64,000 nt of DNA from Syncephalis fuscata S228 (Eukaryota; Fungi; Zoopagomycota), in assembly GCA_025786725.1 (NCBI GenBank), contig JAHLTZ010000003.1, positions 806,001 to 870,000 on the forward strand, written 5' to 3'. The notes below the pieces were generated by a model. That model was not told where the DNA came from. It was given only the letters and a program-made list of their open reading frames with translations, and made no database searches. Positions within the stretch are counted from its first letter, which is position 1; each line of letters starts with the position of its first letter. Shown piece after piece: positions 1 to 64,000 of the stretch. A program made the position numbers and the translations under genes.

Positions 1-272
1 GTTGTCGCTATGCTTATTTACTATTACTACCATAACAGTCTGCCAGATATGCTTAATGAAAATGGTAACACGCCGTCACCTTCCACCTTTGCGAAAACAA
101 TGAAGCAACTATACGACTCGTCGCTTAAATCGCCCAAGAGTTGACTTTTGATTCTGTACAAACTAAACTACTTAGTATTGTTTCAAAAAACTACGTAAAG
201 CTGTTTAACATCAATCCAGCTCGTCGTCCTACTTTGTTAGAGTACTTGACTCAAATAGCATCAAATAGTTGA
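1..272 (+). CDS. 3' end of a protein kinase(-like) gene, partial at window edge, one 1-nt frameshift near 137
   Basis: Manual translation gives ...LLSIVSKNYVKLFNINPARRPTLLEYLTQIASNS*; NPARRPT-x-x-E-x-L resembles kinase subdomain XI; TGA at 270-272. Confidence 0.55.
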
Positions 273-587
273 CTTTTACTGAATCTCGATAATGAATATG
301 CTTGAAATAAAAGATGAATTATTTACAAACACTTGTAATGATATAATCGATATGCTGCAATATAATATTTATTTTATTATCCTTACATGTTTAAATCCTT
401 CATTGAGCAATATATATATATACACGCAACTATTGGCATAGTACTAAAATAACCATTTTCACTTTAAAACGTGTAATACTAATTGTTAATGTAGACAGCT
501 TATTATAAGATAAAAATGTCGTGGTATCCTTTTATTACACTAAAATATACTATTATAGGCTGTGTAGATGTGTATATATGAAAATAA

Positions 588-3500
588 TTAGCTGCTACTA
601 GAAAAGTCTAACATAACGAATAGACCTGTAAATTGCTCTACATAGCCGAAATACGTTGATGTGACTACGCAGCCTTCACCGATATCGGCATCCGATGCAG
701 CAGGCGATCGTCGACCTGGGCCAGCACTATCCGGTCGTCGTCGTACTCGCTCCACAGAAAAGCCGTCTTCAAGCCAGCCCAATGGCTCGCCATCTTTAAG
801 ATCAATTCGACACCAACGACCGTCAGCATTAGCAGCACAGCCAATGCTTCCTACAGCCATTCGCGTGGCATCTGGCTGAGTGTCGGTGGTGGAGTTTATA
901 GCGTTAAGGCCTGAACATGAATTGGTAATCTGCCACGGCCAGTGGCGTTGATGCAACAAATGGCCATCCGATAAACGAATAACCAAGCAGCGCTGGCTAG
1001 CCATTCTCATACGTCCTGCTTCCGATGCTGTCAGCGAGTCAGCCTCTGAGTCGGAACTACCATTCAGACTATTTGGATCAGCATCGCGTACAGAAATGGC
1101 AGATGCTGCTTGACGATATGGAACAGTAATAGTCGATCAGCACCGGGGAGTGGATGGACACGCACGGCCAATGCTGGTTGTGCCAATTGCCAAACAATCT
1201 TATTTGTTGTAGTGTCATGCAAGGCAAACTGATATTCCGAGTCTTGGCCTTCAAGCTGATACTGCAGCAATACACGATTGCGATCAACTGGAATAACACG
1301 CAATGATTGTGGATCAACACCTTCGATGGCCAATTCGCCTTGAAGTGATTGACGTTGGCCCAGTGTTGATAAATCATCGGCGTAGGTCGTTGTAGTTGAA
1401 GTGCTTTGTGATTTGTTATCTACTGTACGCGAGTTGAATGTATCCGTGCGTGATGATGAACTGCTAGTTGGAGATGCTACTGTAACTACAGTCGTTGACG
1501 ATGAAAACGACGCATCATCTGCAGCTTCATTGGCATTTAGACTTGTATTAGATGTACCGCTACTGCTATTTGTATCACTTTTAAGAACAACTTGACGCCA
1601 GCAAAGCTGTCGACGTGGTCCCCGCACTTCACCTAAATACATAACAGCTGCACGTTCGTCCTGAGCTTGTAGACAGCTGGTGCGTACAGGTGCATGTAGC
1701 TGTCCAACAAGACGTAGGCCACGCGCTAAATCGTAGACAGAGCATGTATCCTGGTCAAATGCCCATCTATGCACTAGAAGCCATCGTCCGCTTAGCATTC
1801 GAAGATTGCGGCCAGGTGGCATCCATACACGCACACGTGCCAGACTGTTTTCCCCGGCCAGATCGGAGGTAGAACGTACACAAAGAGCATGGCGTTGGGT
1901 ACCAAATTCAGATACAAATCCAGCAAGAATTACAATGTAGCGATCGTTAAGACGTACATCGGCTACTCCCGTAAAGGTCAGTCCAATGCCGGATCCGGTT
2001 TCGGCTGCCTTTACTTGCAATTCATGCGCTTGCGGCTGTACACGATGACGAATACGTGTCATGCCGGCGCGTGGATCTCTTTCGGCACGAATAACTGGTT
2101 TATTTTCGATTACGATAACTCGTCGTTGTCTATTGTCTGAATTGGTATAGTTGTTCGTCTCTAGAATTGCGCCCCAAGCACAACCAGCAAGTACACGTAC
2201 CGAATGGCCTTCATGTCCATTACCACTGTAGACACCTGGTAATGGTACATCACGTCGTGTATAATTGCCATCACGCCAGCGCTTTTCCAATCGACTACGA
2301 TGGCGATTAACGCGTGTCCAGTCAACTTGACGCATCCATTGTTCACGGCTAATTGCTTTACTGGCTGGTACTTTTCGTGAACTATGCATATCATTAATAT
2401 CGGCCATTTGCATAATCATAGAAGCAGTATGGCGTGGGTTACAGCTGCCATTGGGTAAAGTGCCGTTGTTGCCTTTTAATGCGCTGACTGGTTTAAATGG
2501 ATTTGTTTTATCGGTTATCGCTGTATCGTTTGAATCTACAGAAAAAAGATTGCTACGATCGCCGTACATACGTCGTAGTTCCCAGCGCAGAAAGTCGGAC
2601 TCAACTTCTCCTGCTCCAGCGCCAGCACCGCCACATGATAGATAGCGACCACGATAAACACGCTCACGTAGTCCACCATCGCTGACAGCAGCAGCATAAC
2701 AGGCGCGAGACACACGGGCAAACGACACGATGGTTGAATAAGCATCGGACGATAAATAGTTGGCTATAAGACGGAATACTTCAAGCGGCAATGCACGCGG
2801 TAAATGGCGTCGATCCTGTGCGCATGAATAGACACTGCCGGACATGGTAGTAAAACGACGGTTGATCCGCGTTTCGAATGGCCAGACGGTGCGTGCATAA
2901 GCCGTCCATGTCGATCATAAGTAAGTTTTGGATTGGGCGATGAGTAGGCTTCATGCTGTTGCAGAAGCGCAGGTGGCACAACTACATACTGACTATGACG
3001 GCGTTGAGGGGCACCAGATGCGTAAAAGGACGGCTCTGATGGCATGCCATTGGTGCGCATTGAACGAGATGGATAGATGTGGCTTTTAGATGAATTTGTG
3101 CGTATATGCCGTGTATGGTGGTTATTGGCAGCATGCATAGGATAATGGCCGGTCATTGAGGCAGCAACTTTACGTGGCTCGTTGACCATTGATGCAGTGT
3201 GTGAATGGCCAAATTGGTGATTTAAAGCGCGCTGATATGTACCATAAGCATTGCACGAACAATTTGGCATTAATTCACTTGCTGATGAACGATGATAGCC
3301 AGTCATATTTCTATCACTCATTTGCTCTGGAGAAGCATAGGGATCGGGCAGACGAGAAGCAACGACCGAAGGCGTCACTGTACCTGAACGATGGTGGTCA
3401 GATTCGGAATTTGCCACGGCAACTGCGTGCTTCATACGCTCTACACGTGTTACCAAGTCACGCCATGTCTCGTCTTCAGCATCTGGCGTAGCTGATACAG

Positions 3501-3663
3501 GTGAGGACTGCATAGAGGCTTGGCTATTGGCAGTTATCACTTGGCGAAGCGGATGTTTGCCACGAGGTGTAGCGGATAGCACGGGTGTACCCATAGATCG
3601 ATAATGTGATAATGAAGGAGACATCATAGAGTCGCGTGGATGGTTAAAAGTATAAATCGACAT
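588..3663 (-). CDS. Intronless F-box protein with long disordered N-terminus and predicted beta-rich C-terminus (three ORFs joined across 1-nt frameshifts near 2852 and 1117)
   Basis: F-box motif LPLEVFRLIANYL...FARVSRACYAAA in ORF 1064-2845; ORFs 2764-3663 and 588-1010 join into one reading frame if one base is restored at each junction. Confidence 0.75.
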
Positions 3664-6200
3664 GTTGGAAATGATGAAATAGTAGTAGAGAATTAGATGA
3701 AATAATAATAATGATAATAGTAATGCTATGGAGAGGAATAAAAGCTTGAATGGATTCTACTAAGAGTGAGTTAACTAATTGTGACAAAGTAAATTGATAC
3801 CACCACAATCAAAAGTGTAGAAAGACGAGAAATAAGATAAACCGGACCGGACCAGCAGTCGGATGATAGAAAGCAAAAATAATAAATCAAATGTTAGCAA
3901 TCTGACCAATAGTTGTATGTAAAGATAGATGTATAGGTAGCGACGTAATTTGGAATGGCCAATGCGCCCTAACGGCACAGCCACACTACAACTATATAGA
4001 TACAAGCCAAGATAGTTTCAGCGGAACGAGGCCTTGAAGCATCCATACTCGCCCGCTCCCATATTTATTGGTACCATCAATTTAGCTGAAACTTACTTTG
4101 AACAGTGGAAGGAGTTGTCACAGATCAAAAGAGAAGCTTTGATGTAACGAAGCAAGGCGTGTTACAAAACGGTTCTGTGTGTATCCCGAGAATTCTCTAC
4201 GGTAATATAGACATCAGACAAAGTATAAATATGTTAATTAATAAGCCAATAGTGATAAGTTGACAACAGGATAAAAAGCCCAGTCGTGTTGTTGTTGTTG
4301 TTGTTAAGAATAAGGCTAGGGGGCAACGGGTCAATTTGCCAGATATTGTGTACTGTTGCCACCGCTTTATTAATTGATGTTACAAACGACCCTTCTGCGG
4401 TGTTTATATATTGCCGCCAACGCTAGCGTATACCAATCCCTCCCACCCACCCATATAGTAGATCAAAAAGTAATTGGCTTACCAGATACAAGCAACGGCA
4501 AGGTAGTAACAACGACTGCGACAATAACTGGTGTGCTATGATCACGGGTGGTGCTTTAAGCGTGAGACGGCGTTTGTCAGTAACAAATGACAGGCAGAGA
4601 TGAGGAATCGTAAAAACACGCTATTGCACAGACTAGAACTAAACGTCTAATAATTGAATTAGTTGGAGCGAGACGGCAAAGAGAAATAAAAAACAAAGAA
4701 GAACTAAGACACGTCGCCGCCTAGTGCAAGCAATGATATTAGCAAAAAGCAACAACTAATTGAAAGTAGGAAAAAACAGGAAAGCCAAGGTGAGCTACAA
4801 TATGATGGAGAAAGAGACTGTGTGGCGATGGGCGGATGGAATTCTTTTATCTCCACGCACACACAAATACACCACCTCCAAATCTATACACACTATGCAA
4901 GTGCACGCGCTTGTCTATATCTTTAGATAGCCTGCCCACGAGTTGGCGGTTAATTTTACCGAATAATCATGGATAGTAGTATCATATGAAAATTAAAAAA
5001 AGCCGTGCTGTCTATTATGGCAGTGGCCACGGCAATGATTATTTGCCAATATTGAGTCGATCCCTTGGCGCAATGACCATCACTTATCCATAATTGTCTA
5101 CTTACCGATGAACGGGTTATTGACGTCAAAAATAAGCAGTAATAAAGCACAGTGTCAGTTTATTGTTAGATCTAAATAGTGTGTTGGCAATGGGGGTATG
5201 GAGTAAAGGACAAAGTATGAATAGTAGTGGCGGCGTTGCACAGGCGTGGCTGTTTAAAAGACTTCAGATAATGTTGCAATGGTGTATTTAAATGACGAAG
5301 CGAAGCAAGGCAAGGAACGAATATACTGGTATATGTATGTCGTTTTACTTCTAGACCACTGCGACGCAGCGTATGTACCGCGTCTTTGGCCGCAATTAAA
5401 GCATGGCCGTTTCAATCCAGCACTAATAGAGAATAGGTAGGATAGGACAGAATAGATTAGACGGCAGTAGGACTGCATGAGATGAGGGGCCAAGGCCAAC
5501 TTGTCTCACTCGCATGTGAGGCTGGAAAAGCCTAAAGGATAGGGCCTCGCCGTTCGCGGCTATTAGTGCTACACCGTTGACTGAAGTGGCAATCGTGCAC
5601 GATCCAAGGATCCAAGGAGACTTGCTACCGCGATGTTATTGTTGCGAGTCACAAAGCAGCTAGAAAGACATGTCAGCTGTGTTAAGGCAATAGTCGGAGA
5701 TAGAAAAGACAATCTAAAGAATCCAGTAAGATGTTGCATCTGTTGATTGTGAATGTGTTTGTGTTAAGCCTTAACAAAAAACGATTGGAGCACACGCGTA
5801 AATAGGCAACTGCGGTGCTACAATTAACTAGAGTCATAGTCATTGCCATTCAATGATATCTGTTACACATCTGCATCACTGTACAGCTATTGCTTGAAGT
5901 ATGATTAACAATGATTTTGAGTATATTTGTACACTTTGTTAATATCTTTATTATTGTTTGCGCTGTTCTGATATCATGAAAATGTAATGTACATTTGTTG
6001 ATTAAACACTTGAATTATAGTGCTATAAAATAGTATTAATTAATGACTAATTATGTATACATTAATATTCGTATAGTGTTAAATTGAAGTAGTGTTCATT
6101 TATCCGATATAGTATCTATTGTTCAGCATAATAGCACATGATTAGTCATTGTCACTGATAACTATAACTGGTTATTGGTACCAAGCCGTTAATTAAGAAT

Positions 6201-7348
6201 TTATTGGTTAAAAGACAAGGCCAGGAACGAACGCAATTGGCTTAGTGCTTGTATTGTAGACATACAGTTTGAGGTGCTTTCCGTTAACGTTTTAACAACA
6301 TGGAAAAGTGGAACAATCACTTTGACTAGACGAGCCATGTGATCCGGTGTTATGTTTGCTTGTTTTAACCATAAAGTTTTGATTTAATGGATCGTTCCAA
6401 AGCCTTATACCACTCTTCGTATGATTTGTTTAAATCGCTAAATGGACTAGAACCAACATAATCAGTGATTATGTTGGCAATAAATTCATTATCATTCTTG
6501 CAGGGAAATACAATCGTTTAGTGGTGGGTGGTTTGGTAGGCTTGCCAGTTTTTGGATTAATGGTAGCCACTGGATTTAATGGGATACTCGAGTCGTAATC
6601 AATAACAACTGCTCTCATTCGACCATTAGCTAATCCTTATAAACCATGATATCTGTATTTAATAATTAAACATTTGTTTTTAAACAACAAACAAATAACG
6701 TACTTTTGGCGGCTATATCATTATGCTCAATGCCGGCCTCGTGTAAGTAAATAGCACCTAGAAGCAGTTGGTAAATATTGGTTATTGTACATCTACACTA
6801 TCTACCTTCAAGTATATCTGGCAACAATTCGACAAAATAGTTGATTTCATCATATAGAGTATTGGCAACCATTTTACCTAACTCAACGCCATCAACCAAG
6901 TTATAAACCACACAATCAAGTGTTACAGTTTTTGATTTACGACGTTCGTTGATTACAAATCTATCAAGTGGATTCAAAGTACTGTCTTGTCCTATTTCTT
7001 TTTTAGCTTTTAGTTGATTTTTAGCCGTCACGAGCATCTAATTTCACTATTAGCTAGTCATTATATTTAACACACTGGTGTATTATTACATCGTAAGCCA
7101 TAACTTCTTTCTGAAGCTTGGGTCCGCATTTGAGAAAAACAGGCTTCTTGTTTTGAAATGCGTGGCAATACCTTGTTTAGCATTACCGCTCCATTTATAT
7201 CAGTTAATCCACGGTATTCCGGATTACTGTCTAGAAATTGTCGACCAGCTGCATCTTTCGAATTACTACCTAAATTAGTTTTAACCATTAACACACAATA
7301 GTTAAAACAATCAAATAATATTACCATCAAGAACCCCGTCAGTAGCAT
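6201..7348 (-). CDS. Putative secreted protein-kinase-like protein (divergent; introns and frameshifts; may be a pseudogene)
   Basis: Hydrophobic N-terminus MLLTGFLMVILFDCF; catalytic-loop-like YLHEAGIEHNDIAAK(N)IMV at ~6650-6760; DFG-equivalent AVVIDYD at ~6590-6615. Confidence 0.6.
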
Positions 7349-8141
7349 GCGTTAGTAGTGCGTTAAAGAGTAAAGTAAGCGCAGTGATCGATGCAAAGTT
7401 ATAAAACCTAAGCATATTAGAAATGATAGACTGTAAAAACTAATAATATTGAAAAGAAAATGAAAGGTTTGAAATAAGTAACAAAACGAGAGGATTGAAG
7501 CCATCGACAATTCAGTGTTTTATTTAAGTCGTAAAGAAAATTTTATATCCCAGCTATTCAAAAAAATAAAAGCATTTATATAAATGGTCAACTACTATTT
7601 TCAAATTCCATAAAAATAAATAAATTCAAAAGCATATTGTACTTTGCCACTTCTTGAATATTGCCATATACTACTGATTGTACAATTCATGGTTTATGAT
7701 GAAAAACATATATACTAATGGCTAAAATAATACAGCTATTATATTAATTATTAATTATTAATTATTAATTATTGATACTCTAGACTAAATGTAGTGGTAC
7801 TACGTATATTTATACTACAGCTACATTTCTAGTATAAATAATAAATGAACGAAATAATATAGACGAATACACAATTTTTATAATTCAAATTTGATAATGT
7901 TATGTTATAAAATAATGATTTCCCTTAATTAACAATTCTTGATAATCAAATTGTTTGTTAATTTATAAACATATATTAACAAAAAGTAATAAATTATATG
8001 ACAATATGATAAATTTATTACAATTGATGTTTAGCCAAATAACGATGATAACAGTTTTACTAATGGCCAATCAATGAAATAATAAATAAATGGCCGACTC
8101 ATTATTAGCGTTATTTTATTTCTTGTCTTTACAACATCACA

Positions 8142-11722
<3,581 letters not shown>

Positions 11723-11805
11723 GGATCAATAAATTATATGTAAATGTCAATCATCATTATGATCTTCATCATTTATTAATGACTAACGTTATTGCATTCC
11801 ATTGT

Positions 11806-14240
<2,435 letters not shown>

Positions 14241-14516
14241 AGTAACAGTTGAAATAATATTGGTCAACTAATATTCAGTACCAGTATCACTGACAAGTCA
14301 ATAGTCAATAGTCAATAGTCAATATAGTCAATAGTTAAAAAGAGAAAGCAGTGTAAAAAGGGTCAATCAATGGCTATGTGTGAGTAGATGAAGCATCACA
14401 TCTATCTATAATAAATTGTACGTCATTGTTAAGTAAAAATATTGAATTTAATTTAATTTCTGATTTTGATTTGATTTAATTTTTGATTTTTATTTCTCTT
14501 TTCTGGCTGTTGCATT

Positions 14517-17500
14517 ATGAAGAATCTAGCTTTATTAACGGAACTGTCCCATCGATTGCCGTCTATTGAGGCCAATGACGGTACTAGTCAGAGTACAGCA
14601 CAGTTATGCCTTGATACAGTGAATGGACGAGTCTATACCGTTCAGTGTCAAGTGGACGGTGTGGTCGCTGTACGATTAGTGCCAAATGTCGTGGTAATTA
14701 ATATCAATAACCAATATAAATAAGTAGTCTACTAATAGCAGTTGTAATAATAGGGAGAATCAAATAATGGCGCTTCTATCAATGAGAATGACGATAACAT
14801 TGTTATAGAGTTTCCTATTGAAACTAATGATATGAATGGTGATACGGCTTCTTGTCAAATTGTACACAGTCGATATCTTGCCGAATATGAAATGATCTGT
14901 ATTGCACTATCAACTGGTGAATTGTATACAGTTCAACTTGGTAATCCACTGCGCCATCGGTCAGTAATAAGTTTATATTATATGTTAACAAGCTATTAAT
15001 TGTATAGCTGTATAGGCCGAGTGTGTTGGTCATTTCGAGTCTGGTATTAAGAGTATGGCCTGGAGTCCAGATGAAGAGTTATTAATCATTGTTACTGGTA
15101 ATAACACAAATGCCATATAATATATAATATATTAATATTTAATATTTAATGTATAATATTTATTTATGTAAATAGGTGCGGATGAATTACTACTTATGAC
15201 AAGTGAATTTACAGTTATTACTGAGAATCCATTACACACAACTGACGAAGGAGAAGGTAAATGATTGATTAGTATAATAATCTGTAAATATACTAATGTA
15301 TTGGATAATATGCTATTAATAGATAAGGCCGTTAATGTGGGATGGGGAAAGAAAGAAACACAATTTCATGGATCACTTGGTAAACAAGCAGCATTAACAC
15401 CATCATCAGTTTCTGTATCTTCTATTAAACGATCATCGGATGACTATGGAGCCATTACAGTTAGTTGGCGTGGAGATGGTAATTATTTTGCATGTTCTTC
15501 ATTTGATCCACGTCGTGGTAAGTATTAGTATAATATAGTATAATATAATATACAAATAAATATTTATATATTAATAGGTCATCGATTGGTACGTGTATTT
15601 AATAGAGAAGGATTATTACAGAATACATCAGAACCTACAGATGCTCTATCTTCATGTCTCAATTGGCGGTAAGCATGACTATATGTAAAGTAACTGTAGT
15701 AATCTTTTAATAGTCCATCGGGTAATTGGATTACTACTTCACAACGTCAACCACATCGACAAGTTGTATTGTTATTCGAACGTAATGGATTAAAGCGACA
15801 TGAATTCCTCTACCAGATAATGAAGCCATTGTAAGTAATTATAAATAGATGGTAATAGTATTTAATGTATATAATTAGGTAAAATCTGTTTATGGAATGC
15901 TGATTCAACTGTATTGGCCATTTGGTTAACACTATCTAATAAGCAACAAGGTATGTCATATAATAGTATTAATAATAACAATAACAATGACAATAATATA
16001 GTTATCCAATTATGGACTACAAGCAATTATAAATGGTATTTGAAACAGAGTCTGGAATTAAATAACATTTTGGACTTTCAATGGGATATTGAACGACCAT
16101 TAAGGCTACACTTATTAACACTGGGTAATGAATTGTATAAATAGTATACTAGACTTATTATTATATATATAATATAATATAATATAATATATTAGATGGA
16201 TATCAATGCAACCAATATGTATGGGATACAGCAGCCAGTCCTGGATATAGTGCAGAGAATGCATCTCTAGTATCGGTTATTGATGGACGTATCCTTTAAT
16301 ATTGATTGAATAGTCTCTATTTATTAGTTATATTTTAACTCTAATATGGATACTCTAATGACAATTAGATCAATTACTATTGACGCCATTCAAGTTAATG
16401 AATGTACCACCACCCATGTCAGCCTACAGTATAACGACACTGTCTGAACATGGACCTATTAATCATGTTACCTATACTTATGATCAACATGGTCATAATG
16501 ATTTAACTGTTCAATGTCAGAAGAGATATGTTGAACTATATTCATTTGCTATAGATGGTATTCGAAAGGCACCACGTCTTGTAGGATCAGTGGAGTAGGT
16601 TGACTTATTATAGTGTATTGTAGATAGTTAACATCATTTATACTAGATTACCTAAAGGACAGTCATGGCGTCATATCTATTCAATCCATCGACTACAAGG
16701 CGATTATATACTTTTAGCATTAACAAATGATCCTGAGACACGACAAGATGTATTGGCGTTTATTGTAATATCTCCATCTAATGAGGAGAAGAATCAATGG
16801 ATCATTGAAGATGATGCTGTACAGTATAAACAACTGGTCAGTCCAGTCATTCGTCTTACCTATGACTATCATCGATCCTGTGCAATTCTTGAAGATATTT
16901 ATGGACATATTTATACGGTGAATATTGGTAAGTTGTAATTGGCTCTATTTGTTATATAGTTACTAATGAAGTGTAGATAATATTGAGGATAATGAAGTAT
17001 CAACTGCAACATTATCGGTGAATATTATACCCCGAATGAGACTGGTAGAGCCATGTCCTTGGATTAGTGTATTACCATCCAATTCTACTTATTCAGTTAG
17101 TATACCTAATATAATTAGTATAATTTAATTAATTAATATTTGAATGTTATTATTATTATTATTATTAGGATCAAATTATTGGATTGAGTCATAGTGGTAA
17201 ATTGTATCTGAATGGGACATTGATTAATGCGAGTTGTACATCATTTGTTGTACATCATCAATTCCTATTGTATACGACGTATCAACATGAATTACATGTA
17301 TTGCCGTTATCAGATTTGACTTTATTAGAATCTCGTAGGTTATTTACTAGAATATATATATATAACATAATATTAATGTAAATAATACGATTAAAGCTAC
17401 CAGTAGTGAGAATAAGCGTAAAGTTGAACGAGGTGCTCAACTTGTAACAGCGCATGCTCATGGTGTGGCAGTCATTCTTCAAATGCCTCGTGGTAATTTA

Positions 17501-20252
17501 GAGACAATTCATCCACGTGCTATGGTATTGGCATCAGTGGCCGAGAGATTGGATAGGTACAATATTTATATTTACATGATTGACTATTAATGCGTATTCT
17601 ATAATAGTCGGGACTATTTGGCCGCCTTTATCGATTGTCGTCGTCATCGAGTCGATACCAATGTATTGCATGTACGTCATCCTCAACAATTTATAAAAGA
17701 TTTGGGCGAATTTGTAAAACAATTGGAACAAGTTGATTATTTGAATTTATTCATGTCAAATCTAAAGTAAGCAACTATTATTTATATTATTCATATTGAA
17801 TATTAATAGTGTTTAATGCAATACTATGAATATTAGACCGAATTTAAATGATCCAATGCCCATGTCACCTGATGCTATTGCTACAACAGCCATGTAAGCG
17901 ATTATTCTTGTAGAATGTCGTAATACTATATTAGAGTATAATAGCTAATTATATGATTAGTGTTAATTCGGTTAATGATATTTGTGAAGCTATGATTGAG
18001 CATCTAACTCAATTAGATGAACAAAAGTAAGTCACTAGATGGAACAGTTTAATGATTATATTGTTCTTACAGTGTATTAGATATCTACAAACAATATTAA
18101 TCAGTTATATTCGTAAAGATCCTACCGATATTGTAGGTGCTTTATCGGTGATTCGACAATTACAGCGTAAGATTCTTTTTTAGTTAAATGTATTGACCAA
18201 CTAATTAATCGTTTAATATTATAGAACGAGGTGTTATGAATGCTGGACAATTAGGTGGCGCTATTCAATTTATTAGTGTTATGGTCGATGTGAAGCGTCT
18301 CTACGATGAAGCATTGGGCATGTATGACTTTGATCTTGTATTAATGATTGTACAGAATTCACATTTGGTAAGTATCTGGTCTTTAAACAGCAACTATTGG
18401 TTATAATAATGTATGGAATATAGGATCCTCGTGAACATATACCATTCTTGAACGAGTTGAAGGCATTGGCTCCATGGTATCGACGATTCCGTATTGATGA
18501 TCATTTAGGTCGACATGTTAAAGCGATGGAGAATTTATGGGCAGCCGGTAAGATATAAACTGTTATAAATAGATAGTGGCCCAATAATAGCTGATAACAA
18601 ACATAGGCGAGGATTACACGGATGAATGGGTCGCTTATGTAGCAAAATACCAGCTATTTGAATCGGCTTGTAATGTTGCAGCATCTAATCCATTAAAATT
18701 AAAAGTAAGTATGGTATAGTGTAGTTAATAGTATCTAATGCCATTTATTCTAGTTGATTTATGGTGCACAAGCCACTTATTTGAAAGAGTCCAAGAATAT
18801 TCTAGGTGCTGCTCAAGGTAATAGAGCAGCAGTGAATGTAATATAGTATTTAATGAATGTGTAATCATTAGCCTATCAATTGGCCCACCAATTTGATCAT
18901 GCTATCGATTGTTACTTGGAGGCAAATCAATGGTGTGCCATGTTTAGTATTGCTCATCAACAAGGCTATACACGGGCACAACTAGTAACACTGGCCCGTA
19001 AATCAATAGGTAAATAGGCTATTTAATGGTAGAAATAGTATATTAATATTAATATTAATAATAATAGATAATCTGTCAAATGAACGTCGTTATAGTGATG
19101 CTGCCACTTTGGCCGATGACTATTTACAGGCAAGTAGCTAATAGAATAGAATAGATATAAATATAGTATATTAATTTATGCTTTAGGATGCTGAAATGAC
19201 GGTATCTCTGCTCATTAGTGGTGGTCAATGGATTGAGGCGGGCCGTAAGGTATGTAGCTACTTTGCTATTAAGTTTATATAGATGTATAGGTATATGTAT
19301 TTATTATTGGTTATAGGCTCGACTTCAAGGTAGAAATGATTTGATTGAAACATGTGTATTGCCAGGACTTGAAGAAGGTAATTAATAGAATAGACCAGTA
19401 ATGCTATAATTGCTTATTTTATTTATTATTAGGCGTGGATCGCTTGATTGAAGATATGGAAACAGCCGAGACACAGTTAGATAAACAATATCCACGTTTA
19501 TTAGAACTAAGAAAGGAATTTCTACAACGACCAAGTAAGTTGTTAGATTAGCGAGATATGCATATATTAATGTAGGATAAATAGTCCATTTAGATGAACC
19601 AAATGCTTTATTGGACGATGTGGAGATACAAAGTGGCAGTACAGCTTTAACGAGTCAATTCTCTCGATTTACGCTAACTACTACAACAAATACCACTCGG
19701 TAAGTGTATTATTACTATATTGTTATTATTGTTATTAATCTATGGGTATATAGATCGGGCAAGTCAAGTAGATCAAAGAAACGAGAGGATCGTAAGAAAC
19801 ATCGTGGCAAAAAGGGAACTGTTTATGAAGAACAATATTTGATGGAATCATTACAGAAACTACGTGATCGTATTGTTAAAATGAAAGGTAAATTGATTGA
19901 TGTATATATATATATATATAGATAAAGTAATAATATAACGAATTACTATATTGTTATATAGAGGAAGTTGATGGTATGATGGCCAGTTTAGTAGTTATGA
20001 GCAGATAGAACTGGCCGCCAAGTACGTTCAACCTTTGCCGCATTGATTCAACGTATGGGCGATCCTACGCTTAGTGATGATCTATTGAGTTCAAGTCGAG
20101 TCATTCCGGTAAGATTGATGAATAGCTATATACAAGAAAGACAGTATATTAATTAATGCTGTATTTATTAATGATAGCTTGATCCGTCAGAAGCTGATAA
20201 AGTAGAAAAAGAGGATAAGCAAAAGTATAGATGGCAGGCTATTCCTGTATAG
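14517..20252 (+). CDS. ELP1: Elongator complex subunit 1 (Elp1/Iki3), highly intron-fragmented
   Basis: VGWGKKETQFHGSLGKQAA, VSWRGDG, QMPRGNLETIHPR, ALGMYDF, basic tract RSKKREDRKKHRGKKGTVYEEQYL. Confidence 0.95.
16289..16368 (+). other. Candidate U12-type GT-AG intron in ELP1
   Basis: 5' end GTATCCTTTAA; removal gives VSVIDGH-QLLLTPFK; branch site only partly U12-like (TACTCTAAT). Confidence 0.6.
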
Positions 20253-20419
20253 TTGATACAGATTGAGCAAGCAATACAGAATGAACTTTATTTATAGTGG
20301 CGCGTGATGGAGATATCTATAGATAAACGAGTTTATTCAAGTTTATTGGTGAATAAATAGTGCATACGATATGCAGATAATAAATAAACACTTACTTGTG
20401 GCCAATACTAAGTTATATT

Positions 20420-22397
20420 TAATAGTTGATGTTGTATAGTTGTTTTATTTACTACGATTGGATACTGATTAGTATATTATTATGTAATGAATATGGAATG
20501 GAAATATTACCTAGACGATCTTTATCTAATGTATTTACTGATAGCATACCTAATAATACAGTTTATTGTTATTTTACCGGCTATATAAACTAATAACTAT
20601 GTACCTTGTTCATTCTTGCAAAGTACAAGAATGGCTAATGCTACGCCAACGGATCGATCTTGTCCTATTTGATAGATTAATAATAGAATTAATAATGCTT
20701 TAAATTAATAACCTTTGGCACAATGTACTAAAATACGTTTACGTTATATAATTGGCTCTTTAAAAAATGCTAGCGCTTTTGGTAATGCGGCTAGTAGTTG
20801 TGACTAATCCTTTTACCCTAAGAATGTTGAGAAATAAATAGTTGGGATTGGATCGATTAGTTTCATATTCTAATTCACAACAATTGATAACAACATTAAA
20901 GTGTGACCAGCATTCAGAGGACGTCCTATATCACTAATTAGTATGTTATTGTATTATTGTATTAATTAGTAATTCAAACCATTAAAGTACTTACCACTGC
21001 GCGACTACCAATAGCTAGTAGTGTTTCACCAATAAAATCAAAATATGATTAAGAAGATGCTTTATTTATTTCAGCAATCACTTTGGTGTATTTCTATACT
21101 GCTTCATTAATAGCCGTACTTATTCTGCAAGCTTGAAGTGTGGTGCATTTAATAAAAGTTCTCGGTATTGCCAAAATACATTTGCCTCTAATCCCTATAC
21201 ATATATAAAATTATATATGTATATTGAATCTAGTTTACTTGCCATTGACCATAGTTCTGCATTATCAGCTGCTCCTTAAATGTATATATAATCATTTGAT
21301 CTACATGCTGTACTCTTGTACCGTTGGTACAGCTCCATGCTGTAACGCATATAACTGGATAAATGGAGCATCGTTATATGTAGGCGGATCATTATTCCAC
21401 AAACGTGATTGAGGTGTCAGCCAAATAGGACGCAATGGTTTACGTATAATATTTTGTAAATAATTGAAATCTACGTCATTACTTGCCAACTATTAAATAA
21501 ATAGATTAATTGTTGTTGTTGTTAGTATTGTTACTTGCCTATAAAATTTCAACAAAACTAGGCAATCGCTGTTTAATTCGATCATGTTCTGATCGTGTCA
21601 CTATTGATGGCAGTGTCGATAATGCATAATGTTGACTAATACTTTCATTTTCATTATTACAAATGATAACATTATTGGATATACTATCACTATGGCTATC
21701 ACTATCGCCATGTCGTGCATGAAAGCCGTGTGTATTTATCGTTTTTAGTTGTGGTGCATATAAAACGATTAATAGTTGCACACCAAATAGGTACTGTCTT
21801 TGCCAATGCATCTGAAATACGTTTACCACCTCGTGTGGAATCAATTAACAAACATTTACAATAGTTATTAATTATACCAATGTGCTAATACCATTTGTAA
21901 TACTTACCCGCCATATTTACCAATTAATGGAAGAATATGAAAGTTGGCGCGACGTAATAAAAAACACCATTTGCCATGATGTTCATCAGTTGATTTGCAA
22001 TAAGCACTGGCCGTTTTCTAATTCATGAATACAGGTTACTTATTGGCAATTGAATAGTATGGTATTTTATTTCTTCTACTACCTTATCAGAAGGTACATA
22101 CCACAAACCACAGTGTTTATTAGCTATATTTACGATATAGTTAATTAATGAATCAATTACATATTGGATACGTGCCAATAATGGGTAAAGTTGGAAATAA
22201 TTCCGCCAACTCTGCCACAAACTTGGCATCATGGTCAATCGAGTGAAGTCGATGATAACTTTAAAATAAAAAATGTAAATGCAATAATCAATGTGTAAAT
22301 ATTATATTTATAACTATAATTAATGACTTGTCTTTAATACTAACATGGATCGATAGATCTTTCGTATATTATCGGTTATTTGTTAATAAGACTGCAT
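20420..22397 (-). pseudogene. RIT1: RIT1 (initiator tRNA A64 2'-O-ribosylphosphate transferase) pseudogene; 3' boundary approximate
   Basis: Motifs YHRLHSI, ANKHCGLWY, YCKSTDEH, DSTRGGKRISDALAKTVPIWC, KPLRPIW, ILVHC..GQDRSVG; at least six in-frame TAA/TAG stops, altered conserved residues and an apparent AG>AA splice acceptor near 21856. Confidence 0.85.
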
Positions 22398-22543
22398 AAT
22401 ATAGTGTTTACTATCAATTCACTGCTTCTAGCTTTTGTTTAATAAGTAGCGTGAATTATGTGTTATGTATACGTAGGAAAAGAAAAAAGAAATAACGAAT
22501 TAGAATGATTGTACTTTTTCTACGCTTTTACAACATACTACTC

Positions 22544-25213
22544 ATGTCAGCTAATAATAAGACTACAGTAAATGAGGCGGCAACGAGCTCTAATGCCACT
22601 CAACTGCACGGACAATTACCGTCGACCGAGCTGTTTTCTATAGAATATCCAGGTTATGTACGTAACACGGATAAAGTATTAGAGACACTAGGCGGTATCG
22701 ATACAGTAACTCGAGTAAGTAAAAGTAGTCTTTGTAGGCATAATGACCTTACATTGGCCATGACTATTCGTGCTACTAAATAACCACCTTAACTACTTAG
22801 AATATGCGTAATATTATGGCTGACCAGTCAAATATTCGTCAACCGTTAAATATGCGACCCAATGACCTGTTCTCTATTCCTATCCAAGGTGACTATGTAT
22901 CAACACCGAAGCTATTATTACGCGTTCGACGAAAGAAAAAGCCACAACAACAAGAGGATACTGTAAACGGAGCAGGAGAAGCAGTAGCAATGGATACAGA
23001 TATGGATCGTTGTAATAATAAGACAACACCAGAATTTGAAGCAACTATAGTAGGACGTGTTAAACAAACATGTCGATTTAGAGGCAAGTTAATCCAGGCT
23101 AGAATTATTTAACATCTAATTATTATTAATAGCCATGTCTGATTTTCAGTATATGGCAGATAATAATCATCCAATTACTCATCTTTGTCAAGCTATGCGT
23201 AATGATGATGGTAAATATTATTAGTTAATTAACTAGATATATACTACGTATTAACGATACTGATTTTATTGTAATAGTAACAGCCATGCGTAATTTTAAT
23301 TTTAAATTTGCAAATGAAATGAATTCAACGCATATTGGTATACCACCACCTTTTTTCTCTCGTATTGAGGTAGGTGAACGTTTGATTCGATGGCTGCATT
23401 GTAAATACCGACTTATTATGGTATACGCATAATTATACCTATAGACACCTATAAACTATGGGTAAGTATATGAGTAGTATTGGTTATTGATACAAATATC
23501 TAATGACTATATACCTATATTAGATTTCGTCAACTTATCTATGTTAATGATAAGGAGAGTAGTACGCGTCCTGGAACAAATGTACGTACTAGTTTGACTA
23601 TAGTGTCTACATTATTATTGATTGATCCATTTATATTGAATAGGTAGCAGGTGTTGGTAAACGGTATACTCGTTGGCAGAACTCTTATTCAAAAACCCAT
23701 GTTATTCAGTACACTGCAGCCTATATCCTTTATACGGTATAATACAGCCGACTAACTAAACTATTATTCTTGACAAATATACACCTATTCCTGATAGGCC
23801 CGATGAGGAAGTAGTTAAATCAGCTGCTGATATTGATAAATCATTATTGGATAGAGCAGAGCAGGTAATAACTTGATATTATATATTTACAGTATTAATA
23901 TTAATAATAATAATAAGTAGTTATTTAAAGAACGGCCTATTTGGACTTCACGTAGTATTCATTGTGTTCTTAATGATGCGACACGAGAAGATATGCGAGT
24001 GTCAGTAGTTACACTATATTTTATATTTAATTATTAATAATATTAATAATAATAATAGTATATTGCGTTATAATGGCTATGTCATGATGAGAGGACCGTG
24101 GCGTGGTTGTTATATTCGCCTAGGTTATGATCCAAGAATAGATAAAGAAGCACGCAAGTAAGCAAAAGTTATTTACAATAATAGTAATAAATTAAACAAT
24201 ATATACATGTATAGATATCAATTATTAGATACACGTCCTAAAGCATCAGCAGCTGATCAAGCACAGAAAAACACTCATGCTATTCGATTAAACACTATAG
24301 GCCGTTTACCTGCCAATTCATTAACAGCAACTATGAATAGAAATACTAATGGACAGACACCAGGGTAATTGTTGATTGGTATACATATTATTTATTAACA
24401 AAAGTACTTATTAGACAACCACCGGTATTTGATGGTAAACATGATGTTTCAGGCATTATTAGTTGGCAATACTGTGATATTACCGATCAAGGTATTCGTA
24501 AAATATTAGATGCAGAGACTGCTGTGGCATCTAAATGTGATGTAAGTTATACGGACTATTATTACTAATGCTTTGATTAATAAGTATATTTATATAGGAA
24601 CGGAATGGCTGGTATAGAGCAGAGGCAATTTCTGGGATTCGAAGACTTTATCGACTTAAACGTCAAGCAATACGTCTAGGTAAAGATGCCAATGCTGAAG
24701 AAGAAGAATCAATTATTATAGAAGTATTAGCCGCTTTACAATATGGAGATGCTATTATGGAACTGAAGTATTCTCTCCACTCCATTCCATTCTGAAGTAG
24801 CGACATTAACAGCATCAGTAGCACTAGTAGATGATCAATTGTCAGCAACATCATCACTACCACCATTACAAAAAATGGATGCCAAGGTTAGTTAGTAAAC
24901 CACATATTTAATTTATAATATTTAATTATTATTATTATTGTTGTTGTTGTTATGTCATTAGATGGACGCATTAATGCAAAATCTTACACAGGCATTAGGT
25001 AGTGATAGCCAGTCAATGACTACTACGACGGATATGACACTGAACACTGATCAACAACAGTATTATAACAATATGTCAGGTTTATTCTCTGATGCCGATG
25101 AATTTGAAGGTATATTCGGTGATTCTTTAGATGAATTGGACGAAGAAGAAGAAGGTGAAGGTGAAGACGAAGAAGACGAAGAAGAAGACGAAGAAGAAGA
25201 AGAAGAAGAGTAG
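22544..25213 (+). CDS. TFC1: RNA polymerase III transcription factor TFIIIC tau95 subunit (Tfc1/Sfc1/GTF3C5)
   Basis: SIEYPGYV..TDKVLETLGG, CRFRAMSDFQY, LFKERPIW, GPWRGCYIRLGYDPR, acidic Glu/Asp C-terminal tail. Confidence 0.9.
23723..23784 (+). other. U12-type AT-AC intron (62 nt) in TFC1
   Basis: ATATCCTTT...TTCTTGAC-aaatatac-AC; splicing restores frame (QYTAAS-IPDRP); the nearby GT-AG alternative runs into an immediate stop. Confidence 0.85.
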
Positions 25214-25469
25214 ATGTTAAATGACGCGTTATTACAAATATTAGTATTCAATTAACCGTGACAAGTATTAACAAATTGACAGTTTATAATAAAACTACAT
25301 AAATAATTAATGTGGGTGTGAACATGCATTGATTGGTTAAATGAAAAAGATTTTGCGCTCTCTTTTTCAGCTATTCGTTTGGCGCATTCAACGAGGAGTT
25401 CCTTCTCTTTCCGTTGCTCAACGTACATACACGTTTAAATAGCGGCATCTATTCTTTGCAAGATCTACC

Positions 25470-25859
25470 ATGGCCCACGATCAAGTCTGGTTCTCTCGTC
25501 CCCGCCGTTACGGCAAGGGTTCTCGCCAATGGTAAGTAATGAACTAGTTGAATAGAGCCAAAACAGCTAGTAGTTGTGGTGGTGGTGGATCCAACAAACA
25601 TGCATACTTATCAATTACTTTGTATATAGCCGTGTGTGCACTCACCACCAAGGTCTTATCCGCAAGTACGGTTTGGATGTATGCCGTCAGTGCTTCCGTG
25701 AATACGCCAAGGACATCGGCTTCATCAAGGTAAGCAATATAGACACGCATATACGCGTAGATAATAGACGTGTCTACATATATACATACACACACATATA
25801 ATATATAATACACGATACTAATTACTCTCTACACCTCTATTACACTATAGTTCCGATAA
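25470..25859 (+). CDS. RPS29: 40S ribosomal protein S29 (uS14), 2 introns
   Basis: [56 protein letters not shown]. Confidence 0.97.
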
Positions 25860-26148
25860 GCTATTGGCATTATCTTTGGAGGACGCAAAGTCAAGCAACA
25901 GCATTGAGCTGGCTGCCCGTCTCGTTTAGGTCCTAATAAACGGACATTTTAAAATTATATTTTTACCACAAGATAGAATTATTGCATATATTGAGAATTT
26001 AAACTAATTGTCTTAATAAGAATAGTAATAATAGTATAATAATAGTATAATAATAATAATAGATGAAAACTTAATAGAACGGATACAAATACGACGTATA
26101 GATCGATATCCGGACATTCATATCAAACAATTTGGTAGTACTTTTAGC

Positions 26149-27158
26149 CTACATGCCACCATTTCGTGCACTCATACGCAATGATGCCATAGTATCGGTC
26201 ATCATGGTTGCTGTGTTATTATTATGGTTATTATTGAATAACCCACTTGTCTTGACATATTGTTGAATAACTATATATATATATATAATAAGTATTATTA
26301 ATTAGAACTATAGATAAGTAATGGACTGCTACTCATAGTCATCATTATATAGAACATTACACGCTTACCATTACAATCACAATCCTGATGGGCCAACTAT
26401 AATGAATGAATGAATGAATAATTAAATTTTATTAATATTTAAATGGATTACTACTTACCATTTGATTTTTTAATTGAATAGCTTCTTCCTTAAGTTGGCT
26501 TACCAATAACTGAAGTGCTTTGTTACGTTTGGTAACCTCTTCTGACTTGGTCTCTAATTCCTGCATCCATACCTTTCTCTTTTGACGACACTTGAAAGCT
26601 ATAAACAATAGATTAAGGATTTAATACTTAATTTTACATTTTAACTTACCAGCGACACGGTTACGTTCAAGGAACTTCTGTCGCTTACCGACATTGTCTC
26701 CATCGTCGTCATCGTCATCGTCTTCATCTTCATCATGAAAACTGCTATTATTGTTGCTCTTATTGCTTTTATTATTCACATCGCTATTGTTTGATTGCAT
26801 ATCGTAGCTACCATCGGTGGCATGGTTATTATTGGTCTTGTTTCGAACAGGTGACGGTGAGCGTGCGCGTTTCAATAATTTGTCCGATGGCGGCTGTACC
26901 TGAGCTGGATTAACAGCAGTAAATACTGGAGGCTGCCAGTTTGTCATTGTCTAAGAAGTATTGGTAGATAGATAGATAGATATACTATTAGTATAGTAAT
27001 GGCCAACTTTTCCTTGTCTTGTTCATTACCTGTTGCATAGATAGTGTTACCGTACTATCTGTAACACCAGTAACAGCAGCGACTACAGCAGCAGCAGCAG
27101 CCGCGGCCTCTTCATTGCTACGACGAAAACTCGCGTCAAAGGGATTAACCTCGGCCAT
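26149..27158 (-). CDS. ATF/CREB-family bZIP transcription factor (Atf1/ATF2-like), 4 introns
   Basis: N-terminal NPFDASF motif; basic region KRQKFLERNRVAAFKCRQKRK; leucine zipper ending LKNQMLAHQDCDC. Confidence 0.88.
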
Positions 27159-27533
27159 TATAGTACACACACAGTAGAATAGTTTACTGTGTTTATGAAT
27201 ATCGTATAAGACTGACGAATGCTATAATGATGATGACGAATAAAAACGTATAATATCGTCAGTAGATAAGACAGGTATGTATGTGTTAAAGAAGAAGATA
27301 AAGAGTCAAGGAGAATGAGTTTGTTCGTATGACTGATAAAGTAATATGGTTTATTAAGTGTGTGAATGTAAATATGCATCGGTATTAGAACACTCAGTGT
27401 AGAATCAATTACACACCCAGACACACAGAAAGTGAATAAGTGACCATCAATTGTAATGATGGACCTCGCCTTTCTTCCCGTCTACAGTTGACAGTACGTT
27501 TCGGTTTCACTTTGACGCTGACCATCTATCACC

Positions 27534-28271
27534 ATGTTGCTCTACGAAGATATCATCAGCGGTAAGTAGAGATACGTAGATGGATGGATGGATATCCAGA
27601 TGGATTGCTGTCTAGAATGACTATAACTAACGATGGGGCCTATTTACTACTATTGCTTATTACTATAGGCGATGAAATGTTCAGCGATGCCTTCCCTATG
27701 AAGGAGATCGACGACATTGTCTATGAAGTCGACTGTGCCGTAAGTAGATGAGATAGAGACAGTGATGGTGGCAGTATAACTGCAATATACACTACGCTCT
27801 ACTTATTAGAGATATAGTACTAATAATATATATATATGCATATACTATTGTATGGTATAGATGATGGCCGTTGGCGGTGATGGTGACATTGATATCGGTG
27901 CCAACCCATCGGCTGAAGAGGCCCCAGAGGAGTTGGAGGCTTCCAATGTTGAGACAGTCAACAACGTTATCCACTCTTTCCGTCTACAGAGCACGAGCTT
28001 TGACAAGAAGAGCTTCTTGACCTACTTGAAGTCCTACATGAAGGCCATCAAGACTAAGTTGCAAGAATCCAACCCAGACCGTGTGGATGAGTTCGCAAGC
28101 AAGGCTCAAGACTTTGCCAAGAAGCTTATTGGCAACTTCAAGGACTACGAATTCTACACCGGCGAATCCATGAACCCAGAAGGCATGGTTGCTCTACTTA
28201 ACTATCGTGAGGATGGTGTTACACCATATTTCACCTTCTTCAAGGATGGTCTTAAGGTTGTGAAATTGTAA
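27534..28271 (+). CDS. TMA19: Translationally controlled tumour protein (TCTP/Tma19), 2 introns
   Basis: MLLYEDIISGDEMFSDAFP, IGANPSAEE, FDKKSFLTYLKSYMK, FYTGESM, YREDGVTPYFTFFKDGL. Confidence 0.96.
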
Positions 28272-28380
28272 ATCAACTATTATTGTCCATCTGCTGTCCA
28301 GTGTTGATTTCATTGCCTCAATAAACAATTAACAAACAAAATAGGATGGTTTATTTATTGTAGATAATTTCTAAATAGGC

Positions 28381-31300
28381 TTAAAGCGTGGTAGTTGTGG
28401 TGATACTTGTAGTAGTTGTTGCTGCGGCGGCATTGGCTGCAGTTGCTAAAACGGCCAGTGTAGCATTACGGAATATAGATTCAGGGACGGCCGCCAGTTC
28501 TGCTTGAGCTTGTACAAGTACTTCGGCCGATAAAGGAACAGAACGTATATATAAATGGCTAGAATGGAATAAAACGTTAAGTAATATACAGTGCTTATAA
28601 GGCATTGCTTATTAGTCTTAAAGGATACATGAAATCTAATAATTGAATCGCATCTTGATGGAATACTTGATCCAAACCACTTAGTTCAAGTAATAAAGTT
28701 AATAGATGAAATAGTGCCTGTATAGTCAATAATCAATAATCAATATCCTATATTTTACTATGTTACTATGCTACTGTATTGCTTACAGTAGAGGCAAGGG
28801 CCGGCTGTTGTGTCGTATGATGAAGACCCACAGCAAGTAATTGCGGTACACGTAATGCACGTCCCTTGATCGCCAAATCCGGTCGACGTGTACTAATTGC
28901 CTCCATAATAGATGGCAGTATACAATCACCGGCAAATTGCATCAATTCATGTAGACAGGCCAATAGAGCCATAAGTGGTGTTGTCATATTGGTGGCTGAT
29001 GTCGTTGTGGTGTTCGATGAAGCCAATTCAAATAATCGTTTCTAATACAAAATAACAATAATATATGTGTGTTAAAAATAATGAAATAATAAATATTTGC
29101 TTACTTGGCGTTGAATATTATCATCTATTTGTGCATCCACTTCGAGTATTGCCGAGGCAATGGCCATCGTTAATGGAAATAGAAAGATTTCACGAGGTAG
29201 TGCCGCATACCATTGAGCAATAGCCCCTACTTGACTTATAGTTAATGGTGTTGTAGCAGTGGCTGTATACAAATAGTCCAAGGTAGATTGAATAATTGTT
29301 TCAGCTGGCCATAACATTGTATTTGTTTCAAATACAGTTGTATAAAGCAATTCTTTATGTACATCACACATTCACGGTATTGTTGTTTTATACGCCATTC
29401 TGGTTTACGATACTTGTTGGCTATTATTCGTTATTAGTTATTGGTCTATACTATTAATTGTAGTAATAGCTTACCATTGATTAGTCGATCTACTACTTGT
29501 TCTACTGAGAATTTAATCTCTGTCACATCTGGCCAAGACCGAACATAGTTAATAAAAATGGGTGAAAATGGATAACTTTCTAATGCTATATGATATACCA
29601 ATTAGATAAATAATAATACAATATAATTTATATATATATATATATCCACTTACGTAGTACTTTTAATAGTTTCATTAATAATGGTGGATTTTCCACAAAT
29701 GTTGCTGAATATGATTTTAGAAATGTGGTATTAGTTGCACTTAATAACGATAATCGTATTTCCACAACTGTCCATAAACATCAATTATTTGATGGCTGAT
29801 TCAATTCGCTTGGCATCAATAAATATGCCCAATACACCACGGAATACACTGGTAAAATCAAGAATATTACTGTAAAAGTAAACAGGTAGTGTTTCTTGGT
29901 CAGTTGATGGCGTGTCATTACCACATTTCTCAAAACAATTATATTCAGGAAATTCGTTAAGATATGTCACTAGTCGTTCATGATAATTTTCATCTTCCCA
30001 GTAGTTATGCTGGGTGAATAGAGTACACCATCGTTGTACTCGTTTCTGTAATTCATCTGTATGCAGTAAATAGCCTTCTAATAGATCCAATGTAGGTTCC
30101 ATATGATAATTACAGCGAGCAAATGCTATTATCAGCTGATTATGACTAATAACTTGAGCTTGCCAAGTAAGTCGATTTAATGCATTGCATGCCTACAATT
30201 ATAAACATCGATTAGTATTATTAAATGATTTAATATACAATATAGAGTACTTGCTGCTTCAACAGATACTAGCATTCCAACTGCTAGACTTGTATGTTCG
30301 GCCAATCGAATTGTGGCATGCATTAATTGATGTGGAGGTATTGATTGTAATACTGGACGTATTTCTATACCATTAATCAATATTAATAACCAGTAGTAGT
30401 AGTAGTGATTTATAGATATGTACCTGTTAATATTTGATCAATGTGTTCTGTATCATTAATACACTTCCACCATAGATATACAAGTACATCTAATTGATGT
30501 TCTGGTTGATTAAAGTCTTGTGGCGATAGATTAAGTATATGTTCTGGTTCCGCCTAAAATTATAAATTATAACTGGTGATTAGTAACTGATAATAGTATA
30601 TCCGTTAAATAGTTACATTTAATAATACTGGAGGTGGAATTAAAGATGATGTTTGTTGAACAAAACTTCTAATCGGTTCAGGGAAATGTTGAATGATTTC
30701 TGGTGCCCAACTAGGTGCTTCTGCAGATATACGCATAAGGATCTTTTCTAAACTAGCCTCACTTATAAGTGTTTTACGGTTGATATAACTATAAAAATAA
30801 TTAGAATAAGCTTTAACTATAACTGATGGTACTTACTTGAAACTCCACATGCGCGCTGTAGTCATCATAGTAATGCGGGCAAGTAAAGGCAATCCAGTAA
30901 AGGATATTTGATCAAGTATAGCAATGCAATCAGGTAGAAATTGGCCATTACTCTAGATAATCATTAATATTAGTGTATTATATATATGTATATATATATA
31001 TAATACTTACTAATAGATTGACGCATAAACTTTCGAGAATAATATAGACACGACGATTACGTATATTAGGAAGTGCTGCAATAATAGTCACAATCATGTT
31101 AACGGTTAATGATGATGATGTAATAATTAGTTAAGGATAAGTAGTACAGTTTGAATATTAAATAAATTGTTAAAAGGATATCTAAGGAATCGTAAAAGAC
31201 GACCACTTAATAGTTCAGCCATTGTACTAATCCAACGCCAAGTAGTTTCTGAGAATACAGATTGACCTTCTTTGGAATTCTCTTCTTTGGCCAATTTGGC

Positions 31301-34046
31301 CAATATACGTCTTAGTCGTTCAAATACCTCTGAAATCATCAATTCAGCTCTATAATTAATATTAATATTAATATATAGTTAGTTAGTTAGTTAATAAGTA
31401 ATACAATAATGTAACTTACGAAGAAGGTGACGAGTAAATAATATTGGCTACCACTTCAAGAACATAGGGTGATACTGAATTGGCCTCTACAGCATTAGGA
31501 AAGCGTGGACCCGTTTCATGATCAAGCATCATTTTATAGATTAATTGAAGTAATCTATTATATATATATATATATATTAGATAGTCAATGTTAATATATT
31601 AACCATACTTACCGGTGTCGACAATCAACGCTCACTAATCCAAGAAGTGAATAGTCAAGAATGCCACCCTTAAGAAAAGTGGCAGTAGAAAATGGCATCT
31701 TTTCTGTTTCCAGATTATCACATGGTACCAAATATACATAAAGTGTATCAGACACTAAATGTTGTCTTAATTGACTGACAATAGCAATACGCATAATTTC
31801 ATCAATCGATAGATGATGTAATAAAGATCGTTGAACAATATTGGCTATTGATATATTGATATATTAACATTATATATATATATAATGACGGTATTACCTT
31901 TATATGCATTAGCAAAGTGTGCCTATTGTTGATTAATACTACTTTATAAATAATTACTAAACTTTATAACTTACTTGAGTAGAAACATGCCTGTGCCAAT
32001 ACCATGGCTGATGCCAGTTTTGGATGACGAAATTTAATTAGATTTTTATCTTTTAATCGTTTTTGTTGATGACAAATCTATTTAATTAACATAACTTTAA
32101 CATGTATATTCACTATATTCGTTATATTCATTATATTACCGAACAAGGCATAGCTAAATCTACTATAGAAAATGATTGTTGTAGCATACTCTTTTCATCG
32201 CATAAATCAGTAATCTTTGCCAATAAACGTTCATCAGAGGCCAGATCTGCAGCAATAACTGCTTCCCCGACCTTTTCAATATCTAATATACACATTAGTA
32301 CTAATGTTGCTAATTAGTTTGTTTAAATAACTTACGGAATAGCTGCAATAGTAGCCATAATAAATAGTTAACATTACCATGTTGTCGTTCTCTTATTCTT
32401 TTTGCAATAGCTAGAAATTTGTCCGTCACTACTTCAAATGTTACAATTCTATATACTCCATATTAATACTATAGCTAATTGTATACCATTAATGCCTACT
32501 CTGAATCAACTAGTGTATATAAATCATCAGCTAGTTGAATAATACTGGAGAATGATGAAAAGTCGTTTGGTATGTAAACATCGGCATTATCTGCTCCAAC
32601 TGCGGCGAATTCTATTCAATTCAATGATTAGTTTAATACAAACTGTAAATATTATACGTACTTTCACTTGATACTTGAGCAATAGAATTGCTACATTCTA
32701 CAACTTTATCCTCTAAATTTCGAAAGAATGCGTCAATTAATTCTGGCACTGAACCTGCCTTGCCCGCTTTTGTCAAATGCAATAATTCACGTATAGATAT
32801 ATGAGGCAGTAATGGATTGCCATTAGTTGATTCATGTGGTGATATCTTTTGTACAAGTATTAAGTTAATATTTATTGTATCCCGTCTATTCCATAATAGC
32901 TTACTTTAAGGAGTGTATAGGCTGATGATGTCATAACTAATGGGTCTCCAGATAATAGCCAGGCATAGGATGAACATGAAGCATCCACTATTTACTCTAT
33001 TATTAGTATCTATCAACCATCTATACTATTAATCATTACCTGGTGGAAGGATCAATTCTGCTAGAGCAAGACGTCGTTTCCGTAAATGTTCTAATACACC
33101 ATCAAGTGCCCAGTGTTCTTGATCTCCAATAGAAATCTATTCATTATTATACCATTATTTAATTGGTTGATTTAAAACAATAGCTTTATAGAATATTACC
33201 TCAGAAACAATATCAACAAGCGAAAGTGGAGTGGCGCTTGCTTCTATGCCTACAAATACTAGTGGTTCTAGGACGGATACCGTTTTTTGAATGCCTACTA
33301 GTTGACTGGTGCGTAGATGAACAGGTAGTCGATTGACTTGTTGTACGAGCGTAGTAAGCACTCGATTAGCAAGTAGATTACGCATTGGTAAAGTAACAGG
33401 CAACCGTTGAAGCAATTCTTCCAGCAGTACTAATCCACGCTGCCATTGACTTGGTTGTGTAATATCAAGAATTGGCAACAGTGTACCCAATAAAGAGGCT
33501 GCTACCTGTGGTCGAGCTTGTACTGGATCCAATACACTGGAGCGTACAAACGTCGTTAATGCCGATAGTAATACGGCAAATTGATCTGAAGTCAGTGAGC
33601 GTTTTAACACTAAACTAATAGTCTGAGCAGCTGTTGGCTATAAGTATTCAGTTAGTATGTTATGCTATAGACAGTTAGTAGAGTTGGCTAGCAATAGTGC
33701 TTACATAGTTGCCTGTAAGATAGGCCGTCTCCAATGCTGTAACAATACGTTCTACATGACCTTCATCGGCAACACCAGAGAACACACCGAGACTATCCAG
33801 TGCCCACTCCTCTGCTAGATTGTGGCCATCCTGTTCGCCTGGAGTGAACAATCTACCAGGATTCAATGCTAGATTCGTTATACGTCATGGTACTTACCCG
33901 TCAAAGCAATAAGCGGGTGTACTTAAAGGACCTTTCTACTTGGCTATTAGGCAACACTATCGCCATCAGTGGCATAGACTACTTACTTCGAGATTTGTTT
34001 TGCAGGCAGATAGTTCTGCCGTAAGTATTGCTTCAAAATCAGCCAT
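28381..34046 (-). CDS. MED23: Mediator subunit MED23 homologue, ~25 introns; 5' exon structure uncertain
   Basis: Long helical protein with MED23-like segments WAPEIIQHFPEPIRSF, NYWEDENYHERLVTYLNEFPE, LPVYFYSNILDF..V, ACLHELM. Confidence 0.72.
28559..28628 (-). other. Candidate U12-type GT-AG intron (last intron of MED23)
   Basis: Minus strand GTATCCTTTAAG...TACTTAAC...TTCTAG; removal restores LLDFI-HLYIRS. Confidence 0.7.
31120..31181 (-). other. U12-type AT-AC intron (62 nt) in MED23
   Basis: Minus strand ATATCCTTTT...TCCTTAAC-taattatt-AC; consensus U12 donor and branch point; removal joins GRLLRFLR to SSSLTVNMIV in frame. Confidence 0.9.
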
Positions 34047-34183
34047 AGCGAATAAGATGTTGTTAGGTACAGAGTGACAGAGAGAGAAAGTGAGCGAGTG
34101 AGAGACAGAGAAAGTGTTTATTGTAAAAAATCGCGCTACGACTACGGCCTTCTTCTATTCACCAGTACACTGTTCCGTCCAAT
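34047..34183. promoter_or_regulatory. Compact bidirectional promoter between MED23 and INTS6
   Basis: Only ~137 bp between the predicted divergent ATGs; GA-rich tract at ~34070-34115. Confidence 0.6.
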
Positions 34184-37100
34184 ATGATTATTGCATTTCT
34201 AGTAGATACAAGTTCTTATACAGACCAGCGCTTTGCAGACGGTGTCCGTTTATTAAGTGCTGTACAAGACGCGGCTATTCGTGTGGTGGAGGTAAGATTC
34301 AATCTTTTTTAGTGATGCCGCTTGATGCTAAGTGTCTCGATAAACAAACACGCGTATATAGCAACTTCAATCGACTACTGCATCGGTGCGGTATATGTTG
34401 GTAACCTACGGGCGGGAAAGTACCGCGGTCAAGGTATGTTGTTCTAGACGAGTATCGGCTATAGCGTTATTCATGACAACGGCATCGACGGACTGTTTTG
34501 CTTAGGGGCTATAGTGTGACTTGTCTAGCCTGCCCGACGAAGTACTTTATGCTCTGCAGCGACTAGATAGTAGTGACAAATGGAATCCCGGTGAATCTCT
34601 ACGTACACTATTTAATACACTTAGTATAGATCGCACTATACGGGATGTTGATACATTTGGTCGAGTAAGTTTAATAGTATTAATTGACCTGTGTGTATAA
34701 TGTGTATTTACACTATAGGGACGAGTGCCTGGTGTCAATGAATCTGTCAAAATTATTTGGTGTGCTTATGGAGGACGTGTGGCACAAGGTGATCAAAAGG
34801 TAAAAATGACCATGTTTAATATTTGCTATTATACAAATGAATGTGTATTAGTTGGAAATTCCCGGTTCTACTTATCCGGGTACAGAACTTTATCGGGAGC
34901 CATTTCGATGGGATGAACGAATTCATTTAATGCTTATGCTGCCACAAGGAGAGACACCGGCAGTTGAACAACTAAGTATGATGAGCAATTTAACTGGAGG
35001 TGAGTAGATTTGCATTAAACGCAGTCAATACTGATCTATAGTATTAATTTATGATATTGGCGGTGGTAGGCGAGGTCACTTGGCCTACTTCAAGCGAGGC
35101 AGTATCTGAATTTATGCAATGGGTTATTTCACCTCAACTTGTTGTTCAAGGCATACCACGATCTGATAATGGTGTCTTGGTACATTTTGAAGATATTAAA
35201 CGTATGTATTTGGTACAAATAGTGACACATTAATATTAAATAATGCTGTTAGAGGATCCAAATCATACAGGCCCTAATGCTATATTAAGTGCATTTATAT
35301 CATTACATGTTCATCAATTGGCACCACTTTACTTTCCAATTCCTGAGGCTTATTGGCCTACATCGGATATGTCACAACTGGTCAGTAGATGATGGTTTTG
35401 TTATAGTTGGCATGGTAGACTATATTAATATATATATGTGTGTATTGAATATAGCCTGTTCGTGGGGCACATCCTATTCTAAGGATTATTTGGCATCCAG
35501 GAACGTGGACATCGACCCTATTACCACAGGAACATTATGATGTATTCTCTAAACCGTTACTTGCTCATATGCAAGCATATCCGCAAGATGGTCATTGGAA
35601 GGTATAGATGAAGCTGATTAGTAAATAGATTTAGTAGATCAATTAATGATTTATTAGGTATATGTTACAGACAGTGGAGCAACACCGGGTCTTGGCGATC
35701 CATTCGGTGTATTACAGCGTAGTTCACTTGATACAGAGTCGACTGAGGCAACTATTCGATTGACGCTTCTTCCATACAATTATCCTATGCTATCAACAAT
35801 TCTAGGTATGTGGATTACATTAAAATAGCTATTAAAATATTAATTAGCAGTTTAGAAAGTGAAAGCGGTGGTGCTTCTAGTATGATAGCCAATTACATGA
35901 TGCGTATACCTTGTTATTACAAAAAAGTAAGTAGAATTGTTATAAATGTAATTAATTAGTTTATTAATGGTATGATTTATAAGTATATTGCTAATTTATT
36001 AAAACAGCGTAATTTTCCAACTGATGGCTTAATTGGAAATACAAATGAGCTGCCTTTAAAACTATCTCAGCAACTATCACGTATGATGGAGGCGGTCAGT
36101 TTATTAGAATTAATGTATAATTTGATATTAATATGGCTATAATATAGGTAAAAACCGTAATTACTGCAAAGAAGCGACTGCCAGTAAGTATATTTGATGG
36201 TATTATTGCCAATGGCTCTAATTCAGCTATTAGATTAATCCATTTGAAGTCACGGTTAATGATTTAAATGCTCGATTGGCTGAATTACAAGTATCTCTAC
36301 TAAAAGGTGTACCTAATTTCTCAACAGTTCAACTAAAGTGGCCGGTATATGGTAATTTAAATAATATTGTTAATCCACTGTTAACGTTTAATTATAGGAT
36401 CTAATTTAAATCCATGTATTATGTATGGAGATGATCTAGCACCTATAGAGTCACCTGTACTCCCACCCGTACCTATGGGCATAGATATGGATATTTGCAT
36501 TGATACTACTGCGAAGGATCTAGCAATGAAAGTAAAAGAAATAGTTGAACCAGATCCTTCTATAATATTATCACCCAAGTTATCTACAAAGGATAACAAT
36601 GAAGCAGAATTAGATCATTCGACTATTCCGGCCAAACGATTAAATACAGATGTGACAGATCAACCACTAGATACAACTACAACTAAAATAGCTCGTACAC
36701 AGCCAAGTACTAATCAAGATGCATTACCGGTAGAAGCTACCAGTACTAAATTGTCAAAGACAAAAGAACATCAAAAAACTATTACTACTACTACTATTAA
36801 AAGTAATGTCAATGATATTAATAATACCAAAGCAATTAAGAAACAACCAAGTAAAGCTATTCGTGATTCTTCAACTGCTACTACTACAACAGCTAAAGCA
36901 TCATCCAAGCCTTCTACTGCTACTGCTACTACTGCTACTCCATCACGCCCATTAGAAGCACCCAATGATATGAAAACACGATTAGTAAAACATATTAAAC
37001 AAGGCCGTAAATGTAAGTGTTTAATTATAAAAAACATAAATAGTCTATACTTATTATTTGGTAGTATATAATGAAGAAGAAATTGTCGAGGAAATGAATC

Positions 37101-37234
37101 GTTTGGTTAAATCTAATGGATATACTCGAGATCAAAAACGTACAGTACTAGCCGGATGTTTATTGGCTGCTCGTACTATGAAACGTAAAACATTGATAGA
37201 AACATTGGATCATTTAAAAATACAATTAGATTAA
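34184..37234 (+). CDS. INTS6: Integrator complex subunit 6 homologue (VWA domain plus INTS6 C-terminal domain), ~14 introns
   Basis: MIIAFLVDTS, RYMLVTY, DVDTFGRGRVPG, PGTELYREPFRWDER, PIPEAYWP, LGDPFG, LLPYNYP and C-terminal VKHIKQGRKY...AARTMKRKTLI match INTS6/DDX26 signature blocks in order. Confidence 0.85.
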
Positions 37235-37367
37235 AATATAAAATAGTTGCTCGTGTGTATATTAATAATAAAAAACAAAACAAAAACGTTGATTTAACCA
37301 AAATTATTGATTTATAATCAACTGATTACGCATTAATATTACGTAAAAAGAATAACCAAATAATCAT

Positions 37368-40300
37368 TTAGCTGACATGAAGATCACCCAAACCAACCAT
37401 GCCGAAATCTGAGAAATGGCGCATAGGATCGAATACTAGCTTCTTCTTCTTCTTCTTCTTCTTTTCCTTCTTTTCCTGTGTTGCACTACCATCGCTAGAT
37501 GGTGGTGCTGGTGGTGCCATTGGTGTAGATGGTGGTGCCGATGGTAGCATTGGCGTTGGTTGTTGTTGTCCACTTATACCGTTTATCATGGTAGCACTGT
37601 TTGATGAAGTAGTAGAAATCATAGAACCAGTTCTTGATGTACTACTGTTACCACCATCATGGCTGCGTAAATAGTTTGACTGTGAGCGATGGCTTGATCC
37701 ATTATTCGATGAGCTGTGTGAACCATTACTAGTGGTTGGATCCATCATTTGCATTATATCAGTTTGAGCGGAATAGCTGTTGCTAGGCATGCTATTGATG
37801 TATTCAGCATAGTTATACTGTTGCTGTTGCTGTTGCTGTTGCTTAGCATATTCAAGTGTTGTGCATAAGATGTAGGTGCTGCTCTTCCCTGGCCATTAGA
37901 AGGAGATGGAGGTGGAGGTGGCTTATGAGTTGGTGGAGGTGGTACACCATGATGAATATTATGATTATGTGGTAATATTGGCAATGGTGGCAATGCTTGC
38001 TGTCCAGCTGATTGAGAAGGTAGCATATTTCTATTAGATGCTGGTGATGCTGGTTGTTGTTGTTGCTGTTGTTGCTGTGATGGCGGCTGCGGCTGCTGTT
38101 GTTGTCTTACATGAGCCTCTTTGTATCGTCTATGTTGTTCTGCTTGTAATTTACGACAGCTCTTTACAGCTTGGCGGAGCAACGATGACCAATGTTCTTT
38201 ATCTTCAGGCGTAGTTGCCGCTAATAACACCATATTTTCACCACTACCCACTTGAATAGTATTACAATAATAGCGAGTATCAATCAAATCGGAAATTTCC
38301 ATAAATGGCAATTCTCGTAATCCCTATTACGATTATTAGAATTAATAAATAAATCATTAAATTACTGATTAATTATTTAAATTATAATTACTTACGCGAT
38401 ATTGACGTTCTCCTTTGGCAGTTACTTTGGCCCAAAGAATTAAATCGTTAAATAGAAATACTATACGTGATTCATGAGCATAGGAAGCAGGATTAACTTT
38501 GGCCAATTCTCCAGTGTACATTAAGCGGCGTCGTTCCGTTATCAAATTGCCATTAAAGCCGGTCAAGGAAGTTTGAACGTCGAGTACTTTACGTTTGTTT
38601 TCCATGGCAGTTAATAAATACTTGACTTGAGCGGTCATAGAGCTTATATCGCCTGTACAAGCAATTAAATCTTGGTAGTCTGGATGGAAGGATGACATGT
38701 TGGCACACATTGTTCGTAAGAATTCAATATACCGAGTGACTCGTGACGTTGGCATAGTCAAATAGGCAATCATTTTAGAGTTATCTTCTTTGCCATTGTT
38801 GCTTTGCTGTAAAATGTAACGATTTGTATTAGTGCTGTGTATTTATATATAAATAAATTAATAAAGACTTACTGCTAGAAATCGGCGGAAGTTGGCTGAT
38901 TGCTTGGTCAGTCGATCCAGTAGTGACATTGCTTGTGGATAATTGCGAATGTAGAGGAAATACTGCCGGAATTGCGGTAGACGCATTTGAATAATATCAC
39001 TGACTGGATCTACCACGTCCCAATCGGCAAATCGCTTCTCTAAATCGGCCAACATGCCTTCGTGTAGTACTAGAATATCCTCGAGATTGGCAAATAGCAT
39101 ATGAACATCTCGTGAAGATAATCCGCGTATAATAGTGTTGTTGATAACTGAGCTGACCCAGTTATTGCCATTGCTAGTTTCATTGCTATCGCTGGCCAGT
39201 GGAGCAGTCCAATCGCTTTCACCGGTACTTGAGGCCGACGAATCTACTTGAGCCCGCAATGGCTGTATGTAGTTTCGGTTAATGTAGCGAAGGCCTTTAA
39301 CGTAAGTACGCTCAGTGTGAACTAATTCACGCATGGCATTAGTACGTTTTTGATTTGCTTGCTCTTCACGCTCGTTATATTCTGCGTCGAAATCATCTGA
39401 ATCATTATCGGATACGGCATTCTTAGCATCATCTTCCTTTGGTTCCGGTTGCTTGTCCTCTGTAGGCTGTTCCATTTCTGTATTATTTGTTAATGATGCA
39501 GGCCTTACTTCTTCTACTTCGGTGGTCACAGTTTTGTTGAATAAAATGGTATTTTGATCCATTTGAGGTGTACCTTCAGTTTCCGTTCCTTCAACTATGT
39601 TTGGAGTCGTTGGACTAAGTAGATTGAGAAAAGAGCCCATAGGTACTTGTTCAGTAGGGATCTGCTGAGGTGGCGCAGGGAAAGAAGCAGCATTAGCCGC
39701 CTGCACAGCCGCTCTATTAAGTGGAGAGGGCAAATACGGCGAATACGGCGATGGAGGCAAGCAAGAGGGCGGACCGTTAAGCTTTGCGGCAGCCGATGCA
39801 GATAATGGCGATAGCATGTTCATCGATACAGGTGATGGTGCTGCTCCCACCAGTAGCTGTGTATTGGGTGAGATTGGACTGGATGAAGATCCCAAAGAGC
39901 CACTGCGCAAACGTGTTGCCATCACTGTTTTGTTGGGTGCAGTATCAGTAGTGTCGGCAGTATTATTGGCTAATGTGGGATGGCGATTTAATAGTTGATC
40001 ATTATTGGCCATCGGCATGTTGTTTTTATCCACATATATGTTGGGTGTAGAGGCCAAAATGTGCTGACTTTTTGCGTAATGGCCATGGCCGAAAGTAGGT
40101 GTAAATGGCGACGATGATATCGAAGAAATAGATTGTGGTGACAGCTGAGCCAGGAAGGCGTGTGTACCACCAGTGAAGGCGCCCATGTTCGTCGGGCTCT
40201 TAGAACTAGGCGACATTCCTGGCATGGGAAACGCAAAATGACCAAATGTATCACGCAATAGCTCTTCATCTCGTAATTGCTGCTGAAGTGCACTGCCACG

Positions 40301-42180
40301 TAGATCGGCTGCACTATGCGATCGACCAATGGTACGGGAGGCAAAGGCAGCACGTCCGGTATTAACACAAGTAAATGTCGAGCTTGTTGGCGTGAAGGGA
40401 AAGCTGGGCGTCGTTTTTACGTGTTGGGCTGTGAAAAGCCATTGCCTGCCATATCATTTAATTCGCGTAGCATTTCCTCGGTGCGCAAATTACTGGCGCT
40501 ACGGGCACGCGTAGCCAATGAAGTTGGTGATTGATCATTTACTTCTAGCTGATCAATAAATCTATTTGATGTTAAAGAAGCTGACGATGACGCCGAGTCT
40601 GGCACGCATGGCCACTCCTCTACTGCCTCACTATTATCAAGTGTGACTTCCGTTTGAGGAATTGGTGGTGGTATGGCAGGTGGTTTGACCATTGATTGTG
40701 CTACTGATAACAGTGATGGCTGGCTGCTTTTACTGTTAAGTCGTTGCTGATCAGCGGCAGCAGCCAGGGCCATCAGTTCCATGGCCATAGCATTACCAGC
40801 TGTATACATCGATGGCAGAATAGAGACATTTCCAGGTGAGGCTACCATAGTATCGCTGGACATTCCGGTCATTGGCGTGGCTTCTTCTCCACTAAGGGAT
40901 AGCGAATCGAATGTAGCGTCATTAACATCGGTTAATGGTGTCACAGCAACAAATGCTTTATTGCAGTCGGCTCCACCCGTATTCAGCTGATAATCGTTTA
41001 GATCTTCAAATACCGACTCTCGTAAAATTGCTGGTACGCGAGATTTTACAATCATGTCGTTATAGTCGATCATAGACTTACTAGGTGATTCAATCATTGA
41101 GACGACACGAGATGAAGCTTCAGAGCCGGAAAACTCATATGAATTATAAACATTAAGGACATCTTCATAAGTGCTTGTACTAGTGCTACGGCGTTTATGG
41201 GTGGACCGGCGCACCGGAATAGGCCGCGTAGCCTGAATGGGCACAGTCGTCTTTGTATTTGATGATTCGTTTGACAATGTGTCGACAGTATCATTTAATA
41301 CTAATTGTTCTGATGTATCATCGGCTGTGACTGCTTCATCATTCGCTTTTGCAACATTTTGAACACCAGTCTTTTCCTTCTCTTCTTCTGATTCATTGCC
41401 AAAAGATAATGGCTGCGGTACATGAAGACCACGTTGAGAGCGAGTATGTCTATGAGATCCGCTAGGCTTGTGACGGAAATGAGCTGGATTGCTGCTTTCA
41501 TCACGAACAAATAGCGGGTTCAAATCTTTAAGCATGGGATGTTCCATTGCAAAATCATCGGAATGAGTGCTTCCAAATGTTTGAAGTGCTTCATCTGCCT
41601 CTAGTTTATTGCTATTATTGGTAGCATCATCATCAGAGGAAGCTGGGGCAATGGGAGCTGGTGCCAATGGCGGCGGCAATGGTGCAGCTGTATTCTTTTT
41701 GTTTAAAGAAGCAATGACGGCGGCCAGCGCACGATCAGCTGATGAATTGGGAGAGTAAATATTAGTGGCGGTCAATGGTTTGTTATAATATTGATTTGAA
41801 TTGTAAGAAGGTACATCTTCTATTGGTAAAATGTTTGGTCCCTCTTCGAAACTATAACTATTACTATTGTTAATAGCTTTGTTGCTGTTGCTACGACGTA
41901 ATCGAGAAAACGCTTTAGAAATTGATTCACTAAGGGGAACCAATGTTGATTCGCGCGTTTTGGGCAGATTAAATGAAGCTGCACTGCTTTTTCTAGAGAA
42001 ATCTGATATCTCAGAGCCACTCGATGTCAAGGGTGGTGAAAGATTTGAGCTGGGTGACAAATCGGGTATTGGTGGGACTGGAGGCACAGCAGCTGAGAGT
42101 GGTGTTGGCGGCAACGGAGAATGGGCGACATTCTTTTTATCTTGATTACCACGACGTCGACGCGGAAATAAAGAATTCAT
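37368..42180 (-). CDS. Rho guanine-nucleotide exchange factor (DH-PH) with long Ser/Pro-rich N-terminus; 2 introns, frameshifts near 40435 and 37855
   Basis: DH: RTNAMRELVHTERTYVKGL, LFANLEDIL, YIRNYPQA, YLTMPTSRVTRY, HPDY; PH: RRLMYTGEL, VFLFNDLIL, EDKEHW. Confidence 0.88.
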
Positions 42181-42891
42181 ATTGATGATTAACACAAAAT
42201 AAAAATGCAGGCAACGATTAAAACAAAAGAACGTAGCCAATATAATACTAACTATGATAGAAGCAATGAAAATAAACAATAAACAGAAATCAATTATACT
42301 TGTAACAAGTAGGAGCGGCTGTTCTTATAAGAAAACCGAAATTGATAACAGTATATCAAGGAAAGCTGAAACGACACAAAGATTGTCGTATACACACACA
42401 CGCACAGGTGTCAATAGTGACCAAAAAAGCACTTTGTAATTAGAAAATTATACAAAAGGCTATAATCAAAGGTCTAGTAGTAGAACGGAAATGGTAGCTG
42501 ACGTATATATTATATAAACCAATGAAGCTTTGGCAGCCTTGGATTTCTAATGGTCGTGCTCTTATAAATGAGTGAGTGCTGGAAGAAGGTATGTGGATAG
42601 CGAAACAGCTAATTCTTGGCTGTGATGTAGTATAGTGCAGCGTACACCGGGAAAGTTGTAACTAAAGAATAACACGGTAGATGTATTAACTTTGTTGCTA
42701 GTATTTAGAAAACAGTAAATGGGGAGCACAGTGGCAAAGCGAGTAAAGAGTAGTAGAGTTGAACAATATGGACAGATGTGAAGTTTGCTTGATCGTTCGC
42801 GGCGTGCGTGGGAGCATGAACATGCGGTCATTAAATACAAAGCACAACTGAAAAGCCATGACTTCTGAATAAGGAGTAAACCTTGGACTAC

Positions 42892-44584
42892 TGTCAAGGG
42901 ACTTTCTAGTTTTATAATTGCGGATAATAAAAAAAATTGTCTTTACTTGAATAGATCTTTTGATACATTGCCCAACTAAAAAGGCGCTTTCTTAATTGCT
43001 TGGCTGTTGCGGTTTATTAGTATACAGTTACTACTTTGTGAACCCGTGAACTCATGTAAGTTGCATCACATGTAGATTGCCAACACGTGGCTTTTGTTTA
43101 CAGCATTGACCATGCCATTTCTTGCTGTTTGTTTTTCGTTATAGATGTAACAATGCTGTCACTGACATGTTCGCTGTATGGACAGTTGGTGGGAGAATGT
43201 CATGTCGGACTTACCAAATCGATGTATTTAATATATTTGGTATATTGCTGATGCAAATTAGGGATTTCAATTAGGATATATTTGGTAATTAATCTACGGC
43301 TGTTCACCTCTTTTATGCCTGTGGCTAATAGTTGGTATATTTAGATTGGTAAATATTTTATTGATATTATACGTATAATAAAAGTACATTTATTTAAAGC
43401 TGCCATTATTCTCAGCGATCATTCTAAAATTGTCATGCAGTTTATAATAAAAGTATAGATTAATATAGCGTGTACTTATAAACACTCATTATTCATAAAT
43501 ATACCGTTATTAAATAATTATAATTGCAAGTAAATGGCGCTTACATTTGCTATAATTATACAACACAATTACAATTTATTTTAACATGCCACACAAAAGG
43601 TGGTTTAATGGCTGGATTGACGTATAGACATGCACATCACTGGCTACAGTGTGACTAACCATGTGATACCTTAGCGAAACAGTGCTACAGTATGTTTATG
43701 CATGCTGTTTCTTTCTCGCCATCACTCATCAGCCCACCATTACCACTGCTATCGCCACACTATTACACCTGCTATTCACGTTTATTGCATCTTTGTTTGT
43801 TCAGTACCAGCAGATATTATTAAACTGCCAAAAGGTTTACATTCCGTCTTTATAACATATTGAATAGCTTCAATTGATGCCAAGATTGTTTTTATTAGAA
43901 ACAAGGTAGCATTACCTGCAGTACTTTGATTTCGCCTTTTCTAGCCTATCATAAAATATAAACTTATTAATTACAGTTTCATACATTAATTAAGACTTTG
44001 AACTAATTTTTTATTTATTTATTAAATTACCAATGGCAACATACTTGATGGTAATACTTTATTTACATTTTAACTATAAAATAACTGTAACAGTCTACAA
44101 TTCAATAAACATTAATTTATAACTATTTCATTTAACATTTACAATTGTCTTTTTACAATTAATAAATGGAAAAAGCAAAAATAAAATTTGCAATGGACAA
44201 AGCTAGCACCAAAAGGACAACGGCACTAGACAGAGCATAGCTACTATGCACTAAAACAATGCACAGCGGCACAACTGTAATACTAGAATTGCTTATATAA
44301 CAGCATTGAATTTATGGTACATATTGCTTAGTATTAATATAAACTAGCTAAAATAAGTAGCAAAAATAAAATTTGCAATGGACAAAGCTAGCATCAAAAG
44401 GACAACGGCACTAGACAGAGCATAGCTACTATGCACTAAAACACTGCACAGCGGCACAGCTGTAATACTAGAATTGCTTATATAACAGCATTGAATTTAT
44501 GGTACATATTGCTTAGTATTAATATAAACTAGCTAAAATAAGTAGCAAAAATAAAATTTGCAATGGGCAAAGCTAGCATCAAAA
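42892..44584 (+). repeat. Left arm of long inverted repeat (non-coding block, near-identical to reverse complement of the right arm)
   Basis: Starts TGTCAAGGGACTTTCTAG; matches 57631 downward almost base for base through to the 185-bp array. Confidence 0.92.
44174..44584 (+). repeat. 185-bp tandem array, ~2.2 units, inverted relative to the 55-56 kb array
   Basis: AGCAAAAATAAAATTTGCAATGG recurs at 44174, 44359 and 44544. Confidence 0.92.
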
Positions 44585-44670
44585 TTTTTGAGCAAAGCGT
44601 GTTCATTATATCAAAGAATAATATATAATATTATAGGCATACATTGTTAACAATATAAGTGTATATATTC

Positions 44671-45103
44671 TATATACATACTGGATAATAAATCTACAAT
44701 GATGCGTATTGATAACTGATGTCATTCACTACCCACCATCATGTTTAATAAATTAAATGTTATTAAATGTTAGTCATTTAACTCCCAAATCACACTAGAC
44801 AATAAACGATTTTAGTAAACAAAATTAGCTATAGTGTGGTATATAGTGGTGTATAGTGGTGGATTGATATATACCGCCTTACACCACCTTACACTTTCTT
44901 ATGGAGCGGTACAAAGTGGTACGCAGCGGTATGTATATTTTTATAATTATTTATTTAATCATTACATCATCACACTTATTGGTTTTTAAGGACAAATGAC
45001 TAACATTTAATAACAGCCAATCTATTGAACATGATGATGGGTGGTGAGTGACATCAATCATCAAATACTCATCATCATAGATTCATTATCCAGTATGCAT
45101 ATA
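44671..45103. mobile_element. MITE-like element with ~110-bp imperfect inverted arms (44671-44780 / 44994-45103)
   Basis: Arms are clearly reverse-complementary but diverged; central imperfect GTGGT/ACCAC hairpin at ~44830-44895; no target-site duplication recognised. Confidence 0.5.
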
Positions 45104-45657
45104 TCCTCTATTCACGTACACCATTCTTTTATATTCCACAGTACTATATATAATTATACGATATACTAGACACACTCTATTGTTTATACGTTCCATTACA
45201 CTTCACTCATTTCCCTCATTGCACTATATACACTATAACTTCAACATTGTTTTATGTACTTAGCGTACATTTATCATTTTATGTATCCTTCTATAATCGC
45301 TTAGTCTTTCTTTATCCAAAACTGTTTTTATTTTTGTTCTAACTTTATTATTTATAAATGTCGACTAATATCGGTCATCTGGTCATGCATATATGCTCAA
45401 TAGCTTCAACATTGCTAATCGCGGCTCAACACAGTATATTTAGCATTTATATATTATCATATCGTCTAGTAAATACTCGCTATCCAGTGTCGCTATCCTT
45501 TTGTCGCTAGTTTTATTATTAAAAAGTTTAACTAATTTCGTTTAGTTTAGTCATCAGGCCATATGTACTTAAAGTTTATAACAATAGATGTGTTTAGTAT
45601 ATTGTAGAATGATATATATTAGTGCGGGATAGAATGGGAACGATATAGATAAATGGT

Positions 45658-46030
45658 GGATATATGCATACTGGATAATGAATCTATGATGATGAGTATT
45701 TGATGATTGATATCACTCACCACCCATCATCATGTTCAATAAATTGAATTTCTAGTTCAAATGCGTGAATAATCAGCTGATTCATTTGACATCCAAATCA
45801 TAGTGTGAGGAAATTGATTACTAATACCACCCACCACCCAGTTCCATAGTCACTAGAATGAGTGTCAGCTCAATATGTGAATAATCAAATAATTGCATTT
45901 GGCCCCAAATCAAGTTATGATTACTGATTTGATCATTGATATTACTCACTTCCCAGCTCTATCTTCAATAGAACAAATTTCTAGTTCAGTTACGCGAACG
46001 TTATCAAGTTTAGTTATTTAACACCAAATC
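45658..46030. repeat. Third copy of the same arm (near-exact inverse of 45020-45106) followed by ~3 degenerate ~115-120-bp tandem units
   Basis: TATATGCATACTGGATAATGAATC...CATGTTCAATA; recurring CATTT-n-n-C-n-CCAAATCA-like motif near 45783, 45896 and 46015. Confidence 0.6.
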
Positions 46031-46426
46031 AAAATAACTTTTAATAAACTGCTTAATGACATTAACATAATAAATAATACAATTAACTAAAAAACATCAC
46101 TAATATTGCTAATAAACTAAATAGCGTGTCTATATCTCTTATTAAATATAGCTAGTGTGTATGATGATATTTGTAAATAGAAGCTATGGTTATTTAATTA
46201 GTAAAATAAATATTTGTTTAGATAATATTGACGTGATAACAACAAAGCTGCACTATGGCTTTGTCAGGCTGGTTGCTTGAAAGCAGATAATTAATTTAGT
46301 TTTTGTTTGCATGACTAATCTGGTTTGGATTCAAAATGTATAAAATAGGTGGAAAAATGAGGCCTAGTTTCATCTCCACATCCAAACCACGCTTTATCTT
46401 TATATCTAGCTACATAAGAGCTTTGT

Positions 46427-47662
46427 ATGCCTTCGGTAGCTTCATTGTTAACAACAACGTTTTCTCCATTTATTCTAGTAGCGATATTTGCTATTGCTTT
46501 CTACGCTTACCAAAACCAACTGAATTCAGATTTTTTCGCAACTATGAGTACTTCTGCTATTTCCGTTCTATTGCCAAGGTGGTTGCCAACCGAGAAATGG
46601 CCGAAGGTATGGGCGCTCGTGTTCGTCGCAGTGTCGGCACTGCTGAAGTACGTCGTCTTGACCCGTTTCTTCTCCTGGACCATTTCAGCATTAAGCCACC
46701 TGCTGGTTTCCCGGACCATCCTCACCGTGGCTTTGAGACTGTCACCTATGTACTCAAAGGTAAGTAGCAGCAAGATTGCAAATGACCATTACTTAGTGCG
46801 TATATATAGGTGCAATTGAGCATGAGGACTTTGCAGGTCATCGTGGCCGTATTGGTCCGGGGTAAGCTAAATAAAAAAGCAATGGCTATGTCATACTTAT
46901 ACGTATTTATAGTGATTTACAATGGATGACGGCTGGACGCGGTATTGTACATGCAGAAATGCCAGCAGTACAAGAAGAATCTTCTGGCCTTCAGCTGTGG
47001 ATCAATTTACCAGCTGACCAGAAAATGTGCGAGCCTGCCTATCAAGAAATGCTGGAAAAGGAAGTACCGCGTGCTGCACCACTAGGTAAAGATGGTGGCG
47101 CCGAAGTGAAGGTGATTGCTGGTGAACAGTTTGGTGTTCACAGCGTAGTACGTACTCGCACCCCCATTCTCTATGTCGATGTCAAGCTAGAGGCTGGAAA
47201 AGAGTTGGAACACGTAAGTGGCCGGCATTTGACATGTCACCGAAAATACATAACTAACATTATTCCATCTATACAGACCATTCCAGCATCGTATAACGGC
47301 CTTATCTACATATTGGAAGGTGATGGCGAGTTTGGCAGTGAGAAGACCAAGGCTACACCTTATCATACACTGATACTTAGCCACGATGGCGATCGTATGG
47401 CTGTTAAGGCTTCCAACGACACGCCACTCCATTACCTACTCATTGCCGGTGAACCGCTTAATGTAAGTGATTATTTAACATGCTAAAAGAGCAGTTTTAG
47501 CTAATAGTGCAACGATCTTTATAGGAACCGGTGGTGCAACATGGTCCATTTGTCATGTCAGATGAAGAAGGCATCACCAACACAATGATGGACTATCAGA
47601 CAGGTAGCAATGGATTTGAACGTGCTCGCAAATGGCGCTCAGAAATTGGCGGTCGCCATTAA
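46427..47662 (+). CDS. Pirin (cupin, quercetin 2,3-dioxygenase-like), 4 introns, frameshift near 46560
   Basis: EGMGARVRRSVG, LDPFLLLDHF, FPDHPHRGFETVTY, WMTAGRGIVHAEMP, GLQLWINLP, GEPLNEPVVQHGPFVM. Confidence 0.93.
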
Positions 47663-47927
47663 ACAGATAGTATAGCAATGTATAGACATTTAAACAATAA
47701 AGTAGTGCTAACTTTTACAATTATTATACTTGTATGATGTGCAAACTAATGTAACTGTGATTCATTTTATTATTATACTTTTGCTGCATTGTTCAGATAA
47801 ATTATTATACACGCTAACTAACTAAACAATAAACTAAAGCAATTATTACGATTATGAATATCAAACCATTTAAAGATTTTGAATCGTTAAAGTTTATCAC
47901 ATAAATGTAGTCTCATGCACTAATGAC

Positions 47928-49736
47928 TTATTGTCCAGTGCGAACTTGACGTATATTTGCCGTTCCGACTATCGGCAAACGGTCTTCTTGTTCGGCACTG
48001 GGCCAACGAATGCCAAGTGCCAATAGGAATAGAAAGGCGCGTGCCATATAAATTGTATCGGATGTAACATCGGCAATGATGATCAAGGTGGGAGTTAGCG
48101 AGTGCTGGTTTGCAAAAAGAGCAATGATCCATACTGCAAACAGTATATACGTGAGACATGCTAGTGCAGTAAACACAGCCAACTAGTAGAAGATTCAAAT
48201 GATTAGAGTAGAGCTGTGCATCGAAGTGTATTACTTACATTTATAAAATGAGTACGGCCCTCTGTATGCTTTCTTAAATCAAGCGCAGTCATGCCAAACC
48301 AGATTGCTATTATTTATAACAGTGTTTAGAGTTGTTTAACTATGAAGTGTAATACACTTACCAAATCCTCCAAGAATAATGACATCCATTAAAAGCATGG
48401 CTTTTGTAGCATTTACCAATGTTGTCAATGAATCAGTCAATGCCTTATTGTTGGTGTAGAGCTCTACATGATACATAAATGCTCTACAGACAAGCAATGC
48501 AACATTCATAAAAAGATCCAATGCTATGACGATGCGAAGAAATATGCCTAATCGTCGTGAAACTATGTGTTTACCAACATTCAGCCTAAAATCAAATTTA
48601 TATTAGATTTGAATATGATTATGCTGTGTCTACTTACCAGTGCCAAATAATTACATTAAACGGTATTTTGGAAAGAAAGTTGCAAATGTCAGTTTGATAC
48701 ATGAACAAATCCACCAAACTTGGTAAATGTATAAGAAAGGCTATAAAACCAATGATCATATTAGTGTAAAATATACGGCATGTTTGTGCTACTTACTAAT
48801 ACAATATACAATGGCGATAACAAATGCCACTAAAAGAGCATCGATAGTTAGCTGTTTTAATTCTGCAAGTATTGCTGCACGAGCACATGCATAAAGTAAA
48901 GCGGCCAATATCTATTTCAAAATAAGCATTGTATTTAGACAAGAGTACTTACGTACTATAACAAAGTAGGCCCACTTGTAAATGCTATAGCCAATTGATA
49001 AAATATCTTATTCCAAGGACCAGTCTCTATTATTCGTTCAATTATTAATCATATTCATGTCGAATTTTACACTCAATTACCTTGTTCAGCAGTATAACGG
49101 AAGATATGATAGTCACCAGTATCATCCATGTAGGTGATTGTATCGTTTCGAATGTAAAGTGATGTCACCTTTATTGGCGAAAATCGGAGTACATCATCAA
49201 AGATAGGATTCACATTATAGGCGATAGATTCGTCGTTCCACGTAATTATTCTTCCATCGCCATCCAACAGAATTAAAAGCTCAACGCCTGGAAAGTTAAC
49301 TTGCTTTAATTGGTTTGACAGACTATTGATTGCAGTATTTACCTAAAGCAAATTAGACAAACTATACTGTAAATAACCGACTTACTTGTTGTTTATTGGT
49401 ACATCCAGCTTCTTCAAAGTCATTGTAATTTATAGCTACGGCAAAGTTAGGATAAGCCAATGCCATTTTTGATAGCTTTTGAATGTATGGATCAAGGTTA
49501 TTAATTGATTCAATTTTGCATTTTTCTGTAGAGTTGGTATTTTGAAAACGCCAAAAAAGCGCGATGCCTTGATAGCGATAATACGGTGTTCGGTAAAGAA
49601 AGTAGTCCGACGTTGAATACAACGTCATATTACCATTCCAGTCAAATATAGTAATTTTTGCATCGGTTAAAGCTGCTCGGGTTAGCCACCAAAGAAATAT
49701 AAACACTAGTATACGATTAATTTTGAAAAAATACAT
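47928..49736 (-). CDS. Signal peptide + extracellular domain + multi-pass (about 6-7 TM) membrane protein of a lineage-expanded type, ~7 introns
   Basis: MYFFKINRILVFIFLWWLTRAALT signal; Cys-containing luminal region; successive hydrophobic exons such as FFRIVIALDLFMNVALLV, AMLLMDVIILGGF, AVFTALACLTYILFAVWIIALF, ARAFLFLLALGI. Confidence 0.65.
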
Positions 49737-50450
49737 TTTGGAAAGTAAGCGAATAATACAGATGGGACAAGACTGCTTGGACATTGGTGCCATACGACGC
49801 ATTTAAGCCAGTGCGTGCCTTTGATATCGCATGTAAATAACCGGTTTATTATTCACTATTCGGACCAGATGTAACCTTTGTGGAATATGTACGCAATACG
49901 TAATAGTATTGTGACTAGTTTCTGGTTCTGGCTAAATTATCAACGATAGCTTGCCATTACAGATAGTATCCAATACATTATAGACTTATTGATGCAAATT
50001 CAAAAATACTTACCGCATGAAAGACACACGCTAACAACATTCTACGTGTTGTACACATGCAACTCAAGTCAAGAAATTGCATGAAAGTGTCACGCGTTCA
50101 AGTAAGGCTTGGTTTTACACTAACCAAAATAGATCACCACGCATTTTATTTGACCATAAAGTGTGTTCGTGTAGCTGTTGAATTGTAGCATATACTTTTT
50201 ATCTATTTGATTTCTTTGGAACATTTGAGGTTGATCATTGTTATTGTTAATCATGTGTAGAAATATTGAATATTAATAGAAGCCATATGATCACGATTCT
50301 ATATCATTCCGTAGCCGTTGTTGTTGCGTTAATATACACCTGCTGTGTACCATTTCATTTTTAACTTTTAACTTTGATACCTGTTAATTGAGTTAAATAG
50401 ACTGCATTATCATATAAAATATTGTGTGTTATTTAGTATTATTATACAAT

Positions 50451-51610
50451 TTAATAACATCCAATCTATTGAACATGATGATGGATGGTGAATGACATTA
50501 AATATCAAATTATAATGCTTTGAATACTTTACAGCAACAATAAAACCAATTATTTATTAACATATGCATTAGCATATAGCTTGTGTGCCATCAAAGCTGC
50601 TGTATACTTTGGTTTGCTTAGATTGCTAACATAGTCATTGCGCTGACTGCTGTAAATGACGGACGTGGCGGCTAAATGCTGTAAAAGCTGTTGTATGCTT
50701 TGATATGTCTAGATCTTCACTGCAGATCGTTTTAAAAGCAGTAGTAGATCGCACTTTTAGTACAGCTACTAAACAAGTCATCGGTGTCATACAGTGCAAT
50801 CTACTACACTTACTATTGTGTATGCTGTTGCCAGTATGATCTATAGTGGCGATCTATAGCAATCCAAAGCATACAGTAGCCTTAGTAAAATATGATCACC
50901 ACAGTCATCGTGCTGGCAGTTGTGCATGTATGACGGTAGCAATATTACTAACAAAACAAGCACGCAACGAGATCTTCACAAAATATGCTCAACATAGCAT
51001 ACAAACAAGCTGGAAATGCACTTACCGTGTCAATAAAGGCACCAGCAGTAATGATCGGAGTAATGAAAGTGAATTGTAAAAAAGGTTAGATTATAAAAGA
51101 GTAAGCAAGTAATAGTGTAAATAGTGTTTGTACATAATAGTAGTCAGTCAACTACTGACACTATTTAGATGGTATATATGGAGTGTACAAGTATATGCTA
51201 TGATATATGCTGTCAAGTGTAAAGAAAGAGAAAGGGAAATGTGATGACGTAGATTGTGAGCTGTGGCCTGTCAGTCAATATTTATAAACAGCCGAGTTTA
51301 ATTCATTGATAAATGGAGTGTAAATAATAAAAGTCAATCTACCCAACATGTCGGTACATCATAGAACAGATTAATAGTAAATGAATAAATGCATTGAGAA
51401 TAAAAGTCATTTTACCACCAAAACTACTCATTATCATAGAACATATATTCAGTATATTAAAAGATCAATTAAAAAATAAAAATCATTTACACCCAAAAAA
51501 CACTCATTATCATAGAATATGTCAGTATAATAGCAAATGTAGTAAAAGATTAATTATAATAAATGCCATTTGACCCCCCAAAACTAAGTTATTAGTATCG
51601 AACATGTTTA
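50451..51610. repeat. Degenerate repeat field, probable non-autonomous transposon remnant
   Basis: 50451-50510 is a copy of 45007-45066; imperfect inverted GCTnnTGTATnCTTTG copies near 50596 and 50687 versus 50865-50880; ~70-80-bp degenerate units containing CATCATAGAAC/TATCATAGAA at 51330-51600. Confidence 0.45.
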
Positions 51611-51990
51611 TTACTAGAATAAAGAATTATAACCATATTCTAAAAGATAGAGCAATAGACCAATAGTTCAAATGAATGAATGAATAACGCGATGTTAATG
51701 CTAGCAGAAACATGCACAGTATATTCAGTACAATTCTCAGTATCAAAAATTGATGGACGGTTTATTATTCAAAAATGAGTCATTGATCTTTTTGTCCCCA
51801 ATTTAAGCTAGGAGGCATAAAGTAGAATAGCTGTATCTATTTATTTATAAGATTATAATGGATAATGTGGTACTTTACAGTTTGAAAGTATGAAATAAAC
51901 GAAAATAACAATGCAATAATAATCGCGCGACAACAATTGGTATGCTTAATAGCGTAGCGCTATAGTAATGCTGATTAGATAGCTTATGCA

Positions 51991-54217
51991 TCATCGGACA
52001 CATGAGCGCAACACGCCAAATACGGACCGTAAGGAAGAACGTTGATCTACCAATGCTCTTGTTTCAGCTTCAAATTCTACCAGCGACAGTCTACCTTGGC
52101 GGAATGCCATTAATCGACCTGAACCGGCCAGTTTGTAGCCGGCATATGGATCATTTTCAAGATAAACTTGCCGCCAACCTGTGGCTGCATCCAGTAGTAG
52201 ACGCCAGTCATCGTCGACTAGCATGTAAAGCGAACCTACCACGGGACGAAACACGCCGATAGATGGCTTATCGTGATGGAAATGATATCGAATACTGCCA
52301 TCATTCAAATCAATAATCATTAATTCACCTATTTGTCGCCAAGCCAATAAATCTGGTCCAGTGTCTTGGCATTGGCTGGTAATTAGTCTATTGCTACTGC
52401 TACTCATACTGTAGCTATGAGTAGCATTAACGCTAGTACCAATGCCATTAAGATGCGTCGTTGAATTGGTAGTAAAAATAGAACCGGATAACGAAGCGTA
52501 GGATGTGTTAATTTCAGACACTAGATTAAGCGTGCTTGTATTAATGGTAGGAGATAGACTGCCGGTATTCGACGACGGTTCCATACTATGGCTTCTAATC
52601 AGTGTTGCCGCATCAGGCCTTACAGAACGTGGATAGCCTCGTTCAAATAGTAAACGATTATTCTCCCAATGATGCACAGCAAGCCAGGTACTAAAACAGC
52701 CAGTTATAGGATCACGTCGCGCACCAGTTAATAGAACGCGACTATCACTGATACGTATGGTTGATTTAAGGTACACCTCCTGTTCATAAATACGGCAAAC
52801 ACTTGAGTGCAAAACAATGGCTTTACCGGATCGTAAACACACTAATGACCACCGCAATTGATTCCTTTCCAACGTGTTGCAGCAGTAGATTAGTGGTGCA
52901 TTATATTTTAGTTCGTTGCGTTTAATATGTGGGTTATTTAGCGCATTGGCTATTGTGGCACTTGTACAATGGAAATGCCCAACGTCGGGTGGCAAATACA
53001 TCATGCGAGGCGGACAGCCGCCATAATTATCTATTTCTTGCTCATCAAACTCGTGTAAATCATCGCTGTTATCATTATTAGCATCTTCTTCCTGCATTCG
53101 ATCGACAGAAGTTCTAATAAAGTTAATGGCTGGTCGTTATCGGGTATTGCTTCCAATCGATGCGATGTACATGTATTTTCGCTGGTTAATTCACATAAAA
53201 AGTCGATATCTTTCTGTAAATGATCGTCAAATCGTCGGAAAATAAGCCATCGATTTAAAAGATGCAATATATATCCAGTGCGTCGTTGGAATACTAGTCG
53301 GCGAGTTAGACGGCGATCAGAAAGACGCCATACAATAATGGCACAAGGTGCTGCTGGCCGTTCTGTAGCAATAGGTATACGAATTGCTACATGTGTATCT
53401 GACAGAATGGCCATATCAGCAGCACCTAATTGTTGGACTGGATCATTTGATCCGTCAGTAGGTAATAGCCAATCAAGTGCATAAGCAATGGGTGGATCAG
53501 ATGTAGGTGTATCTAATAATCCTATACCCATAGTCAAATGACCTTCTGATAGGTCGGTATATTTGTTTAAATTAAATTTTGGCATTGAAATAAGATATAA
53601 TTTGGTAGATACGCCAGTTGGTGAAGCGACCAATGCCCAGTGATCATTAGCTGTAAGAATTCGTAGCTGTTTGGGTAATTTGTCACCGGATGCAGTTAAA
53701 GGTCGTACACGCCAAAAGGATGATTGGTCCTTTTTCCAGTTGCGTACCAGCCTGGATCGGGATGCATAGGCACCAAACCAACTTGTGTGTCCATTAGGTG
53801 GCTGTAAGTCGACTTTACAACCACAGACGCCATTATCGGCTGCGTCATGCCATGGATGTCGTTTTGACCACTGTTGATTCGTGCATGAGCAAGTTGCATA
53901 CGACAGTGAACCTGGTCACATTTGGTAAAAACGATACGCACACCGTCTTCGTCGCTTGGCTGGTGGAATCGTCTTTCGTATAAGTGTCGCCATAAGCATT
54001 CATTTCCAATTATAGAAGTATATAGTCGCCGGCAAGTAAATGCTATTCGCAGCGCTGTCTGTTCATCACAATAAAACCCAAGCACGTTTTGTAACACTTC
54101 GGGTGGTAGCCGTGCTAAACGAGAGCGATCAGCTAGCGGTTTACGCTCCATCTCTTCGTCAAGCAGATCATGACTGCCATCGATCAGCCAATTTAGCATG
54201 CAAGTAGCGGAAGACAT
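51991..54217 (-). CDS. Intronless F-box protein (three ORFs joined across two 1-nt frameshifts near 53815 and 53103)
   Basis: LARLPPEVLQNVLGFYCDEQTALRIAFTCRRL...LWRHLYERRF; corrected frame continues SWFGAYASRSRLVRNW, comparable to RHRSRLEKRW in the first F-box gene. Confidence 0.8.
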
Positions 54218-54249
54218 AATAGAAATAGTTACAGCTACTACTCTGTTAC

Positions 54250-55093
54250 TTTTCTATAGAAAAGACAAATTATAAAACAATCCTGAAATCAAAGTATTCA
54301 ATACACTATAAAAAACGAAATGTAAACCTTTTGGCAGTTTAATAATATCTGCTGGTATTGAACAAACAAAGATGCAATAAACGTGAATAGCAGGTGTAAT
54401 AGTGTGGCGATAGCAGTGGTAATGGTGGGCTGATGAGTGATGGCGAGAAAGAAACAGCATGCATAAACATACTGTAGCGCTGTTTCGCTAAGGTATCACA
54501 TGGTTAGTCACACTGTAGCCAGTGATGTGCATGTCTATAGGTCAATCCAGCCATTAAACCACCTTTTGTGTGGCATGTTAAAATAAATTGTAATTGTGTT
54601 GTATAATTATAGCAAATGTAAGCGCCATTTACTTGCAATTATAATTATTTAATAACGGTATATTTATGAATAATAAGTGTTTATAAGTACACGCTATATT
54701 AATCTATACTTTTATTATAAACTGCATGACAATTTTAGAATGATCGCTGAGAATAATGGCAGCTTTAAATAAATGTACTTTTATTATACGTATAATAATC
54801 AATAAAATATTTACCAATCTAAATATACCAACTATTAGCCACAGGCATAAAAGAGGTGAACAGCCGTAGATTAATTACAAAGTATAATTATAATTATCAA
54901 TTTGTATCAGCAATATACCAAATATATTAAATACATCGATTTGGTAAGTCCGGTATGGCATTCTTTTATTGATCATTCATACAGCAAACATACAGATTAT
55001 TACTACCCCAATAACAAAAATAAAATAAAAAGATGGTATGACCAATACAATAAACAAAGTTATGTCGACACTTTACATAGAATACAACATACA
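54250..55093 (-). repeat. Third, partly diverged copy of the inverted-repeat block, forming the upstream region of the F-box gene
   Basis: 54320-54878 near-identical to 56680-57238 and to the inverse of ~43286-43843; flanks align only loosely. Confidence 0.85.
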
Positions 55094-56348
55094 TACCATA
55101 AATTCAATGCTGTTATATAAGCAATTCTAGTATTACAGTTGTGCCGCTGTGCATTGTTTTGGTGCATAGTAGCTATGCTCTGTCTAGTGCCGTTGTCCTT
55201 TTGATGCTAGCTTTGCCCATTGCAAATTTTATTTTTGCTACTTATTTTAGCTAGTTTATATTAATACTAAGCAATATATACCATAAATTCAATGCTGTTA
55301 TATAAGCAATTCTAGTATTACGGTTGTGCCGCTGTGCATTGTTTTGGTGCATAGTAGCTATGCTCTGTCTAGTGCCGTTGTCCTTTTGATGCTAGCTTTG
55401 TCCATTGCAAATTTTATTTTTGCTACTTATTTTAGCTAGTTTATATTAATACTAAGCAATATGTACCATAAATTCAATGCTGTTATATAAGCAATTCTAG
55501 TATTACAGTTGTGCCGCTGTGCAGTGTTTTGGTGCATAGTAGCTATGCTCTGTCTAGTGCCGTTGTCCTTTTGATGCTAGCTTTGTCCATTGCAAATTTT
55601 ATTTTTGCTACTTATTTTAGCTAGTTTATATTAATACTAAGCAATATGTACCATAAATTCAATGCTGTTATATAAGCAATTCTAGTATTACAGTTGTGCC
55701 GCTGTGCAGTGTTTTAGTGCATAGTAGCTATGCTCTGTCTAGTGCCGTTGTCCTTTTGATGCTAGCTTTGTCCATTGCAAATTTTATTTTTGCTACTTAT
55801 TTTAGCTAGTTTATATTAATACTAAGCAATATGTACCATAAATTCAATGCTGTTATATAAGCAATTCTAGTATTACAGTTGTGCCGCTGTGCAGTGTTTT
55901 GGTGCATAGTAGCTATGCTCTGTCTAGTGCCGTTGTCCTTTTGATGCTAGCTTTGTCCATTGCAAATTTTATTTTTGCTACTTATTTAGCTAGTTTATAT
56001 TAATACTAAGCAATATGTACCATAAATTCAATGCTGTTATATAAGCAATTCTAGTATTACAGTTGTGCCGCTGTGCAGTGTTTTAGTGCATAGTAGCTAT
56101 GCTCTGTCTAGTGCCGTTGTCCTTTTGATGCTAGCTTTGTCCATTGCAAATTTTATTTTTGCTACTTGTTTTAGCTAGTTTATATTAATACTAAGCAATA
56201 TGTACCATAAATTCAATGCTGTTATATAAGCAATTCTAGTATTACAGTTGTGCCGCTGTGCAGTGTTTTAGTGCATAGTAGCTATGCTCTGTCTAGTGCC
56301 GTTGTCCTTTTGATGCTAGCTTTGTCCATTGCAAATTTTATTTTTGCT
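55094..56348. repeat. 185-bp tandem array, ~6.8 near-identical units
   Basis: TACCATAAATTCAATGCTG at 55094, 55279, 55464, 55649, 55834, 56018, 56203. Confidence 0.97.
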
Positions 56349-57631
56349 TTTTCCATTTATTAATTGTAAAAAGACAATTGTAAATGTTAAATGAAATAGT
56401 TATAAATTAATGTTTATTGAATTGTAGACTGTTACAGTTATTTTATAGTTAAAATGTAAATAAAGTATTACTATCAAGCATGTTGTCATTGGTAATTTAA
56501 TAAATAAATAAAAAATTAGTTCAAAGTCTTAATTAATGTATGAAACTGTAATTAATAAGTTTATATTTTATGATAGGCTAGAAAAGGCGAAATCAAAGTA
56601 CTGCAGGTAATGCTACCTTGTTTCTAATAAAAACAATCTTGGCATCAATTGAAGCTATTCAATATGTTATAAAGACGGAATGTAAACCTTTTGGCAGTTT
56701 AATAATATCTGCTGGTACTGAACAAACAAAGATGCAATAAACATGAATAGCAGGTGTAATAGTGTGGCGATAGCAGTGGTAATGGTGGGCTGATGAGTGA
56801 TGGCGAGAAAGAAACAGCATGCATAAACATACTGTAGCACTGTTTCGCTAAGGTATCACATGGTTAGTCACACTGTAGCCAGTGATGTGCATGTCTATAG
56901 GTCAATCCAGCCATTAAACCACCTTTTGTGTGGCATGTTAAAATAAATTGTAATTGTGTTGTATAATTATAGCAAATGTAAGCGCCATTTACTTGCAATT
57001 ATAATTATTTAATAACGGTATATTTATGAATAATGAGTGTTTATAAGTACACGCTATATTAATCTATACTTTTATTATAAACTGCATGACAATTTTAGAA
57101 TGATCGCTGAGAATAATGGCAGCTTTAAATAAATGTACTTTTATTATACGTATAATAATCAATAAAATATTTACCAATCTAAATATACCAACTATTAGCC
57201 ACAGGCATAAAAGAGGTGAACAGCCGTAGATTAATTACCAAATATATCCTAATTGAAATCCCTAATTTGCATCAGCAATATACCAAATATATTAAATACA
57301 TCGATTTGGTAAGTCCGACATGACATTCTCCCACCAACTGTCCATACAGCGAACATGTCAGTGACAGCATTGTTACATCTATAACGAAAAACAAACAGCA
57401 AGAAATGGCATGGTCAATGCTGTAAACAAAAGCCACGTGTTGGCAATCTACATGTGATGCAACTTACATGAGTTCACGGGTTCACAAAGTAGTAACTGTA
57501 TACTAATAAACCGCAACAGCCAAGCAATTAAGAAAGCGCCTTTTTAGTTGGGCAATGTATCAAAAGATCTATTCAAGTAAAGACAATTTTTTTTATTATC
57601 CGCAATTATAAAACTAGAAAGTCCCTTGACA
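55094..57631 (-). repeat. Right arm of long inverted repeat (includes the larger 185-bp array)
   Basis: Ends CTAGAAAGTCCCTTGACA at 57631, the reverse complement of the left-arm start. Confidence 0.92.
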
Positions 57632-58021
57632 ATAATATGACGAAAATATAAAAATGTGTACATACAAATAACTAAATAATCATATTTAACGCAATTACGT
57701 TATTTGTGCAAGTGGTGTCAACTAGCTCAACTGATCAGCTGTATATACTAACAATATTTTTTAATCTTATGTATACACATCTGAGTATCAAGCCTAAACA
57801 TTTAATACTTTTGCTAATATTTTTTTACTTTATTGCTTTTATATATTTATTAATCAAATATTTACACATTAAATAAGTGAATTAACTTACGCACAAAAAA
57901 ACTGTATTGTTTTTACCAACTTTAACTACTTTGTTTTATTCAAATTGCTTTTTAATTGTTTTATTTTGTTTTAATTTATGCTAATTAATAGCAGTAATAA
58001 ATGTAAAAACAATACGATACC

Positions 58022-58108
58022 ATTATTATTTACCAAAGCTACCACCTCATAATTTATTACCATAAAAAGTAATAAATTATGAGGTGGTAGCTTTGGTAAA
58101 ATAATAAT
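58022..58108. repeat. Near-perfect hairpin/palindrome (32-bp perfect stem extendable to ~39 bp, 8-nt loop)
   Basis: TTTACCAAAGCTACCACCTCATAATTTATTAC-cataaaaa-GTAATAAATTATGAGGTGGTAGCTTTGGTAAA. Confidence 0.93.
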
Positions 58109-58602
58109 ACGAACCGCCACATGCGTGTCTGATAGAATGGCCATATCAGCAGCAGCTAATTATTGAATTGGGTCGTTTGATTCGTCAGTAGGTAATTTGT
58201 CATTAAATGCAGTTAAAGGGTGTACATATTGTCTTCGTCGCTTGGCTGGTGGAATCGTCTTTCGTATAAGTGTCGCCATAAGCATTCATTTCCAATTATA
58301 GAAGTATATAGTCGCCGGCAAGTAAATGCTATTCGCAGCGCTGTCTGTTCATCACAATAAAACCCAAGCACGTTTTGTAACACTTCGGGTGGTAGCCGTG
58401 CTAAACGAGAGCGATCAGCTAGCGGTTTACGCTCCATCTCTTTGTCAAGCAGATCATGACTGCCATCGATCAGCCAATTTAGCATGCAAGTAGCGGAAGA
58501 CATAATAGAAATAGTTACAGCTACTACTCTGTTACTTTTCTATAGAAAAGACAAATTATAAAACAATCCTGAAATCAAAGTATTCAATACACTATAAAAA
58601 CG
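58109..58602 (-). pseudogene. Truncated, internally deleted duplicate of the F-box gene at 51991-54217 (retains a 96-aa F-box-only ORF, 58213-58503)
   Basis: 58231-58602 near-identical to 53945-54317; 58109-58228 are diverged fragments matching ~53676-53710 and ~53380-53465. Confidence 0.85.
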
Positions 58603-60181
58603 GTTATGGTTAATTTTTATTAGATTGTGAATTACTACAGCTAATTTATAGCTAAAACGTAAATAAAGTATTATTAGAAATATTTTGACATTATTAATGT
58701 AATTACTTAATAAGAATGTTAGTTCAAAACCTTAATTGACCTAATATTACACTGTTGATTGACAGCGATAATAGCAGTTTTGTATTAGATGACATTATTG
58801 TGATTTTTTAAATTGTTTGTCTTTATTCTTAGCAATGATATAATGTTTGGATCAGAAAATTAAAAGTATTGGCGGTAATTGTACTACAAAGATAAATACG
58901 TCGTTGATATATTTGACTAAAGATGTGTTAATGACGATTAAAATTTACTTTAAATGATGGCACACAATTATTATGTCCACTAAAATTGATATGATGACAT
59001 TTTATGGGGCTAATTAAACAATTATTCCATATAACTGATTGGCCGGTAGATGATGTAATACATGCTTTGTTGATGAAATTATTTAATTTGAAAGTAGGAT
59101 GTTATTATTAAATTATTATTTTTTACAGTCCACCATTTTCCAATCATCAATTGTAATAAAAAACATTACTTGGTTATCATCACAGTCACTATTATTACAA
59201 TGATACAACTTTTACGTCAAGTAGGTGTACGAATACTTATTGCTGCCATAATGAGTGTTTCATAACATCTAAACACTCTATTTTACTTCATATTAACCAT
59301 TTAATACTTTCCACAACAGACATTTTTCTTTATACTTCAATTTATAAAAACATGGTTTTATTTTAAATGTTGTTTATATTGAATATAAATCAACGATCGA
59401 ATGTTTACCCATACGTTAAATTTTTGCATCGCTAGTTTATTAAACGAATAACCAAATAGAAGCTATTAATACTAAATTCATTGGTTATTAATTACCATAA
59501 TTTAGTTATAATAAATTAAATAGCTTTTATTGTAATGAATGGCTATTCTTTACAAGATAATCGTGCAAAAATACTTATGCAAGTTTTTTCCATGGTTGTT
59601 TTAATTTAATCTCCATAAGCTTTACACGACTGTATTAAATAAAACGTTATTTTTATTTTTATATATTATTTTACGGTTGTTACAATTACTGCTTTTATTA
59701 ATATGGAATAAAGTTATTATTTTATAGTAAACATATTACAAAGCAATCATGTTTCATTATTAGCTATTTTATTATTAAATTAATGGTATTAGTTTATATG
59801 ATCGTATTTTTGTAATCAGCAAGTATTTATTTGTCATATCTTCGTTAGCTGTTATTGCGAGTAGTTAGTGCTAGTATTCGATACATGTATTATTCATGTA
59901 ACTTTTCACATGTGTAACAGATAATTCAGCCACGTGATGTACTTTTAGTCATATTATCATAACAATATGACTAAGATATTGAGATCATGGCAATATTGTC
60001 ATGGCTGAGACATATTGATAACAGATGTTACAGATTGGAGCTCCACACAACATATATGCCCATACTATTTGACCCTTAATAAGGATATACAACTTTACCG
60101 CTATTCCCTTTGCTTGTACATTGCGACACTGTTATTTTAAATTTATTGCTAGTACCGTGCGCAGACCCGTTCATAGCAGTA

Positions 60182-62061
60182 ATGGTACAAATTCTTACAG
60201 AAGACGAAGAAGCACGCTTTGAACAGCTTTGTTTTGCCTGCAAAACTGGCAATTTAGAGCTGGTCGAAAGGTAGGCTATATGGAAAGCACCGATGCTTTT
60301 AGCTAATTTAGATTACTCCATAGCTTGGTCAGTAATTATGCGGTACCTATCAATCGTGAAGATCGCTGGCAGTGTGTACCATTGTATTATGCATGTTTGG
60401 TGGACATTACAGCTTGTGCGAATTTTTACTAAATAATGGCGCCATCTGCGATCCTCATACTTTTCAGGGAGAACGTTGTTTATACGGTGCATTAACAGAT
60501 AGTGTACGCCAGCTACTTAAAAAGCATCGTTTAACTAAAGGAGTCAGCGAAACGCGACCTTTCCTAGCGTTTATGAGGCAAATACTTGCCCAGGCAGATA
60601 CCGGCAAAAGCTATCCTGACCTAAGAATTCGTTTTATTGAAAAACAGCCAGCGATAGAATCTTCGGGCAAGAAAACTGCTATTTGGGCTCATCGTGTGAT
60701 ATTAGCCGCTAGATCATCATGGTTTGATAGAGTTATTGTAGAACATGCTAAGCCAATAGCAAAACAAGACTTGCCAGATGATATGAGCGATAATGCTTGG
60801 GATTTATGCTTTACTGTTGATGAGCAAGAGTACTATAGCAAAGACAAACACCCGCTACTTTTACCAATGGTACATTTGCATTGTTTGCAAGCTGCTTTAC
60901 ACTACCTTTACACTGGCGATACAGTAGTACGTCCACAGTCTACACTGGCTGGTACGGCAGTGCCCGTTGGGCTACAAAGGATGATGTTGCATTTCTGTGA
61001 ACATATTCAGCTAGAAGAATTAGCAACTGCTTATCGTTTAGAACTGGGATTAGCCATAGCAAAAACAACCAACAAAACGGCTATAGTAGGTGCTACTGAA
61101 GAACAAACGCGACAACTTCAAATGGATTTGGAAAACTTTGTCAAAATCGCATTTTGGATAATAGACAACCAGCATACGAAGATATTATTGTGAATGCTTA
61201 TGGATTTCAGTATCCAGCACACAGAGTATTTTTCTGTACACGATGTGATTATGTAAAGACTTTGTTAGAAGGCGCACTCGTAACATTTATTAATGAAGCA
61301 GTTTTTTATGATACACAAACAACTAAATCTAACAAATATATATTCGATTTACCAGCACTAGATAGCCTTGGCTTTGAAAATGCGAGTGAAGAAGTGAATA
61401 CAGCAGTTATACAGGCTTTATTTCTTTTTCTTTACACAGATCGATGCAACATTTCAGTATATGCGCTACATCCTACACTGGTTATTGCCGATATGCTTTT
61501 ACTCGAGCGACTACGTGCATTGGCAGCCATTGGTATTGCAACGCTTCCAATAACAACAGTGGACCAAGTGCTACAAGAAGCAGAGAATCAACAAACGGCA
61601 TTTTTGCTAACAACAAATACAAATCCGCTAGATTCATTACCATTTAATATATTTACGCTTTATCGCCAGGCTGCCCAATGGAGGCTAGATCGTTTGGAGC
61701 AGTGGTGTGTGCGATGGTTTGCCTCTCATTTAAGTTATGTTGCATCAATGCCTGAATTCCGCCAATTAGTGCAAGATAGTGCGGATGAAATTATTGAACG
61801 GCAGATGTCGACTCTATTGTATTAATAGATGAAATACGCTATTGGTTACAACAGTATTATAAATTCGAGTACATAAATGACGACAGTGATGATGATGATG
61901 CCGACAACGACGAAGATAATACTATTATCACTGATAACGAAGTTTGTAATAATACAAAAAAATCCGAATATTTGGCAGAACTAAATGAATGGCGTCGTGA
62001 ATATTATGAAAAAGTTACTATGCTGGAGCAAGTTGTGTCGAGTCTTGGTTTAGAAGCCTAG
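60182..62061 (+). CDS. Ankyrin repeat and tandem BTB/POZ domain protein (ABTB1/Btb3-like Cul3 adaptor); 1 intron, frameshifts near 60400, 61153, 61804
   Basis: LCFACKTGNLELV, PLYYACL-GH, LLNNGAICDPHTFQGERCLYGAL, AHRVILAARS, YPAHRVFF, FLYTD, SADEIIERQDVDSIVLIDEIRY. Confidence 0.88.
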
Positions 62062-62560
62062 TATTTTGTTTAAATCGGCAACTCTTAATATTTTATTTAT
62101 TATTTTAAATAAAAGCATGCCGTTCTGGTTTGTTAATTAATTACAAATATAAACAAATATCAATGTAAATAAAGTAATAAAATTATCAGATAGCTTACAA
62201 TTATATTTTTAATATAGTAGAAATAATACAAAATGCTATTAAATTAAGAAACCAATTTACATTGTTTAAGTTTTAGACAACTGTAGAATGGTTAAAGTAA
62301 TGTGACAAATAAATTGTAGCAGCAAGTATGGCAATGATTAGTTTATTCATGATTTTATGTGTAACAAATCGTCTAGTTAATTGAACTATGTTACATTATT
62401 AGCATATTACAACTAGCTACGCTTAATACAATTACGCTCGAATTATTTATTTAGCAATAATGTCAACGGTCCAATTAGTTTATTGTTTTAATTATTTAAT
62501 TTATTACTACCAGTAGGTTGTTTTCCAACTAACTCGAAGGGCCCGGGACGTTGGAGTTGA

Positions 62561-64000
62561 CTAGTTCGCGTGTGAAGGAGTTGGACCTTGGCACATTGGA
62601 AGGTCCTGAGATAAGCGCCGATGAAATAACTGATGTTGTCGGTTTCCACTGCACTGGCAGCTCTTCAAGTATCTTTCGCCATTCGGTAAATTTACTTTTT
62701 GAATCCAGGCATATTCGTGCAGTATAAGTATACGGTGAATGAATGGCAAATCCATAATTAATCGCTGAATTGCGGTATTTAATCCGTTGTATGCAAGCGC
62801 CTTTCCAACTGGTTCTTGTCTATTCCATATTGTTTGTTAGCGTGTTTTTATCAGATATAGGACACATCTATAATACCTGAATTATAAAGCAGTTTTCTTC
62901 GCCTTTTTTAAGATTCATAAGTATAATTTCATTGGTAAACATTAATGCAAATCCGTGTATCCATTGATTATTAAATAATGGTATTTGATAGCAAATTGGA
63001 GAAACATATAAAAGCTGGTGCTCTAATGACAATAACGGTGCTTTTAAACATGAAATATTAGATTGAATTAAAGCTATTTGTTGATGAGCCGCTAGTTTAC
63101 ACAGCCTGTAAATCAATAATAAGATGCGTATTTAATGCTATTTAGATTGTTTCATGAAAAGCCGCATCAAAGAGTGCTTACCGTGGCCATAAATCCATTG
63201 CAGTCTTTTCTAAGACGTCTAGACACGGTTTTACCATGGAGTTTACTTCACTTTCAGATGACTGTGTATTGTTTTTATAGATACTACGCAGTACACTGCC
63301 AATATGCCAAAGATGTTCCACTGCAGCTACAAAAGGCAGGTGTCTTAGCTGTTGACATGCTGCGGGTGCTTTATTTTCTAGTTGCTTTTCGTGAATGTTA
63401 TGTTAGTCTCTAGGTATAATTGTATATTCAACCATTTACCTTAATCGCTTTTCGGAGTTTTTTGTCAGTGGAATATAGATTTTCAAATGCAATTATACTG
63501 TTACTGTGGGCTTCCGCTAATTCCGAATAAATCTTCATTTGTTGAAACTAAATACGCTATAGTTAGGCTGAATAGCTTCAATATATTTGCATGTAGTCAG
63601 TTATACATACAACAGGCAATAGCTCGGTAAATATTGTCGGGGACCATGGATTGGGTGGGCATCTGAAGATTTGTATGTCATTTTCCCATTCAAAGCTGGT
63701 TTTACTGCACGGACACTTACACGCTTTTCAAAATCTCCAAACAGGATTTATATAAATCTGTGAACGGCGTTATAGTCTCAAAATACTGCTGAAATATGTC
63801 CAAGGATGCTGCAGATGCATTATAACAAATGTCTACACATTTATCTGATGTCGTGGTGTCATTACGTAGCGCAAACAACTGTAGGATATTGCGGGTGTTG
63901 GATCGTGTCGACGTTGACTGTCCCATTAGTTGATCCACATAGTGACTTTGTGTAAAATTCAATTTTCTTAAAAAATGAAGCTGCGTATCTGCTAGCTGCT
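62561..64000 (-). CDS. Divergent DH-PH (RhoGEF-like) protein, 3' part only; 3' end approximate
   Basis: Spliced exons give MKIYSELAEAHSNSIIAFENL, LPFVAAVEHLWHIGSVLRSIYK and IQSNISCLKAPLLSLEHQLLY...ALMFTNEIIL, in the order of DH helices and PH start. Confidence 0.5.

What the first reader, a model, noticed from the sequence alone, without database searches (positions are those of the whole stretch)
31120..31181. Consensus AT-AC minor-spliceosome intron in fungal MED23
Seen: minus-strand ATATCCTTTT donor, TCCTTAAC branch point 10 nt from a terminal AC, and removal of exactly these 62 nt restores the reading frame. Known: this is the U11/U12 consensus; the minor spliceosome is lost in Dikarya and kept only in some early-diverging fungi. 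Inference: this organism has a working minor spliceosome, and GT-AG-only predictors will mis-annotate the gene.
Basis: partly seen in the sequence, partly recalled or inferred. Interest (0 to 1): 0.8.

Follow-up and report, generated by a model that had tools for sequence, protein, structure and literature searches.

The report
U12-type AT-AC intron in Syncephalis MED23
A 62-base intron in the Mediator subunit 23 gene of the fungus Syncephalis fuscata carries all the signals of the rare "minor" splicing system and is removed exactly there in RNA; this is expected for an early-diverging fungus, and it corrects a wrong public gene model.

Summary
On the minus strand, 31181..31120 is a 62-nt intron that starts ATATCCTTTT, carries TCCTTAAC, and ends in AC 10 nt after that motif. 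No match turned up in 100 shuffles. Read unspliced, the frame hits a stop; removing the 62 nt restores it.

- **RNA evidence:** A spliced transcript contig from a public run skips exactly 62 nt here. A 2-nt ambiguity in the junction allows the AT-AC cut.
- **Organism and gene:** The genome matches Syncephalis fuscata (Zoopagales), and the gene is MED23.
- **Splicing machinery:** The genome has U11 and U6atac above Rfam cut-offs. U12 and U4atac candidates score below cut-off but have the right functional boxes and complementarity. PDCD7/59K and SNRNP25-type protein domains are also present.
- **Conservation:** The same AT-AC intron sits in the same codon and phase in S. plumigaleata, Radiomyces and Phycomyces. 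It is absent from Basidiobolus, Umbelopsis, Mortierella, Ambispora and Coemansia.
- **Annotation:** Public models of three of the four intron-bearing species mis-annotate the site. S. fuscata KAI9598837.1 uses a 125-nt GT-AG intron and loses 21 residues.

Minor splicing in early-diverging fungi is already documented, so this is a new member of a known kind. First readers of this scan noted other AT-AC introns and a U11 gene elsewhere in this genome.

The parts
31120..31181 (-). U12-type AT-AC intron, 62 nt, phase 2
   Evidence: Sequence; pattern unique against shuffles; 62-nt skip in a transcript contig
31172..31181 (-). 5' splice site ATATCCTTTT (U11/U6atac recognition)
   Evidence: Seven-pair duplexes with this genome's U11 5' end and with the U6atac AAGGAGA box
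31130..31137 (-). Branch-point box TCCTTAAC; predicted branch A at 31131
   Evidence: Pairs with the GUAAGGA box of the U12 candidate, with a bulged A
31120..31121 (-). 3' terminal AC
31182..31349 (-). Upstream MED23 exon (ends ...RLLRFL + AG)
   Evidence: Transcript joints; aligns to MED23 of nine other fungi up to the splice site
31011..31119 (-). Downstream MED23 exon (A + SSSLTVNMIVTIIAALPNIRNRR...)
   Evidence: Aligns to the S. plumigaleata, Umbelopsis and metatranscriptome orthologues
31076..31200 (-). 125-nt GT-AG intron used by the public model KAI9598837.1; the transcript contig does not support it
   Evidence: Exact mapping of P0064 onto the window against the 62-nt joint
28381..34046 (-). 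MED23 gene (approximate CDS span), with about 22 introns

Best explanation
This is a genuine U12-type (minor-spliceosome) AT-AC intron in the MED23 gene of Syncephalis fuscata.

Inferred mechanism, by analogy with the characterised animal and plant system: the U11/U12 di-snRNP recognises the ATATCCTTTT donor through the U11 5' end and the TCCTTAAC branch box through the U12 GUAAGGA box. U6atac, delivered paired to U4atac, then replaces U11 at the donor. The 62 nt are excised between 31182 and 31119.

Shown here: the motifs, the frame restoration, the 62-nt removal in RNA, the presence of the snRNA and protein genes, and the conservation of the intron.

Inferred: that the minor rather than the major spliceosome does the cutting, and that the intron was inherited from the common ancestor of Zoopagomycota and Mucoromycota and then lost repeatedly.
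For: - **Motifs and frame:**. Chance expectation is 0 in 100 shuffles.
- **RNA:** transcript contig with a 62-nt skip at 31117->31180 and a 2-nt ambiguity.
- **Machinery in the same genome:**
  - U11, 47.5 bits, above cut-off.
  - U6atac, 37.8 bits, above cut-off.
  - U12 candidate, 34.6 bits, E = 4e-4, with a conserved branch-binding box.
  - U4atac candidate, found by complementarity to this U6atac. It has a K-turn and an Sm site, and the predicted duplex shows stem II, the 5' stem-loop and stem I.
  - PDCD7/59K domain, 29-33 bits, above cut-off.
  - SNRNP25-type Ubiquitin_4 domain, 38 bits.
- **Other candidates genome-wide:** 14 strict donor+branch matches against 3 for the reversed-pattern control.
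- **Conservation:** an AT-AC intron with U12 motifs at the same site and phase in S. plumigaleata, Radiomyces spectabilis and Phycomyces blakesleeanus. The Radiomyces public model already uses it.
- **Literature:** minor snRNAs and introns are documented in zygomycete and chytrid fungi and in Zoopagomycota (PMC2396436, PMC10639083).
Against: - Run X1 is recorded only as 'RNA?' and is held as contigs. Rare isoforms, intron retention and splicing efficiency therefore cannot be seen.
- The junction can be placed three ways within 2 nt.
- The U12 and U4atac candidates score below Rfam gathering thresholds.
- The U11-48K zinc finger was not found.
- The 65K, 35K and ZRSR2 proteins were not tested, because no specific family models or seed sequences were available.
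- No experiment shows dependence on the minor spliceosome.
Confidence: 0.93

Rival explanations
1. The real intron is the 125-nt GT-AG intron of the public model (31200..31076), spliced by the major spliceosome. On this reading the 62-nt form is a minor or artefactual isoform.
For: The public model KAI9598837.1 (P0064) uses it and stays in frame. The acceptor TTATTGCAG looks good. Contigs drop rare variants, so a second isoform cannot be excluded.
Against: The only transcript contig across the site skips 62 nt, not 125. The donor GTCTTT is weak. The 21 residues this model deletes, including RLLRFL, are conserved in all nine orthologues examined. Three other species have the AT-AC intron at this exact site.
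Confidence: 0.03
2. The AT-AC intron is real but is removed by the major (U2-type) spliceosome, as happens for a small class of U2-type AT-AC introns.
For: Terminal dinucleotides alone do not define the spliceosome used (general knowledge; PMC3584512 reviews this).
Against: The donor matches the U12 consensus over 10 nt, and the branch box TCCTTAAC sits 10 nt from the 3' end with no polypyrimidine tract. These are the features that define U12 dependence. Complementary U11, U12 and U6atac sequences exist in the genome. The motifs are conserved across two phyla while the rest of the intron is not.
Confidence: 0.03
3. The 62-nt skip is an artefact of transcript assembly or of reverse-transcriptase template switching.
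For: The evidence is a single contig from a single run, and two letters are shared at the junction. The same contig differs from the assembly by several 1-nt insertions.
Against: A 2-nt overlap is too short for typical template switching. The skip coincides exactly with full U12 consensus signals and restores the frame. The other joints of the same contig fall at canonical intron ends: 13 of the 15 listed besides this one are GT-AG on the minus strand and one is GC-AG. Orthologues have the same intron.
Confidence: 0.01

Closest known systems
U12-type (minor, AT-AC class) spliceosomal introns of animals, plants and early-diverging fungi
   Same: ATATCCTT donor, TCCTTAAC branch box 10-12 nt from the 3' end, AC terminus, no polypyrimidine tract, non-zero phase, and position conserved between distant species (PMC3584512, PMC10639083).
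   Different: It is very short (62 nt), the same size as this genome's U2-type introns. Its host lineage, Zoopagales, is not named in the papers I could search.
Minor introns reported in Rhizopus, Phycomyces, Rhizophagus irregularis and Basidiobolus meristosporus (PMC2396436, PMC10639083)
   Same: The same splicing system in non-Dikarya fungi. Phycomyces and Radiomyces carry this very intron in MED23.
   Different: The MED23 intron itself is not mentioned in those papers' main text. Basidiobolus, the minor-intron-rich Zoopagomycota species, lacks an intron at this site.
Mouse Med23, listed as a minor-intron-containing gene (PMC12956336)
   Same: The orthologous gene also depends on the minor spliceosome in mouse: retention of its minor intron rose after U11 ablation.
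   Different: The mouse intron is reported as phase 1, whereas this one is phase 2. Whether the sites coincide could not be tested. The fungal site maps to about residue 617 of human MED23, chain 7emf_W.

Membership tests
U12-type (minor-spliceosome) intron | 5' splice site consensus [A/G]TATCCTT directly at the exon border | tested here: met
   ATATCCTTTT at 31181-31172
U12-type (minor-spliceosome) intron | Branch-point consensus TCCTTAAC about 10-15 nt upstream of the 3' splice site, with no polypyrimidine tract | tested here: met
   TCCTTAAC at 31137-31130, with 10 nt (TAATTATTAC) to the intron end
U12-type (minor-spliceosome) intron | Excised in vivo at these borders | tested here: met
   Transcript contig joint skipping 62 nt, with a 2-nt placement ambiguity
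U12-type (minor-spliceosome) intron | Splicing depends on U11/U12/U4atac/U6atac and not on U1/U2 | not testable with these tools
   Only complementarity could be shown: U11 and U6atac each form 7 pairs with the donor, and U12 pairs with the branch box around a bulged A
U12-type (minor-spliceosome) intron | Intron class conserved at the orthologous position | tested here: met
   AT-AC introns with both motifs in the same codon and phase in S. plumigaleata, Radiomyces and Phycomyces
Genome with a minor spliceosome | U11 and U6atac snRNA genes | tested here: met
   RF00548 47.5 bits and RF00619 37.8 bits, both above gathering score
Genome with a minor spliceosome | U12 snRNA gene | tested here: inconclusive
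   RF00007 34.6 bits, below gathering score 53. The match is full length, E = 4e-4 genome-wide, with a conserved UAAUGAGUAAGGA box and a 3' stem-loop
Genome with a minor spliceosome | U4atac snRNA gene | tested here: inconclusive
   RF00618 found nothing genome-wide. A pattern built from complementarity to this U6atac found G000:C57:447094-447253(-). That locus scores 22.4 bits over the full model, has a K-turn and a CAAUUUUUGG Sm site, and is predicted to form stem II and stem I with U6atac
Genome with a minor spliceosome | Minor-spliceosome-specific proteins | tested here: met
   PDCD7/59K C-terminal domain above cut-off. Ubiquitin_4 (PF18036) domain above cut-off; that this family is SNRNP25-type is from my memory. 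zf-U11-48K was not found. 65K, 35K and ZRSR2 were not tested
Mediator subunit 23 (MED23) | Sequence membership of Pfam Med23 and orthology to named MED23 | tested here: met
   Exon 29788-30192 hits PF11573 at 5e-11. The exons match S. fuscata KAI9598837.1 exactly and align to named fungal MED23. A profile of the fungal orthologues hits human MED23 at 1e-84. The whole public model P0064 gave no Pfam hit at E <= 0.001; a damaged model is a possible reason, not tested

The most novel reading that the evidence does not exclude
The MED23 minor intron is older than fungi. On this reading it is the same intron as the minor intron of animal Med23 and was inherited from the opisthokont ancestor or earlier. 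It was then kept in Zoopagales and Mucorales and lost in at least five other fungal lineages. That would make MED23 a useful marker gene for tracing the stepwise loss of minor introns in fungi.
Probability: 0.1. Interest if true: 0.45.

Novelty: new member of a known kind. Interest (0 to 1): 0.3.

Why it matters
- It gives transcript-backed evidence that a Zoopagales mycoparasite keeps working minor splicing, with candidate loci for all four minor snRNAs.
- It corrects the MED23 gene model: 21 conserved residues are missing from the public protein.
- It shows that GT-AG-biased annotation mishandled the same intron in three of the four species examined, so minor-intron counts taken from public fungal annotations are probably underestimates.
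- The presence/absence pattern across nine fungi is a clean example of an old minor intron lost repeatedly.
- None of this changes current understanding of minor splicing.

Tried and rejected
- **U4atac, Rfam route:** RF00618 found nothing genome-wide. The only hit at E <= 10, L016, has no complementarity to U6atac and was rejected.
- **U4atac, first pattern:** An exact complementarity pattern hit a GC-rich locus, L005, that is not U4atac.
- **48K protein:** zf-U11-48K (PF05253) was not found.
- **Animal comparison:**
  - A single-sequence search of the PDB gave nothing; a profile was needed.
  - P0017, from a springtail, turned out to be an AAA_12/PIN protein and not MED23, so no animal MED23 locus was obtained.
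  - P0007, from Basidiobolus ranarum, had no contig on record.
- **Supplement look-ups:** The searches for Syncephalis and for mouse Med23 intron coordinates were blank.
- **Paper search:** No listed hit (the 12 best of 3,182 papers) paired Syncephalis with U12.
- **Joined protein:** Exons were searched by reference, and the two flanking exons were joined only inside a local script to check the reading frame.

Full report
**The observation**

The minus strand at 31181..31120 is 62 nt. It begins ATATCCTTTT and carries TCCTTAAC at 31137-31130. Ten further bases follow that motif, and the last two are AC. The upstream frame (...AELLSGRLLRFL) runs into a TAA stop if the stretch is read through. 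Removing exactly 62 nt joins AG|A into an Arg codon (phase 2) and continues as SSSLTVNMIVTIIAALPNIRNRR. The composite pattern of donor, 25-55 nt, branch box, 6-12 nt and AC occurs once in the 64-kb window and in none of 100 dinucleotide-preserving shuffles.

**RNA evidence**

One public run (X1, 2017) holds this stretch. Its record only guesses that it is RNA. Laid on 28300-34200, its contigs show 22 joints, 15 of them listed. Thirteen of the listed joints are CT..AC on the plus strand, which is GT..AG for this minus-strand gene, so the run holds spliced RNA.

The joint at 31117->31180 skips 62 nt. Two letters fit either side, so removal of 31120-31181 (AT..AC on the minus strand) is one of three equivalent placements, and it is the only one with known splice signals. 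Because these are contigs, minor isoforms and intron retention cannot be assessed.

**Gene and organism**

- Exon 29788-30192 hits Pfam Med23 at 5e-11.
- A search of protein representatives with that exon found Syncephalis pseudoplumigaleata as the closest representative, plus full-length fungal MED23 proteins.
- A word search seeded with the Radiomyces protein returned 47 MED23 proteins (E <= 1e-5), nearly all carrying a fungal species name.
- One of these, KAI9598837.1 of Syncephalis fuscata (P0064), maps onto the window's exons without a mismatch over 1257 residues. Its contig length of 978,862 is compatible with the window's position, C223:806001-870000. The genome is therefore S. fuscata, a zoopagalean mycoparasite.
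- A profile of 16 fungal orthologues hits human MED23 structures at 1e-84.

**The public model is wrong at this site**

P0064 reads ...AELLSG-P-LPNIRNRR. It uses a weak donor (C|GTCTTT at 31200) and the acceptor TTGCAG at 31076. This is a 125-nt GT-AG intron, and it removes 21 residues relative to the transcript.

The deleted residues include RLLRFL, which is conserved in all nine orthologues inspected.

**Splicing machinery in the same genome (29.4 Mb, 371 contigs)**

| Component | Locus | Result |
|---|---|---|
| U11 | C112:215199-215380 | 47.5 bits, above cut-off; 5' AAAAAGGG and an Sm site |
| U6atac | C315:4451-4610 | 37.8 bits, above cut-off; AAAGGAGAGA box |
| U12 | C157:67826-67997 | 34.6 bits, below the 53-bit cut-off; full-length match, E = 4e-4, conserved UAAUGAGUAAGGA branch-binding box |
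| U4atac | C57:447094-447253 (-) | missed by Rfam; 22.4 bits when scanned locally |
| PDCD7 (U11/U12-59K) C-terminal domain | C46 | above the Pfam cut-off |
| Ubiquitin_4, PF18036 | C24 | 38 bits |
| U11-48K zinc finger | - | not found |

- **U4atac:** I found the candidate with a pattern written from complementarity to this genome's U6atac. The pattern gave two hits genome-wide and none for the reversed control. The C57 locus aligns to RF00618 over the whole model. It has the K-turn and a CAAUUUUUGG Sm site. Co-folded with U6atac, it forms stem II, the 5' stem-loop and stem I.
- **PF18036:** That this domain is SNRNP25-type is from my memory.
- **Untested proteins:** 65K, 35K and ZRSR2 could not be tested specifically.
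- **Other candidate introns:** A strict donor-plus-branch pattern matches 14 places in the genome, against 3 for the reversed control. The genome therefore holds at least about ten such introns, not hundreds.

**Pairing with the snRNAs**

The U11 5' end and the U6atac box each form seven pairs with the donor. The U12 box pairs with the branch site around a bulged A. This is what the known mechanism predicts. It is not proof that the minor spliceosome makes the cut.

**Conservation**

I fetched MED23 loci from nine other sources and located the homologous site by aligning the upstream exon.

| Source | State at the RFL[K/R] codon |
|---|---|
| S. plumigaleata | AT-AC intron, phase 2 (ATATCCTTTG...GCCTTAAC...GTAC) |
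| Radiomyces spectabilis | AT-AC intron, phase 2 (ATATCCTTTT...TCCTTAAC...TTAC) |
| Phycomyces blakesleeanus | AT-AC intron, phase 2 (ATATCCTTTT...TTCTTAAC...GTAC) |
| Basidiobolus meristosporus | continuous coding sequence |
| Umbelopsis sp. | continuous coding sequence |
| Mortierella alpina | continuous coding sequence |
| Ambispora leptoticha | continuous coding sequence |
| Coemansia sp. | continuous coding sequence |
| Metatranscriptome contig (mRNA) | continuous coding sequence |

The intron interiors are unrelated between species; only the signals are kept. The simplest reading is one old minor intron that predates the Zoopagomycota/Mucoromycota split and was lost several times. This is an inference.

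Of the four public models for intron-bearing species, only the Radiomyces model uses the AT-AC borders. The Phycomyces and S. plumigaleata models read into the intron and then use other sites.

**What is already known**

- Minor snRNAs and introns in zygomycete and chytrid fungi were reported in 2006-2008 (PMC2396436).
- A survey of more than 3000 genomes found them in Glomeromycota and Zoopagomycota and found no convincing case in Ascomycota or Basidiomycota (PMC10639083).
- None of the papers I could search names Syncephalis or fungal MED23 in this context.
- Mouse Med23 is listed as a minor-intron gene with a phase-1 intron (PMC12956336).
- The fungal site maps to about residue 617 of human MED23. 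I could not obtain an animal gene structure, so the identity of the two introns is open, and the phase difference argues against it.

**Verdict**

This is a real, transcript-supported U12-type intron and the genome has a credible minor spliceosome. It is a new member of a well-known kind, and its practical value is in correcting gene models.

Noticed in passing
window 29364, 29752, 29787 and about 31977 (MED23 exons): The transcript contig has one extra base (C, G, G, G on the plus strand) at four places relative to the assembly. With N placed at 29752 and 29787, exon 30192..29657 reads as one open frame through a conserved MED23 stretch. The public model instead invents a 70-nt, a 26-nt and an over-long 80-nt 'intron' around these places. 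Single-base deletions in the assembly are the likely cause. A strain difference was not excluded, because no DNA reads were laid.
   Followed up: partly
window 30193-30254 (minus strand): The transcript joint 30189->30252 (skip 62, three letters ambiguous) fits a GC-AG intron with donor GCAAGT. The GT four bases downstream would give a 58-nt intron and is not used.
   Followed up: yes
window 23723-23784 (plus strand): A second 62-nt AT-AC candidate, with ATATCCTTTA donor and TTCTTGAC branch box 8 nt before AC. Frame and transcript support were not checked.
   Followed up: no
L006 2349-2702 and L011 6570-6877; window about 25400-27500: MED23 is followed by a TCTP gene in S. pseudoplumigaleata and S. 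plumigaleata. If so, the neighbourhood is conserved within Syncephalis.
   Followed up: no
P0064 (public S. fuscata MED23 model): The whole public protein gives no Pfam hit at E <= 0.001, although a single intact exon scores 5e-11 against Med23. A possible reason is that the damaged model hides the family; this was not tested.
   Followed up: no
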